The notes under the pieces: generated by a model
Databases searched by the model: none
The model's input: only the letters and a program-made list of their open reading frames with translations
Told to the model about the DNA's origin: nothing
Made by a program: the position numbers and the translations under genes
In this document: one piece after another, positions 1 through 64,000 of the stretch
Position numbering within the stretch: the first letter of the stretch is position 1
How the letters are laid out: every line of letters begins with the position of its first letter
Assembly (NCBI GenBank): GCA_002733125.1
Contig: NVUM01000009.1
Location: 11,451-75,450 of the forward strand
Direction: 5' to 3'
DNA from: Porticoccus sp.
GTDB taxonomy: Bacteria > Pseudomonadota > Gammaproteobacteria > Pseudomonadales > Porticoccaceae
Length of the DNA: 64,000 nucleotides

Positions 1-199
1 TGTCCGTCCCCCAGCCCTCTTTGTAGAGAATCGCAACACCATATTGTGCGTCGGCATCACCTGTGGCGGCCAGTTCGGAGAGAATGGCATATCCTTCATC
101 CAGCTTGCCACTGCGGACAGCTTCATAACCCTCTTCGAGGGTTTCTGCCCACGCCGAGATCGAAAAGATAATACCTATTAATAAGCTGATATATTTCAC
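1..199 (-). CDS. Sel1-like repeat exported protein (runs off window start)
   Basis: Manual translation from GTG at 199: MKYISLLIGIIFSISAWAETLEEGYEAVRSGKLDEGYAILSELAATGDADAQYGVAILYKEGWG; signal peptide plus Sel1-type GDAxAQY...LY..G.G. Confidence 0.7.
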   Translation of the reverse strand, partial: MKYISLLIGIIFSISAWAETLEEGYEAVRSGKLDEGYAILSELAATGDADAQYGVAILYKEGWGTD

Positions 200-404
200 G
201 GACACTCCAGAGATAGTCATTCTGTTATTTTGTCGTCGGCACAGGAATTACCTGAACGACATCCTGTGGAAGAGAGCGATATTGTCGTATGCAAATCTTC
301 CGGTTGAGACGTTTGATTGTCTCAAGGGTTACGAGTTCACTTTGCATGACGGATCATATTCAGAAATACCCGTCGAGGGACGGCTGAGCCAGGCGAGACA
401 ACTG

Positions 405-665
405 TCATTGTAGCAACCGGTGTCCGGCAGGTAATTGCCGTGCCATCCACAGTGCCAGTTTATGCTTCATGTGGACGATATCATGCTGTTCATTGGCCAG
501 TGGCTGAATCAGTTTGTCGTGCACCAGAAGCTTATAAATGTATTCGATTTTTTCGTTGGCTGAGTCGCTGGCTTCAAATTTTGCGGCACCACGTTTTTCC
601 GCATAGATCATGCCTATCCGCAGTGCTTCCTTGAGGAGTTCGGTCTCGTGTTTCAGTTTGGACAT
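405..665 (-). CDS. DUF5062-like conserved small protein
   Basis: 86 aa, LLKEALRIGMIYAEKRG...KIEYIYKLLVHDKLIQPL pattern; directly follows cysE. Confidence 0.65.
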   Translation of the reverse strand: MSKLKHETELLKEALRIGMIYAEKRGAAKFEASDSANEKIEYIYKLLVHDKLIQPLANEQHDIVHMKHKLALWMARQLPAGHRLLQ

Positions 666-681
666 GGATAGTTTCCTGGGG

Positions 682-1467
682 TCAGTCGCAGCAGCCGGTA
701 AGCCCCTGGTCCATCAGTTCGGCAGGGGAGTCGGTATCAATCGTGCCCACAACGGTTGCCGGAACGCCTGCAACCACAGAGTGGGGGGGGACATCGTTCA
801 AAACCACGCTGGCAGCCGTTATTTTGGAACCGGCACCAATTTCGATGTTGCCAAGGATTTTTGCGCCAGGGCCAATCATCACGCCGCGCCGCACTTTGGG
901 ATGACGGTCCCCGGACTTCTTGCCGGTGCCACCGAGGGTCACTGACTGCAGGATAGACACGCAGTCCTCGATGATGGCCGTTTCACCAATGACGATACCG
1001 GTGGCATGGTCAAACATAATGCCGCGACCGATGCTGGCGGCGGGGTGAATGTCCACGCCAAAGGTCACCGATATCCGGTTTTGCAGAATTAGCGCCAGAG
1101 ATTTTCTGTCCCGCTCCCAGAGCCAGTGAGCGGCACGCCAAGCCTGCAGGGCGTGAAATCCCTTGTAGTAGAGAAACGTGGAGAAGAGGTTCTGGCAAGC
1201 CGAATCCCGCTGATAGATGGCGATAATATCGCAATTGACGCAATCTTCGATATCCGGATCTGCTGCAAAAGCCTCCTCGAACACCTCGTGCAGCGTAAGC
1301 GCTGACATGGCGCTACAGCCAAGTTTTTCTGCCAGCAGGAAACCGAGGGCTGCCAGCATTGAGTCGTGTTTCAGAAGGGTGACTTGCAGAAAACTGGCCA
1401 GTACCGGTTCTTCTCCGGCAACCACTCTGGCTTCCTGCTGAATTTTTTGCCAAAGGCTTGTGCTCAT
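682..1467 (-). CDS. cysE: Serine O-acetyltransferase
   Basis: YKGFHALQ, DIHPAA, DHATGIVIGETA, VTLGGTGK..GDRHPK motifs. Confidence 0.95.
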   Translation of the reverse strand: MSTSLWQKIQQEARVVAGEEPVLASFLQVTLLKHDSMLAALGFLLAEKLGCSAMSALTLHEVFEEAFAADPDIEDCVNCDIIAIYQRDSACQNLFSTFLYYKGFHALQAWRAAHWLWERDRKSLALILQNRISVTFGVDIHPAASIGRGIMFDHATGIVIGETAIIEDCVSILQSVTLGGTGKKSGDRHPKVRRGVMIGPGAKILGNIEIGAGSKITAASVVLNDVPPHSVVAGVPATVVGTIDTDSPAELMDQGLTGCCD

Positions 1468-1518
1468 AAGCGGAAATCTTGATGTTTGACAGTAGGGGCC
1501 ATTATCAAGGTCGGCCGG

Positions 1519-2271
1519 TTAATTTTCCAGCGGCGTTCGCGCCAGACACCAAACATCGACCCTGACAGCCCCCGCGTTCATCAGCAAATCGCTCAGTTCC
1601 CCGACGGTGGTGCCGGTGGTCATCACATCATCCACCAGGCCAATGTGTTTCCCGTTCACTGGTGCCTTGAGCTGAAAGGCACCCCTTATATTGGTCAACC
1701 GCTCTTTGCGGGATTGCCCCTGCTGATGCGGCGTATGTCGGTGGCGACTCAGTAGCTGTTGATCAACCGGGATGGCAAGTCGCCTGCTCAAAAAGCGGGA
1801 CAGCCAACCCGCCTGGTTGAAGCCCCGTGTAAATTGCCGTCGCCAGTGCAGTGGCACCGGTGCAAGCAAGTCAGGGAAAGCGGATTCCGGGTTGTTTTGG
1901 GACGTCAATATCGCGGACACCAGTAACTCGGCCAGCAGTGTGCCACGGTTGAAGTGGCCCCGGTGTTTGAAACTGTTGACCAGACGATCCACCGGATACG
2001 CATAACGTAGGGGGGCAATGCAGTGATGAAAAGCGGGTGGGTTGACCAGGCATCGGCCACAAACGGCTGGGGTGGTCAGGGGCAGGCCACACCGGGAGCA
2101 GGCTGGCCAATTAAACGGCAGTGCTGCCTGGCAATCGGCGCACAGATCCCGTCTCCGACCGGAGGCAATACCACACAGCAGACATTGCCCCGGTAGCAGT
2201 CCATAGCTGGCCCGGTGCAGCAGTCGGGTCCATCGAACACGGTCAAATACAGCTTTTGCCGATGGGTACAT
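1519..2271 (-). CDS. comF: ComF family phosphoribosyltransferase-like protein
   Basis: N-terminal CxxC zinc ribbons, PVPLH, RGFNQ, LVDDVMTTGTT; divergent from bioB. Confidence 0.9.
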   Translation of the reverse strand: MYPSAKAVFDRVRWTRLLHRASYGLLPGQCLLCGIASGRRRDLCADCQAALPFNWPACSRCGLPLTTPAVCGRCLVNPPAFHHCIAPLRYAYPVDRLVNSFKHRGHFNRGTLLAELLVSAILTSQNNPESAFPDLLAPVPLHWRRQFTRGFNQAGWLSRFLSRRLAIPVDQQLLSRHRHTPHQQGQSRKERLTNIRGAFQLKAPVNGKHIGLVDDVMTTGTTVGELSDLLMNAGAVRVDVWCLARTPLEN

Positions 2272-2274
2272 CGC

Positions 2275-2306
2275 TTGTTAACCTGAAATCCATTTATGGT
2301 TGACAG
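2275..2306. promoter_or_regulatory. BirA operator overlapping the bioB promoter
   Basis: TTGTTAACC-N14-GGTTGACAG palindrome; contains -35 TTGACA (2300-2305), TATCAT at 2322-2327. Confidence 0.85.
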
Positions 2307-2362
2307 TGGTGTTGGCTCACCTATCATAGCGAGCTGTCACTGCACTATATGAGAGATAGCCG

Positions 2363-3421
2363 ATGTCCGCCAGCCACACCACAGATATTCGCCATGACTG
2401 GAGCCGTAAGGAGGTCTTGGCGCTGTTCAATCAGCCCTTTAATGACCTGATGTTTCAGGCGCAGGTGGTGCACCGTGAGCATTTCAACCCCAACGAAGTG
2501 CAACTCAGCACATTGCTCTCGATCAAAACGGGTGCCTGCCCGGAGGACTGTAAATATTGTCCGCAAAGTGCCCGCTACGATACGGGCCTCGAGAAGGAGA
2601 AGCTGTTGGCTGTGGAGCAGGTGATCGAGGAGGCAAAAGCCGCCCGGGCGAGCGGTGCCACCCGTTTCTGCATGGGCGCTGCCTGGCGGTCGCCAAAAGA
2701 CAAGGATATGCCCGTGGTGGCTGAGATGGTTCGTCAGGTCAAGGCGCTCGGCCTGGAAACCTGTATGACCCTGGGTATGCTGGAGGCAGAGCAGGCCCGG
2801 CTACTGGCCGACGCAGGTCTGGATTATTACAACCACAATCTTGATACGTCTCCGGAGTATTACGGCGAAATCATCACCACGCGCACCTATGAGGATCGCC
2901 TGAACACCCTGGATAATGTGCGCCAGGCGGGTATGAAAGTCTGTGCGGGGGGCATCGTCGGTATGGGTGAGGGAGAAAAAGACCGGGCGGGGCTGTTGAT
3001 GCAGTTGGCCAATCTTCCCCACCATCCGGAGTCGGTGCCGATCAATATGCTGGTGAAAGTGGCGGGCACTCCACTGGATAGCCAGGAAGACCTGGACCCC
3101 TTTGATTTTCTTCGCACGATAGCGGTGGCCCGTATTCTGATGCCGAAATCCCACGTGCGGCTCTCTGCTGGCCGCGAGGAAATGAATGACCAGATGCAGG
3201 CGCTGGCCTTTATGGCGGGTGCCAACTCCATTTTCTACTGCGAAAAGTTGCTCACCACCCCCAACCCCAAGGCCAACAGTGACATGCAGCTGCTCAGCCG
3301 TCTCGGTATCCAGCCTGAAACACACCGGGTTGAGCGGGACAGCCTCGAGGAAGAGCGGGCTTTGCAGCGGGCAATAGCCGAGGTGGAGACAGACCACCTG
3401 TTCTACAACGCTGTGAATTAG
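2363..3421 (+). CDS. bioB: Biotin synthase
   Basis: Radical [26 protein letters not shown]. Confidence 0.97.
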
Positions 3422-3500
3422 ACGCTCTCTACATCCGCAGTATTTTTATCACAGATCATCGCCGGAGCAGTGGATTCGCTTACCCGGAGGGAAGGGTCAG

Positions 3501-4691
3501 ATGACATCATCCATGGACCAGGTGTTACAGGCGCGACTGGATCAACGTCAGATTGACAACCTGTATCGCCGTCGACACCTGTTGCAGTCGGCTCAAAACA
3601 GTATTGTGCAGGTGGACGGTAAAACCTGCGTGGCCTTTTGCAGCAATGATTATCTGGGACTGGCCAGTCACCCGGCTGTGATCGACAGCATGCGACGCGG
3701 TGTCGAAACCTACGGGGTCGGCAGTGGTGCCTCGCATCTGGTTTACGGCCACTCCCAGGAGCATCATGCCCTGGAGGAAGAACTGGCTGCGTTTACCGGT
3801 CGGCCCCGGGCGCTGTTGTTTTCCACCGGTTACATGGCCAATCTGGGTGCTATACGGGCTTTGGTAGACAAGGGCGATCACGTTTACCAGGATCGCCTTA
3901 ACCACGCATCCCTGCTGGATGGCGGATTGGCCAGCAACGCCCCCTGCCAGCGCTATCGGCATGCCGATGTCGGCGACCTCACCCGGCGACTGGGCAAGGC
4001 AGAAAAGGGCCGAAAACTGGTGGTCACTGATGGTGTGTTCAGCATGGATGGGGATCTGGCGCCGCTGCCAGCGTTGGCCCGGGCCTGTGCCGAACAGGAT
4101 GGCTGGCTGATGGTGGACGATGCTCACGGTTTCGGTGTGCTGGGAAAAAACGGCGGTGGTCTGGCAGAGCACTATGGGCTCGGTGTCACCGATGTGCCGG
4201 TGTTGGTGGGAACCCTGGGCAAGGCGTTTGGCACATTCGGTGCTTTTGTGGCCGGTTCTGATGCCCTGATCGAAACCCTGATCCAGTATGCCCGCACCTA
4301 CATTTACACCACCGCATTGCCCCCCTCCGTGGCGGCGGCCACTCGCATCAGTCTGAAAATACTGCGCCGGGAAACCTGGCGCCGGGAAAAACTGGTCAGC
4401 CTGATTGAACGGTTCAGGGCGGGGATCGACGAACTCGGGCTGGAGTTGTTGAATTCACCGACGCCCATCCAGCCGGTCCTGTTGCATGATGACGCGCTCT
4501 GTTACCGGGTGGGTGAGGGGCTGCGTGCCAGGGGATTTCTGGTGGGTGCGATCCGTTCTCCCACTGTTCCTGTGGGCAGAGCAAGATTGCGCATAACCCT
4601 CTGTGCCGAGCACACCGACGATCAGGTGGATGCGCTGGTTGAGGCGATTGGTAAGACTGTGGCGGAAGTCGGGAAAATTCACAGTGAATAA
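3501..4691 (+). CDS. bioF: 8-amino-7-oxononanoate synthase
   Basis: [37 protein letters not shown]. Confidence 0.95.
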
Positions 4692-4783
4692 CCCGTATTT
4701 CCTCACGGCCTGTAAAAAAATCTGTGATGGGCAGGGTCAATGGCCTGCAATCCGGGAGATCGTTTAGGTTGGTACAACGTGCA

Positions 4784-5494
4784 ATGGTTAAACAATTTTT
4801 TGTGACAGGCACCAATACCGGTGTTGGCAAAACCCTGATCAGTACCGCGTTGCTGGCCACAGCCCGCGACAGCGGATTGACCACTGTCGGGTTGAAACCG
4901 GTAGCTGCCGGGTGTGAGGTCACGGGTGAGGGGCTCCGCAATGCCGACGCCCTGTCGCTACTGGCCCAGTCGAGTCTGCCGTTGTCCTATGAAGAGGTAA
5001 ACCCGGTGGCACTGGCGCCTGCGATTGCACCGCACATTGCCGCTGCAGAAGCCGGTCGTCGGCTGAGTGCCGAGCGGCTGGCGGGGTTCTGCCGGGGTAT
5101 TATGCTGCAACCGGTGGACCTTTTGCTGATCGAGGGGGCAGGTGGTTGGCGAGTGCCCCTGAACGAGCGAGAAACGTTCGCTGACCTGGCCAAAATTCTG
5201 CAGTTGCCGGTGATTCTGGTGGTGGCGATGGAGCTGGGCTGTATCAATCACGCGTTGCTTTCGGCAGAGGCGATCCAGCGGGACGGGCTAAAGATGGCAG
5301 GTTGGGTCGCCAACCAGGTTTGTCCCGAGCAAATGGACCGCTACCATGAGACCTTGGCGAGCTTGCAAGCCCGATTGCCATGCCCCATGATCGGTGCAGT
5401 GCCATGGTTGCCGAACCCGACCCCGGAACAGGCAAAGCCATTCCTGAAGCCGGGTTTTTTAACGGCAAAAAACCAATTAACCAGTGGTGAATAA
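4784..5494 (+). CDS. bioD: Dethiobiotin synthetase
   Basis: FVTGTNTGVGKT, KPVAAG, IEGAGG, LGCINHALL; start set at ATG 4784. Confidence 0.95.
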   Translation: MVKQFFVTGTNTGVGKTLISTALLATARDSGLTTVGLKPVAAGCEVTGEGLRNADALSLLAQSSLPLSYEEVNPVALAPAIAPHIAAAEAGRRLSAERLAGFCRGIMLQPVDLLLIEGAGGWRVPLNERETFADLAKILQLPVILVVAMELGCINHALLSAEAIQRDGLKMAGWVANQVCPEQMDRYHETLASLQARLPCPMIGAVPWLPNPTPEQAKPFLKPGFLTAKNQLTSGE

Positions 5495-5497
5495 TTT

Positions 5498-5686
5498 ATG
5501 GGTATGAGAAGCGAAGAAGAGTATTCAGAGGAAGATCTGGAGCGAATCCGCCAGGTGGTCAACTCGGGCATCCATTCGGTGGAGCGAAAACCGTTTCGCT
5601 TCAGTCTGTTGTTCCTGTGGTGGATTGTGGTGGCGGCCATGGGTGGCGTCGCCTGGTTTTTCGCCAGAATGATCGGTGCGGTTTAA
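5498..5686 (+). CDS. DUF3094-like small membrane protein
   Basis: 62 aa, HSVERKPFR followed by one TM helix. Confidence 0.65.
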   Translation: MGMRSEEEYSEEDLERIRQVVNSGIHSVERKPFRFSLLFLWWIVVAAMGGVAWFFARMIGAV

Positions 5687-6141
5687 TCGGCCAGACACAA
5701 AATCGTCTGCCATTCCTCGTCCGTGACAGGGACGATGGATAATCGCCCCTGTCTGAACAGCACCATGTCCTGCAGGGTCCTCTGTTGTTTCAACTCCGAC
5801 AGTGGTATCAACCGCGCGAATTTCCTGACCAGTTTTACATCCACACAGAACCAGCGCGGTTTGTCGGCCGAGCTGGCCGGGTCATAGCCGTCGCTTGCCG
5901 AATCAAACTGGTCGGGGTCAGGATAACCTGCGCTGGTGATGACCATGATCCCTGCAATTCCTACTGCCTTGCAGCTCGAATGATAGAACAGCGCCCGGTC
6001 TCCCGGTTTGACCCGGTCGCGCAGATGATTGCGCGCCTGATAGTTGCGAATGCCATCCCACCGGCATTGCTGGTCCGGTTCGGCAGCCAGATGATCGATG
6101 CTGAAAACGTCGGGTTCGGATTTGAACAGCCAGCAGGCCAT
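5683..6141 (-). CDS. EVE domain protein
   Basis: WLFKSEP, WDGIRNYQARN, FYHS, RLSIVPV. Confidence 0.92.
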   Translation of the reverse strand: MACWLFKSEPDVFSIDHLAAEPDQQCRWDGIRNYQARNHLRDRVKPGDRALFYHSSCKAVGIAGIMVITSAGYPDPDQFDSASDGYDPASSADKPRWFCVDVKLVRKFARLIPLSELKQQRTLQDMVLFRQGRLSIVPVTDEEWQTILCLAD

Positions 6142-6250
6142 GATGGCATCTCTGGATAATCAGTCGAGGAATATCAATCAAAGTGTCCGGGGATGCCGGG
6201 CCGCCTCAACAGCAACCCGGCTTGTTTCTCCCGGAAAGTAAAAAGGCCGG

Positions 6251-7264
6251 TCAGGCGTCTTTGACCCGGACCATCAGTTTGCCGGTATTTTCACCGGTAT
6301 ACAGTTTCTTGACGGCCTGCAGGGCGGTTTCCAGTCCCTCTGACACATCCAGGCGAGCCTTCAGTCTGCCGTCCTTCATCCAGCCAATCAGTGCCTCGGT
6401 CGCTTCCGGGTAGCGATCCATGTAGTCCAGGATGATGAAGCCCTGAATTTTCAGGCGGTGCATCAGAATCAAACCATAGTTGTAAGGGCCGGGTACCGGT
6501 TCGGTGGCATTGTACTGGGAGATCAGTCCGCAGGTGGGGATACGGCCATGCAGGTTCATCTGCTTGAGACATTCGTCGAGAATCTTGCCACCGACGTTAT
6601 CAAAATAGACGTCGATGCCGTTTGGGCAGGCCTTGGCCAGTGCCTCCGCGACATTTTCGGTTTTGTAGTTAATGGCCGCATCAAAGCCGAGCTCCCGGGT
6701 AATCCACTGACATTTCTCATCTGATCCGGTCAGCCCAACCACATGGCATCCCTTGATCTTGGCGATCTGGCCAACGAGGCATCCCACAGCGCCTGCCGCC
6801 GTGGAAACGACCACGGTTTCACCGGGCTGTGGGTCACCGATCTCCAGCAAACAGAAATAGGCGGTGGGGCCAACCAGGGCCAGTGTGCCAAAGGCATCGA
6901 TGACGGGCACATCGCCAACTTCACCCAGCAGGCCAACGGTGGCTGGTGAGCCGATCTGGTAATCTGCCCAGCTGCCGATACCGCTGACAATATCGCCGGC
7001 CTTGAACTCAGGGGTGTTGCTTTTGATCACGGTGCCGCAGACGACGCCACGCATCGGGGCGTTGATCGCCACCGGTTCCATATATTGCTCCATGTCGCTC
7101 ATCCAGATCCGATTGGTGGGATCCAGTGACAGGTAGTTGAGACGAAACAGGCACTCGCCCTCACCGGGCTCCGGAATGGCTTCCTGTTCCAGGCTCAATA
7201 CATCATCGGTAATCTCTCCTACAGGGCGCTTGCGCAAACGCCATACTCGATTGGTGTCTGACAT
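6251..7264 (-). CDS. NADP-dependent oxidoreductase (CurA/prostaglandin reductase family)
   Basis: YLSLDP, AAGAVG, YFDNVGG, CGLISQYN; AAGGAG RBS before ATG 7264. Confidence 0.9.
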   Translation of the reverse strand: MSDTNRVWRLRKRPVGEITDDVLSLEQEAIPEPGEGECLFRLNYLSLDPTNRIWMSDMEQYMEPVAINAPMRGVVCGTVIKSNTPEFKAGDIVSGIGSWADYQIGSPATVGLLGEVGDVPVIDAFGTLALVGPTAYFCLLEIGDPQPGETVVVSTAAGAVGCLVGQIAKIKGCHVVGLTGSDEKCQWITRELGFDAAINYKTENVAEALAKACPNGIDVYFDNVGGKILDECLKQMNLHGRIPTCGLISQYNATEPVPGPYNYGLILMHRLKIQGFIILDYMDRYPEATEALIGWMKDGRLKARLDVSEGLETALQAVKKLYTGENTGKLMVRVKDA

Positions 7265-7364
7265 GGTGTTGTTCTCCTTATTTGTCATCGTGAAGTGGAT
7301 CGGCTCTGCGTTTCTTGCTGCGGATTTTTATTCCCGGTCTGCTGGTTGTAAGCAGAACCCAAGG

Positions 7365-7856
7365 TTAGCTGATAAAAAAAACATCGTACTTGACGTACCC
7401 TTCGGGTCCAAACTGGATTTCTGTCATCTTGTTGATGCACTGAATATCGTTGAGCCAGGCGTATTTCTCTGCCGAGGTCTGAAAGGTGGGCGCGGCGATA
7501 AAGTAGGGAATATCCTTATCAGTCAGCAACTCGCCATTGCTGAGCCGCTCTGCACTCTCGGAGGAATTTTTGATAATACCGTTGTAGCTCATATAGATAT
7601 GGGCACCATCATCTGTTTCGATCAGTCCCCTCACATCCAGCCGGAAAGTACCACTTGGCATAATGCGCAGCCAGTCGGCACCCGGCGCAATGAACTGGCC
7701 ATTGATGTCAGGGCCCCTGACCCAGCCACCGGGACGCACATTGACAATCATCAGCCCCGAATCAATTGAGACAGGCGGATCCAGCGGTGCCAGATAGGTC
7801 ATGATGTATTGGGTGGTCAGGTGGGTACTGGATTGCGGACTGTCGTGCAGGGCCAT
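7365..7856 (-). CDS. DUF3237 family protein
   Basis: PGADW, LDVR, ETDDGA.IY, PTFQT..EKYAWLN; start uncertain. Confidence 0.8.
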   Translation of the reverse strand: MALHDSPQSSTHLTTQYIMTYLAPLDPPVSIDSGLMIVNVRPGGWVRGPDINGQFIAPGADWLRIMPSGTFRLDVRGLIETDDGAHIYMSYNGIIKNSSESAERLSNGELLTDKDIPYFIAAPTFQTSAEKYAWLNDIQCINKMTEIQFGPEGYVKYDVFFIS

Positions 7857-8104
7857 CAGTAAACTCTCTCTCTGACAATGCAGTTTATTGGTATCGGTCA
7901 CCGCCGTGATGTTGCTTCAGGCCACTTTTTCTGTCGATAGACGGCCGAAGTTAACGCACGGATAACCATTCAATGCTTTCGCGGGACGGTGCCTGAGCAT
8001 TCAGCATCCTAGCGGTTTTTGAATGCTCAGTACAGTAAGTCGCCGTGCTGGTTGAGTAGTGCTCTGGACCGGCGACATAGGCGTGCCTAGAGAAAGAGAC
8101 GGGC

Positions 8105-8293
8105 CTAGAAAAAATCGAGATCACTGTTCAAGACAATTTTTTCCAGACAAATTGTCTGGTCGTCAGTCTCCGCGTGATCTGTCTGCCACTGGCGGGGGAT
8201 AGGTGTGTAGTGAATCACTTCCGGTGATGCAGTGTGTTTGGGAATCGCCGGTTTTGGCAATATTCTGATGGGTTCTCTGTGGTTCAGGTTCAT
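8105..8293 (-). CDS. Small hypothetical protein (62 aa)
   Basis: Strong AAGGAGGT RBS before ATG 8293; family not recognised. Confidence 0.55.
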   Translation of the reverse strand: MNLNHREPIRILPKPAIPKHTASPEVIHYTPIPRQWQTDHAETDDQTICLEKIVLNSDLDFF

Positions 8294-8340
8294 GGCTACC
8301 TCCTTGATGACCAGTCCAGTGTGACGGCTCAGCATGAAAG

Positions 8341-8356
8341 TGTGATGGCAGTAACA
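8341..8356. promoter_or_regulatory. CRP/Vfr-like site
   Basis: TGTGA-TGGCAG-TAACA, one mismatch to TGTGA-N6-TCACA, 48 bp upstream of the 62-aa ORF. Confidence 0.4.
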
Positions 8357-8372
8357 TGACAACGAGCCAGTT

Positions 8373-9800
8373 CTAACGAATGATTTTGATCCACTCGCCG
8401 GGCTTCGGTTCCCCAACCGGGTAATAATTATTGATGATGCGTAACTCATCTTCCCCGTACTGCCCCAGTTTCAGGTGTTGGGCCAGCAGGGCAAACGTGC
8501 TGTTTTTGGTGGCTTTTACGTAGTGAATATTCTTTGTTTCAGTGGCCTGCAGGCTGCGTTTTGAGACGGGTCGAAAGCTGCCAATAATGTCCATGAGTTG
8601 CCGGTTGCCCAGTGACGGGTCGGCACTGCGCTCCAGTGTTCCCCGGAAGACAAAGGCCCGGTAGCCGTAGTAGATCACCGCCAGTCTTTGGTCCGGCTGT
8701 CCCTGTGTGCCCGGTATCAGGCCGGTATGACCCTGAAGACGGAACTGGACGAGGGGTTCAGACTGTTTGAGCAGAGGAATCCCCAGCGGTTGTTTGATGA
8801 ACTGGTCCGGGCTGACTCTGGTGCGATTCATCGCCGTTACCGCGATTTTGGCATCGCCGGTGTCGTTGCGGGCGTTGACCAGTGGCGGCTGTTCGCTGAA
8901 TTGCCAGCCTTTGGGAAAATACATCATAAAGGCAAGTTCTTCGTTCAGATAGGCGTTCTCCGGCAGTCGTCGCGTTGCAAAATTTTCACCCCAGACCATG
9001 CCATCAGTGGCAATACGAAAGGGCGTGACATTGTGTTCAACCTTCATGTCATTCGGCATCGATCCTGCGTTGCTGACCACTTCCCGCAGTCTCTGATCAT
9101 TCCGTGGGTGGGTGGCAAACAGGCCGTGGTAGGTCTGCGGTTCCCGGCCGGAATCCAGGGCACGTTTTTTTTCCAGCCGTTCGTGATCTTTCAGCATGGT
9201 AATCACTTCAATCATGGCCTGGGGGTCATAACCGGACTTGTGCAGGTAGCGGCTGCCGATTTCATCGGCTTCAAGCTCCATATCCCGCCCATAACCGCTG
9301 ACCATGGATGCGCCCCACAGTGCACTGGCCTGACCCACCTCCATACTGCGGGTGAGAATGGCGAGCAGCCCCGCAACGAATTTTGAGCCAGTCTGGGCCC
9401 GCTTCTGGCGAGCGTGATGTCCTGCGGTGACGTGGCCGATTTCATGGGCCAGCACCGCTGCCAGCTGGGCTTCGGAGTTGAGGTAGCCAATCAGGCCGCG
9501 GTGGATATAAACATAGCCGTCCGGCAGGGCGAAGGCATTGATATCGGGATTGTCGATGACCGTGAACGTAAATGACTCCCCGGCCTGATCCGAGTGACGG
9601 ACAATGCGCTGACCAACCTGGTCGACATAGTCAGCCAGTTTGCCCTCCACCAGTGGCATATTGGCGATGATTTCGCGGTGCATTTCCTCGGGCGTTTCCG
9701 GGGGCTTGCCCGCAGCCATCGCAGCGCAACAGCAATTCAGCAGCGCTATCAACAGGAGCACGCGATATTGCGGTAAACCCAGTTGCACGGCAAAGATCAC
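8373..9800 (-). CDS. M48 family metalloprotease with LysM-like C-terminus
   Basis: INAFALPDG, HEIGH (HExxH), ELEAD, ATHP; signal peptide. Confidence 0.9.
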   Translation of the reverse strand: MIFAVQLGLPQYRVLLLIALLNCCCAAMAAGKPPETPEEMHREIIANMPLVEGKLADYVDQVGQRIVRHSDQAGESFTFTVIDNPDINAFALPDGYVYIHRGLIGYLNSEAQLAAVLAHEIGHVTAGHHARQKRAQTGSKFVAGLLAILTRSMEVGQASALWGASMVSGYGRDMELEADEIGSRYLHKSGYDPQAMIEVITMLKDHERLEKKRALDSGREPQTYHGLFATHPRNDQRLREVVSNAGSMPNDMKVEHNVTPFRIATDGMVWGENFATRRLPENAYLNEELAFMMYFPKGWQFSEQPPLVNARNDTGDAKIAVTAMNRTRVSPDQFIKQPLGIPLLKQSEPLVQFRLQGHTGLIPGTQGQPDQRLAVIYYGYRAFVFRGTLERSADPSLGNRQLMDIIGSFRPVSKRSLQATETKNIHYVKATKNSTFALLAQHLKLGQYGEDELRIINNYYPVGEPKPGEWIKIIR

Positions 9801-10522
9801 GGGCTGCCGGGGCCCGCCGGGGCAAAAAAGCTCTGGAGTCGGGTGCCGATCCCTTCGCAGGCTTCACCCTGAACCCTGGCGATAAAGGGGATTGGTGCAC
9901 CCACCGCCAGCAAATACGATGATCCCTTGCTGTCTACCTGCACCCGCCCCTTTTCGCCCAATTTGCCGAGGTCCCAGATAATCGCTTCATAATTGGCGGC
10001 CTTGTCCCAGGAGGAAAAACCAAAGCAACCACCGCCCCCGGGAGCGACAGCACAGCTGATGGCACCACTTTTTTCTGTGGTCTCGATATTGCCGTCCACC
10101 CAGATCATGTAGCGAATACCCAGTTCACGCACCCGCTTGCCGATCAGTGGATCCTCCAACATGCCCCCCATACGTTTTAGCCCGAGTGGTGCCATGCGCG
10201 GTTCAAACCAGGGATAGAAGCTGTCGAGAAACTGTTGCTCGGGCATGACTGACAGCTGTCCCTGATTGGCCAGTCTGGTGCCGATACAATTGATGAAGTC
10301 CGGATCGGTTTCATAGGCGCCGCTGTGCCGTCGCCCGACCACCACCACTTTCTCGTTATCGTTCAACGGCAACAGGGTGCTGGATGGACGAAATTCGTCG
10401 ACCCGGGTGGACGTGCCACAGGCACTGGTCGCGAGCACGCACAATAGGAGCCAGGGGAGGGCACCTCTCACCGTTCTGTCCTCTGGCTCAATTTGGCGGG
10501 CGCTTGACGGTTGGCCAGCCAC
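9797..10522 (-). CDS. Hypothetical lipoprotein
   Basis: Lipobox-like LATSAC; overlaps neighbours; true start probably ~50 nt further in. Confidence 0.7.
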   Translation of the reverse strand: MAGQPSSARQIEPEDRTVRGALPWLLLCVLATSACGTSTRVDEFRPSSTLLPLNDNEKVVVVGRRHSGAYETDPDFINCIGTRLANQGQLSVMPEQQFLDSFYPWFEPRMAPLGLKRMGGMLEDPLIGKRVRELGIRYMIWVDGNIETTEKSGAISCAVAPGGGGCFGFSSWDKAANYEAIIWDLGKLGEKGRVQVDSKGSSYLLAVGAPIPFIARVQGEACEGIGTRLQSFFAPAGPGSP

Positions 10523-11148
10523 TGGCGAATTTCCGGTATTTGCTGAAAGCCGGTCAACAGCCGTGCCCCCGCATCTCGCAGGGCCATCACGGTGGCCTGA
10601 TTCAGTGCCTCTTCATCCGACTTGAGGAAGCGGCTCTGGGTTTTACCATAGGCGCTCATCATCCAGTCTGTGACAGGCTGGCCATTGCCGTCGTAGACTT
10701 TCAGGTTGTATTTCAGCCACACCTCGTAGACGTTCAACTGGGTCTCCATGGGTGTGGCCAGCTGTACTTCTGTGATTTCGGGTACGATTATCAAATCCAG
10801 GGTGTTCTGGCCAGTGGGCAGGGTTTGCAAGGTCGCGCTGTTCTGAAACAGATCGGTGAATACCCGATTGAAGAGTTGTACCTGGGATTCCCCCAATGCC
10901 ATGGTGACCGGTTGCCGGTTATCTTTCTCACTGGTAAAACGATAACTGCTGAAGCTGTCATCGAGAACCAGGACCACGCTGAGGGGCTGCTTGGCAACCA
11001 GTGCAGAGGGGTAATCGCCATTGACCGTGACATTGGTGCTGCAACCGATCAGCAGGGTGATTACCGCGACAATTGGCAGTAGACGCAGATGGCTCAGTAG
11101 CTGCAAAGTCCGGCAATACGCATTAATTGATACTTGGGGTTTGGTCAT
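10468..11148 (-). CDS. Hypothetical lipoprotein
   Basis: Lipobox LLIGC; operonic spacing. Confidence 0.7.
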   Translation of the reverse strand: MTKPQVSINAYCRTLQLLSHLRLLPIVAVITLLIGCSTNVTVNGDYPSALVAKQPLSVVLVLDDSFSSYRFTSEKDNRQPVTMALGESQVQLFNRVFTDLFQNSATLQTLPTGQNTLDLIIVPEITEVQLATPMETQLNVYEVWLKYNLKVYDGNGQPVTDWMMSAYGKTQSRFLKSDEEALNQATVMALRDAGARLLTGFQQIPEIRQWLANRQAPAKLSQRTER

Positions 11149-11151
11149 AGA

Positions 11152-12159
11152 TCACTCAGGTTTGAGGCCGTTCAGCCCGACAAAAGTTCCTCCGTTACGA
11201 TAGCTCAGGTCGCGCATCAGCGCAGCAAATCTCGACGCCGTCTGCAGATTGCCACCCTTGACCATGAAATGTACCGGGAAACCGATCGTATGGATACGAA
11301 CCAGTTGCTGTCCACTGCGCCCCTCCCGATTGATTTTCTCGACACTGCTCAGGACCTCCGCTATGGACTGCCCGGTGAAATCGTCACCCAGCACATAGAG
11401 GCTGATCTTTCGGTCCGGCGCATAGAACCGGCGAATCGCATGCTGTACGCCTTCCACCGGGCTGGAGTTGCTGAAGGGCGTCCAGCTGGCCAGCCGGTCG
11501 ATAATCGCCTTGCGCCGGGCCGGTGTATCGGGAATCCATTTATCGCGATAGGTGGAGAACATATAGCCACCCATGTCGTTCATCACCTGGATACCTTTTA
11601 CCTTCGGATAGATATTGAGAATATTGATCATTTCCTGGCGCAGCCGTGGCCAGGCAAAATTGAACATGCTGCCAGAGGTGTCGATGATGAATACGATGTA
11701 TTCGCTGTCCACCGGTATACCACCAATCAATGATCGTTTATCGGGCGTCTGTCGGGCTTTTAAACGTGCCATTTCCTCCGTGAGCACCTGCAGGGCCAGT
11801 GTCAGCTTATCCTGTTCGGTGGTATCCGATTGCGCCACGGCATCCCGCTGTCGGCGAACGCTGGCCAGCTCGGATTGCAGCCGGGCGATGCGCTGGCGAA
11901 TATCGGAGAGTTGTTCCTCCTTGGACAGCAGATCGCGATTCAAAATGCGGGCTTCCCCGCGTATCTCGAAGACCTGCTGCTGTAATTCGGCCACGCTGCC
12001 TTCCGCCGGTTGCACCGAGTCCTCAAAAGCCGTCGAGTCGACAGTTTTGGCAATCAGCAATAACAGCACGATCGCGCCGAACCCGCAGCTGATGACATCC
12101 AGGAAGGAAATGCTGATCTCGGCTGTATTACCCCGTTCTTTGCGCCGACGGATACTCAT
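11152..12159 (-). CDS. ExbD/TolR-like TM + coiled coil + vWA domain protein
   Basis: Basic N-terminus, SFLDVISCGFGAIVLLLLI TM with Asp, MIDAS DTSGS. Confidence 0.8.
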   Translation of the reverse strand: MSIRRRKERGNTAEISISFLDVISCGFGAIVLLLLIAKTVDSTAFEDSVQPAEGSVAELQQQVFEIRGEARILNRDLLSKEEQLSDIRQRIARLQSELASVRRQRDAVAQSDTTEQDKLTLALQVLTEEMARLKARQTPDKRSLIGGIPVDSEYIVFIIDTSGSMFNFAWPRLRQEMINILNIYPKVKGIQVMNDMGGYMFSTYRDKWIPDTPARRKAIIDRLASWTPFSNSSPVEGVQHAIRRFYAPDRKISLYVLGDDFTGQSIAEVLSSVEKINREGRSGQQLVRIHTIGFPVHFMVKGGNLQTASRFAALMRDLSYRNGGTFVGLNGLKPE

Positions 12160-13220
12160 GGCCAGTCTCTCGAGGGGCTCATGAAAGAGCCCTGGCTGGA
12201 GAGGGCCAGTTGCCAGAAACTGGCCGCTGCCATGGGGTCACCTTCCATCGGAAACAGCAGAATATTGACCGGCAGGCGACGGGGCAACATCTGTGTGGCC
12301 TCGGCAAACAGCTTCAGGCGATCCCGCCCGGTGATGGTTTTGAACCCCGAGGATTTTCTGCCCTGGGTGGGCAAACCATCGGTGATTAAAAACAGGTTGT
12401 CCGGCGGGGTATCGAAACTGTTAATGGCCAGAAACGCATTGATCAGGCTGCTGCCCCCGGTAGGCACCACCTGTGTCAGTTTTTTGATGGCACTATCAAG
12501 GCCCTGGCGGTCGGCGGTATCCCGCCAGCGCCGGTCGTCGCCCGCGACCGCCTCGGCTGCGGTGTTGAATACATAGATCTGGTAGCGGCTGTCCTGTGGT
12601 AATTGCGCCACCAGCCACTCGGTGGTGCGGATGGCCCTCTGCCATTTCTCGGAGTTTCGCTTGACGGAATCGCTCATGTTGCGACGTCGGATCACGTTGA
12701 CAATAGAGTCCGACAGCATGCTGGCTGAAGCATCCACCAGGATCAGGATTTGCTTCCCGCCCAGTTTCAAACCGGTCAGATACTGCCGTTCACCATCACC
12801 GATAAATTGCCGCACATTGTCGGCATTCCCCTGTTCCCGAAGATTGGCGGTTTCCCGCTCCAGGATTTCGACCTGCTTGCGCAGGATTGCGATTTGCTGT
12901 TCCGGGTCCGCCTGGGCGCTGAGTTCGCGGCGGGTTTTTTCGATATCGGCGACCACCCTCGCCGATAACCCCTGCGCTTCCACCAGTGATTCATCGACGC
13001 GTGCCAGGCTGTTGCGCAGCTCCACCAGCGCTTCCTCGCCGACCCGCAAATCCTCCTGGAGCAGATTCACCTCAGCATTCAGCAGGGGATCAGCGGATTC
13101 CAGGGATGTTACGTCATGTTTAAGGATCAGAAAAAGCAGGGTAACCGCACCAAAACCACAGGCCATGATGTCGAGGAACGACAGGCTGAAGGCACTTATC
13201 CTGTGTTTTGAGCGGCGCAA
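12156..13220 (-). CDS. ExbD/TolR-like TM + coiled coil + vWA domain protein (paralog)
   Basis: SFLDIMACGFGAVTLLFLI TM, MIDAS DASAS and LITDG. Confidence 0.8.
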   Translation of the reverse strand: MRRSKHRISAFSLSFLDIMACGFGAVTLLFLILKHDVTSLESADPLLNAEVNLLQEDLRVGEEALVELRNSLARVDESLVEAQGLSARVVADIEKTRRELSAQADPEQQIAILRKQVEILERETANLREQGNADNVRQFIGDGERQYLTGLKLGGKQILILVDASASMLSDSIVNVIRRRNMSDSVKRNSEKWQRAIRTTEWLVAQLPQDSRYQIYVFNTAAEAVAGDDRRWRDTADRQGLDSAIKKLTQVVPTGGSSLINAFLAINSFDTPPDNLFLITDGLPTQGRKSSGFKTITGRDRLKLFAEATQMLPRRLPVNILLFPMEGDPMAAASFWQLALSSQGSFMSPSRDWP

Positions 13221-13221
13221 A

Positions 13222-14547
13222 TCAGGTCACCTCGATCAGGTCCAGCTGATCGACGCCTACCTGGAGGCTGTCGCCGGCCCGCAGGTCCGTGGGGTCACCT
13301 TCGACCGTAACAGCAGCACTGGCGGTGCTGAGCTGCACGCTGTCCTGTTCGCGAACCAGGCAGCAGTCGCCCCCGGCGCCTTGTGTAAAACGCAATTGAT
13401 CGCCATTCCGTGTAATCGCCAGACGATTGCTGATGGCATAGGCCCGGTGTTGATAGAGTAGGTGGGTCGCCGGGGCAGAGGTTTTTTCCAGAGCAACAAC
13501 CGGCCGGGGGGCTTGCTCAGATGCCTGTTCGGATATCGCTGCTGTTGCTGTGCTCGTGGCAACCGGTTTGCAGGGAAGCCGGGTAATAAAGTGGAGATTT
13601 TCAGGGTCACCAGTGATGACCTCCAGATGATTTCGGCAACCGGTAATGACGGCGTTCTCATCCAGCGTGGCAGACGGGGCGAGATGCTCCCGGATGCCCG
13701 GCAATTGCGCGGCGCGATGACTTAGTAGCAGGGTCTCGCCATTGGTTTTCAAGTCCGACAGTTTGCCCTGCAGCAACTGGAATCGCGATGCGCTGCTGGC
13801 CAGTAGCTCGGTGCGGCTGAGTACCAGTCGGTAATGTCCCTGTGGGCTGTCCAGTTCGGCGGTGATTTCCGCCTGGCCCTGCAGTGCCGATAACCAGACC
13901 GGCAAACGGTTGTACAGCTGTTGCTCTCCCGCAGCGGTGTGCAGGGGATCATAGCGATACTGCCGAATAAACTGGTTGGCGATGTGTTGTGCCCAGAGGT
14001 CATGGAAGGCTTTCAGGCCAACATTGCTGATGATTTCCACGCCGGTGCGCTCAATCTGCTGGGCCACATCAAGCCGGGTAATTACGGTCTGGTGGAGCTG
14101 AATATCCAGATGAACCAGGGTCCCGGTTGCGCCAGCGTGACTGGCGGCGGCCACGGCGGCGTCCACCAGCCCGGTTGCCTCAAACGGCGAGGCTTTCGCC
14201 AGGCCCAGCAGAATGGATAACTGGCCCCGGTCAAAACTGCCGGGAACGGCAAAGACCACCTGATCCGGGTGACCGCTGTCTCGGTGCAGTGCCAGAAGTT
14301 GCGCGTAGGCCATATCGGCGTAGTGGCGCGCATGCTTGCTGGTGACGGGCAGGGGGGACAGGTTGAGTTGCCACCAGTACTGGTTGAAGCTCTGCTGTGG
14401 TTCGAGGTAGGCGCGCTGCAGGGCGGCTTCACCGGTGGTGATACCCTCGGGGGTGAGCAGTGCATAGCCGGGACTGACGGTCAAACCCCCCCGATCATTT
14501 ACGCAGCAAATACCTGCGTCATTCAATTCGATGATGGCAACACTCAT
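13222..14547 (-). CDS. Hypothetical protein with degenerate Hsp70/actin-like fold
   Basis: VFAVPGSF...LVDAAVAAA...LVHLDIQ parallels Hsp70 VITVPAYF...IINEPTAAA...LVYDLG. Confidence 0.6.
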   Translation of the reverse strand: MSVAIIELNDAGICCVNDRGGLTVSPGYALLTPEGITTGEAALQRAYLEPQQSFNQYWWQLNLSPLPVTSKHARHYADMAYAQLLALHRDSGHPDQVVFAVPGSFDRGQLSILLGLAKASPFEATGLVDAAVAAASHAGATGTLVHLDIQLHQTVITRLDVAQQIERTGVEIISNVGLKAFHDLWAQHIANQFIRQYRYDPLHTAAGEQQLYNRLPVWLSALQGQAEITAELDSPQGHYRLVLSRTELLASSASRFQLLQGKLSDLKTNGETLLLSHRAAQLPGIREHLAPSATLDENAVITGCRNHLEVITGDPENLHFITRLPCKPVATSTATAAISEQASEQAPRPVVALEKTSAPATHLLYQHRAYAISNRLAITRNGDQLRFTQGAGGDCCLVREQDSVQLSTASAAVTVEGDPTDLRAGDSLQVGVDQLDLIEVT

Positions 14548-14567
14548 GATGTGGTCTGTTCCGCTGT

Positions 14568-15365
14568 TCAGTCGGTTTTCAGGTGACGCAGCAAATTGCT
14601 GTCACAGTAGCTGTGGGTGTCCAGCACCAGCCGCTCCTGGAGCAGCTGCAGTTGATGCAGCATGAACATCACCACAATACTGATAACCAGAGCAATAAAT
14701 GTGGAGTTGAACGCTACCCCCAGACTGGCCGTGACACCGGCAATATCGCCTTCCACCGCCTTGTGTGCCTGGCTGAGGGCCTCCCCGATACCGCGAACCG
14801 TGCCGATAAAACCGATGGATGGAATCGCCCAGGCGATATAGCGAACCATGGATAATTCCGAGTCGAGTCGGTCGGATTCGGTATCCAGGACGTCGCCCAC
14901 GGCGCTGGAGACGTCCTGGATATTGCGCGTCGAACCGAAGCGCTGCAGTGCCGCCAGCAGTGTCCGTGGCACCAGATAGCCCTGTTGTGCCTCGGGCAGG
15001 GCCTGAACGGGACGGGACATTTGTCGCGCATCCTCCGGCAGCACACGACTGCCCTCACTGACACCGAGTAACTGCAGGGACAGCAGCTTCCGCTCATTGA
15101 GGGTGCGGCGGGCTTTGTAACCCATGATGGCAAAGGCCCAAAGCATCAGAATAAAGCAGGCTTCCTGTTCATAATCCTTCACCACAATGTAAAAAGAGCG
15201 CTCTGCCACATAGGCTTCGCCCGCGGCTTCCCGGGCCAACTGCTCCTGTAAAATGGCATTGGCGTTGGGGCGAATCAGCGTCACGTAGAAACTGTGCACC
15301 AGAATCAGGGCCAGAATCAGGGCGAACAGCTGGTAGAGAAACTCCGAGGAGGTGTTATTCCGCAT
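14568..15365 (-). CDS. MotA/TolQ/ExbB proton channel family protein
   Basis: IPSIGFIGTVRGI and LGVAFNSTFIAL TM motifs. Confidence 0.9.
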   Translation of the reverse strand: MRNNTSSEFLYQLFALILALILVHSFYVTLIRPNANAILQEQLAREAAGEAYVAERSFYIVVKDYEQEACFILMLWAFAIMGYKARRTLNERKLLSLQLLGVSEGSRVLPEDARQMSRPVQALPEAQQGYLVPRTLLAALQRFGSTRNIQDVSSAVGDVLDTESDRLDSELSMVRYIAWAIPSIGFIGTVRGIGEALSQAHKAVEGDIAGVTASLGVAFNSTFIALVISIVVMFMLHQLQLLQERLVLDTHSYCDSNLLRHLKTD

Positions 15366-15437
15366 AGGTGGCTACTCCGCAAATATCCGGGCCGGGTTGA
15401 TGATAACTGGCAGGGTTGTAATGGCTGTGTGAGGGTG

Positions 15438-15731
15438 TCATATATCCACCGGAAAGGGGATGGCAATATCCTCGGAAATTTCTTCCGTCGGGGAAAAGTC
15501 CGGGGTTGACCGCTTAGACGTGCTTGGCGGGGCCGGTTTGGCCGGTGGGGAGCTGGCGGCATCGCCGCTTGATTGCTCACCTGCCGCATCTGTCGCCTGT
15601 GCCTGTTTTGTGTCTGGCTCTTTGCCTGACTCTGGTTCTCGCCCTGGTTCATTGGCATCGGCGATCAGGCAGGCCGGGAGTCCGCCTATCAGCAGCGCCG
15701 CGAGGCAGGTCTTGATAGTCTTTAGCACCAC
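15438..15731 (-). CDS. Small exported low-complexity protein
   Basis: Signal peptide, P/S/E-rich body, C-terminal FSPTEEISEDIAIPFPVDI. Confidence 0.65.
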   Translation of the reverse strand: MVLKTIKTCLAALLIGGLPACLIADANEPGREPESGKEPDTKQAQATDAAGEQSSGDAASSPPAKPAPPSTSKRSTPDFSPTEEISEDIAIPFPVDI

Positions 15732-15737
15732 AGGTTA

Positions 15738-17795
15738 TCACTCCACATTGCGTGCCACCCTGAAGCCCAGGTCGTCCCTGCCATCGAGACCGTAATCGCG
15801 GTAGGACAGCCGCAATTGAATGATGTTGCCGTGGCGCCAGCTGGCCCCCCGAATCACGCGAAACTCCCCGGAAGCCGGTCCGGTGGGATCTTTTTCAGCG
15901 CCGCTACCAAGACTGAATTCAATACCATAATAATCATTGACCCACTCTGCCACATTGCCCTCCAGGTCGTGGAGTCCCCGGTGATTTGCGGAGAAGCTGC
16001 CCACCGGTGCAGAGACGGCAAAACCGTCGTTGTAGCCGGTCAGCACCTGATCAACCACTCTCGAAGCGCTGCTGTCGGCAAAGTTTCCGGCTCCGTCGGC
16101 CGGTGGAAATTGCTGTCCCCAGCCAAAGCGTTTTGCATCGCCGGAGGTGGCTCGCGCGGCCCATGCCCATTCCGCTTCAGTGGGCAGGCGGTAGCCATTG
16201 GCAGTGGGGTTGGTACCGGTGATCTTGCCACCGGACTCCGTGTAGAAAAGCGGCAGATTTTCTCTGGCACTTAGCCAGTTGCAATAACGGGCGGCCTGAT
16301 CCCAACTGACATTCACCACCGGTTGCTCCGGTTGGTCCAGCGTTGTGCCACGCACATGCAACGAACTGTGCTGACGGGCAAACTGCTTGAATTGCCGATT
16401 GGTCACTTCTTTTGTGGCGAGGTAGAACGGACGGGTCAGCTGCACATCGCGCAACACTTCATTAGCCCTTCGACCGGTTTCACGGCGCGGTGCGCCCATC
16501 GTGAAGGTGCCCTCGGGTCGGAATAGTGTCAATGTCTGCCCCGCCTTGCTGGTAATGCTGGTGGGTGTGTTGGCCCACTTGGCGGCCTGCTCAGTGAGCA
16601 GCTTTACCTGTACCAGTTGATCGAGTCCCGGCTTCGGCGTGATGGTGCGCGTTTCAGTGGCGTAGCCGGGCTTGCGGATTTCTATCCGGTGGGGGCGGGC
16701 GGGCAGGCTGAAGGTCTGACCCGGTTTGCCCTTTGCTACCCCGTCGATCCAGACAGTCGCATCTGCCGGATTGGCGGACACCCGGATTTTGCCCATGCTG
16801 GCATTGAGGGTGATCGACAGTTGCCTTTTCTCGCCTGCAGAGAGCGTCAGCGCCTGTTTGCTGGTGATATAGCCGTTGGCAAAAAAAGACAGTTGGTGTG
16901 ACTGGTCTGGCGGTAATTCCAGATCCACCGGTGTGACGCCTCGATAGGCACCGTTTACCGTCACGGTGGCACCGTTCGGTGAGCTGGTCACTGAGACGGT
17001 TGCATCGGCGGGCTCGAAAATGATCTCTGGTAGTGTAAGGGTTTCACCCACGCCGACGCGCAGCTTTTGCTGCCAGGTCTTGAACCCCTCTAGCTGCACA
17101 CGGACATCCTCGCCCTTGGCAAGGAGTTCTGTTACCAGGGGGGTACGACCTCGCGATTCGCCCTCGATAATGACCTCCGCCCCGCTGGGTTTGGAGCTTA
17201 ACTGAACCTGTCCCCAGGCCGGTGCCAGGGTCACCGCCAGTGATTGGGTGCGATCCAGACCGACGATGGTCACGGTGTCTTTTGCGGGAGAATAGCGCGG
17301 GGCCTGGATGACCAGTTGGTGATCGCCCGGCGGCAGGTCGCGAACCGTCAGGGGGGTTGTTCCCGCAGGTTTGCCGTTTACCAGTACCTCCGCACCGGCG
17401 GGGGTGCTGGTGAGATCCAGATGCCCCGGTTTTTTAGCCATCGCCAGTTCCAGCAACTGATGCTTGTCGGGGCCGACTGAAAAGGCTTGTTGGAAGGGGA
17501 GGTAGCCCTCAGCCGTGGCGCTTATCCGATAATCCCCCGGACGAATCAGATAGTGGTCAGCCAGCTTGAACGTGATGCCGCCGCTGATCGAGATATCAGC
17601 GCTGGAGGGGCTGACTTGTACGACCACCGATTTGGCCGTGAACAAAAACCCCAGAATCAGGCCGCTCATCAGCAGTGCTGCGGCGATGATGCCCGTCAGG
17701 GGTTTGATGGTGAAACGTCTGCTGGCAGCGGTCTCGCCCAGGGGCACAAAGGTTGCCGGCTCGATAGCCTGTGGCTGTTGCCGATGATCGGTCAC
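15738..17795 (-). CDS. Membrane-anchored PEGA-repeat + FGE-sulfatase (SUMF1-like) domain protein
   Basis: Repeated S.P.GAEV..NG...G.TP PEGA units; FTMG, EVTN, PVVNVSW, RLPTEAEW, GNVAEW, RGASW, GFR. Confidence 0.9.
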   Translation of the reverse strand: MTDHRQQPQAIEPATFVPLGETAASRRFTIKPLTGIIAAALLMSGLILGFLFTAKSVVVQVSPSSADISISGGITFKLADHYLIRPGDYRISATAEGYLPFQQAFSVGPDKHQLLELAMAKKPGHLDLTSTPAGAEVLVNGKPAGTTPLTVRDLPPGDHQLVIQAPRYSPAKDTVTIVGLDRTQSLAVTLAPAWGQVQLSSKPSGAEVIIEGESRGRTPLVTELLAKGEDVRVQLEGFKTWQQKLRVGVGETLTLPEIIFEPADATVSVTSSPNGATVTVNGAYRGVTPVDLELPPDQSHQLSFFANGYITSKQALTLSAGEKRQLSITLNASMGKIRVSANPADATVWIDGVAKGKPGQTFSLPARPHRIEIRKPGYATETRTITPKPGLDQLVQVKLLTEQAAKWANTPTSITSKAGQTLTLFRPEGTFTMGAPRRETGRRANEVLRDVQLTRPFYLATKEVTNRQFKQFARQHSSLHVRGTTLDQPEQPVVNVSWDQAARYCNWLSARENLPLFYTESGGKITGTNPTANGYRLPTEAEWAWAARATSGDAKRFGWGQQFPPADGAGNFADSSASRVVDQVLTGYNDGFAVSAPVGSFSANHRGLHDLEGNVAEWVNDYYGIEFSLGSGAEKDPTGPASGEFRVIRGASWRHGNIIQLRLSYRDYGLDGRDDLGFRVARNVE

Positions 17796-19291
17796 GAGAT
17801 CGGGTCCTTACAGATCACTACCACCGGTTGGCTGAGTCCCTCCGGGCCAAGCTGGAACTCCACCCGGACATCCCGATAGCCGCGACGGGTTCCCACTGCG
17901 ACGTATTTTCCGGGAATCAGTGAGATCTGCTTGCGCTGAAACTTACCGAGTTCACCCTCTCGGTAGAGTGTGACCAGGGTGTCCTGGTCGGACACCAGCT
18001 CTACCCGAACGGGGGTGGTCGCTGTTTTCACCGTTTGATCCAGGCGGCTGATCTGTTCCTTTAATTTGGCGCCGGGAGACTTGATGGCTCGTGCGTCTGC
18101 CAGAATCCGTTGAGCCTCTTGTCGTACGTTATCGGATGACAGGCGCAGCGGCTGATCAAGTATGCCGCGAATCTGGTCATCCAGTTGTGCGCGGGCGGCA
18201 CTGCGAATCTGCCCCAGCCGGGCCTCCATCACGGAGCTGTCTATCGCCATAACCCTGGCGTAAGTATCCCGGGCCTGATGCCACTGCTCGCGACTTTCCA
18301 GCGCTGTGGCCTGGCTCAGCAGGGATTGAAGGGTTTGCTTGGTGGCGGCGCTGGATGCCTGGGTGAGCCCGCTGCGGGCCGCCGGATCATCCGGCTTGAG
18401 TTGCAGGGCCTGTTTGAACGCGGTTTTTGCGCTGTCCAGCTGGTTGCGTTCCAGTGCGGTGTAACCACGGCTCATGGCCTCATTAAACCGGTTGTCCAGG
18501 ATTTTGGCATCGACGGCTTCCAGTCCGGCAGCGGCGGGCATGTGGTCAGCGTCCAGTTCCAGCGCTTCCCGATAGAGGGTTCTGGCCTGGGACAGGTCGT
18601 TGTTTTGCCGGGCGATGGCGGCCTCCGCCACCAGCTCGATGACCTGGTCCAGCACCTCGGCTCTGGCCAGGCCACGGGCCGCCTCGGCATTATCCGGCGC
18701 AATGGCCTGCACCTGTTCAAACTGCCGGGTTGCTTCCTCAGCATCACCGTTGTTGAGCGCGGTTTGTCCCGCCGCCAGTGCGTCGCTGACCCGCTGAGGG
18801 ATAGCCGTTTCCAGTGCGATGAGTTGATCCAGGGCTGACTGGTAGGCGTCCTGTGCCTGATCGAAGGCGCGCTGGCGATAGTGGGTATCGCCAGTGGCAG
18901 CAACCGCAAGTGCCCTGTCAAAGGCTTCCCTGTCCCAGAGTTCTACATTTTTGCTCTCGAGAAAGGCCTGCTTTTCCAGGATCTTGCTCAGTACATCCTG
19001 TGCCGCACGCCTCGCTGTGGCTAACTGTGCGTCGCGAAACGGTGATTCCGCTGTCGGGGTGGCGGGACGGTCGGATGAAATTGGCACAGGGGGGGTGTCC
19101 GGCGGTTGAACCAGTGTCGGAAGTACAAAGATCACTACCAATGCCAGCAACACACAGATGGCCAGCGCCACCCAGCTGGCGCGTCGCTGTTGCCAGGGCA
19201 GGTTCTCCGCTTTGCCGTTGTCGTCGGCGGTGACGGGAGTAAATGCTATGTCGCTCGGCCTGATCGGGTCCTGGTCGTTACTTGTACTCAT
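17792..19291 (-). CDS. Membrane-anchored TPR protein
   Basis: Single TM, repeated A...F..AL.L.PD...A..GL units; start ATG 19291. Confidence 0.8.
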   Translation of the reverse strand: MSTSNDQDPIRPSDIAFTPVTADDNGKAENLPWQQRRASWVALAICVLLALVVIFVLPTLVQPPDTPPVPISSDRPATPTAESPFRDAQLATARRAAQDVLSKILEKQAFLESKNVELWDREAFDRALAVAATGDTHYRQRAFDQAQDAYQSALDQLIALETAIPQRVSDALAAGQTALNNGDAEEATRQFEQVQAIAPDNAEAARGLARAEVLDQVIELVAEAAIARQNNDLSQARTLYREALELDADHMPAAAGLEAVDAKILDNRFNEAMSRGYTALERNQLDSAKTAFKQALQLKPDDPAARSGLTQASSAATKQTLQSLLSQATALESREQWHQARDTYARVMAIDSSVMEARLGQIRSAARAQLDDQIRGILDQPLRLSSDNVRQEAQRILADARAIKSPGAKLKEQISRLDQTVKTATTPVRVELVSDQDTLVTLYREGELGKFQRKQISLIPGKYVAVGTRRGYRDVRVEFQLGPEGLSQPVVVICKDPIS

Positions 19292-19296
19292 GGGGC

Positions 19297-20478
19297 TTAA
19301 ATTCCACCGCGTTCGGCCTGGTAAATCTCCCGCAGCAGGGTTTTCCACTGTGCATATTGGGCGGCGGCATTGCCGGTCAGGGTAATTGTGCGATCTTCCA
19401 GCTCAATGACCCTGGGTTCTATTTCGGCTTCAAGCGATTGGGCGAGCTCGGCGAGCGTGTCCTCATGGATCTGCAGTTCGGCTCTTTTTGACAGACCGCT
19501 TTTTACCAGCAGGGCCCCGCTACCGATAGCCACTGCCCCGGCAGCGCGTCCTGAACCGCTGTTGCTGCCGGAGGCCAGAATACCGCCGATAATCGCGGCT
19601 ACCCCGCCGATAGTGCGATTGCGCGATTGGCGTTTCAATTCTCTGAGCGCCACGAGCTCGTTGTAACTGGCGGCCCGCCATTCCTGATAGGGGCTGTCCA
19701 TGCGGCGGGTAAAGGCGTCGTAATGTTCCTGCATGGTATCGATGAAAAGGTAGTCGCGCTGGCGAATCTGCCGGATGCGTTGCAGGATAGGATCATTCTC
19801 AGCCGGCAGACGGCTGATTTCCAGTTGGCCACCCGGTGTCTCCCTGATATGGTCGCTGAATGCCTCCGGGGAAAAATCCCGCGCAAAACGCAGTTCCGCT
19901 ATGGTGCGCAGCTTTTTGACATTAGCCGAACTCATCTGCTGACGGTATTCCAGCAGGTCGTTGGCAATCCGGTTATAGAGGCCCTGAAACGGGTCTCGCT
20001 GTAACTGGTTTTGCCGGTTGTAGGCATAGTTGCCCACCGTTTCGGTGTAGGACTTGGTATACCAGTGGCGGTTGCTGGAATCGGTGACGGTGATATCCAG
20101 TGCCAGTGTTTCGCCGTTGGAGGCGACAATTTTCCCGGCCACATAGACCTCTGTGACCGTTTCCTTACCGGGTACCAGTCGCACTGCGCCCCAGGCGCCG
20201 GTTTTCTGAATGGTCGCGGCCAGCTGGTTTGGCAGGTACTGTGCTTCGGCTGTGCGCACGGTTGGCGAGACACTGGTATCGTCCGATTCGATGTTTTCCA
20301 GACCGGGCTCGAAAGGCAGCACTGCCAAGTCGAGTAGCTGTGACTCAACCACTGGCGCAGTCTGCTGCTCCAGCGGTGTCACGACTGTACTGGTGACCCG
20401 GTTGGTGCTGCAGGCCGCCAATAACAGCAGCGCAGACAATACGAAGACCCGTTGTAGTAGATACTTCCAGTTGGCCAA
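19297..20478 (-). CDS. Hypothetical lipoprotein
   Basis: Lipobox LLLAAC; glycine-zipper-like segment near C-terminus. Confidence 0.75.
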   Translation of the reverse strand: MANWKYLLQRVFVLSALLLLAACSTNRVTSTVVTPLEQQTAPVVESQLLDLAVLPFEPGLENIESDDTSVSPTVRTAEAQYLPNQLAATIQKTGAWGAVRLVPGKETVTEVYVAGKIVASNGETLALDITVTDSSNRHWYTKSYTETVGNYAYNRQNQLQRDPFQGLYNRIANDLLEYRQQMSSANVKKLRTIAELRFARDFSPEAFSDHIRETPGGQLEISRLPAENDPILQRIRQIRQRDYLFIDTMQEHYDAFTRRMDSPYQEWRAASYNELVALRELKRQSRNRTIGGVAAIIGGILASGSNSGSGRAAGAVAIGSGALLVKSGLSKRAELQIHEDTLAELAQSLEAEIEPRVIELEDRTITLTGNAAAQYAQWKTLLREIYQAERGGI

Positions 20479-20482
20479 CCTG

Positions 20483-21223
20483 TTATCGCCCCTCTTTATA
20501 TTTGCGGTACTCGTCCCAGAGTTTTTCTCTCAATACCGGGTCCTGTTCTTTCATGGCTGCCTCACGGATCTGGCGAGCCACAATATCGTCATCGTGGCCA
20601 TCGGGAATATTTGCTGGAACCGTACTGCCTCCACTGCGACCGATGATTGCACCGTCTCCACCGTAGGTGGTGGCTTGTCCCGATGGTGGTTCGCTGGCGC
20701 CGTCCGGGCCACTGGCTTCCTCATTCCCTGATTTTCCCAATGGGCCGCCCCCGAGCTCCTCGGTGATATCTGCCTCTTCAAATAGCGGGCCTCCCGCGCC
20801 GGCGGGTGCGCCTTCACTGTCGCTGTCCTGTTCTCGCTCGGCAGCGGCGGCCCGTGCATCCATGATCATACCGTCAAATTCAGCCATGGAGGCATCCAGC
20901 TGTTGATCGAGAACCGCAATTTCTTCATCTGTGCTGAGGGCGCCACTTGGGGGAGGCGGTGCCTGGCTTGCGGGACTACCCTGATCGGGGTTGGCTTCAC
21001 TCATTTCGCTGGGCTCGCTGGTGTCACTGGACTGGCTCGCGCCTGTTGTCGAAGCTGTTTCCGGAGGACTGTCCTGCTCGCTGGTCTCCTCTGTCGCCGG
21101 GGACTGGGCTTGCGGTTTTGGTGGCTGCTGCGACTGCGCAGTGGGGGACTGGGTCGGACTCTGACACCCCGTTGCACCGAGCAGGCCAACGCTGAGTAGA
21201 ATTATGAGAAATGATCGATTCAT
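20483..21223 (-). CDS. Hypothetical lipoprotein, largely disordered with helical C-terminus
   Basis: Lipobox GATGC; ends DDDIVARQIREAAMKEQDPVLREKLWDEYRKYK. Confidence 0.7.
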   Translation of the reverse strand: MNRSFLIILLSVGLLGATGCQSPTQSPTAQSQQPPKPQAQSPATEETSEQDSPPETASTTGASQSSDTSEPSEMSEANPDQGSPASQAPPPPSGALSTDEEIAVLDQQLDASMAEFDGMIMDARAAAAEREQDSDSEGAPAGAGGPLFEEADITEELGGGPLGKSGNEEASGPDGASEPPSGQATTYGGDGAIIGRSGGSTVPANIPDGHDDDIVARQIREAAMKEQDPVLREKLWDEYRKYKEGR

Positions 21224-21233
21224 CAGTGGCAGA

Positions 21234-22715
21234 CTACTGTATCAGGACCTTGACCGGCAATGCTTCGGTTGGCACGGGTTGGCCATTGTCGAAGCGCGGT
21301 CTGAATTTGGTATCAATAATGGTTTTCCTTGCCCTGCCTTCCAGCCCATCGTCCCCTTCCGGATAAACACTCAATGTCGTGATTTTTCGGGGTTGCCCTT
21401 TTTCGGAAATATCAACGGCAAGCATCACATAGGCCGCGGGTATTGACGGGCTGGTCACAGCTTCCGTGATGTCAGGCATTGGGGTTTCCGGTTGTTGTGG
21501 TGAGGGTTCGGCAGGGGTGGTTTGGCCAGCGGCCACGGGTTCAATCGCCATGATGCCCGAATCGATCGGTCTGGGCAGCATTTTCGGCTCACCCAGCAAC
21601 GCGGTAATCAGTGCCGTGTCATTCGTCTGCTGCAAGACGCGGTAGGCTTTTTGGTAGGCGTCAATGGCCGGGCCAGTCAGATTGAATAGCATCAGCCAAT
21701 CGCCGGTCTTGATATAACCGGTGGCTTTATCGGCCGCGGATGTCGAGGGATCCTGTTCCAGAATATCGATCATTCTGGCATTTGCCCGGCGACCGTTCTG
21801 AAAATAGTTTTTGTTGAGGAATGGGTCGTCTGCCACCCAGCGCGCCTGCTGAAACCGCTCAGACAGGAGGTCTGTATTCTCCCAACTGTTGGCGTATTTT
21901 TTCTGATGCCTGTCGAGGTAGTAGTCCGTCATTGCCGAGTTATACAGCAGCCCGGTCATGCTGCGATGATCCTCGCCGTGTTGCTGCGCGGTCATGGCCA
22001 GTGCCTGATTGTAGACGCCATGGGCAATATTCAGATGGTAGATATCGTCTCTGCGCCCCCGGGCATTGTAGGCCCGCAAGTGCCATTGGCCGATTTCGTC
22101 CAGCAGCGGAAGTGTGCGGGGATCATCGGCACCATAGGTTTTGCGGTGCAGCCAGAGTAGTTTCTGGTAGGCTTCGGCGGCCTCACTGATGAGCCCGAGC
22201 TGGATGTGGGTATTGATAATGCCGCGCAACATCGGTTCCTGAGACAGGCTGTAAACGCCGTTGTTAACACGATTCACGTACATGGCATGACGGAAGGCCT
22301 GAATAGCCTCCTCCAGACGGTTCTGGCGCTGCAGAGTATTGCCCAGCGCAAAAGTCAACTCGGATAATTCCGGATCAAAAGGGCCGACCAGTGCTTCGCG
22401 CCGGTCAATAGCCGACTGGTAATCGGCAATAATCTGCGCGGCTTCGGCGGCTTCGGCGGCTTCGGCGGCTTCGGCGGCTTCGGCGGCTTCGGCGGCTTCG
22501 GTTGGTTGGAGGTCGGACTTTTCTGTCTGAACAGTGGTTTCATCGTGAGCCGGGCCACTCTGGATAGCCAGGCGGGGTTCGTGTTGCTCAGTGCCCTGTT
22601 CAACAGTGCCTTTTTTTGGTGGGTCAGCCGGGGTATCAGCTTGAGCAGCGGGCAGACTGCCAAAGGTAAGCAGTAGCATCAACGCGCCGGTAGTATATTT
22701 TAGTGGATACCCCAT
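21234..22715 (-). CDS. TPR protein with TonB C-terminal-like domain
   Basis: TPR helices; C-terminal VMLAVDISEKGQP...KFRPRFDNGQPV; start uncertain. Confidence 0.75.
   Translation of the reverse strand: MGYPLKYTTGALMLLLTFGSLPAAQADTPADPPKKGTVEQGTEQHEPRLAIQSGPAHDETTVQTEKSDLQPTEAAEAAEAAEAAEAAEAAEAAQIIADYQSAIDRREALVGPFDPELSELTFALGNTLQRQNRLEEAIQAFRHAMYVNRVNNGVYSLSQEPMLRGIINTHIQLGLISEAAEAYQKLLWLHRKTYGADDPRTLPLLDEIGQWHLRAYNARGRRDDIYHLNIAHGVYNQALAMTAQQHGEDHRSMTGLLYNSAMTDYYLDRHQKKYANSWENTDLLSERFQQARWVADDPFLNKNYFQNGRRANARMIDILEQDPSTSAADKATGYIKTGDWLMLFNLTGPAIDAYQKAYRVLQQTNDTALITALLGEPKMLPRPIDSGIMAIEPVAAGQTTPAEPSPQQPETPMPDITEAVTSPSIPAAYVMLAVDISEKGQPRKITTLSVYPEGDDGLEGRARKTIIDTKFRPRFDNGQPVPTEALPVKVLIQ
22438..22500. 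repeat. Perfect 9-bp tandem repeat (GCGGCTTCG)x7 encoding (EAA)7
   Basis: Read directly from the sequence. Confidence 0.95.
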
Positions 22716-22852
22716 AGTGAAAAGCCCAGTAATGCTAGCGGTCTTAGAGATGGCTGGCAGGTGAAAGTTCCTTGCGGTATGTTGCACTTTCACGCGCTGC
22801 ACAGGTGCAGTATAACGCCGTGGACAGATGAATCATCGGGGATCAACAAATA

Positions 22853-23743
22853 ATGTTTCTGGCTCTCTGGAATGTGATGGCGCCGGTATTGATCGCCATC
22901 ACCATTGGTTATTGCTGGGGCCGCTCCCGGGTGCCTTACGCCGCAGAATTTGTCACCCGTGCTGTGATGAATATCGGTGCGCCCTGTCTGGTGGTCTCCG
23001 CGATCAGTCGATCGGAGATTTCAGGGTCGGAGTTTGCCGAGGTTGCCGGTGCCGCGGCACTTGTGCTGGCAGGTACAGCACTGCTGGGTTGGGGGGCCAT
23101 TCGTGCCACTGGTGGCGATATCCGGGCGCTGCTGCCATCGGTGACGTTTCCCAACAATGGCAATATGGGGTTGCCGCTTTGCCTGTTTGCCTTTGGTCAG
23201 GAAGGGCTGGCGCTGGCGGTGGGCTTTTTCATCGTACAGATGACTGCCATGATGGTATTTGGCATCCCGCTGCTCGACAGGCAATCCGGCAATATCTGGT
23301 CAATATTGAAAGGCTTTGCCTTTCAGCCGTTGATATTGTCGGTCATTATTGGACTCGTTCTTCTGGTGGGTAATATCGCACTGCCGCAATGGCTTGACCG
23401 GTCTGTTGAACTGCTGGCCGGGTTCACCATTCCACTGATGCTGATCACGCTGGGTGTTTCCCTCTCCACGCTGAGTACGTCGGGATGGTGGCGGAGTCTG
23501 GGTTACTCGACGCTGCGAATTGGCGGTGGTCTGGTGATGGCCTGGCTGGTGGTTGAGTGGCTGGATATTACCGGCACTGCCCGGGGTGTGGTACTGCTGC
23601 AGGCCATTATGCCGGCGGCAGTATTCAATTATCTACTGGCCCTGAAGTATGACCAGGAGCCGACCGCTGTGGCGGGTATTGTGGTGGCCTCCACGGTCAT
23701 GGCGCTGGTTGCCGTACCCGTACTGTTGGCCGTGTTGTTATAA
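22853..23743 (+). CDS. AEC family transporter
   Basis: Multi-TM, FPNNGNMGLP, PLMLITLG, QAIMPAAV. Confidence 0.88.
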   Translation: MFLALWNVMAPVLIAITIGYCWGRSRVPYAAEFVTRAVMNIGAPCLVVSAISRSEISGSEFAEVAGAAALVLAGTALLGWGAIRATGGDIRALLPSVTFPNNGNMGLPLCLFAFGQEGLALAVGFFIVQMTAMMVFGIPLLDRQSGNIWSILKGFAFQPLILSVIIGLVLLVGNIALPQWLDRSVELLAGFTIPLMLITLGVSLSTLSTSGWWRSLGYSTLRIGGGLVMAWLVVEWLDITGTARGVVLLQAIMPAAVFNYLLALKYDQEPTAVAGIVVASTVMALVAVPVLLAVLL

Positions 23744-23756
23744 CCGGGAGAAAGCT

Positions 23757-24950
23757 GTGACTGAGATGAAGCCTTTGTCGGGATACCGGGTGATCGAACT
23801 CGGCCAATTATTGGCCGGCCCCTTCGCCGGGGCACTGCTGGCCTACTTCGGGGCTGAAGTGATCAAGATCGAACCGCCGGGGAAAGGTGACCCGCTGCGC
23901 AACTGGCGGGTGGTCAGGGACGGCACATCCCTGTGGTGGCGGAGCCTCGGCCGCAACAAAAAATGTATTACCCTGGACTTGAAGACGGCGCGGGGGCGGC
24001 AGTTGGCAAAGCAGCTGATCGATGGGGCCGATGTGGTGATCGAGAATTTCCGGCCGGGGGTCATGGAAGCCTGGGAGCTGGGTCCGGAGCAATTCAGACA
24101 GTCCAATCCCGGTTTGGTCTACACCCGTATTTCCGGCTACGGCCAGACCGGCCCCTATGCAAACAGGCCCGGTTTTGCCTCGGTGTGTGAAGGGATCAGT
24201 GGCTTTCGTTATTTGAATGGCTTTCCCGGCGAGGCCCCGGTGCGACCCAATCTCAGCATTGGCGACAGTATTGCCGGGTTGCATGCAGCATTCGGTGTGG
24301 CGCTGGCGCTGCTGTCCAGACAGTCCAGCGGAGTGGGACAGGTGGTGGATGTGGCGCTCTACGAGGCGATGTTCAATCTGCTGGAGGCCGTGGTGCCGGA
24401 ATACGATGGCGCCGGCATTATCCGTGAACCCTCCGGTACCACAGTGACCGGTATCGTACCCACCAACACCTACCGCTGCGCCGATGGCAAGTGCGTGGTG
24501 ATCGGTGGCAATGGCGACTCTATCTTCAAACGTTTGATGCTGGCGGCGGGCAGGCCGGATCTGGCAGAGGACCCCCGCTGCGCTGATAATGCCGGCAGGG
24601 TGCAGTGCGAGCAGGAGATCGATAGCGCCTTGTCGGCCTGGTGCAGCGGAGTTCCCAGTGCAGAACTGCTGGCGTTGCTGGCCGAGCAGCGTGTCCCTGC
24701 AGGACCGATTTATCACGCCGGCGATATGTTGGCGGATCCCCACTTCAATGCGCGGGGTCTGTTCGAGCAGGTGGAGATCAATGGTGAGCCGCTGAAAATT
24801 CCGGCGATGATCCCCCGCCTCAGCGAGACTCCCGGCAATACCAGTTGGCCGGGTTCCGAGGTGGGCAGTCACAACGCCGAGGTGTTGGGCGAACTGTTGG
24901 GACTGGATGAAGCTGCCTTGCAACAGCTAAAGGCAGAGGGTGTTATTTGA
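23757..24950 (+). CDS. CaiB/BaiF family CoA transferase
   Basis: AGPF, GAEVIKIEPPGKGDPLR, RNKK, DVVIENFRPG, SGYGQTGPY; GTG 23757 after GGGAG. Confidence 0.92.
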   Translation: MTEMKPLSGYRVIELGQLLAGPFAGALLAYFGAEVIKIEPPGKGDPLRNWRVVRDGTSLWWRSLGRNKKCITLDLKTARGRQLAKQLIDGADVVIENFRPGVMEAWELGPEQFRQSNPGLVYTRISGYGQTGPYANRPGFASVCEGISGFRYLNGFPGEAPVRPNLSIGDSIAGLHAAFGVALALLSRQSSGVGQVVDVALYEAMFNLLEAVVPEYDGAGIIREPSGTTVTGIVPTNTYRCADGKCVVIGGNGDSIFKRLMLAAGRPDLAEDPRCADNAGRVQCEQEIDSALSAWCSGVPSAELLALLAEQRVPAGPIYHAGDMLADPHFNARGLFEQVEINGEPLKIPAMIPRLSETPGNTSWPGSEVGSHNAEVLGELLGLDEAALQQLKAEGVI

Positions 24951-25011
24951 CAGTGCAAACAGGAAATGCAAATCAGATTTGGTGGATTATCCACACGCAA
25001 TTCAGGAGTAG

Positions 25012-25800
25012 GTGAACATGGCTGGACACTGGCCAGTGGTGGGTATTCCCTGTGATGTGGTGATGCAGGGGCTGCATCCCTTTCATGGCAGCGGCGAAAA
25101 ATATATCAACGCTCTGGCCCATGGTGCCGGCGTGAGACCGGTTCTGCTGCCTGCGGTGGGTGCCGGTCGGGATCTGCATTCTCTTGCGGACATCTGTGCC
25201 CTGGATGAGGTTTTTGACTCGCTGGATGGGCTGTTTCTCACGGGCAATATTTCCAACGTGAACCCCCAGTACTATGGTCAGCCAAGCCGTTCCGGTAACC
25301 TGCTGGACCCCCAGCGCGACACCACCGTCCTGCCGTTGATTCGCCGCGCCATCGAACGAAACATTCCGCTCTTTGCGGTTTGTCGCGGCATGCAGGAACT
25401 GAATGTGGCTCTTGGTGGTTCACTCTATCAGTATGTGCATGAAGTGCCGGGGATGCTCGATCATCGGGAAGACCGGAGCCTCCCCAGAGAAGGCCAGTAC
25501 GATTATGCCCACAACATTACCCTGACGCCGGGCGGGCTACTGACTACCCTCGCCGGATCCCGGCAAGTGCGGGTCAACTCGGTTCACAGCCAGGGCGTTC
25601 ATCGGTTGGCGGAGGGCCTGGAGGTGGAAGCTGTCGCTCCCGATGGACTGGTGGAAGCTGTGCGGCTGGCCGATCACAGCCGCTTCGGCGTTGGTGTGCA
25701 ATTTCACCCCGAGTGGCAATACCCGGAGGACGTTTTTTATGCTGCGTTATTCAGGGCCTTTGGCGATGCGATCCGCGAGAGACGGACTGTTTGTAAATAG
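25012..25800 (+). CDS. puuD: Gamma-glutamyl-gamma-aminobutyrate hydrolase family (peptidase C26)
   Basis: AVCRGMQELNVALGG, VNSVHSQG, GVQFHPE. Confidence 0.8.
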   Translation: MNMAGHWPVVGIPCDVVMQGLHPFHGSGEKYINALAHGAGVRPVLLPAVGAGRDLHSLADICALDEVFDSLDGLFLTGNISNVNPQYYGQPSRSGNLLDPQRDTTVLPLIRRAIERNIPLFAVCRGMQELNVALGGSLYQYVHEVPGMLDHREDRSLPREGQYDYAHNITLTPGGLLTTLAGSRQVRVNSVHSQGVHRLAEGLEVEAVAPDGLVEAVRLADHSRFGVGVQFHPEWQYPEDVFYAALFRAFGDAIRERRTVCK

Positions 25801-25993
25801 CCGAAGGGGTGAAAGGTCATGGTTGACTCAAACCTCTGTGATATAGGTTGCCGGGGTGGCTTCTCGATGCGCTGACCGGGTTTTCTGCCTTGCTGATTAT
25901 TCTGAGATGGTTTCTTTCGGGCGCCGGTGATAGTGGCTTCAGATACCTGGATCTCTGAGAGCAGTTTTAGCCCCTGCCTCTTTTGTAGAGGAT

Positions 25994-27079
25994 TTACAGT
26001 AACCGCCGCTGTTCAAATACCGCTTGCCAGTGCGCGCCTTCCTTGACGGCCACTTCGGTTTCAAAATAGTGTTTCATGCGTCGCCGATCGTCTTTGTTGT
26101 CTTTCAGGGCCGCCCCGATGAGGAAATGCACCAGGTCTCCCATCACCATCTTGCCGCTACGATAGTAGTAGGCGTGCACGCCCATGGCGTGAGCCACAGA
26201 CACGGCCTCTGCGGTGGACATCACGGTGGCTGCAAGTCGGTCGGTACTGCGTCCATCCAGCGTCTGCCCGTTGCGCAGCTCGTGGAAAATCGTCGTCAGC
26301 ACCTCGATGATCTGGGCATCGGGCTTCACATCGACGCCTGACAGGCGAATCAGTTTTTCCGATTCACTGGCGACCACCTCAATTTCGTCCTGCAGTTCCC
26401 GAATCGGCGGTATGGTCTCGAAGTTCATGCGACGCTTGAGGGCGGCACTCATGGCATTGACGCCCTGGTCCAGGGAGTTGGAGGTGGCAATGATATTGAA
26501 GCCCTCGCGGGCGAAAAGGACGCCGTTTTCGCGGCCGAGTTCAGGCACCAGGATTTGCCTCTCTGACATGATCGACAGCATGGCATCCTGGATGTGTTGC
26601 GGGCAGCGGGCAATTTCCTCGAAACGCACCAGCTGGCCCTCCATCATGCCCTGATAAACCGGGCTGGGAATCAGCGCATCGGGTGTGGGCCCGGCGCTCT
26701 TCAATTGGGCTTCATTCCAGCTGTAGAGCAGTTGGCTGACATTGGTTATGGCCCCGCCCTGAATGGTGAGGGTGGATTGGCCGGAGATGGCGCTGGCCAA
26801 TAATTCCGACAGCCAGGATTTAGCCGTGCCCGGTTCGCCGATCAGCATGGCTCCCCGGTTGGTGGCGAGACTGATAATAATCCGTGTCACCAGCTCCCGT
26901 TGGGCGACAAATTTTCGCTGAATCCCCAGTTTGTCATCGCCGAGGATAAATTTTTCCACAGCGAATGGAGACATCTTCCAGCCCGGTGGTGCCGGGCCCG
27001 GATCCCAGTCAATCAGTCGTTCCAGCTCGTCCCGGTAGAGGTTCTCGGCACTGGGTCTCTGTATGGCTTTGTCATTCAT
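25994..27079 (-). CDS. YehL-like MoxR/AAA+ ATPase
   Basis: GEPGTAKSWLSELL, RFEEIARC, FNIIATSN, MSAALKRRMNF; start ATG 27079. Confidence 0.85.
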   Translation of the reverse strand: MNDKAIQRPSAENLYRDELERLIDWDPGPAPPGWKMSPFAVEKFILGDDKLGIQRKFVAQRELVTRIIISLATNRGAMLIGEPGTAKSWLSELLASAISGQSTLTIQGGAITNVSQLLYSWNEAQLKSAGPTPDALIPSPVYQGMMEGQLVRFEEIARCPQHIQDAMLSIMSERQILVPELGRENGVLFAREGFNIIATSNSLDQGVNAMSAALKRRMNFETIPPIRELQDEIEVVASESEKLIRLSGVDVKPDAQIIEVLTTIFHELRNGQTLDGRSTDRLAATVMSTAEAVSVAHAMGVHAYYYRSGKMVMGDLVHFLIGAALKDNKDDRRRMKHYFETEVAVKEGAHWQAVFEQRRLL

Positions 27080-27089
27080 GCTCAATGTC

Positions 27090-29387
27090 TCAGGAGGGTT
27101 TTTCCCACTGCCAGCGAGCTTCGGGTGCCATCCGCTCGGCCGGGAGAATACGGGGTAATTCGGAGAGAGGAATGTTGCCCTGAATAACGTGGTCCAGGGC
27201 ACTGTCGCGCATGGTTACCAGTCCGCAGTCCAGTGCCAGTTTGCGCAGCTCTCCCACCGGAATCTGGCGGGCGATGGCATTGCGCAGCTCCGGGTCGATG
27301 TGCAGGTATTCCACAACCCCCATGCGGCCGTGGGTGCCGCTGTCATTGCACTGCTCACAACCCTTGCCGATAAAGGAGCGGAAACTGTGGGGAGTGCCAT
27401 CGGGAAACACCTCCCGAAGAATGGCCTCATCCGGCTCTGCCGGAACCCGGCAGTTGAGGCAAATACGTTTTGCCAGCCGCTGGGCGATTACCGCCAGCAG
27501 TTCACTGGCCAGCGAGTTCGGGTGAACACCCAGGTCATAGAGCCGTTGCATGGCGTCGACAGCATCGTTGCAGTGGAGCGTGGAGAGCACCACATGGCCG
27601 GTTTGAGAGGCCCGCATGGCTTCGACAGCGGTTTCGTTATCACGTATTTCACCCACCAGGATCACATCCGGATCCTGGCGGACAAAGGAGCGCATGGCAT
27701 CGGCAAAGCTGAAGCCGATCTCCGGCCTGACCCGGGTTTGCTGGATATTGGTAATGGAGTATTCGATCGGGTCTTCCACGGTAATCACTTTTCGGGCGCC
27801 ATCATCGGCCAGTAACTGTAGGCCGGCATACAGCGTGGTGCTTTTGCCCGATCCGGTGGGGCCAACCACCAGTACCAGACCCGCAGGGTTGCGCAGTAGC
27901 CGCCGATAGTTGTCGGCAATGGCACTGGACAGCCCAAGCTTGTCAATGCTGATCAGCTCAGAATTTTGCGGCAACAGGCGGATGACCACATGCTCGGCGT
28001 GCAGTGAGGGCTGCACCTGAATCCGCAAATCGAACAGCGCGTCCCCCACCCGCAGCCGCGAACGGCCACCCTGGGGCAAACGGCGTTCGGCGATATTCAG
28101 GTCGGCACGGAGCTTGATCACGTTGATCAGACCACGCAGTTCGCCGGGAGTGATCTCGTAGTGCGGCAGGTCACGCAGTTCACCATCCACCCGCAGGCGG
28201 ATTCTCACGGTGCGATGATACTGCTCAATGTGCAGGTCGCTGGCGCGCTCGGCCACGGCATCGAGCAACATGGCTTCAAACAGCGAGATCAGGTGGGCGC
28301 CCACTTCCGGCTTGGCTTTGCCCAGCAGGTCCTGATCTTTCTCCGCAAGGACCTTTTCCTCATAGTCGGGCAGGGGGGTGGTGTGAGCCTGAACCGAGAG
28401 GTCAGTGGCGGACCAGAGGCGTCTGAAATCTGTTGGTGTGACCAGGATTTTTACGAGCCTGTGCCGAGGGAAAACCTGCTGGATTTCATCCATCGACGCA
28501 TCCGGATCACTGGTGGCAATCCGGAGGGTGTCGTGATCGGTGAATAGAGGGATCAGACGGTGATGGTCGAGAAAGGCCTGGGAAAAACGGTTGAAAATGG
28601 CGGGGTCAAGTCGCCTGAGCAAAATATCGACGTTGCCCAGTTCCAAATTATAGCGCTTGGCCAGGGAGCGGTATAACGCCAGATCATCCACATTTATCAG
28701 TTGCCGGACTTCATCGATAATCAGACTGTTGTTGGCTTTTGCGCGGATTTTCGCCTCGTTGAGAATTTCCCGGTTGACGATGCCGAGTTCAATCAGGGTC
28801 TGGTCTCTTTTGTTGTCGAAGCTCACCAGCCCCTGTTCGATACGATGGATTTTCTGCTGCTCGTCCTGAACGTACTTGACCAGTTTCAACAGTGTCGATT
28901 TCGTTCGTTCAACACACACCAGCTGACCGCCCGGGGCCAATTGGTGGAGCAGGGTCGAGAGCGTCTTGAGGCCGGGCGTGGTGACCATGATGATGTCAAA
29001 GGGCGAAAACTGTGCCGAGCCCTCTTCGCCTTCGCCGTGCAGCACAATGACATTTTTCAGTTGCAGCTGGCTGAGCTTGTCCATTGCGGCATCGGCCAGG
29101 GTGGCGACCTTTTCGATACCGACGACCTTGCTGGCGATTTTGGCCAGCACTGCACAGGGGTAGCCCAGCCCTGCGCCCACATGCAGGACTCTGGGGTAGT
29201 TCGGCAAAGTCAGCACACTGAATATCTGTTTCAGTACTTCTGTGGTGGGAATACTTTCCCCCGCCACCAGCGATCCATTTTCGCAATTGATAAAGTGCTG
29301 TCGGTCAATTGCCTCCAGGGCCGCCTCGAAACGTGGATCAATTTTGCGATTGGCAGAATTGCCCTGTTGGGTGGTGGATATTTTCAT
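27090..29387 (-). CDS. Fusion: Pcm-like methyltransferase domain + PilB/GspE secretion ATPase
   Basis: N-term RVLHVGAGLGY, PFDIIMV, QLAPGG; C-term ASDLHIE, GPTGSGKST, TVEDPIE, RQDPDVILVGEIRD, STLH, two CxxC. Confidence 0.85.
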   Translation of the reverse strand: MKISTTQQGNSANRKIDPRFEAALEAIDRQHFINCENGSLVAGESIPTTEVLKQIFSVLTLPNYPRVLHVGAGLGYPCAVLAKIASKVVGIEKVATLADAAMDKLSQLQLKNVIVLHGEGEEGSAQFSPFDIIMVTTPGLKTLSTLLHQLAPGGQLVCVERTKSTLLKLVKYVQDEQQKIHRIEQGLVSFDNKRDQTLIELGIVNREILNEAKIRAKANNSLIIDEVRQLINVDDLALYRSLAKRYNLELGNVDILLRRLDPAIFNRFSQAFLDHHRLIPLFTDHDTLRIATSDPDASMDEIQQVFPRHRLVKILVTPTDFRRLWSATDLSVQAHTTPLPDYEEKVLAEKDQDLLGKAKPEVGAHLISLFEAMLLDAVAERASDLHIEQYHRTVRIRLRVDGELRDLPHYEITPGELRGLINVIKLRADLNIAERRLPQGGRSRLRVGDALFDLRIQVQPSLHAEHVVIRLLPQNSELISIDKLGLSSAIADNYRRLLRNPAGLVLVVGPTGSGKSTTLYAGLQLLADDGARKVITVEDPIEYSITNIQQTRVRPEIGFSFADAMRSFVRQDPDVILVGEIRDNETAVEAMRASQTGHVVLSTLHCNDAVDAMQRLYDLGVHPNSLASELLAVIAQRLAKRICLNCRVPAEPDEAILREVFPDGTPHSFRSFIGKGCEQCNDSGTHGRMGVVEYLHIDPELRNAIARQIPVGELRKLALDCGLVTMRDSALDHVIQGNIPLSELPRILPAERMAPEARWQWEKPS

Positions 29388-29548
29388 AATGTCTGCTCAA
29401 ACCACGACAGTGACAAAACCGGAGGGCTTTCCCGGTGAATTATTATTCGGCTATTAAACGTAGCACTTTGCAGCGGTTGATAACAGTGCCTGGCATATCG
29501 TGAATCGAAAGGTTTACCGGTGATCGGGTCTGGTTTAGTCTGCTGTTC

Positions 29549-30184
29549 ATGCGTTTTGACAAGAAGTATAAAATCCAGCTGACTGACAGCACTTTTCGGC
29601 GCATGGACGAGGCCCCGGATGACCAGTTCTACCGGATTCCGCGCTTTGTCAGCCATATTGATCCCGATGCGATTGATCGGGTGACTGAACTGTACCGCGA
29701 ATACCTGTCTGCCGGGACGGCGGTGCTGGATTTGATGAGCAGTTGGCTCAGCCATCTGCCCGAGGAGCTGGCACTCAGTCGCGTGGTCGGTCTTGGCATG
29801 AACGACCGGGAGATGGCGCGGAATCCTCAGCTCGACCAGTGGGTGGTGCACGATCTGAACCGTGAACCTTCACTGCCGTTTATTGACGGGGAATTTGATG
29901 CCGTATTGATCTGTGTCTCGATTGATTATCTGACGGATCCTGTCGCGGTGTTGCGGGATGTGGGTCGGGTGCTCAAGCCTGACGCCCCGTTGATTATCAC
30001 CTATTCAAATCGCTACTTTGAATCGAAGGCGACTGCTGCCTGGTTGTATCTGAATGATGAGCAGCGCGCCTATCTGATCAAGACCTTTCTTGAGGAGGCC
30101 GGTTGCTACCGGCAGATTGAGCTGATGGATCGGAGTCCCCCATCCGGCGACCCGTTGTTTGCGGTGGTTGCCAGGGTCGCCTGA
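29549..30184 (+). CDS. SAM-dependent methyltransferase (type 11-like)
   Basis: FYRIPRFVSHID, VLDLMSSWLSHLP, GLGMN, VSIDYL. Confidence 0.85.
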   Translation: MRFDKKYKIQLTDSTFRRMDEAPDDQFYRIPRFVSHIDPDAIDRVTELYREYLSAGTAVLDLMSSWLSHLPEELALSRVVGLGMNDREMARNPQLDQWVVHDLNREPSLPFIDGEFDAVLICVSIDYLTDPVAVLRDVGRVLKPDAPLIITYSNRYFESKATAAWLYLNDEQRAYLIKTFLEEAGCYRQIELMDRSPPSGDPLFAVVARVA

Positions 30185-30189
30185 CCCGT

Positions 30190-31119
30190 TTATCTGTTGC
30201 CAGAACCCTGATTGCCCCCTATTCCCAAACATTGCTGAATGGCGGGAACCAGCAGGGGAGTCACGTCAATACGGTTGGTGGCATGGGGGATGGTGTTGCA
30301 GGTGGCCAGCTCCGTCAGTCCGGATTGCATCAGCCGCTCATCGACGTTGTCGGCAAAAATACCGTGGATCGCTGCGCATTTAACCCGGCTGATACCCTGT
30401 TGCCGCACCGCCTGAAGACACTTCAGGATGGTTTGGCCGCTGGAGATGACATCATCGATGATCACCGCGGTTCGATCCTGATAGCCTGAAAGGTCGGGGA
30501 GTGTGACCATCACATCGCGGTCGCCGTGCCGCTGCTTTTCGCCGATCACATAGGGATGACCGCTGGCCAGGGCAACCCGCGATACCCACTGCTCGCTCTC
30601 GCTGTCCGGCCCGATCAGTAACAGGGACGCTTGATCGGTCAGCCAGTCAGTGAGTGCCGTTGTGCCTTCAACACTGACACTGGGTACGGTGTAGATGTCG
30701 GCAAGCGAATGGTAGCGATGAAGATGCGGGTCCACTGTCACAAGCCAGTCGATATGGGTTGACAGCATGCGGGCAAATAAACGCGAGGTGACTGCTTCGC
30801 CCTTATGAAAACGGCAGTCCTGACGCATGTAACACAGATAGGGGGCCACCAAGCCCACCGAGCTTGCTCCCAATTCCCGCAGGGTTTCCAGCAGAAATAT
30901 CAGCGGAAGCAATTTATCATTCGGGTTGGCCAGGTTGGCCACCACTATGCAGTGTTGGCCTGCCACCGGTGTGGCAACCTTGAGATAGGTTTCCCCATCC
31001 GGAAACAGGCGGGTCTCGAGCGTTCCCAGGGTCGCTGCCAGTTCGCGGCAGAGGGGTACCATCAGGGGATGGTCATCAAGGGAGAACAACAGGGGCTGAT
31101 GTTGGTCGGCAGGCTTCAT
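30190..31119 (-). CDS. Ribose-phosphate pyrophosphokinase-like protein
   Basis: FPDGE, PYLCYMRQD, VDPH, IIDDVISSGQT; 4-bp overlap with the phosphorylase. Confidence 0.88.
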   Translation of the reverse strand: MKPADQHQPLLFSLDDHPLMVPLCRELAATLGTLETRLFPDGETYLKVATPVAGQHCIVVANLANPNDKLLPLIFLLETLRELGASSVGLVAPYLCYMRQDCRFHKGEAVTSRLFARMLSTHIDWLVTVDPHLHRYHSLADIYTVPSVSVEGTTALTDWLTDQASLLLIGPDSESEQWVSRVALASGHPYVIGEKQRHGDRDVMVTLPDLSGYQDRTAVIIDDVISSGQTILKCLQAVRQQGISRVKCAAIHGIFADNVDERLMQSGLTELATCNTIPHATNRIDVTPLLVPAIQQCLGIGGNQGSGNR

Positions 31120-32627
31120 GACGACTTCCCAATCGTAAACACGGGGCCATTATCCCGGTAAAAAGCCAGCGCATAATCCTGTTCTCCCGGGCTCTCGGAG
31201 AACAGAGTAAAGAGCGGCTGTCCTTTAGTGACAGGCTCCCCCAGTGAAGCCGCCAGACGAAGCCCGGCTGCCGGATCGGTCGGTGCTCCAGCCAGTTTTG
31301 CCACTCTGGCTAGTCTGCGATTGTCGATTGCCGTGACCACGCCGTCCCGATCGGCCACCTCAATATGCCGGAAACGGGCATTGGGCAGGGTTTTCAGACC
31401 GCCCTGGGCCTTGGCAATACGTTGAAACTGGCACCATGCCTGCCCGCTGTCCAGTATTTCCGTGGCCTGATCGATGCAGGTTGCAACGCCGTTGGCCTGG
31501 GCCATATCCAGCAGGTTGGCGGCGAGAAACAGCGAACGTTGCCGCAAATCCTGAGGTGCATCGGCCTGGCATTGCAGTACGGATAAAATATCCCGGGCCT
31601 CCTCAACCGGGCCGATGCCATAACCGATTGGAGCACTGCCATCGGTAATCAGGCAGCGAAGCTGGATGCCACAGGCCGCCCCCACCAGGGTGAACATGGA
31701 TGCCAGCCTTTTGGCTTCTTCCTGGGTTCTGATTTTTGCTGTTGCGCCAACGGGGATATCGATTACCGCATGGGTTGAGCCCGCCGCTATTTTTTTGGAT
31801 AACACTGACGCGATCATCTGGCCTTCGCCATCCAGGTCCAGTGCCCGCTCCACCCGGATCAGCAGATCATCAACTGGACTCAGGCTGACCCCGCCGCCCC
31901 ACACCAGACAGGCATCGGTGGCACCGACCACATGACGGATTTCCTCCAGCTTGAGATTGACGTTGGTCAGGGTATCCATGGTGTCTGCGGTACCCGATGG
32001 CGAGGTAATCGCCCGTGAGGACGTCTTCGGAATAATCAGTCCGGCTGAACTGACAATGGAAACCAAAATCGGTGTGGTGCGATTGCCCGGCAATCCACCG
32101 ATGCAATGCTTGTCGAAAATACGAAGGTGGCCCGGCCACTCGAGCCGTTTTCCGCATTCCACCATCGCCTTGGTGAGGCTGATAATTTCGTCCACATCCA
32201 GCCTGTTGCCCGCACAGGCACTGAGAAAGCTGGCAATGGCAACGTCGGTGTAGTGGTGGCCGCTGATGTCCGTGATGATACTTTTGATGTCGGATTCGCT
32301 GAGTTTGTGGCCGTAAATTTTCTTGCGGACCAGGCTCAGTGAGTTCAGCAATGGTGCGTTATGAATTTTCACCTTGTCGCCACTTTTGATCTGCAGGTCA
32401 TGCATGGCGACCTTTGACAGGCCGGCACAGCCCTCAGGCAGAATGTGATTGTCCACCACATTCAAGGTGGCAATCAGCGAGTGACCATTGCTTTTCAGTG
32501 TCAGGCGACTGCTGGCGGAGAACCCTTCTGAGAGGCAAACTGGTGAATCCTTGCGCATGTACACCACGGATTCCTGGTGGGTATCGATACCCATATCGAC
32601 CACTTTGACAACATGGTCCACCTCCAT
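31116..32627 (-). CDS. Thymidine/AMP phosphorylase family protein (archaeal-type)
   Basis: DKHCIGGLPGNRTT, KTSSRAITSPSGTAD, SVLSKKIAAG; GGAGGAG RBS. Confidence 0.9.
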   Translation of the reverse strand: MEVDHVVKVVDMGIDTHQESVVYMRKDSPVCLSEGFSASSRLTLKSNGHSLIATLNVVDNHILPEGCAGLSKVAMHDLQIKSGDKVKIHNAPLLNSLSLVRKKIYGHKLSESDIKSIITDISGHHYTDVAIASFLSACAGNRLDVDEIISLTKAMVECGKRLEWPGHLRIFDKHCIGGLPGNRTTPILVSIVSSAGLIIPKTSSRAITSPSGTADTMDTLTNVNLKLEEIRHVVGATDACLVWGGGVSLSPVDDLLIRVERALDLDGEGQMIASVLSKKIAAGSTHAVIDIPVGATAKIRTQEEAKRLASMFTLVGAACGIQLRCLITDGSAPIGYGIGPVEEARDILSVLQCQADAPQDLRQRSLFLAANLLDMAQANGVATCIDQATEILDSGQAWCQFQRIAKAQGGLKTLPNARFRHIEVADRDGVVTAIDNRRLARVAKLAGAPTDPAAGLRLAASLGEPVTKGQPLFTLFSESPGEQDYALAFYRDNGPVFTIGKSS

Positions 32628-32779
32628 ACACGTCTCCTCCCGAACAGCGATCATCAACATCTGATACCGGCGCTATTCTAGGGTAATTTAACCCCTGAGC
32701 GGATATTTTCCTGTTCCTGAGTGCCGAGGGACTCTGTGCTGGCCAACCATTGAACAGTATGAACGTCAGACGCCGGACG

Positions 32780-33436
32780 TCAGTCCCTGTTATTGAGCCA
32801 CCGGCGACCTATCCAGTAGTCTGCACTGCAGTAGCGGCCACCGCCCGTAAAAAACAGTGACAGCAGCATGATGAAGTAGGTGGCCGCAAACTCGATGCCA
32901 TTGTTCAGAATGACAATGTTGCCCTTGCCGGTAAGCCAGGAGTAGTTGCCGTGTTCCCTAAGAAGTTGTCTGGCAGCTGACAATCGTTCACCCACTGCCT
33001 CGCTGTTTTCGAGACTCTGCTCCGCTGCCGGTATACCGATTGCGGCCAGGGGGCGGGCCATACTGGTTGACGGGTCCGAGGGGGCAATCGCGAACCAGCC
33101 GTTTTGCCAGTGAACCGCAAAGGCGGCCACCAACATGGTGGCCATCAGGGGGATAGCAATCAGCCGTGTCCCCAGCCCGAACAACAACAGGCATCCGCCA
33201 ACCAGCTCTGTGGCGGTGGCCAGAACTGCCATCAGCCAGGGGAGAGGCAGTCCCAGCCCCCAGTCCGGGTTTCCAAACCAGCCTACTGTGCTCTCGAATG
33301 CGAGCAGTTTGGTCAGGCCCGCCGTGATGAAAATCGGTGCCAGAAAGAACCGCAACAGCAGTGGGGCAATAAAATCGGCTTTTCCGGTTGCGTCGAGTCC
33401 TCTGCGAAGTCTGTCAATGAATGGCGCTGTGCTCAT
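32780..33436 (-). CDS. DoxX family membrane protein (HvfX-like)
   Basis: PLLLRFFLAP, WFGNPDWGLGLP, VHWQNGW, LNNGIEFAATY. Confidence 0.85.
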   Translation of the reverse strand: MSTAPFIDRLRRGLDATGKADFIAPLLLRFFLAPIFITAGLTKLLAFESTVGWFGNPDWGLGLPLPWLMAVLATATELVGGCLLLFGLGTRLIAIPLMATMLVAAFAVHWQNGWFAIAPSDPSTSMARPLAAIGIPAAEQSLENSEAVGERLSAARQLLREHGNYSWLTGKGNIVILNNGIEFAATYFIMLLSLFFTGGGRYCSADYWIGRRWLNNRD

Positions 33437-33479
33437 AAGGTCTTACCCATAGAATTGAATATTCGGGAACAGGAAGGAT

Positions 33480-33505
33480 GAAGGGCGACCGCTTGGCCGC
33501 CCTTC
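33480..33505. other. Intergenic hairpin between precursor and doxX
   Basis: GAAGGGCGACC-GCTT-GGCCGCCCTTC inverted repeat; no U-tract on the coding strand. Confidence 0.5.
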
Positions 33506-33536
33506 TGGTATGTGAAATTAGCAGGGAGCTGGCGAA

Positions 33537-33884
33537 TTAGTGTCCGCCACACTTACCTTCACCGCACTTTCCTTCACTAGGTTTGCCTTCACCACGTTTG
33601 CCTTCTTCAGATTTTGGCGCAGCTTTTCCTTCACCGCATTTCCCTTCGCCGCACTTGCCTTCCTCAGACTTCGGGGCAGCTTTTCCCTCACCACATTTTC
33701 CTTCGCCACACTTACCTTCCCCTGGCTTGCCGTCGGCATGTTTGCCAGCAAGCTGGTAGCCATTGCCGAGATCAGTCGCAGCGAAGGGGTTGTCGGCCAT
33801 GCTGGCCATGGGCAGGATCAGACTGGTGGAGATAAAGGCCATGCCAATGGTGGATTTGAAGGTGTTTTTTGTTGGTTGTTTCAT
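33537..33884 (-). CDS. HvfA-like EGKCG-repeat RiPP precursor / metal-binding protein
   Basis: Signal peptide, NPF motif, six EGKCG units plus degenerate EGKRG/EGKPS. Confidence 0.85.
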   Translation of the reverse strand: MKQPTKNTFKSTIGMAFISTSLILPMASMADNPFAATDLGNGYQLAGKHADGKPGEGKCGEGKCGEGKAAPKSEEGKCGEGKCGEGKAAPKSEEGKRGEGKPSEGKCGEGKCGGH

Positions 33885-34160
33885 GGTCAGTTCCTTGTTT
33901 TGTTTGTGTAAGGTGTCCGTATTGAGATGTCATCGGATGTTTTTTGTTACAGCGCATAACGGGTTTTGATGACGTTTTTTCAATCGTTAAAAAAATGCGA
34001 TTGCCGGTTGCGTCTGCTCCGGCAACGTTTTCACGAAGAGGAAACACACAATAAATGTTGTCGGCAATCTGTCTAACTGATGCCGTTAAAAGGAATTTGT
34101 TACGGATGCAGGCAGCGTTTGTGTTTCTTTTGCCTGAGACGGGGTCTTTTGCTGCGTGGA

Positions 34161-34391
34161 CTACAGGTTGCTGTGGGAATGAATACAGTCCATTACTTTG
34201 CGCACTTCCTCTTCCGTGGCTTTGTTGTGCATAAAGGGGATGGCTTCGACAAGTCTGTGCAGCTGTTTGAGATAGCGGCGGCAGTGCCGACAGAGCAACA
34301 GGTGAATCTGCAGGGCGATACGTGTGGAAACACGCAAATCGCGATCCAGTAATCGATCCGCATTGTTCACAAAGTCGCGGCAGCTCAGCAC
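34161..34391 (-). CDS. zf-HC2 anti-sigma factor
   Basis: MLSC...HLLLCRHC (HxxxCxxC); overlaps sigma stop. Confidence 0.88.
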   Translation of the reverse strand: MLSCRDFVNNADRLLDRDLRVSTRIALQIHLLLCRHCRRYLKQLHRLVEAIPFMHNKATEEEVRKVMDCIHSHSNL

Positions 34392-34993
34392 TCGCCAGTC
34401 TCCTCATAATGGTCAACAAGTTTGAACAGTTGTGTTCTCGCACGGTGCAGAAGTACTCGTGCATTGGATGCAGAAACTGTCAGTGCGTTACAGATTTCCT
34501 CAAAAGACAGCCCGCTGGCATCCCGCATTTCGAGAATACAGCGCTGGTTGTCCGGCATGGCGGTTAGCAGTCTCTCCAGACATTCGGCCAGTTGCTCACC
34601 GGTCAGCAGGCTCTCGGGAGAATCCATATGCCAATGGGCCGGAGGGTGTTGCCAGTGGCCGCGCTCGGTAAACCTTTGTGCCAGGCCATCTTTTGTATTC
34701 TGGTTCTCGTCGCCGTGATCGCTGAACAACAATTCCCGCTTCCTCTGGCGCCGCTGCATTTTTGCTTCGTTGATGGCGATGCTACCCAGCCAGGTACGGA
34801 TCGCCGACTTGCCTGCAAAGCTGCCAATGGCCTGGTAGGCCTTGAGCCAGGCGTTTTGTACCACTTCTTCGGCTTCACTGATACCGACAATGGGAACTGT
34901 AAGGGCGATGAGGGCGCGGTGGTGGTCGCGAACCAGTTCTGCAAAAAGTGCCGGGTCGCCGGATTTCAGTTGTGCCAGTTTGTCTGTTTCCAC
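34385..34993 (-). CDS. ECF RNA polymerase sigma factor
   Basis: AEEVVQNAWLKA, TWLGSIAIN, EEICNAL..SASNARVLLHRAR. Confidence 0.92.
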   Translation of the reverse strand: METDKLAQLKSGDPALFAELVRDHHRALIALTVPIVGISEAEEVVQNAWLKAYQAIGSFAGKSAIRTWLGSIAINEAKMQRRQRKRELLFSDHGDENQNTKDGLAQRFTERGHWQHPPAHWHMDSPESLLTGEQLAECLERLLTAMPDNQRCILEMRDASGLSFEEICNALTVSASNARVLLHRARTQLFKLVDHYEETGEC

Positions 34994-35140
34994 GCGTTCA
35001 AAAAGCCTCGCCGATTGTTTCCCTCTGGCGCAATATGGCCAGACAGGTTATTACCTCCGTCAAGACTAAGCCATAGACAGTGACAAAAACCATGGTTTCA
35101 CGATAAAAAATTCCCCTCCCGGCAATGTATCGGGTCAGGC

Positions 35141-35168
35141 TGAACTGATCGGGTCATATCAGCGTACA
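35141..35168 (+). promoter_or_regulatory. Possible ECF (RpoE/ChrR-type) promoter
   Basis: TGAACT-N16-CGTACA resembling TGATCC-N16-CGTA. Confidence 0.35.
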
Positions 35169-35194
35169 CTCACCAATTAACCAAGGATCAACCA

Positions 35195-35356
35195 ATGTCC
35201 CCACCTTCTGAACAGACCGTTGAAAGGTTGCCCTGCCGGGGTTGTATGCGGGATTGCCCGTATTTTTACGTATGTGATGGCAAGCTCTGGCGCATGCCGG
35301 TTGATCGACAGGAGGCTCAGGCAGGCGATGAGGAAGATGTCCAGCCGGATAGTTGA
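35195..35356 (+). CDS. Small Cys-rich protein (53 aa), below ORF-track cutoff
   Basis: Manual translation MSPPSEQTVERLPCRGCMRDCPYFYVCDGKLWRMPVDRQEAQAGDEEDVQPDS; AAGGA RBS. Confidence 0.6.
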   Translation: MSPPSEQTVERLPCRGCMRDCPYFYVCDGKLWRMPVDRQEAQAGDEEDVQPDS

Positions 35357-35389
35357 TGACTGGTCATACCGGTCACGGGGGTCGCAGTA

Positions 35390-36115
35390 ATGAGCTCAAA
35401 AGCCTTGGTGATCGGTGCCTCCAGTGGCATTGCCCAGCGTTTGATTTGCCGACTAAGCGGGGATCCGCGTATTGAGAGGATTTATGCCGTCAGTCGCAGT
35501 CCCGCCGAGGTAGGTTTGCCAGCTCGGGTTAACTGGCTGACGTGCGACTATTCAGAGGCGGATATCGCCGAGACTGTTGCTCTGCTTAATGATGAACCCG
35601 GTGAGTTTTCACGGGTGTTTATCTGTAACGGTATGCTCCACGAGGGTGACAGGGTTCGCCCCGAAAAGCGGCTTGAAGAGATAGATTTGTCCAGTATTGA
35701 AGCGGTGTTCAGGGCCAATACGTTTACCCCCCTGTTGTGGTTGAAGCATCTCGTGGGTTTCCTGCGCGGTGAACAGGTCTGTACCCTGACGCTGTTCAGT
35801 GCCCGGGTTGGCAGTATCAGTGACAATAAGCTGGGTGGCTGGTACAGCTATCGCGCCTCCAAGGCGGCCCTGAATATGCTGGTTCAGACTGCTTCAGTCG
35901 AATACGCCAGGCGGGCAAAAAATGTGCAGTTGGTGGCCTTTCATCCAGGCACCACCGACACAGCACTGTCCAGACCGTTCCAGGGGAACGTACCGGAAGG
36001 CAAACTGTTTTCTGCCGATTTTGTGGCGGAACGGTTACTGTCCATTGTTGAAAATATGACACCGGTCGGCCACGCGCTATACCTTGATTGGCAGGGCAGG
36101 GAAATCCCCTGGTGA
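35390..36115 (+). CDS. SDR family oxidoreductase (C-factor-like)
   Basis: GASSGIA, SARVGSISDN.LGGWYSYRASKAALN, HPGTTDT. Confidence 0.9.
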   Translation: MSSKALVIGASSGIAQRLICRLSGDPRIERIYAVSRSPAEVGLPARVNWLTCDYSEADIAETVALLNDEPGEFSRVFICNGMLHEGDRVRPEKRLEEIDLSSIEAVFRANTFTPLLWLKHLVGFLRGEQVCTLTLFSARVGSISDNKLGGWYSYRASKAALNMLVQTASVEYARRAKNVQLVAFHPGTTDTALSRPFQGNVPEGKLFSADFVAERLLSIVENMTPVGHALYLDWQGREIPW

Positions 36116-36340
36116 TTGGAATGGCGAGGCAAACGGGTTGGCAGCGTGCCGGAAAAAGCTGATCTGCCCGGCAAAATCTGTGTGGTCTGCCATCGGCCTT
36201 TCCATTGGCGGAAAAAGTGGCGGCGCGTCTGGCAGGATGTGAAATATTGTTCCGAAAGATGCCGGCGCAGCCGGGGCAAAACCTTTGGTGAAAAAATCGG
36301 CAGCGACAAAATTATCAGAGAGAGCATCATTGAACAGTAG
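36116..36340 (+). CDS. DUF2256 family protein
   Basis: LP.KICVVCHRPFHWRKKW...W..VKYCSERC; start uncertain. Confidence 0.85.
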   Translation: MEWRGKRVGSVPEKADLPGKICVVCHRPFHWRKKWRRVWQDVKYCSERCRRSRGKTFGEKIGSDKIIRESIIEQ

Positions 36341-36776
36341 CACGACAAGTAAGCGGACCCTGGCCAGCCTATTCACCTACAGTGGTATATTGCCATTCCT
36401 GTTTTCCCCCTGTTACCTGCTGCTCACAGGGAGTAGCACATTTCTCGCCTTTGATATCCAAACCCTGCTGATGGCCTACAGTGCGGTGATTGTTTCATTT
36501 ATTGCCGGTATTCATTGGGGCGTTTTTTTGTTCAGGCAATGCTCGCTGAACCTGTTCCTGCACAGCAATATGATTGCCCTGCTGTCCTGGGTGTCTCTCC
36601 TCTCGACCCTGTTATGGGGTGTAGTGATATTGCTGTTTTGCTTCGTCTATCTGTTGTGGATTGATACGGTTCTGGTCAGGCAGCAACTGCTCGAACCCTG
36701 GTTTTACCGGCTCAGAGTTCACGCCAGTGTGATGGCCCTGTTATCCCTGGCCAGCTATGCCGTGATTGCACTGTGA
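36285..36776 (+). CDS. DUF3429 family membrane protein
   Basis: GILPF, YSAVIVSFIAGIHWG, W.YRLR. Confidence 0.8.
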   Translation: MVKKSAATKLSERASLNSSTTSKRTLASLFTYSGILPFLFSPCYLLLTGSSTFLAFDIQTLLMAYSAVIVSFIAGIHWGVFLFRQCSLNLFLHSNMIALLSWVSLLSTLLWGVVILLFCFVYLLWIDTVLVRQQLLEPWFYRLRVHASVMALLSLASYAVIAL

Positions 36777-37830
36777 TGCGGGGAGAAGCCTCGAGATGAT
36801 ACCTCCTGTAACCGGGCTACCCCGTCTGGCGATTATCGGGGCCGGCCTGTCCGGGTTGACTCTGGCGAGTGAACTGGATGGTTTTGCCGAGGTGACGGTT
36901 TTTGATAAGTCTCCGCGCGTCGGTGGGCGTATCGCCACACGCCTCGGGGAGGACTTCCAGTTTGATTACGGTGCGCAATTCCTCACTGCTCGCTCAGTGG
37001 TTTTTCGGAACTACCTGAAACCACTGATTGCCGCAGGCCATATGGCCGAATGGCGTCCTCGGGTTATTACATTGGGGGGTGATGACAAACCCTACCGGCG
37101 CGATTGGTTTGAACCCCATTACGTGGCAGTTCCCGGTATGAATACCCTGTGCCAGCTCGCTGCCGAGGGCAAAAATCTGATATTGGATACTGCGATTGAG
37201 TCACTTGAAAAAACGATTGCCGGTTGGATATTGCAGGATCACAGCGGTGCCTGTCACGGCCCTTTTGACTGGGCTGCCTGCGCCATGCCAGCTCCGCAGG
37301 TAGGGGCGTTGCTGCCGCCATCCTTTACCGGTTACGAGCAGGTGTGCGGTACTACAATGCTCGGCTGTTACAGTCTGCTGCTGGGCTTTGCCGAACCGCT
37401 TCAGAGCCTGTGGCAGGCGGCGGTAGTGAAGCATTCCCCTATCGGCTGGCTGGCGTTTGAGTCATCCCGCCCTGGTCGCGCTGGCGGTTGTGGACTCCTG
37501 GTGCAGTCAACCAATACCTGGGCCGAGCAGCATCTGGATGATGATTCCCGGCAGGTTCAGCAGACCCTGTGGCATGAACTGGAAAGACTCATGGCTAAAA
37601 CGCTGCCGGAGCCAAAGTACTCTCGACTGCATCGCTGGCGCTATGCCAATACCGCGCTAACACCCAAAGCAACAGACAGAGCAATACCTGAAGTATCCCC
37701 GGAAGCGGAGTGTCTAATGGATGAACAGTTGCAGTTGGGAGTCTGTGGTGACTGGCTGTTGGGTGGCAGGGTGGAGTCTGCTTACCTGAGCGGGTTGGCG
37801 CTGGCGACTGAGCTGAAACAACGTTTTTAA
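36766..37830 (+). CDS. Renalase-like FAD-dependent oxidoreductase
   Basis: IIGAGLSG, GGRIATR, FDYGAQF, HRWRYA, CGDW...RVESAYLSG. Confidence 0.88.
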   Translation: MHCDAGRSLEMIPPVTGLPRLAIIGAGLSGLTLASELDGFAEVTVFDKSPRVGGRIATRLGEDFQFDYGAQFLTARSVVFRNYLKPLIAAGHMAEWRPRVITLGGDDKPYRRDWFEPHYVAVPGMNTLCQLAAEGKNLILDTAIESLEKTIAGWILQDHSGACHGPFDWAACAMPAPQVGALLPPSFTGYEQVCGTTMLGCYSLLLGFAEPLQSLWQAAVVKHSPIGWLAFESSRPGRAGGCGLLVQSTNTWAEQHLDDDSRQVQQTLWHELERLMAKTLPEPKYSRLHRWRYANTALTPKATDRAIPEVSPEAECLMDEQLQLGVCGDWLLGGRVESAYLSGLALATELKQRF

Positions 37831-37867
37831 TCTGAGGCTATGGTTGAAGTAGGTCTTGGTCGTGTTC

Positions 37868-37897
37868 GGTCCCGCCAGTGGCGGGCCTTTTTTATTT
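37868..37897 (+). terminator. Rho-independent terminator
   Basis: CCCGCC-AGT-GGCGGG stem followed by a T-run. Confidence 0.7.
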
Positions 37898-38770
37898 CTC
37901 GCGGACAGCTTTTTGCTCGGAGGACTTGCTGGAAAAGTCGTTGTTGGTGAACACCTCCGAAAGAATGAGCTGTTCAATATAGCTTCGTTGGCCGGCCTTC
38001 GTCGGGATTCGGATCACCAGATGGATCTCTTCGGCTGCCGGCACCTGAATCGTGACCCGAGGATCCACCGACGGCATTTCCAGTCCCCGTCGTTCGCCAA
38101 TTTTGTTCATGTGGCGGCGCACGGATTCCAGGTAGGGCTGGCAATGTCGGTTGGCCGCTGCGAGAAAGGCCTCCTGTGCAGCGCGCCAGTTATCTTCGCG
38201 CATGAAGGGCACGGTGAACACATGGAAGTCGTACCGCTCGGAAAAGGTTTCGTTGACCACCGGCTCAGAGAGAAATATCGCGTTGGGTATTACAATCACA
38301 TGGCCGGTGCGTTGGTGGACGCCGGATCCGGGGCCCACTTCAAGAATGGTCGTGGTCAACAGGCTCTGGTCGATGACATCTCCACGAAAATCCTTGATCT
38401 GAATCCGGTCGCCAATGTTAAAGGATCCCGAGCCACCTTTCAGTAGAGAGCCGGTGATACACGAGATCAGCTCCTTGGTGGCCACCACAAAGGCCACGGC
38501 AATAGCCAGAATGGATAACGCCAGAGTGCGCAGCTGGTCCCCCCAGATAATCGCCAGACCCAGCAGTATCAACAGCAGAAAACCGTTGCGCGTATTGGCC
38601 AGCAGGCGACCTTTCAGCTCCGGAGCCTTCACTTTGTGACGAATAAAGCGTGCGGTGAGCGTCCTGAGAATAATGATTACCGCCAGCAAAAAACCGGTAT
38701 TCACCAGCAGACCCGTCACCGAGTCTGAAAGGGTAAAGTTTTCGGCTAGAAGTGTTAGCTGATCGAACAT
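37892..38770 (-). CDS. MscS family mechanosensitive channel
   Basis: TM helices, FNIGDRIQI, GDVID, IVIPN; start ATG 38770. Confidence 0.85.
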   Translation of the reverse strand: MFDQLTLLAENFTLSDSVTGLLVNTGFLLAVIIILRTLTARFIRHKVKAPELKGRLLANTRNGFLLLILLGLAIIWGDQLRTLALSILAIAVAFVVATKELISCITGSLLKGGSGSFNIGDRIQIKDFRGDVIDQSLLTTTILEVGPGSGVHQRTGHVIVIPNAIFLSEPVVNETFSERYDFHVFTVPFMREDNWRAAQEAFLAAANRHCQPYLESVRRHMNKIGERRGLEMPSVDPRVTIQVPAAEEIHLVIRIPTKAGQRSYIEQLILSEVFTNNDFSSKSSEQKAVREK

Positions 38771-38976
38771 ACTTTTGCCCAATGGGTTCGGGCCTCTTTG
38801 CAAAAAAGGGGCTGTTTAAAATAAAAATGGATGATGATTCGTCGCCGATAGCCGGGGGTTTTACGTCCGACTATTACCGATCCAGTGTCAGCCAGAATAT
38901 AGTATGAATCCCTGTGTATGCCAGATACTGATACCCTGGGCCAATGTTGAGGGGTGTTATGGTCGCTTGCCAATTG

Positions 38977-39441
38977 CTATTTTCCGATGTCAGAACAATC
39001 CCTTTGGATAGAGTAACTGTGCATAATCGAGCCTGAACAAACGTCACCGTCTTCATGTCCTTTTAACCACTCTTTCAGAAACTCAATGCGGGCCAGTACG
39101 AGCCTGGATTCAAACCCGCTGGCACACATCGGGTAAACACTGCCGTATTGTAGGCGTTTATCCTCAAGCGGATATTTCATCTCCATATCTGCTTTCAGGC
39201 TCTTTTCCCATGCTTTTTGGGAAACGTCGAGTTTTGTCAAAAATTCAGGGCTTGCTGACTTGTAGGCGTACTTGATTTTTTCAAGCAAGTTCTCAAGTTT
39301 GCTTCTCACCGTTAGCAAATTGATACCTGCACACTGATTTATTTCTAACTGTGTTTGCGCGTTTTCCATGCATGTGGGTAGCTCATCACTGTAGGTCTGA
39401 AATGCGATTAACAAAGCGGTCAGGCTAAATAAGAACCTCAT
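38977..39441 (-). CDS. LprI (DUF1311) lysozyme-inhibitor family protein, probable old cassette
   Basis: Signal peptide, C..AQTQLEINQCA, SQKAW, GSVYPMC. Confidence 0.8.
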   Translation of the reverse strand: MRFLFSLTALLIAFQTYSDELPTCMENAQTQLEINQCAGINLLTVRSKLENLLEKIKYAYKSASPEFLTKLDVSQKAWEKSLKADMEMKYPLEDKRLQYGSVYPMCASGFESRLVLARIEFLKEWLKGHEDGDVCSGSIMHSYSIQRDCSDIGK

Positions 39442-39563
39442 TGCCCAGCTATTCTCCTAAATATAATGTAGCCAATCAGCCATACATATAGCGGGGAACC
39501 ACAATATGTCTTGTCAGGCTATTCACCGGAAGCTGTTTCAGTAAACATTTTATAGGTGATGCT

Positions 39564-40076
39564 CTATTTCTTTAGGTAAGAAATCATTGTGTCAACATCA
39601 CTACACTCGAATGGGTCATCCGGGCAATCATCCATCATTCCGGTTTCAGCAAAGAGTTGTTTTATTTCCCCATCAATTACGTGAGCGGAATAACGCCATG
39701 ACACCTCACCTGGCCCTTTTTTAACCAGCATCCCCATCAGGCGAGTAAAATTTCCATGTGAATCAGGCAGCATTTTTATATGTTTAAGACCTAAATTTTT
39801 CGCCCACTGAAGCATGGTAAAGGGCGCACTAACGCTCAAACAGTACACTTCATCAACACCCAGTGATTTCAGTTCCTCATACTTGGCATCATAGTCAGGC
39901 AGATGAGTGCGGGAGCTGGTTTCAGTAAATACAGCTGCCAGTGAAAATATAACGACATTTTTACCCGAAAATACCTCTTCTGTTGAAATATCCTTCCAGA
40001 TAAATGGACTTCTCCCGCCAACGCTTTCACCACGGACACGCGTTTTAAATATCACACTGGGTACTTTGTCGCTCAT
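39564..40076 (-). CDS. Prx5/PGdx-type peroxiredoxin homolog lacking the peroxidatic Cys
   Basis: FKTRVR, GVDEVYCLSV, SWRYS, DPFE retained; PGAFTPTC replaced by AAVFTETS. Confidence 0.8.
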   Translation of the reverse strand: MSDKVPSVIFKTRVRGESVGGRSPFIWKDISTEEVFSGKNVVIFSLAAVFTETSSRTHLPDYDAKYEELKSLGVDEVYCLSVSAPFTMLQWAKNLGLKHIKMLPDSHGNFTRLMGMLVKKGPGEVSWRYSAHVIDGEIKQLFAETGMMDDCPDDPFECSDVDTMISYLKK

Positions 40077-40121
40077 AATTTCCTCATTATTCTTAAAATC
40101 AAAGTGTCTAATTTTAAAAGG

Positions 40122-40182
40122 GCATAACGCCTTGCTTAGCAGCGCGCGCTATTTGCGCGTCCGTTGCAGCCACTGGTTAGGC
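40122..40182 (-). mobile_element. Integron attC site (61 bp)
   Basis: Minus strand GCCTAAC-CAGTG-GCTGCAAC-GGACGCGCAAATAGCGCGCGCT-GCTAAGC-AAGGC-GTTATGC = R''/L''/central hairpin/L'/R'. Confidence 0.85.
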
Positions 40183-40214
40183 TGCACTTCGTCTGTTGTT
40201 CGACGAAAATATGG

Positions 40215-40697
40215 TTATACATTTTGTCTCTTCAGAACCCAACGCTTAACCAGATCTTCCAGTATTTTAAGGTACTCTGAGCAGAGTGAGATTGCTGACT
40301 CGTGCTTCGGTAACTGAAACTCGCAAGTGTTATCGAATAGCCAGCCAGTAATATAACCGGGCACAAATTGCGCCTTACCATCGGTAGAGTAGCCAGACCG
40401 GAGCTGAGCGAATCTAGTTCTTTGAAGCGTGACTGTTCCTTTGTGAATGGTGTACACGCGGCGCTCGTTAAAAAACTTCAAAAGAGGCATATTTGATAAG
40501 ACATTCATTTCTTCACGATACCACTCGACAAGTGATATCTCGCTGCTCGATTCGCATTGCATGACAAATGTGACACTTCTAGCGAGGGAAATGAATGAAT
40601 TAATACAAGAACGCACAACAGCTTCGTCCTCAGTGTTTTCCTCCGCGAGTGACAGTTGAATGCGGGCGTCGTCTAGTTTGATCTCAGTTTCAGTCAC
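40215..40697 (-). CDS. Gene-cassette protein, HEPN-like
   Basis: Helical, SFISLARSV...WY...FFNERRVYTIH (Rx4H); bounded by GTTAGGC and attC. Confidence 0.65.
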   Translation of the reverse strand: MTETEIKLDDARIQLSLAEENTEDEAVVRSCINSFISLARSVTFVMQCESSSEISLVEWYREEMNVLSNMPLLKFFNERRVYTIHKGTVTLQRTRFAQLRSGYSTDGKAQFVPGYITGWLFDNTCEFQLPKHESAISLCSEYLKILEDLVKRWVLKRQNV

Positions 40698-40704
40698 TTT
40701 TTCT

Positions 40705-40735
40705 GCCTAACATTTGTATATCGCGCACGTGCGTT
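40705..40735 (-). mobile_element. attI-like recombination site
   Basis: Minus strand GCGCGATATACAAAT-GTTAGGC; core is the exact complement of the cassette R'' GCCTAAC; no attC stem upstream. Confidence 0.6.
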
Positions 40736-41068
40736 TTGCCGAATCTGATATTTGGCGCCCCTTTGTAACAACCTGATAAGGAAAAGAAAGTTGGGAAATG
40801 CCTGATTCCCTTCAGAGTAAAGCGAGTTTTTCCTGTTATCTAAAATAACGGAATCTCGTTATTTTTTCGTACACATGAGCAATCCCTTGTTTTTAAATCT
40901 TTTTGCTATGAAGGCAGTTAGATCATGAGCATGGGCTGAGTATAAACCGCGCGCTGGGTTTGACAACCTCTGGAGAGATTGCTCTGAGTCAGGAGGTATT
41001 TGTTGCGGGATGGCGGCAAGGCTTATGTCAGAAGTCTGCCAGCCGGTATGCAGTTCGGGTTGTTAAAG

Positions 41069-41115
41069 ATGGTGGGCCTTGCTGGACTTGAACCAGCGAC
41101 CAATCGATTATGAGT
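41069..41115 (-). repeat. att direct repeat (3' part of tRNA-Ile2), distal island end
   Basis: 47 bp identical to 49859-49905. Confidence 0.95.
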
Positions 41116-41405
41116 TTCACGTACAGGCGTTCTACCTACTCCTACTGCCTTCAATGTAAGCACTTTACCCTCTATAAATCAGTGCTTTGAGAGCATTTTT
41201 AATACTACGTGCTATTGTGTTCTTCACGGTGCCTTGCTTACACTACTGCTTACATGGCCCTTCGGGGACGTGAAATAAGGGCGGCCGGCGACTGCGCCAA
41301 CAGTCCCGACCGCGTGACCGACGTTCCAACTAGCAGGAGCAACGCCGATATGAATATTGTAACCACAAGCCCTGTCCTATGGCACTGTATGCGGGAGGGG
41401 CAGCA

Positions 41406-42689
41406 ATGAAACTCACCAACACGAAAGTCAAAAGCCTTCCGGTCCCAACCGACAAAGGCCAGGTGTTCCATTGGGACAGCGAGACCCGAGGCTTCGGGCT
41501 GCGCATCACCTCAGCAGGTGCCAAGAGCTGGATAGTTCAGGGGCGCGTCAACGGAAAGACTCGCCGCTATACCCTGGGACCGTTCGAGCTTCTGAGTGCA
41601 GATGATGCTCGGAAGCGGGCACAGGCCAAGCTCCTCGAAATGTATGACGGCAAAGACCCGCAGGTTGAGAAGAAAAAGCTCAAGGCGCAGAGCGAGACAT
41701 TGCGTGAGGTGATGGAGGATTACGTCCAGCACAAGCGCACCAAGAACGGGCCGTTACGACCCAGCAGCAAAGAGGACATCCGGCGCTGTGTTGAGAACAC
41801 CTTTTCAGACTGGGCTGACAAACCTGTGGTCACAATCAGTCGTGACGCCTGTATCAAGAAGTTCCGCGAGCTATCCAAGACCGCGCCAGTGCAGACCAAC
41901 CAAGCCTTCCGCAATCTTCGCGCCTTGCTGAATTGGGCGAGGGAGAAGAACGCGACGGCTGACGGTACTTATCCGATCCTGCCAGTTAACCCAGTCTCCC
42001 AAATGTTCAAGAAGGGCGGGCTGGTGCAGTGGAATCCCGAGAGGGCACGCGCCACCCGTATCCCGAAGGACAGGATAGGGGCCGTTTGGGCATTGCTGGA
42101 GGACTACTCAAACCCCGACCATCATATAACCACAACTTGCATCAGTGCTGATCTGATCGCGTTTATGCTGCTGACTGGCACCCGCGTCAGCGAGACGTGC
42201 AAGCTGACATGGAAGTACGTGAAACTCGATAGCAAGGTGCCGACGTTCCATCTGCATGAGACCAAGAACCACAACCCCGTAACGCTGCCCATCGGTCCGG
42301 TACTGCATGAGGTGTTGAGCCGCCGCCATGCAGAACGCATCAAGGGCAATGATTACGTCTTCCCCGCCGTGCGAGGCAAGAAAGGTTATCTGAGTGACCC
42401 GCGAGCCTTGTTCAAGAAGGTGTCTGAGGTGGCGGGAGAGCACCTGCACCCGCACGCACTACGCCGAACCTTTGAAGACGTAGCCCAGACAGTGGGCGTT
42501 GACTCAGACCAGCGCCGCCAGCTTCTCAATCACCTTGCCAATGATGTGCATGGGCAGAACTACGCCAACAACCCTGACCCAGCAGTTCTCATGCCTGCCA
42601 TGGAAAAAATCGGGGATTGGATTAAGAAGCAGGGCGGCATAGCGCGGGCAGCAGCCAAGGGCGAGAATGTGGTTCCGATGAAGGCCTAG
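41406..42689 (+). CDS. Tyrosine integrase with N-terminal arm-binding domain (P4-like)
   Basis: WDSETRGFGLRIT..GAKSW; LLTGTRVSE, TKN, HALRRTF, LLNH, Tyr in QNY. Confidence 0.93.
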   Translation: MKLTNTKVKSLPVPTDKGQVFHWDSETRGFGLRITSAGAKSWIVQGRVNGKTRRYTLGPFELLSADDARKRAQAKLLEMYDGKDPQVEKKKLKAQSETLREVMEDYVQHKRTKNGPLRPSSKEDIRRCVENTFSDWADKPVVTISRDACIKKFRELSKTAPVQTNQAFRNLRALLNWAREKNATADGTYPILPVNPVSQMFKKGGLVQWNPERARATRIPKDRIGAVWALLEDYSNPDHHITTTCISADLIAFMLLTGTRVSETCKLTWKYVKLDSKVPTFHLHETKNHNPVTLPIGPVLHEVLSRRHAERIKGNDYVFPAVRGKKGYLSDPRALFKKVSEVAGEHLHPHALRRTFEDVAQTVGVDSDQRRQLLNHLANDVHGQNYANNPDPAVLMPAMEKIGDWIKKQGGIARAAAKGENVVPMKA

Positions 42690-42976
42690 TGCAGGTGTTG
42701 CAAAACATGTGGCAGACGTTTCATAAGATCTTGATATTTAAAGGAAATCTAAAAATTACTGCTTGCAAGCACGTAGAAGATCCGTTAGCTTGTAAGGACA
42801 ATTTGCTTTCGCTATCCAGTTGAGCGTGACGCTTTAGCCGCCTTGGCGGTTCGACAGGACTCTACACAATGCATGGGCAGTGTCGCGGAATTCGGGCAAC
42901 CAAGAAACGGGTTGCCAGTTTCGCTGCACTGCCCATTTTCGTTTCTGGTGGTGCAGCAGTGAGAGAAGGTGATCTC

Positions 42977-43186
42977 ATGAATCTGCTAACTACCGAACAA
43001 GCTGCAAAATTCATCTTTGGCCCCGATGGCAAGAAAGGCACGCTGGAACAGTGGCGCTATCGAAAAGTCGGGCCGAAATTCCGCAAGGTCGGAAAGCTGG
43101 TGCGCTACGCCGAAGCTGACCTAATGGAGTACCTAGACCAGCAGGCCCGCACTGGTACCAGCCATCAGAACCTCCAAACGTATTGA
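42977..43186 (+). CDS. AlpA/excisionase-like HTH protein
   Basis: LLTTEQAA...TLEQWRY...GPKFRKVGKLVRY...DL. Confidence 0.88.
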   Translation: MNLLTTEQAAKFIFGPDGKKGTLEQWRYRKVGPKFRKVGKLVRYAEADLMEYLDQQARTGTSHQNLQTY

Positions 43187-43373
43187 ACCAGTTATGTCAC
43201 AGACTATGTTCAGTCCGTCTTTTCCAGAAGCGTGCCAACCCTTTGCCGTCACCTCTGACGGGTCGAGTAACTGCACCTGTAAGCCAATCAAGAAAAAGGG
43301 CCGCTGGATCGCACTGTTTGCACAATGCGGTGGCGTGCTCCAGCAGCCCTTTGCTCGACAGGAGTGATTAGTA

Positions 43374-44861
43374 ATGCCAAGCGACAATACTTTAGGGCAG
43401 CCACCGGAGGCCATGCTAGATAACTTTGGGAATGGCAATGCGGAGCACGGCAGGGAGCAAGCCAATGCTTTGCTCACCGCGCACAGCGGCACACAGGCCG
43501 AGATCGACAGTCGCCCGAGCCTTACATGCGGTGACCTGCCAATGCGCTGGCCTGTGGGCGATGCGGGACACATAGCCGCTGCCATATACCGAGCTAGTTA
43601 TTTGCCACAGCAGGAGGTTGCTATCGTTGCAACGCTGGCGCTGTTATCAGGCATAGCAGGCCGAGCCTACCGCACGCCAACAGGTGCGACGCTGAGTCAG
43701 TATTATCTGCTGGTAGCACCCACGGGTTCAGGCAAAGATGCCATTCACAAGTTGATACCCCAGGTGCTCCGAAACGTGGGAATACCTCAAGCCGACCGCT
43801 TTGCTGTTTCAGAGCGGTTTGTCAGTGCTCCCGCTTTGCATCGCCGCATATTGGAGAAGCCCGGTTTTCTGGCGTTGCATCCTGAGTTCGGAAAGCGTCT
43901 CGTCACTATATCCTCGCCGCGTGCGCAAGGCGGACATGATCAGCAGTTCGGGGACAAGTTGACCGAGGCATATGAGAAGGAATACATGGAAGGGATTTAT
44001 CGCTCTAACCCTGCGGACTGTGTTCCTGGAGTTGAGTGGCCAGCCCTATCATTTCTCGGTGAGACCACCCCGCATACGTTCTATCGCGCTCTAACCATCG
44101 AAATGATGGAAGATGGTTTTTATTCCCGTTTTCTAACGGTCCTTGTTACTTCGGAGCGGCCTGTATCGAATCGCAGGGCGAGTCTTGATCTTTATGGTAA
44201 TGCTTGGGAGGCGCTGCATTCCTTGGTCAGCAAGTCCATTGAAATAAACGACACGCCACCCTTCAAACCTATTCAAGTTGAATATCTCAACTCAAGAGCG
44301 TCGATGCACCTTGACGATTTCGAAGAGGAATGCAGGCAGCGAATTAACCACGCAAACAAGGGCGACGATGCTTTCGGTGCAGCCGTCTGGAATAGGGCAC
44401 ACCTTAAGGCTCTGAAAATCTCTTCCCTGCTAGCAGTTGCTGACAATTGTGTAGAGCCGAAGATCAGCCTCCACCATGCCTCGTGGGCGATTGATCTTGT
44501 TCGCAGGGACGCTCGGGCCTTTATGGAAAAGGTTGAGTCAGGCGACGTAGGTGACGGCGATGATGTTCGTCAGAAAAAGGTGATGGAAATTTGCCTCAAG
44601 ATTTTGCAGGGGAAGATCAAAGATAAGAATCCGAAGCTGTATTCAGATGGAATTGTCACTCGGCGGGTGCTCACAACTAACACGTCACGACTGGCACCGT
44701 TCAAGAATCATCCGCTTAAGGCAACTAAAGCTCTCGATGAAACCATCAGATCGCTGCTCGAATCAGGGGCATTGATGTTGGTCGATAAGCACAAGGCCGT
44801 TGAGGCATACGGGGAGCATGGGAAGTGCTATCGGGTATTGGATTTAGATGACCACAGTTAG
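43374..44861 (+). CDS. DUF3987-like replication/helicase protein
   Basis: Walker A VAPTGSGKD, LSFLGETTP, DGFYSRFL; no N-terminal primase domain apparent. Confidence 0.75.
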   Translation: MPSDNTLGQPPEAMLDNFGNGNAEHGREQANALLTAHSGTQAEIDSRPSLTCGDLPMRWPVGDAGHIAAAIYRASYLPQQEVAIVATLALLSGIAGRAYRTPTGATLSQYYLLVAPTGSGKDAIHKLIPQVLRNVGIPQADRFAVSERFVSAPALHRRILEKPGFLALHPEFGKRLVTISSPRAQGGHDQQFGDKLTEAYEKEYMEGIYRSNPADCVPGVEWPALSFLGETTPHTFYRALTIEMMEDGFYSRFLTVLVTSERPVSNRRASLDLYGNAWEALHSLVSKSIEINDTPPFKPIQVEYLNSRASMHLDDFEEECRQRINHANKGDDAFGAAVWNRAHLKALKISSLLAVADNCVEPKISLHHASWAIDLVRRDARAFMEKVESGDVGDGDDVRQKKVMEICLKILQGKIKDKNPKLYSDGIVTRRVLTTNTSRLAPFKNHPLKATKALDETIRSLLESGALMLVDKHKAVEAYGEHGKCYRVLDLDDHS

Positions 44862-44884
44862 CGGTGGCAGGTGGTACTGCCGCC

Positions 44885-45084
44885 GTAGTGCGCGAGTCAC
44901 GACTAACCCGTTGAAAATACCCGGATGCAGTAACGGTAGTGAGTGTAGTAGGTAGTGGGTGATGGCCAACTCTCAAAGCCGAGAAATATAAGGAACTGAC
45001 TTAAAGGGTATACGGCTTACTACACATACTACCCTTACTACCCCTTTACTTAATCTGCTGTATTTATTCTGTTTTTTCTGTAGT
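44885..45084. repeat. Inverted arrays of GTAGT/ACTAC repeats, putative origin
   Basis: GTAGT at 44885, 44936, 44945, 44952, 45080; ACTAC at 45019, 45028, 45037. Confidence 0.6.
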
Positions 45085-45304
45085 AGGTCGGCGACTGCAA
45101 ATGTACTGCTCGTACTGCCGCCGGACTGTGGCCATCTGCGGGCTCAGCCGCCAAATTCCTGAACCATTAACGCCTAGTTGTGTGGGCAGAATTTGATATT
45201 GGCTGATAGTGGTTTGTTTTTAATAAATAAATTTGTAGGTGCTTTTTATTTTGCCATAGCTTTGTAAGCAGTAAGTAACGACTCACTCCACAGGAGCACC
45301 AAAA

Positions 45305-46036
45305 ATGGCTATCAACGGCGAAGTAAAACTAACAGTCTCCCCGACACTGCATCCGGCGAACATCACGAGTATTGACGGTTTCGAAGCTGCGAAAGGTTAC
45401 GTCGCAGACGCTGTGACAACTCTGGATGCGGCTCACCAGTCGGTCGCCCATGTGATCGAAGCACGGCAGAAAGTGAATCTTGATGAGAGCCGCACGCCCC
45501 GCGCTAAGGTTCTGATGACTGCCCAACTGGCGGACAAGTATTCAGCGAAGCTGCAAAAGCAGTTCGAGTCGTCCTGGTCACGATTGGACAAGGCGATTCA
45601 GCACACGGAACAGGAACTATCCCAGCCGCTACAGCAGACCGCTGGCGCAGGAAATATAAATGGTGAAATCCGCGCGCATGCAAAAGCCCTTAGCAGGGAT
45701 GATCGAGTGAGGCTCCTAACTGTGGCAATCGAGAGCGGCGACATAACCACAGCAGGGGCAATTCTTGGCGCTCCTCCGTACCTGAGTGGCCTTTCGGATA
45801 TCGAACACAAGCATTTCACACGCCAGTATCACGAAGCGACCAATCCCGAGATGGCCCAGCGCCTTAAGGTGATGCAGGCCACGCGGGAGAAGCTGCAACG
45901 CGCCCATCCGGCATTGCTGCAAGAGCTGGAAAAGGCAGTCGGAGCAAGTCGCCGTGACGTGGAACGTCTCCAAGCTGCCACCAACGAGGCCGAGGCGGCA
46001 CTGGTGATGAAGGACTTCAACCCTGCCGAGCATTGA
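45305..46036 (+). CDS. Helical/coiled-coil satellite protein
   Basis: 243 aa, AGGAG RBS, AILGAPPYLSGL segment. Confidence 0.75.
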   Translation: MAINGEVKLTVSPTLHPANITSIDGFEAAKGYVADAVTTLDAAHQSVAHVIEARQKVNLDESRTPRAKVLMTAQLADKYSAKLQKQFESSWSRLDKAIQHTEQELSQPLQQTAGAGNINGEIRAHAKALSRDDRVRLLTVAIESGDITTAGAILGAPPYLSGLSDIEHKHFTRQYHEATNPEMAQRLKVMQATREKLQRAHPALLQELEKAVGASRRDVERLQAATNEAEAALVMKDFNPAEH

Positions 46037-46066
46037 TCCGGCGCTGATGTAATCAAAGGTTTCGAT

Positions 46067-46537
46067 ATGACCAATGCACAACAAAAGCCGGAATGGTTGG
46101 AGAACTGGAAGCCCGATCCAGATGCACCTAAAACCGGCAATCCGAACTGGAAGCCGGGAATGAAATCTCCAAACCCGAAGGGCCGTCCGAAGGGAATTGT
46201 AGACAAGCGCCAGAAGGTGACGCAGGCCATGCTCAGCGACGCTCACGAGATTGCGGGCGTGGTAGTTGCCAAGGCCAAGGAAGGCGATCTACAGGCTGCC
46301 TCATTGGTGCTGGCGCGGGTTATGCCTACGCTGGCTGCACAAGCTGAAAGGGTTGAGTTTGACCTTGATCCATCTGCACCACTTGCCAAACAGGTAGAGC
46401 AGGTGCTTTCGGCTACCGCAAGCGGGGAGCTATCAACCGACCACGCGGAGCGCATTATCAAGGCGATTGGTGCGCTAGGTGCGATCCGGCAAATGGATGA
46501 GATCGAGAGCAGGCTGGCAGCTCTGGAGGGCCGATAG
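46067..46537 (+). CDS. DUF5681-like protein (possible small-terminase-like)
   Basis: WKPGMKSPNPKGRPKG, AKEGDLQAA, C-terminal IESRLAALE. Confidence 0.7.
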   Translation: MTNAQQKPEWLENWKPDPDAPKTGNPNWKPGMKSPNPKGRPKGIVDKRQKVTQAMLSDAHEIAGVVVAKAKEGDLQAASLVLARVMPTLAAQAERVEFDLDPSAPLAKQVEQVLSATASGELSTDHAERIIKAIGALGAIRQMDEIESRLAALEGR

Positions 46538-46538
46538 C

Positions 46539-46733
46539 ATGGGCTTTGGCTGGGTCAAAGAGTTTGCCGAGGCTGCAACGGCGCAACCTGCTGAGACAGT
46601 GCCCCAGCTTTCCCCGCTGGGACATACGCGGGGGCAGCTGCTTGAACAGCTGGCAAGCGCCAGCGCCCAGCCTCAGACACCTGTGGTCAGGGCGTACATC
46701 GCCGAGGCACGGCGCAGGTTGGGGGCGTTATGA
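46539..46733 (+). CDS. Hypothetical protein
   Basis: ATG 1 bp after previous stop, GGAGG RBS. Confidence 0.55.
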   Translation: MGFGWVKEFAEAATAQPAETVPQLSPLGHTRGQLLEQLASASAQPQTPVVRAYIAEARRRLGAL

Positions 46734-46993
46734 GTACGAGCAAACACTATGACGTTGAGTATCGCTGGGATGGTTACGACGAGTTCGAGCCAATCAAGCC
46801 CGCCGCGCAATATCGGATAGACAAATCCAAATCAAAAGCCTGGTCTGAGATTCAGGCTTTCAACGGGGTGACAACGATCATCAAACGAGAGGACGGGGAA
46901 GTGATGTCAGTTCCCGGTCGTGCGGAGATCGTCGGCACCTATGACCCCTCTGTACCAATCAAGCAATTCAGGAGTGACTGCGATGCAACGTGA
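46730..46993 (+). CDS. Hypothetical protein
   Basis: ATGA overlap with the previous gene. Confidence 0.6.
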   Translation: MSTSKHYDVEYRWDGYDEFEPIKPAAQYRIDKSKSKAWSEIQAFNGVTTIIKREDGEVMSVPGRAEIVGTYDPSVPIKQFRSDCDAT

Positions 46994-47411
46994 AAAGATC
47001 AGGATTGAAGGCGACATGCGCCTGCCTACTGCGGACATGAAGGTTCACCGCTGGGACAACATGACCAACTTCTGTCTGGACGAAGGCCAGCTACATTGGC
47101 CACACGGTGACTGCGAGACAGTGCCCGCCCTCTTCATTGAGGCTGGCGGTGACGCGATGTTGGTCTGTGCCGAGAAGCTGGAGGAAGTCTGGAAGATAGC
47201 GATCAACCTCTGTGTCAGTATGCAAGTCTTTGACAGGGAAAAACCGTGGCTTTGGAAGGAGAGCGAAGGGACGATTATTGAGACACGCATTCCCCGTGAC
47301 GAGGTGGAGACTTTTACCGGCTTCAACGGTGCAGCCGATTTCATTGCTTGCCGCCATCCGTCCCATGCTGTGCGGGTCGAGATGATTGCTAAGCTGGCTG
47401 GTGTGGCATGA
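46983..47411 (+). CDS. Hypothetical protein
   Basis: AGGAG RBS before ATG 46983; overlaps neighbours. Confidence 0.65.
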   Translation: MQREKIRIEGDMRLPTADMKVHRWDNMTNFCLDEGQLHWPHGDCETVPALFIEAGGDAMLVCAEKLEEVWKIAINLCVSMQVFDREKPWLWKESEGTIIETRIPRDEVETFTGFNGAADFIACRHPSHAVRVEMIAKLAGVA

Positions 47412-47632
47412 GAGCGCGGGTATCAATGGCCACACTGAAGCGGCTGGAGGCATTGGAGCGATCGCGTGGTCAAAGAAAGGTCGTGGCCCTGTTCCCGGAG
47501 TTGATGCCCGTTGACGAGTGGGGCACTATCGCAGAGAGTATGCAGCGAGAACTAAAGGGAAACATAAAAAAAGATGTTCCGCCGAACTATGACAGTTCCA
47601 TAATCAGTAGGCTTATCTTAGTTGCGTACTAA
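47408..47632 (+). CDS. Hypothetical protein
   Basis: ATGA overlap; LKRLEALE motif. Confidence 0.55.
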   Translation: MRARVSMATLKRLEALERSRGQRKVVALFPELMPVDEWGTIAESMQRELKGNIKKDVPPNYDSSIISRLILVAY

Positions 47633-47645
47633 AAGCCGGAGCTAA

Positions 47646-48413
47646 TTAAACCGTGTATTTTAGAACCACATTCTCAACGAGATCCTCAACAAAGTCGATC
47701 ACCTTGGTTTTGTTGATTGTTACCCCTGAGGGGTGCGCGGAGGAGTTTCGCGTGTCGAGCTTTTGATCGAGGATTTTCTTAACGTCCGGAGATATAATTT
47801 TCGCTTGCCTGCAAAAATCGATGAACTTCGAGTCCTTGATTTCAGAAAAGTCATCTCGTACTAAAACTTTCTTTATTTTAACGCTCCGGTCGGTATTCTT
47901 CGCTAATACATCATTAAATGGATCGAGTCGGAGTTTGTTGCTGAGAATATAAACGAACAGATGATCCATGGCGAGAATCCACGCCATTACGATCGTGGCA
48001 CGGTTGGCGCCGGCCTCGAAACAATCAATAGTCTCCTTTAGAAATTCCTTATCGGCACCCTCTGGTAATTTTTGCTCGAGCCCCCTCAGAGTGGCGCTGG
48101 TCTGTATAGTAATTCTTTCTGCGCCTATCTTTTTTGATAGATCTTCTCGCATATGTCTTTGAAGCTTGTAACCACCATTGGTCTTTATATATTTCGGGTT
48201 TTTCCCTTTTACCCCCTCCGAGAGTCTGGCTCCAATACTTTTTGAGGCTACTAAGTCACATACGGTAAAGCACTCCGTAATTTTCTTGGTCGTAGCAGAC
48301 TCTTCTCCAAGCTCGACAGTCAAGAAGTAAACAAAAAGTTCAACCAATGCCGACTGGCTTAAATTGGAAGCATCCTCAATGGAGTTGTAAAACCTGTTAG
48401 TTGCATCGATCAT
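47646..48413 (-). CDS. wHTH-like + HEPN (DUF4145-like) protein
   Basis: FLKETIDCFEAGANRATIVMAW and RNSSAHP (Rx4H). Confidence 0.75.
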   Translation of the reverse strand: MIDATNRFYNSIEDASNLSQSALVELFVYFLTVELGEESATTKKITECFTVCDLVASKSIGARLSEGVKGKNPKYIKTNGGYKLQRHMREDLSKKIGAERITIQTSATLRGLEQKLPEGADKEFLKETIDCFEAGANRATIVMAWILAMDHLFVYILSNKLRLDPFNDVLAKNTDRSVKIKKVLVRDDFSEIKDSKFIDFCRQAKIISPDVKKILDQKLDTRNSSAHPSGVTINKTKVIDFVEDLVENVVLKYTV

Positions 48414-48994
48414 TCTGCGTCACCATTTTTCTTTAAATCAAACTTAAAATGATTTGTGCCTGTGGTGGTAACCTTTATGTCTGACGGCGAGTTATAGTCG
48501 ATGAACCCAAATTTTCGGCCGCTGGCATCTCTGAACGCTTGTGCGAATATTTTGGGGATTCGTTCGTTTACTTTCTCGTAACAGGTGTAAATCTGATCTG
48601 TGTTAGGAGCCTCTATGCCCAGTTCGTCCACCAAGAACTTCATGAATAGAAGAATCTTCTCTGGATGGTTTTTGGGACTATATTGGCTATAAAAGTTGGT
48701 CAAGGCCGACGTGTCTAAGTTTTTGTCAAGCTGAGGGGAGTTAGCTGATATTGCTGGACCTTCCTCTGTGGCGCTTGGTTTTGGTTGGGTCGTGCGCCGT
48801 GGACGACTCCTGGCTTTAGGTGCCTTCGAGTCGGTTGGAGGGAGGTTATCAGTGTTTGAGTTAACTTGAGTGCTTACCGGTTTTGATATCAGAAGTTGCT
48901 CTTTGAAATCTGCATAAATTTCGCGGACCATCTCCGGATCACCCTCAACATCGATGATCCCTTGTGAAAGATTGATGTGCAATTTTGTGCTCAT
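48410..48994 (-). CDS. Hypothetical protein with wHTH-like C-terminus
   Basis: IDVEGD N-domain, P/S/T linker, FY..YSPKNHPEKILLFMKFL...KVTTTG; GGAGG RBS. Confidence 0.75.
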   Translation of the reverse strand: MSTKLHINLSQGIIDVEGDPEMVREIYADFKEQLLISKPVSTQVNSNTDNLPPTDSKAPKARSRPRRTTQPKPSATEEGPAISANSPQLDKNLDTSALTNFYSQYSPKNHPEKILLFMKFLVDELGIEAPNTDQIYTCYEKVNERIPKIFAQAFRDASGRKFGFIDYNSPSDIKVTTTGTNHFKFDLKKNGDAE

Positions 48995-49028
48995 GTAGGC
49001 CTCCGCGCCTCTTTCAGTTAATTCATGA

Positions 49029-49559
49029 TCAGTAGGTGTTGTTGCTGAGCATTGCCTCTACCGCTTTCTTCCCTTCATAAGTAACTTTGAATGTCTTGCG
49101 TGCCTGTTTCGATGATCCAGATTTGCGAAGCTGGACCACGACTTGGGGTTTTGTTTTGGTGAGGCTGTCAAAGGCGCGAGTGATATTTCCAACGCCATGT
49201 CCCATGTGCTTTAACATGGTGTTAACACTCTGCGTGTCCACATTGGCTTGACCTTCCTTGTACTGGAGCCAATAGCTTGTCACGAGAGCTTTTTCTGAGT
49301 CAGAGTTAGGCTGCGTGGCTGCATACATTTCTGCAAAATCTTCAAACTCTAAGGGGTCAAGACTGGCTGCGGTTGCCGATACTTGCGGGTGAGCTGTTGG
49401 GGCAACTTCCTTGGTGTGTTGTGCTGATGGCTCAACCCCATACATGTCGTTTGCCCAGCGAAGGACGCGGTGTATTGACTCACTTTCAAGGCCTTCCATG
49501 GCCTCGGCTACTTTCTTCATCGACTCAAGCTCTGCTAGTGGGTTTGGAGTGTCGCTCAT
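49029..49559 (-). CDS. Hypothetical protein with wHTH-like C-terminus
   Basis: Helical N-domain, linker, MY...QPNSDSEKALVTSYWL...FKVTYEG; GAGG RBS. Confidence 0.75.
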   Translation of the reverse strand: MSDTPNPLAELESMKKVAEAMEGLESESIHRVLRWANDMYGVEPSAQHTKEVAPTAHPQVSATAASLDPLEFEDFAEMYAATQPNSDSEKALVTSYWLQYKEGQANVDTQSVNTMLKHMGHGVGNITRAFDSLTKTKPQVVVQLRKSGSSKQARKTFKVTYEGKKAVEAMLSNNTY

Positions 49560-49822
49560 CTAGAAGTCCTCGGTTTTAGGAATTGTTGGTCACTTTATCA
49601 CCAGCAAAACTATGCGTCAATAGGGTATGATAGTAACGTAAGAGAATGTGTGCATAAACACATACGTTAACGACTAGAGCGTAACAAAAGTGCGTAATAA
49701 AATAAAAAAAGCAATATAAAACAAAGAGATATGGAGATTAAGTATTGCTTTGATGGGTGTGGTTGGTGGGGTTTTAGTACGAGGTATCTGATCGGACTTC
49801 AGCGTTAGCATGTTCTGAAAGC

Positions 49823-49851
49823 AAAAAAAAGCCGCACAAAAAGGTGCGGCT
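49823..49851 (-). terminator. Rho-independent terminator downstream of the tRNA
   Basis: Minus strand AGCCGCAC-CTTTTT-GTGCGGCT followed by a T-run. Confidence 0.85.
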
Positions 49852-49859
49852 GGGTGTAA

Positions 49860-49936
49860 TGGTGGGCCTTGCTGGACTTGAACCAGCGACCAATCGATTA
49901 TGAGTCGACTGCTCTAACCAACTGAGCTAAAGGCCC
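49860..49936 (-). tRNA. ileX: tRNA-Ile2 (CAT anticodon, lysidine type)
   Basis: GGGCCTTTAGCTCAGTTGGTTAGAGCAGTCGACTCATAATCGATTGGTCGCTGGTTCAAGTCCAGCAAGGCCCACCA; ileX-like sequence downstream of rpoD. Confidence 0.92.
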
Positions 49937-50048
49937 TTTGAGAGGCAGGGATAGCAGTGTCTGTGTCATTGCTGTCCAAGGTATTCGTCTTGTTATCTTG
50001 CGTTGCCGGGGCGGGGTTCTTGCTGTCCCGGCAGGTTGTTTCAAGAGG

Positions 50049-51866
<1,818 letters not shown>

Positions 51867-51974
51867 ATACGATCTGCTGTCACGTTGGGGCAAAATAGGA
51901 CGCCGGATTATACGGTAATAATCCGGCGCTGTCTTACCTGATTTTCGGTATGGCTGCAATTAGCCAGCTGTTGG

Positions 51975-53897
51975 TTATCTTGGCTTCGATTTTGCAAGGA
52001 CTTGATTGAAAAGCGCTTTTACCTCGTCTGTCCGTTGATCCGATGGCAGTTTCGACCAGGCATTATTCAGCTGCTTAAGGTCATGGTCATCGACGGTCTC
52101 CCTGGTTGCCAGGAACTGAATCACCTGTAGTGGTTCAAGTTTCAGAATCGACTGGCGAAGCAGCTGATCCTGAATCTCCTGAAACTCTTTTTCATTGTCC
52201 CTGAGGCTGTTTGCCACGGGCCTGAGCAGATCGGTGGCAGCAATTTTAGCCAGTCGATCCGCCTGCGCGGGGTCATGCATTCCCCGCCAGTAACCCAGTA
52301 TATGATTGAGGCTGTATCCCGGGTTTTCAAGGATGAGCTCGACCAGTGGCACTAAAATATCCAATCCTTCGATATCGAGTTTGCGCAGTGCGTCCAGATC
52401 CGTGACCAATTTCGCCAATTCTGGATGGTTGGCCAGCAGGGCGATCAGCGTGTGCACTGGAGGCATTTTGATTCGCTTCTGGTGGCCAGCCTGAACCGGC
52501 TGGTCGCTGTCGCCCCGGGATACCGGTTCTTCCTCGGGGTAAACGGGGTAGTCCCAATCCGGTTGTGGCGGCTGGTACACCGGTTTGCCTTGGGGTTCCT
52601 CCGGCTCCATGTAATCGCCCAGCGTGGCAATATCCAGACCAATTTTGTCGGCGACTGCCCTGAGCATCAGTTCGCGGAAGACGCCGCGCGGCATGCGTTT
52701 GATCATCGGTGCGGCCTGCTTCCACATCCTTGCCCGGTTATCGGGGCTATCGGTGTTGAGGCCCAGTGCCATGGTCTCCATAAGGAACTCGGAGATAGGG
52801 GTGGCCGACTGCACGGTTTCAAGAAATTTATCCGGACCAATCTGTCGCACCGTAGAATCGGGGTCTTCGCCACTCTCCAGGAACATGAACCGTGCCGAGC
52901 GCCCGTCAATCATCAATGGCAGACAGGTATCCAGTGCCCGGCTGGCCGCACCGTTGCCAGCCGCGTCACCGTCAAAACAGAACACCACTTCGGGTGTGTA
53001 GCGGAACAATTTTTCCAGGTGATCAGTGGACGCGGAGGTCCCGAGTGTGGCGACCACATTGAAGATGCCGTGCTCAAAAAGCATGACCACGTCCATATAC
53101 CCTTCTACCACGAGCATAAAGGGGATCTCACGCAGTTCCTTGTTCGCCTCGTAGAGACCGTAAAGCTCCCGGCCCTTGTGAAACAATGGTGTTTCGGGTG
53201 TGTTCAAATACTTGGGTTTTTCTTCTGTCAGGACGCGGCCACCAAAACCGATGGTACGACCGCGGATATCCCTGATAGGAAACATGATGCGATGGCGGAA
53301 ACGGTCGTAAACCTTGTGCTTCTCCATCTGGTCGATGACCATACCGCTCTCTTTGAGCAGTTTGATATCGTGATCAGTGTGACCCATGTGGTTGAGCATG
53401 TTGTCCCAGCCGGGCGGCGCAAAGCCGATGCCGAACTTGCGGGCGGTCTCTCCGGAAACGCCGCGGGACTTCAGATAATAAACGGCTTCAAAAGCGAAGT
53501 GATGGTGTCGCAGGGCGTTGCGGAAAAAGCGGTCAGCCTGCTCAAGGGTCTGATAGAGCGCCTTGCGTTGTTCTGTCGCCGCATCGCTGGGCCCGGCTTC
53601 GCGGGGAACGTCCAGACCAGCCTGTTTGGCGAGGGTTTCAACGGCTTCTGGAAATGCAACTCTGTCAAAATCCATGACAAAGCCAATGGCATTGCCGCCG
53701 GCGCCGCAACCAAAACAATAATAGAACTGTTTATCCTGGCTTACTGTAAACGAAGGGGTTTTTTCATCGTGAAAGGGGCAGCGGGCTGAGTGGTTTTTAC
53801 CGGATTTTCGCAGGTCAACCCGACTGCCGACGACATCTACAATATCGACGCGATCCAGCAGGTCGTCGATAAAGGTTTGTGGAATCTTGCCGGCCAT
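51975..53897 (-). CDS. dnaG: DNA primase
   Basis: CPFHDEKTPSF, KYLNTPET, VEGYMDV, FDGD.AG, DPD. Confidence 0.97.
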   Translation of the reverse strand: MAGKIPQTFIDDLLDRVDIVDVVGSRVDLRKSGKNHSARCPFHDEKTPSFTVSQDKQFYYCFGCGAGGNAIGFVMDFDRVAFPEAVETLAKQAGLDVPREAGPSDAATEQRKALYQTLEQADRFFRNALRHHHFAFEAVYYLKSRGVSGETARKFGIGFAPPGWDNMLNHMGHTDHDIKLLKESGMVIDQMEKHKVYDRFRHRIMFPIRDIRGRTIGFGGRVLTEEKPKYLNTPETPLFHKGRELYGLYEANKELREIPFMLVVEGYMDVVMLFEHGIFNVVATLGTSASTDHLEKLFRYTPEVVFCFDGDAAGNGAASRALDTCLPLMIDGRSARFMFLESGEDPDSTVRQIGPDKFLETVQSATPISEFLMETMALGLNTDSPDNRARMWKQAAPMIKRMPRGVFRELMLRAVADKIGLDIATLGDYMEPEEPQGKPVYQPPQPDWDYPVYPEEEPVSRGDSDQPVQAGHQKRIKMPPVHTLIALLANHPELAKLVTDLDALRKLDIEGLDILVPLVELILENPGYSLNHILGYWRGMHDPAQADRLAKIAATDLLRPVANSLRDNEKEFQEIQDQLLRQSILKLEPLQVIQFLATRETVDDHDLKQLNNAWSKLPSDQRTDEVKALFNQVLAKSKPR

Positions 53898-54010
53898 AGA
53901 AAAATATCGGTGGTCAGTTAATAAACCCTGGCCAGGCCGAAATACATGGATTTTTATCAGTTGGCCGACCAGAATGAGCTATACAGCTTAGCGGCAATAT
54001 TGTTCCCTAT

Positions 54011-54460
54011 CTAGCCTAATTTTGCCTTTACCAGGCCGCTCACAGCACCGACATCCGCTCTACCCTGGATCTGGGGTTTGAGTACTGCCATGACTTTTCC
54101 CATATCGCGCATGGATTCAGCACCGCTTTCTGCAATCGCGGCAGTGACCATACTGGCAAGCTCTGCGTCGCTGAGTGGAGCGGGAAGAAACGTCTGGATG
54201 ACCTCAATTTCCGCCTGTTCCTTTTCGGCCAGTTCAGGGCGGTTGGCGCTTTCATACTGGGCGATGGAATCGCGGCGCTGTTTCACCATTTTGTCGAGTA
54301 CCGCCAGGACTCTGGCGTCGTCCAGCTCGATGCGTTCGTCCACTTCAATGCGTTTCAGTTCCGACAAAATCAATCGGATCGCGCCCAGCCTTTCCTTGGC
54401 CTTGGCGCGCATCGCCTCTTTCATTGCCTCGCTAATCTGCTTTTTCAGGGTATGGCTCAT
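54011..54460 (-). CDS. GatB/YqeY domain protein
   Basis: KQRRDSI.QY, DMGKVM, GRAD; between rpsU and dnaG. Confidence 0.92.
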   Translation of the reverse strand: MSHTLKKQISEAMKEAMRAKAKERLGAIRLILSELKRIEVDERIELDDARVLAVLDKMVKQRRDSIAQYESANRPELAEKEQAEIEVIQTFLPAPLSDAELASMVTAAIAESGAESMRDMGKVMAVLKPQIQGRADVGAVSGLVKAKLG

Positions 54461-54478
54461 AATCTGTTCCTCAAACGC

Positions 54479-54503
54479 AAAAAGCGCCGACATTGCGGCG
54501 CTT
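54479..54503 (-). terminator. Terminator after rpsU
   Basis: Minus strand AAGCGCCG-CAATGT-CGGCGCTT-TTT. Confidence 0.75.
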
Positions 54504-54540
54504 GATGGATAGCTATCTGTTCTGCCTGATCGGAATCAGA

Positions 54541-54756
54541 TCAGTACAGACGCTGGAATTTCTTCGTTTCGCGAGACTGCTTCTTGGCGTGGCGTTTTAC
54601 CGCGGCAGCCGCCTTGCGCTTGCGTTCCCAAGTGGGCTTTTCAAAAAATTCACGGCGGCGCACTTCTGCCAGCACACCGGCTTTTTCACATGAGCGTTTG
54701 AAGCGGCGCAGAGCCACATCAAAGGGTTCGTTTTCTTTAATTCGAACGAAGGGCAT
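54541..54756 (-). CDS. rpsU: 30S ribosomal protein S21
   Basis: [20 protein letters not shown]. Confidence 0.98.
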
Positions 54757-54950
54757 GTAACCTCTATCCTGTTCTGTTCATTGGTCGTGTTGTACCCGAT
54801 CAAAGGTGCAACGTTCAAGGGCGCGTATTCTATACACTTCCCGCAATGGTTGCAAAACTTTATCTGGCCGCTGGTCGGTTGGGCTAACTGCATGAATTGG
54901 CGACTTTTTTGGCGTATGATTGCGCGTTTCCGAACAGGGGATAAGCGGCG

Positions 54951-55988
54951 GTGCGAGTACTGGGAATAGAAACATCCTGCGATGAGACCGGTGTGGCTGT
55001 GTACGACAGTGATCGCGGCCTGCTGACCCACGTTCTGTACAGTCAGGTGGCCGTTCACGCCGAATATGGCGGTGTCGTTCCCGAATTGGCCTCCCGCGAC
55101 CATGTGCGAAAACTGTTGCCGTTGATCAGACAGGTGATGGCGGAGGCCGACCTGTCGGCCAAAGACATCGACGGGATAGCCTACACAGCTGGCCCCGGAC
55201 TGATCGGCGCCCTGATGGTGGGTGCCAGTCTGGGGCGCGCGCTGGCGTACGCCTGGCAGATACCAGCCATCGGTGTGCATCACATGGAGGGCCATTTGCT
55301 GGCCCCGATGCTGGAAAAAAATCCTCCCGACTTTCCTTTCGTGGCACTGCTGGTATCCGGTGGCCATACTCAATTGATCGAGGTGCAGGCTATTGGCCAG
55401 TACCGGATTCTCGGCGAGTCCGTGGATGATGCGGCGGGCGAGGCCTTTGACAAGGCGGCCAAAATGCTCGATCTGGATTACCCGGGTGGGCCTGAAATCG
55501 CCAGGCTTGCCCTGCAGGGTGATGTGACACGGTTTCGCTTTCCCCGCCCCATGACGGATCGCCCCGGGCTGGATTTCAGTTTCTCCGGACTGAAAACCTA
55601 TACCCTGAATACCATTGCCGAACATAGAGGCGACGATGTGCTGCCGGATCAGCAGACCATGGCCGATATCGCCTGTGCTTTTCAGGAAGCGGTGGTGGAT
55701 ACACTGGCGATCAAATGCCGCAGGGCGTTGGAGCAGACCGGTTTGACCACACTGGTGATTGCCGGGGGTGTCTCGGCCAATAGCCGTTTGCGCGAAAAAC
55801 TGGGCGACAGCCTTGCCAGGGTCAATGGCCGGGTTTTCTATGCCCGCCACGAATTTTGTACCGATAACGGTGCCATGATTGCCTATGCCGGGTGTTGCCG
55901 GCTGATGGCAGGCCAACAGGAGGACCTGGCTATTCGCACGTTGCCGCGCTGGCCAATGGATACCCTGCCCGCGCTGGCTGTGGAGTGA
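54951..55988 (+). CDS. tsaD: tRNA threonylcarbamoyltransferase TsaD
   Basis: [32 protein letters not shown]. Confidence 0.97.
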
Positions 55989-55993
55989 TATCG

Positions 55994-56350
55994 ATGGACA
56001 TTGTCTATATTCGGAACCTGCGCATTGCCACCATTATCGGCGTTTATGACTGGGAGCGGCAGGTGCGCCAGATCGTCAGTCTTGATCTGGAAATGGGTGC
56101 GGATATCAGCAGGGCGGCCGACACCGACGATATTCAGCACACCCTCGATTACAAGGCTGTGGCAGACCGGTTGACGGCGTTTGTCGGCGGCAGTGAATTC
56201 CTATTGCTGGAAACCATGGCGGAGCAGGTGGCGACGATCGTGCTGACGGAGTTTTCGGTGCCCTGGCTGCGTTTGCGTATCGGCAAGCCAGACGCAATTG
56301 CCGAGGCAGACGACGTGGGCGTTTTGATTGAGCGGGGTGCAGGCCGCTGA
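55994..56350 (+). CDS. folB: Dihydroneopterin aldolase
   Basis: IGVYDWER, LDY, LLE, KP; start ATG 55994. Confidence 0.95.
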   Translation: MDIVYIRNLRIATIIGVYDWERQVRQIVSLDLEMGADISRAADTDDIQHTLDYKAVADRLTAFVGGSEFLLLETMAEQVATIVLTEFSVPWLRLRIGKPDAIAEADDVGVLIERGAGR

Positions 56351-56901
56351 TGCAGGCACAGGTCTATCTCAGTCTTGGCAGCAACATCGACCGGGATCAC
56401 TACATTGTGGTGGCGCTGGATGCCTTGGCGGACCAGTTTGGCGAGCTGGAGATATCTTCTGTCTACGAAAGTGAGTCCGTGGGCTTTGTCGGCGATAATT
56501 TTTACAATCTGGTGGTGGGGCTCTGCACGGAACTGTCTGTCGGTGAGCTGTCCGGGTATCTGAAGGCGCTGGAGTATCGCCACGGACGTCAACCCCATTG
56601 TGCCCGCTTCAGCAGCCGAACGCTGGACATCGATATCCTGACCTATGCAGATCTCACCGGCAGTGTGGACGGGGTCACGCTGCCACGCGGTGAAATTCTG
56701 GAAAACGCTTTTGTCCTCTGGCCATTGGCAGAATTGGCCCCCGGTGGCCAGCATCCGTTGCTGGGTACCAGTTATGAAACTCTTTGGCGCAACTATTCTG
56801 ACCGGTATGACCGGCGCGGCCAGTTGCTCTGGCCGGTATCCTTTTGCTGGCGGGGTAGTGAGCTGTCGCGGTTGATGGGTAACGGCACCGGAGTATCCTG
56901 A
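56350..56901 (+). CDS. folK: HPPK (dihydropteridine pyrophosphokinase)
   Basis: LSLGSN, SSVYES, RTLDIDIL, FVL.PL. Confidence 0.93.
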   Translation: MQAQVYLSLGSNIDRDHYIVVALDALADQFGELEISSVYESESVGFVGDNFYNLVVGLCTELSVGELSGYLKALEYRHGRQPHCARFSSRTLDIDILTYADLTGSVDGVTLPRGEILENAFVLWPLAELAPGGQHPLLGTSYETLWRNYSDRYDRRGQLLWPVSFCWRGSELSRLMGNGTGVS

Positions 56902-56923
56902 TTAACGCTGGCGATTTGCCGGT

Positions 56924-57244
56924 TCAGGTGGCACAGGCGATGCAGAGGTTGGTGTAGGGGACCGCCCTGAGTCGTTCCACGGAGATTTCCCCACCGCACT
57001 GGCTGCAAAGGTTATAGGTGCCGGATTCGATGCGTTCAATCGCCCGGTTGACCAGGGAAAGTTCCTGCCGTGCTTCATTGCCGAGGGCTTCAACGACTTC
57101 GTCGTTCTCGCGCTCCTGAGCCTGTTCTTCCCAATCCCTGGAGTGAGCCTGGGAAATATCGGCTTTGAGGTTGGATAGCCGGTCTGCGAGCTCCGTCTGA
57201 CGGGTGTGCAATTGTTGCTTGATGGCTTGAAGTTCAGGGGTCAT
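56924..57244 (-). CDS. TraR/DksA C4-type zinc finger protein
   Basis: AIERIESGTY..CSQCG.EI..ERL.AVP...LCIAC; DWEEQA coiled-coil tip. Confidence 0.9.
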   Translation of the reverse strand: MTPELQAIKQQLHTRQTELADRLSNLKADISQAHSRDWEEQAQERENDEVVEALGNEARQELSLVNRAIERIESGTYNLCSQCGGEISVERLRAVPYTNLCIACAT

Positions 57245-57275
57245 GGATGGCCTTGTCAGAAAAAGTGACCAAACC

Positions 57276-57289
57276 TTGATTTTCATTAA
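57276..57289. promoter_or_regulatory. FNR/Anr-like box
   Basis: TTGAT-TTTC-ATTAA, one mismatch. Confidence 0.5.
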
Positions 57290-57330
57290 TTGAAGGTTCG
57301 GCCACAGGGTTGAAAGTAAGACAGTATGTT

Positions 57331-57768
57331 CTATTTGATCTTGATGCGCTTTTGCTCCGGTTCTGCCTTGGCAACTTTCGGTGCCGTCAGTTTCAGTACC
57401 CCGTCCTTGAAGGAGGCTTTGATATCTTCCTCGTGGACATCGCCGCCCAGATCAAAGCTTCGCACATACCTGCCATAGCGGCGTTCCTGGCGAATGACCT
57501 TGCCCTCTTTTTCTTCCTTTTGTTCCTGAGTGGTTTCTGCCTCCAGACGCAGCACACCGTTTTCCAGGGTGATCTTGATATCCTCTTTTTTGATACCGGG
57601 CATTTCTGCCGTGATTTCGTAGTGATCGTTCTTGTCCAGAATATCTACCCGGGGTGAAAAGAATGAGCCGGGGGTATCCACTTCACTGCTGCGGGCTGGT
57701 GCCCAGAAGTCGTCAAAAAAACGATCCATGTCGAAGAAACTCCCTCTCGCTCTTGGTATTAGTGACAT
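57331..57768 (-). CDS. Hsp20/alpha-crystallin family protein
   Basis: PRVDI, EMPG..KEDI, ERRYGRYVRSF, FKDGVL. Confidence 0.95.
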   Translation of the reverse strand: MSLIPRARGSFFDMDRFFDDFWAPARSSEVDTPGSFFSPRVDILDKNDHYEITAEMPGIKKEDIKITLENGVLRLEAETTQEQKEEKEGKVIRQERRYGRYVRSFDLGGDVHEEDIKASFKDGVLKLTAPKVAKAEPEQKRIKIK

Positions 57769-57859
57769 GATGCATCTCCATTAATGTTGAATTTTTTCAG
57801 GTTCGAACAGTGCTCGGAAAGCATAGTTCAAATTTGTGCTTTCAAGTATCTGTTAGACA

Positions 57860-57888
57860 AGTTGGGATCTGTATTCAGCGTTTTCAAG
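57860..57888 (-). promoter_or_regulatory. Sigma-32-like promoter
   Basis: Minus strand CTTGAAA-N14-TCCCAACT upstream of hsp20. Confidence 0.5.
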
Positions 57889-57917
57889 ACGTAAAAGGGC
57901 TATGGGTTGATGTTTGT

Positions 57918-57931
57918 TTGATCTGTATCAA
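57918..57931. promoter_or_regulatory. FNR/Anr consensus box
   Basis: Perfect TTGAT-CTGT-ATCAA upstream of hsp20. Confidence 0.7.
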
Positions 57932-57934
57932 GGG

Positions 57935-58672
57935 CTAGATATTGAGGTGGCTACCGCCGTCTACTGCAATGATCTGTCCGGTGATATAGCTGGCGTCAGT
58001 GGCCAGAAAGAGGGCCATGCCTGCAATATCACGGGGGTGGCCGATCCGTTGTAAAGGCACACTCTGGGTGACCTGCTGTTTGACTGTTTCGCTCATCTGT
58101 TCATCGTGGTTTGGCCAGAGAATGACTCCGGGGGCAACCCCGTTGACACGCACCTGGGGTGCCAAATCCCGGGCCAATGCCTTGGTCATCATGGCGTTGC
58201 CGGCCTTGGCAATGCAGTAGATACTATAACCCGCCAGTGGGCTGCGAGCATAAATATCGGCAATATTGATAATGCTGCCGCGCTGTTTACGAAGTGACTT
58301 GACGAGGCTTTGGCAGAGGAAAAAAGCCCCCTTCAGGTTGCTGTCCATCAACTGGTGCCACTGCTGTTCCGACGCCTCTTCAAACGGTGTCGGAAAAAAC
58401 CCGGAGGCATTATTCACCAGCACATCGACGCGATCCTGCCAGGCCATTACCTCGGCTGCCAGTTTGTGAATGGCATTGCTGTCACCCAGGGCCGCCGAAA
58501 AAACCGCGACCGAGTTCCTGCGCTGGGCGTTTAACCTGTCGGCCAGAGCCTGGGCCTCCCCGGTTGAGTGGTGGCAGTGGAGCGCCACGTCAAATCCTGC
58601 ATGGTGAAAAGTGCACGCAATTTCAGCACCAATGCGTCGTGCAGCGCCGGTTACCAGAACAACCCGGTTCAT
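57935..58672 (-). CDS. Pteridine reductase (FolM-like SDR)
   Basis: TGAARRIG, VNNAS, YCIAK, RVNGVAPG; coupled to cca. Confidence 0.88.
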   Translation of the reverse strand: MNRVVLVTGAARRIGAEIACTFHHAGFDVALHCHHSTGEAQALADRLNAQRRNSVAVFSAALGDSNAIHKLAAEVMAWQDRVDVLVNNASGFFPTPFEEASEQQWHQLMDSNLKGAFFLCQSLVKSLRKQRGSIINIADIYARSPLAGYSIYCIAKAGNAMMTKALARDLAPQVRVNGVAPGVILWPNHDEQMSETVKQQVTQSVPLQRIGHPRDIAGMALFLATDASYITGQIIAVDGGSHLNI

Positions 58673-59898
58673 TTATGACAGGGCTCCCGCAGGTTGTTGA
58701 GAATAGCCAGTCGACGCTGCTCAATAGCCTGACCGAGCTGTTTGCCGCTCAATCCCTGCTGCAGAAATTCACTGGCACTGACCTCCCGAACCGCATCGCA
58801 GGCACGGCGCAACCACTCGCCGGGTGTGTAGGGCTGTTGTTCAAATCCCAGACGACCCCTGGCATCGGCTTCACAGCATTGAACGAAGCGGCTCAGCTTG
58901 ACCGGATCGCGCAAAGCACCAATTTCCTGCAGCAGTCGCAGGGTGGTGGCAGCTTTCAGGTGAGGTGCCTTGTGGCAGTTGAGGTGATGTCGTGTCACGG
59001 CCACTGCCAGTTCGCGGAACCGGTTGGGAACCCGCATTCGATCGCAAAGTTGATTGACCAGTTTGACACCGCTGGCCTCGTGACCAATATGGCGGGGCAG
59101 AACCTCTGCCGGGGTCATGGCTTTGCCGAGATCATGTACCAGTACGGCGAAGTGGACAGCGGGGTCGTTGCTCAATATGGCTGCCTGATCCAGTGCCATC
59201 AGGACATGCAGCCCTGTATCAATTTCGGGGTGGTAATCCGCCCGCTGCGGTACACCGAACAGGGCGTCAACTTCCGGAAACAGCGCCTTGAGCGCACCGC
59301 ACTGGCGGAGCACGTCAATGTAGGTTCGCGACGATCGCTCAGCCAGTGCGCGCTCCGTTTCCATCCAGACCCTCTCGGCGGAGAGATACTGCAATTCGCC
59401 GCTGTGGGTGATGTTCGTCATCAATGTCAGGGTTTCCGGAGCAACGGTAAAACCAAGGTGTGCGTACCGTGCGGCAAAACGCGCTACCCGCAGGACGCGC
59501 AGGGGATCTTCCGCAAAGGCTGGCGAGACATGCCGCAACACCCGTTGCTGCAAATCCCGCTGGCCGCCATAGGGGTCAATCAGATTGTCATTGCTATCCA
59601 TCGCCATGGCATTGATGGTGAGATCCCGGCGGCTGAGGTCTTCTTCCAGAGTAATGTCGGAGTCGGTGCAGAACTGAAAACCCTGATAGCCTCTGCCGGA
59701 TTTTCGCTCGGTGCGGGCGAGGGCGTATTCCTCGTTGCTCTGCGGGTGCAGAAATACCGGGAAATCCTTACCCACCGGGCGGTAGCCCCGGGCCGTCAGT
59801 ATTTCCGGTGTACCACCGACCACGACCCAGTCCCTTTCATGAACCGGGTAGCCGAGTAGTTTGTCTCGGACGGCACCGCCGACCAGATAGACTTCCAT
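58669..59898 (-). CDS. cca: Multifunctional CCA-adding enzyme
   Basis: YLVGGAVRD, VGKDFPVFLHP, RRDLTINA, HPEIDTG, HDLGK. Confidence 0.97.
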   Translation of the reverse strand: MEVYLVGGAVRDKLLGYPVHERDWVVVGGTPEILTARGYRPVGKDFPVFLHPQSNEEYALARTERKSGRGYQGFQFCTDSDITLEEDLSRRDLTINAMAMDSNDNLIDPYGGQRDLQQRVLRHVSPAFAEDPLRVLRVARFAARYAHLGFTVAPETLTLMTNITHSGELQYLSAERVWMETERALAERSSRTYIDVLRQCGALKALFPEVDALFGVPQRADYHPEIDTGLHVLMALDQAAILSNDPAVHFAVLVHDLGKAMTPAEVLPRHIGHEASGVKLVNQLCDRMRVPNRFRELAVAVTRHHLNCHKAPHLKAATTLRLLQEIGALRDPVKLSRFVQCCEADARGRLGFEQQPYTPGEWLRRACDAVREVSASEFLQQGLSGKQLGQAIEQRRLAILNNLREPCHK

Positions 59899-60022
59899 AG
59901 GTGATTTCCAGTGTGAATGGCTATGTTAACAGTCGTGCCACCGGGCAGGTATCATTGGCTGAAAATTTACAGAATAAAGAATAACCTGTCATATACTCGG
60001 GGAAATCAAGCGGGAGCGGGAT

Positions 60023-60994
60023 ATGTTGCGTACCACATTGCTGGATGACAGTGGCCAGCTGCAACAGGGTGGTGTCGAACTGATTGATCGGTGGCGCCAG
60101 TCTGATAAAAGTTTTTTATGGCTGGACCTGTACGGTGAAGCCGAAAGCGAAGAAGACGCCCTGTTCGGCCAGTTTGGCATCCATCCCCTGGCGATGTCGG
60201 ATGCGAGAAGGCAGCGTCATCCGCCCAAACTGGAGGTGTTTGACGACCATCTGTTTATAGTCCTGCAGGGGCTCGATGCGGAAAGTCAGACTCTCGATTT
60301 TGGCAGGATACAGATAGCAATGTTTGCCGGGGAGCGGTTTCTGGTGACCCGGCGGGATGGCTTGTCGGTCAGTATCAATCACTGGTGGGGGGCAGACCAG
60401 TTGTCCAGAACCATGGCAGCTGGCGGTATCCATCTAGCGCTGGCCGTTTCCAAAACCGTGGCCCAGCGCTATCTCGACCTGCTGTTGGCGTTTGAACCGA
60501 CTCTGTCGGAGCTCGAGGACGGTCTGCAGGAGCATCCCGACGACCAGACCATGCGCGAGCTGACCACCCATCGCACCCGGTTGCGCAAACTTCGCCGGGT
60601 GTTCAGGTATCTGGCGGGCGTCTTTGAGGCGTTGCGCGAGGTGGATACTCCACTGTTCGATGCCGAGTCCCGGGAGTACCGCCATCAGTTGCTGGATGTC
60701 TACGAGAAATACGAACGTTTGTTCTCGCTGTCCACCATGTATTACGAAGTGGCCAGCGATCTGGTGGATGGTTACATTTCCCTGACTTCCCACAATCTCA
60801 ACAGTACGGTTCAGATTCTCACGGTGCTCACAGCGATTTTTGTGCCACTGACGTTTTTGGCGGGTATTTACGGTATGAATTTTGAGAACATGCCGGAGCT
60901 CGGCGCTGAAAACGGTTATTTTGTGTTGCTCGGGACAATGGCCCTGATTGCCATCATTTTACTGGCGGTGTTCAAACGCAAACACTGGCTATAG
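60023..60994 (+). CDS. CorA family Mg/Co transporter
   Basis: HPPKLE, PLTFLAGIYGMNFENMPEL. Confidence 0.92.
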   Translation: MLRTTLLDDSGQLQQGGVELIDRWRQSDKSFLWLDLYGEAESEEDALFGQFGIHPLAMSDARRQRHPPKLEVFDDHLFIVLQGLDAESQTLDFGRIQIAMFAGERFLVTRRDGLSVSINHWWGADQLSRTMAAGGIHLALAVSKTVAQRYLDLLLAFEPTLSELEDGLQEHPDDQTMRELTTHRTRLRKLRRVFRYLAGVFEALREVDTPLFDAESREYRHQLLDVYEKYERLFSLSTMYYEVASDLVDGYISLTSHNLNSTVQILTVLTAIFVPLTFLAGIYGMNFENMPELGAENGYFVLLGTMALIAIILLAVFKRKHWL

Positions 60995-61116
60995 GGGCTG
61001 TGATAAAAGCATTAAACGAATGGCTGCAATTCAGACTGCTAGAAATCGGCGGCCAGGGTTCCCAAAACTGAGGGGTAACCTCTGTTGGCCAATCGGGACA
61101 ACAGCGAGTCCTCCTC

Positions 61117-61299
61117 TTAGCGGCACTGCTGTCGCTCATTGTTGGCGACAAAGGCAAAGAAGCGACTCAGCTGCTCTGGCCCCAGGGTGACCGGATGCGC
61201 ATCACAGCCAAACAGCTTGCGGTTTTTTTGATAGTGACTGGCATACTTTGCCAGTCGAATCCGTGAGCGGAATTGGTAGACAAGTCTTGATGAAAACAT
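61117..61299 (-). pseudogene. intI: Integron integrase (intI) N-terminal remnant
   Basis: QFRSRIRLAKY and HPVTLG...F...ANNER match IntI1 QLRERIRYLHY and HPATLG...F...ANER; internal deletion, stop after 60 aa. Confidence 0.7.
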
Positions 61300-61314
61300 G
61301 GTTATTCTTCCAGG

Positions 61315-61330
61315 CTGTATATTTATACAG
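61315..61330. promoter_or_regulatory. LexA (SOS) box
   Basis: CTGTATATTTATACAG (CTG-N10-CAG), 15 bp upstream of the intI remnant ATG. Confidence 0.85.
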
Positions 61331-61420
61331 TATCTTAGCGATGTTCGCTGAAATAACAATACCTGAACAGAAAAAACTGGCTGCTTCCGGTTCCTGCATG
61401 GGGTCCCAATGGCAGAAAGC

Positions 61421-64000
61421 CTAATTGTCCAACAGTTTGCGCAGGAATTGCCCGGTGTGGGAGTGATCGACAGTGGCTACCTGTTCCGGTGTACCGGTGG
61501 CGATAATCTGTCCGCCCCCCGAGCCACCTTCCGGTCCTAAGTCTACTACCCAATCGGCGGTTTTGATCACATCGAGGTTGTGCTCGATCACCACCACGGT
61601 ATTGCCATGGTCCCGCAGCCGGTGCAGTACGGCCAGCAATTGTTGAATATCGTGAAAATGTAGGCCCGTAGTGGGCTCGTCCAGAATATAGAGGGTATTG
61701 CCGGTGTCCCGCTTGGACAGCTCGCGCGATAACTTTACCCGCTGGGCTTCGCCGCCGGACAGGGTAGTGGCTGCCTGTCCCAGCCGGATGTAGGACAGTC
61801 CCACGTCGATCAGGGTTTGCAGTTTGCGGGCAATCGCGGGCAGTGCCTCGAAGAAATCCCAGGCATCCTCCACGGTCATGTCCAGCACTTCGTGGATATT
61901 TTTGCCTTTGTAGCGAATTTCCAGCGTCTCCCGGTTATAGCGCTGCCCTTTGCAGACATCGCAGGGCACATAGATATCTGGCAGGAAATGCATTTCCACT
62001 TTAGTGACACCGTCGCCCTGGCATGCCTCGCAGCGACCACCCTTGACATTGAAGCTGAAACGGCCCGGTTTGTAGCCCCGTGAACGGGCTTCCTGGGTGC
62101 CGGCAAACAGCTCCCGGATGGGGGTAAAAATACCGGTGTAGGTGGCGGGATTGGAGCGAGGGGTGCGGCCAATGGGGCTCTGGTCGATATCCACGCATTT
62201 GTCCAGCAGGTCCAGTCCCTCCACGCCTTGATGTGGGGCGGCCTTGAGTGTAGTGGCTTTATTGAGCACCGTGGCGGCGAGGGGGTGGAGGGTGCCGTTG
62301 ATCAGGGTTGATTTGCCAGAACCGGACACCCCGGTAATACAGGTAAACAGGCCCAGTGGCAGGGTCAAATCGACCTGTTGCAGGTTGTTGCCGCTCGCTC
62401 CTAGCAACCGCAACTGCTGTCTGCCTGCTTTGGTGCGGTTGGCTGGAACTGCAATCATTTTCCGTCCAGAGAGGTAGTCTCCAGTCAGGGAGTTCGGTGC
62501 ATTGATAATATCCTCGTAGGTGCCGCGGGCGACAATCTCGCCGCCGTGCACTCCGGCGCCGGGTCCGATATCGACAATATAGTCGGCCGCCCGAATCGCC
62601 TCTTCGTCGTGTTCCACTACAATCACCGTGTTGCCCAGATCCCGCAGACGGGTAAGCGTGGCCAGCAGCCGTTCGTTATCCCGCTGGTGCAGTCCGATGG
62701 ACGGCTCATCGAGAATGTACATGACGCCCACCAGACCGGCACCGATCTGGCTGGCCAGGCGAATCCGCTGTGCTTCCCCACCGGATAGCGTGTCGGCACT
62801 GCGGTTCAGATTCAGATAATTCAGGCCGACATCCACCAGAAAGCGCAGGCGGTCGCGGATTTCCTTGAGGATTTTTTCAGCGATCTGACCACGGCTGCCG
62901 GACAGGCTGAGCTGTTCGTAGTAGTCCGTCAGTTCGCCCACCGGTATGTTGCCCACTTCCGGTAAGGTCTTCTCGTCGATAAACACATGTCTTGCCGACT
63001 TGCGCAAACGGGCACCCTTGCATTCGGGGCAGCTTTGAGTGCTCAGGTATTTTGCCAGGTCTTCCCGCACCATCTGCGACTCGGTCTCCCGATAGCGGCG
63101 CTCCATATTGGGGACAATGCCCTCAAAATGATGGGCGCGCTTGAAGACGGTGCCTTTATCATTCACGTAGTTGAATGTGACAACCTCCTCTCCGCTGCCA
63201 AATAGTACCACTTGCTGCTGTTGTGGGCTGAGCTGCTCAAAGGGCGTGTTGATATCGAAACCGTAATGGTCGGCCAGCGAGGTCAGCATGTTGAAATAAA
63301 ACAGGTTCTTGCGGTCCCAGCTGCGAATCGCGCCCTCGGCAATGGACACCTCCGGGTGTTGCACCACCCGGTCGATATCGAAGAATTGCTTGACGCCAAG
63401 GCCGTCGCAACCGGGGCAGGCCCCAGCTGGATTGTTGAAGGAAAACATCCGCGGTTCCAGCTCGTCGATGCTGTAATTGCAGACGGGGCAGGCAAAGCGG
63501 GAGGAAAACACCTGTTCCTTGAGCTGCTCACCCTCCATCCCGGTGATGATGGCCAGGCCTTCCGAGAGATTCAGTGCCGTTTCAAATGATTCCGCCAGCC
63601 GCAGCTGCAGATCGGGTTTGACCTTGAAGCGGTCAACCACCACCTCGATATCGTGTTTCTTGTTCTTTTCCAGAACCGGTACATCGTCGAGATCCACCAC
63701 CAGGCCGTCCACCCGCACCCGGATAAATCCCTGGGCCCTGAGGGTTTGAAACACATGAATGTGCTCCCCCTTGCGACCGCGAATAATCGGTGCCAACAGC
63801 ATCAGGCGGCTCTCGTCGGGCAGGGCGAGCACCTGATCCACCATCTGACTGATGGTCTGCGCCGCCAGCGGTTCGCCGTGTTCGGGACAGCGGGGTTCTC
63901 CAACCCGCGCAAAGAGTAGGCGCAGGTAATCGTGGATTTCGGTGATCGTGCCCACGGTGGAACGGGGATTGTGTGAAGTGGACTTCTGTTCGATGGAGAT
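61421..64000 (-). CDS. uvrA: Excinuclease ABC subunit A (5' end outside window)
   Basis: ISIEQK...NPRSTVGT, two [16 protein letters not shown], zinc fingers. Confidence 0.98.

Follow-up and report, generated by a model that had tools for sequence, protein, structure and literature searches.

The 64,000-nt stretch of Porticoccus sp. DNA that we analysed (hereafter the window) contains three tightly spaced genes at the right end of an integrated element. According to a preliminary description made from the letters alone, these genes encode related winged-helix-like proteins, the last of which ends in a HEPN RNase-like effector, and together they are a candidate new defence system (abortive infection or a tripartite toxin-antitoxin) that was not recognised as a named one. 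We wanted to know whether the three genes belong together, which domains their products contain, and whether the system is new.

The three genes are intact open reading frames on the minus strand and are named here in the order of their transcription. Gene 1 (49029..49559; 176 aa) encodes an accessory winged helix-turn-helix (wHTH) adaptor, gene 2 (48410..48994; 194 aa) the core wHTH adaptor, and gene 3 (47646..48413; 255 aa) a wHTH followed by a predicted HEPN effector. A gap of 34 nt separates genes 1 and 2, both of which are preceded by a GAGG/GGAGG ribosome-binding-like site, and genes 2 and 3 are joined by an ATGA overlap, so the gene sizes and junctions are as originally claimed. The genes are also AT-richer, as had been noted: their GC contents are 49.9, 44.8 and 43.2% (genes 1 to 3), compared with 54.1% for the core of the element and 55.3% for the whole window. 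A candidate sigma-70-like promoter (TTGACG-17-TAAAGT with a TG before the -10 box; 49592..49620, minus strand) is located 33 nt upstream of gene 1; such sites were not found above chance (5 compared with 3.0 +/- 1.7 in shuffled sequences). When all three genes were compared with their relatives in metagenome locus L045, dS was saturated and dN was 0.13-0.18. Judged from these sequences, the cassette is small (1.9 kb), intact and under purifying selection.

The element that carries the cassette is 8.8 kb long and is bounded by a perfect 47-nt direct repeat. The left copy is at 41069..41115; the right one (49859..49905) falls within the 3' portion of a gene for tRNA(CAT) (49860-49936). The genes on the plus strand include a tyrosine integrase (41409..42689; Pfam Phage_integrase and Arm-DNA-bind_3, E 5e-16), an excisionase/AlpA-like HTH gene (42869..43186; Pfam HTH_17, E 1.7e-6), a primase/helicase-like replication gene (DUF3987; 43374..44861; PHROG 3022 with E 1.6e-100, over positions 339-781 of its 788) and a gene for a DUF5681 protein (46067..46537; Pfam DUF5681, E 5e-8), which we take to be terminase-small-subunit-like. 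Further plus-strand genes without an assigned function (243, 84, 87, about 150 and 74 aa) are located between 45305 and 47632. The cassette thus runs opposite to the integrase and the other core genes, in agreement with the preliminary description. The 74-aa gene converges on gene 3, and a relative of it follows gene 3 in L045.

PICI-like elements are defined by an integrase, an AlpA-like regulator, a primase/replicase and att repeats within less than about 15 kb, and all of these core features are present in the 8.8-kb element. On the packaging side, the terminase-small-like DUF5681 gene is the only candidate, and no capsid gene was identified among the element genes. The label "PICI-like satellite" is fair but incomplete; the proposed satellite nature is borne out by the integrase, the excisionase-like HTH, primase/helicase-like and terminase-small-like genes and the att repeats, and not by a capsid gene. 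In the viral contigs and 249 other genomes searched, two core genes of the element had no credible relatives, and no related satellites with other cargo were found. The element was not found in 40 related genomes, in which the tRNA gave the only match. Contigs from all four public runs examined, one of them possibly the source sample, span the three genes with few differing letters and leave the left flank essentially uncovered, and one of the contigs passes beyond the left repeat into unrelated DNA. Because the element was not found in relatives and the cassette occurs without the left flank in the public runs, the element seems to be mobile and to retain its cargo. It has been recorded in several habitats. 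One public RNA run also contains the stretch, at a share of 0.09.

For gene 3, an AlphaFold2 model built on 71 aligned relatives (mean pLDDT 87; made with sequence P0001, in which residue 51 is not that of the window protein) and its structural comparison with VIA-align divided the protein into an N-terminal wHTH (residues 14-99), which matches winged helices, and a HEPN domain (residues 117-255). The best HEPN match of the latter region was 2hsb_A (Z 10.1, rmsd 2.9, 110 residues aligned), a score that is modest for a helical bundle, and further HEPN chains followed at Z 8-9.5, with 2jpu, AbiA, sacsin, HepT and Csm6 among the top ones. The HEPN domain contains the motifs E133-x4-R138 and R222-N223-x3-H227, the latter being the sequence RNSSAH at residues 222-227. 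R222, N223 and H227 are invariant in the 71 aligned relatives, and RNxxxH is present in each of the 120 listed relatives of gene 3. The HEPN superfamily is defined in PMC3710099 by an Rx4-6H motif with a polar residue after the R, and the R222-N223-x3-H227 motif agrees with that definition. The model also has the all-helical HEPN fold in VIA-align. These results support the claim of a HEPN RNase-like effector, and the C-terminal domain of gene 3 is, at the level of a structural model, a predicted HEPN RNase.

Adaptor genes 1 and 2 have a different layout. Gene 1 is predicted by AlphaFold2 to consist of a two-helix N-domain (residues 7-40), a disordered linker (46-67) and a C-terminal wHTH (77-176). 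The best VIA-align match of this wHTH was 1stz_A (Z 10.6, rmsd 2.1, 80 residues aligned), followed by PadR/MarR-type wHTHs. Gene 2 has an N-domain of about residues 1-36 (beta-beta-alpha by eye), a basic low-complexity linker and a wHTH-like module at about residues 93-188; in the Atlas model of gene 2, residues 95-192 align to an AF_1680-family protein with a TM of 0.41. The domain bounds agree with a module that is C-terminal in genes 1 and 2 and N-terminal in gene 3. AlphaFold2 with VIA-align gave wHTHs for genes 1 and 3 and a HEPN fold for gene 3, and Foldseek with the whole gene 3 model returned no match at E<=0.001. The wHTH modules of genes 1, 2 and 3 have net charges of +4, -1 and +1, respectively, and are not strongly basic.

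Gene 1 has 297 relatives and gene 2 has 178. To what extent the three modules are related was analysed by comparing profiles. With alignments of close homologs, the module comparisons were weak (4.8% for genes 1 and 2, 58% for genes 2 and 3, and 0.2% for genes 1 and 3). When a broader gene-2-family profile was used, restricted to the module and made from 67 sequences obtained with a search seed in which genes 1 and 3 were each represented by a single row, gene 2 matched gene 1 at 95% (E 3e-8) and gene 3 at 92% (E 7e-7). The direct comparison of genes 1 and 3 was not significant (0.5%). At E<0.01, the gene-2-family module profile also recognised 77 of the 120 gene-1 relatives and, among the gene-3 relatives, 116 of 120; of the 240 reversed controls it hit none. 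Because genes 1 and 3 are each significantly similar to gene 2 and not directly to each other, gene 2 is the link between the three modules. The shared module that had been described thus holds for gene 2 with each of its partners, and not for genes 1 and 3 directly; on these profile comparisons, a related wHTH module is common to the three genes.

We then analysed which of the genes occur together elsewhere. The genome scan for gene 3 gave 42 loci, of which 38 have a near full-length gene 3; L039-L042, which are partial matches, were left out. In 35 of the 38 loci an adaptor gene is located directly upstream of gene 3, and this adaptor belongs to the gene-2 family in 33 loci and is another adaptor in two. 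The spacing at the junctions of these pairs is -4 nt, an overlap, in 30 of 35 and stays between -4 and +11 nt in all of them. In 33 of the 35 loci the pair has a lower GC content than its flanks (mean -12 points). The three loci without an adaptor (L020, L023 and L027) have lost the 5' end of gene 3 itself. Gene 2 is broken next to an apparently intact gene 3 in two of the 35 loci (L005 and L032), both of them metagenome assemblies.

In contrast, gene 1 is adjacent in only one of the 38 genome loci (L033). A metagenome scan for gene 1 gave 386 loci; the best 80 were evaluated, and grouping at 90% identity reduced these to 70 clusters. A partner of the family was present within 900 nt in 20 of these 70 clusters, with the partner profiles having been built from the neighbours themselves; among the 28 clusters with enough flank on both sides, 12 had such a partner and 16 had no effector. 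A run of gene 1, gene 2 and gene 3 was present in a single metagenome cluster (L044/L045), at the same tRNA. In six of the 70 clusters, and also in L141, gene 1 and a wHTH-HEPN or gene-2-like gene stand head-to-head. In other loci (L090, L093, L094, L095, L104, L109, L119 and L121) gene 1 is directly coupled to a downstream HEPN-wHTH or wHTH-HEPN gene and stands in for gene 2. Besides the reversed HEPN-wHTH, its couplings extend to DUF4145 and, with another adaptor in between, to either pP_pnuc_1 or a TIR-like domain. Three-gene runs composed of other parts were found in L033, L062, L077, L093, L098 and L104.

The contrast between 35/38 loci with an upstream adaptor and 1/38 with an adjacent gene 1 shows that the conserved unit consists of genes 2 and 3, and that gene 1 is an interchangeable, optional extra. 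Co-conservation, as expected from the preliminary description, was therefore observed for genes 2 and 3 (33/38) and not for gene 1. The idea of a fixed three-gene, tripartite system has to be abandoned, since relatives of gene 1 are often alone, head-to-head, or next to other wHTH-effector genes.

The wHTH module belongs to a much wider family. At E<=0.001, a module profile of 15 rows matched 3963 representatives; two modules are present in 62 of the 150 best ones. In four genome samples, 5/401, 4/351, 11/351 and 14/351 genomes had a match to the family; the centre genome is counted wherever it gave a match, and the last tally also counts one unpublished genome (G1194), whose locus (L175) was left out of every locus analysis. 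In the broad gene-2 family, 30 loci were read: an effector is coupled to the adaptor in 13, a fusion to AbiEii occurs in one, and the adaptor stands alone in 16, often located among housekeeping genes. Relatives of the adaptors adjoin genes of the types wHTH-HEPN, HEPN-wHTH, DUF4145 and pP_pnuc_1. Locus L161 has three wHTH-like genes ending in a domain with an HDRY motif, and it matches the PADLOC candidate PDC-S05 (E 7e-13). By eye, we take the HDRY-motif protein to be HKD-like and the effector domain of L062 to be TIR-like; Pfam, NCBIfam and PDB sequence searches put no name on either domain. A cNMP cyclase effector was not seen in the loci of the family. The N-terminal extensions also vary, with a two-helix domain in gene 1, a beta-beta-alpha-like one in gene 2 (by eye), a double zinc ribbon in P0371 (Pfam DZR, E 2e-8) and a membrane plus coiled-coil-like N-terminus in P0407 and P0439 (by eye). 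Swapping of effectors is a pattern typical of conflict systems. On plasmids, tblastn searches with five adaptor types, including gene 1, gave no match; a tandem protein matched Ralstonia records only, and one other adaptor matched two haloarchaeal plasmids.

Database searches placed few names on the cassette. Gene 3 falls in the Pfam family PF27235 (AF_1680), a precomputed label that each of the 120 listed relatives carries, as do 97-100% of the members in the three top Atlas clusters; this family is uncharacterised, and no paper on it was found in the literature search. PADLOC, Pfam, NCBIfam and PHROGs gave no name for gene 1 or gene 2, and PDB sequence searches with the three gene alignments gave nothing credible. 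PADLOC holds no such system and has no model for genes 1 and 2; the only match was a weak one between residues 112-228 of gene 3, in its HEPN part, and positions 9-121 of 432 of the PD-T7-3 profile (E 8.8e-5). The surroundings were analysed with Pfam at the strict cut-off of E<=1e-12 for 106 of 139 picked ORFs, many of them shadow ORFs, in 32 genome loci, and no recognised defence gene was detected; the neighbours that received a Pfam name are housekeeping genes, IS transposases and one ArdA. Most of the related loci are solitary low-GC islets of 1.4 kb surrounded by unrelated housekeeping genes, and no defence islands were seen. Viruses rarely carry the genes: gene 3 was found in one viral contig and gene 1 in none, and the family was not found in GenBank phages. 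A tested system of such an anatomy was not found in the literature, where tables or subscription papers could hide one.

The conclusion that this is not a named system stands as far as PADLOC is concerned, but a class of this kind has already been predicted. Li, Burroughs and Aravind (October 2026; bioRxiv 10.64898/2026.10.19.760177) predicted "poly-wHTH" (PRA-wHTH) systems, and in their published section these consist of a fast-evolving wHTH present in multiple copies, either separate or in tandem, with at least four N-terminal extensions and with runs that lack an effector. The effectors named there are mostly HEPN domains, and also cNMP cyclase and HKD phosphoesterase domains as well as TIR domains, and the founding context is a wHTH located upstream of ParA plus Tox-RelA. 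As far as that section goes, five of these features are shared. Several related wHTHs are encoded by linked genes in the window and in L033, L062, L093, L098, L104 and L161; tandem copies in one polypeptide are present in the 62 representatives mentioned above; four kinds of N-terminal extension occur, which may not be the four of that paper; the downstream effector is most commonly HEPN in both; and copies without an effector account for 16/28 gene-1 clusters and 16/30 gene-2-family loci. As to the alternative effectors, the HKD-like (L161) and TIR-like (L062) domains are candidates picked out by eye, and no cyclase was seen. On the other side, the satellite location, the fixed two-gene core and the head-to-head layout are unmentioned in the published section, and ParA plus Tox-RelA were not encountered in the loci scanned here: no ParA-type deviant Walker A motif was present in L001-L179 without L175, a set that has short flanks and contains no multicellular taxa. 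Judged on the published description, the cassette is probably a HEPN-type member of the predicted poly-wHTH systems.

Two other known systems were considered. DARNA/PD-T7-3, as outlined in its report (10.64898/2026.02.22.705581), is a tRNA nuclease switched on by phage-presented ssDNA, and consists of one protein of 456 aa, in which HEPN is N-terminal and a large helical C-domain senses ssDNA. It shares with gene 3 a weakly similar HEPN domain; however, by that outline it has neither a wHTH nor adaptor genes, whereas gene 3 is a wHTH followed by HEPN within 255 aa. Since only the HEPN region of gene 3 matches, identity with PD-T7-3/DARNA was rejected on architecture. The HEPN-MNT (HepT/MntA) systems resemble the cassette in their two-gene layout with HEPN downstream, and HepT chains are among the fold matches of gene 3. 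The partner here is a wHTH adaptor instead of a nucleotidyltransferase, genes 1 and 2 have no Pfam match to a nucleotidyltransferase, and HEPN is here fused to a wHTH. Identity with HEPN-MNT was likewise rejected, because the upstream genes encode wHTH-type modules.

How might the cassette work? The case for defence is based on the HEPN motif, the swapping of effectors, the horizontal spread and the satellite location. The reading that we favour, and to which we give about an even chance, is that genes 2 and 3 encode a wHTH-gated HEPN RNase acting against invading phage or mobile DNA. Genes 2 and 3 are a translationally coupled pair to which gene 1 may add an optional extra adaptor. The adaptors would oligomerise via their small N-domains and bind DNA via the tethered wHTH, and the wHTH of gene 3 may serve to keep gene 3 quiet or to recruit it. 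In the presence of foreign DNA, or once the adaptor is lost, two HEPN domains would form an active dimer that would cut host RNA, possibly tRNA, the target in the distant relative DARNA/PD-T7-3, so that the infected cell stalls. The steps beyond fold and coupling are inferred. DARNA/PD-T7-3 shows, as far as its report describes it (10.64898/2026.02.22.705581), that a related HEPN can be a DNA-switched tRNA nuclease. Points against the gated-RNase reading are that no defence gene was recognised among the neighbours and that the genes are rare in viruses, and further that a broken gene 2 can lie beside an apparently intact gene 3 and that many adaptors have no effector. A complex prediction with two copies of gene 3 and one of gene 2 had a score of 0.00, with no controls folded, and counts neither for nor against binding.

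The same pair could be a toxin-antitoxin addiction or stress module that stabilises the element and has no anti-phage role, with gene 2 acting as antitoxin and autorepressor and gene 3 as HEPN toxin. The antitoxin-first order with its -4 overlap in 30/35 loci agrees with this explanation, as do the lone islets of 1.4 kb among housekeeping genes and the fact that gene 3 lacks its own 5' end in the three adaptor-less loci (L020, L023 and L027). However, gene 3 is apparently intact next to a broken gene 2 in L005 and L032; in these two metagenome assemblies, loss of coupling could silence gene 3. Moreover, the pairing of the adaptor family with unrelated effectors, and its solo or tandem occurrence, are unexpected for a dedicated antitoxin. 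We regard a plain addiction module as a main rival, though less likely than the gated RNase. For poly-wHTH systems, Li, Burroughs and Aravind proposed in their section (10.64898/2026.10.19.760177) a DNA-coating model; applied here, the wHTH proteins would cover invading DNA and prevent it from being expressed or replicated, with HEPN only as a back-up. The many tandem copies (62 of the best 150 among 3963 representatives) and the frequent solo genes speak for such coating. Silencers such as H-NS, Lsr2 and Rok have a small N-domain, a linker and a DNA-binding domain, and the layout of the adaptors appears to resemble theirs. The invariance of the HEPN motif in the gene 3 branch, the tight coupling to HEPN and the lack of strongly basic wHTH modules argue against it, and we hold coating as the main activity to be improbable.

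Another explanation concerns just gene 1 and does not conflict with the others. Gene 1 could be a transcription regulator of the cassette or independent cargo, the three-gene run being a recent juxtaposition. Its adjacency in 1/38 genome loci, its PadR/MarR-type closest folds and the 34-nt gap, instead of an overlap, before gene 2 all fit this role, and the head-to-head arrangement in 6/70 metagenome clusters and L141 is a classic layout of regulators. On the other hand, gene 1 is directly coupled to downstream HEPN-wHTH or wHTH-HEPN genes in several loci, where it replaces gene 2, and three-gene runs recur with other parts (L033, L062, L077, L093, L098 and L104). We see this as a possible, though not the likelier, role for gene 1.

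A broader and frankly speculative view, for which the chances appear slim, is that the wHTH is a plug-and-play docking and polymerising unit. Silencer-like adaptors would extend over foreign DNA and polymerise together with whichever effector bears the same module, the resulting adaptor-effector filament would force HEPN to dimerise, and adaptors like gene 1 would add DNA specificities. The solo copies among housekeeping genes could then be an undescribed family of nucleoid proteins from which the system originated.

In summary, the cassette is real and well conserved, and on present evidence it is not a categorically new system; it is probably a new instance of a class that has already been predicted in print. 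Three models stand for it, namely DNA coating, a gated RNase and a toxin-antitoxin pair. As the poly-wHTH class is so far, in its published section, a one-paragraph prediction, the cassette offers a ready test case, which could show how winged-helix partners control a HEPN RNase and whether adaptors swap between effectors.

The tRNA gene at the right att repeat of the satellite-like element (49860-49936, minus strand, anticodon CAT) is located downstream of rpoD and was called as tRNA-Met by ARAGORN; judged by its position, and assuming the E. coli arrangement, it may be tRNA-Ile2. Immediately outside the left att repeat, the low-GC stretch 39000-41000 contains a gene for a 160-aa product (40215-40697, minus strand), which has an R-x4-H motif and weakly matches phrog_19262 (E 0.001). 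This is possibly another HEPN-like cargo gene, left by an older insertion at the same tRNA.

Within the element, the primase-like ORF (43183-44861, plus strand) matches the phage protein profile PHROG 3022 at positions 339-781 of 788 only, and therefore lacks the N-terminal part. At 43235, just upstream, a single base is missing in one public sequencing run.

In other genomes and metagenomes, loci L056, L057, L061, L068, L078, L065 and L141 each have a relative of gene 1 and a neighbour, either wHTH-HEPN or gene-2-like, arranged head-to-head with only ~100 nt between the two starts. Directly downstream of the gene-1 relative in L064 is a gene (959-1522) that weakly matches the PADLOC profile PD-T4-9_A (E 7e-5), and a similar ORF follows the gene-1 relative in L065. 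Among plasmid hits H2-H15, adjacent adaptor-like and gene-3-like matches are present on seven Ralstonia solanacearum megaplasmid records, and an Ochrobactrum plasmid carries such a pair close to DUF4238 and VapBC genes.

Gene-2-like adaptors also occur in other settings. L160:3-1265 encodes an AbiEii nucleotidyltransferase (Pfam E 9e-30) with such an adaptor fused at its C-terminus. Lone copies are present at L155-L159, L163 and L166, and at L169, L170, L173, L174 and L176-L179, up to three per genome, in recurring housekeeping contexts: the neighbouring gene, named by eye, is queC-like, clpX-like or codes for an acyl-CoA dehydrogenase. These solo adaptors could constitute an undescribed family of nucleoid-associated or regulatory proteins.
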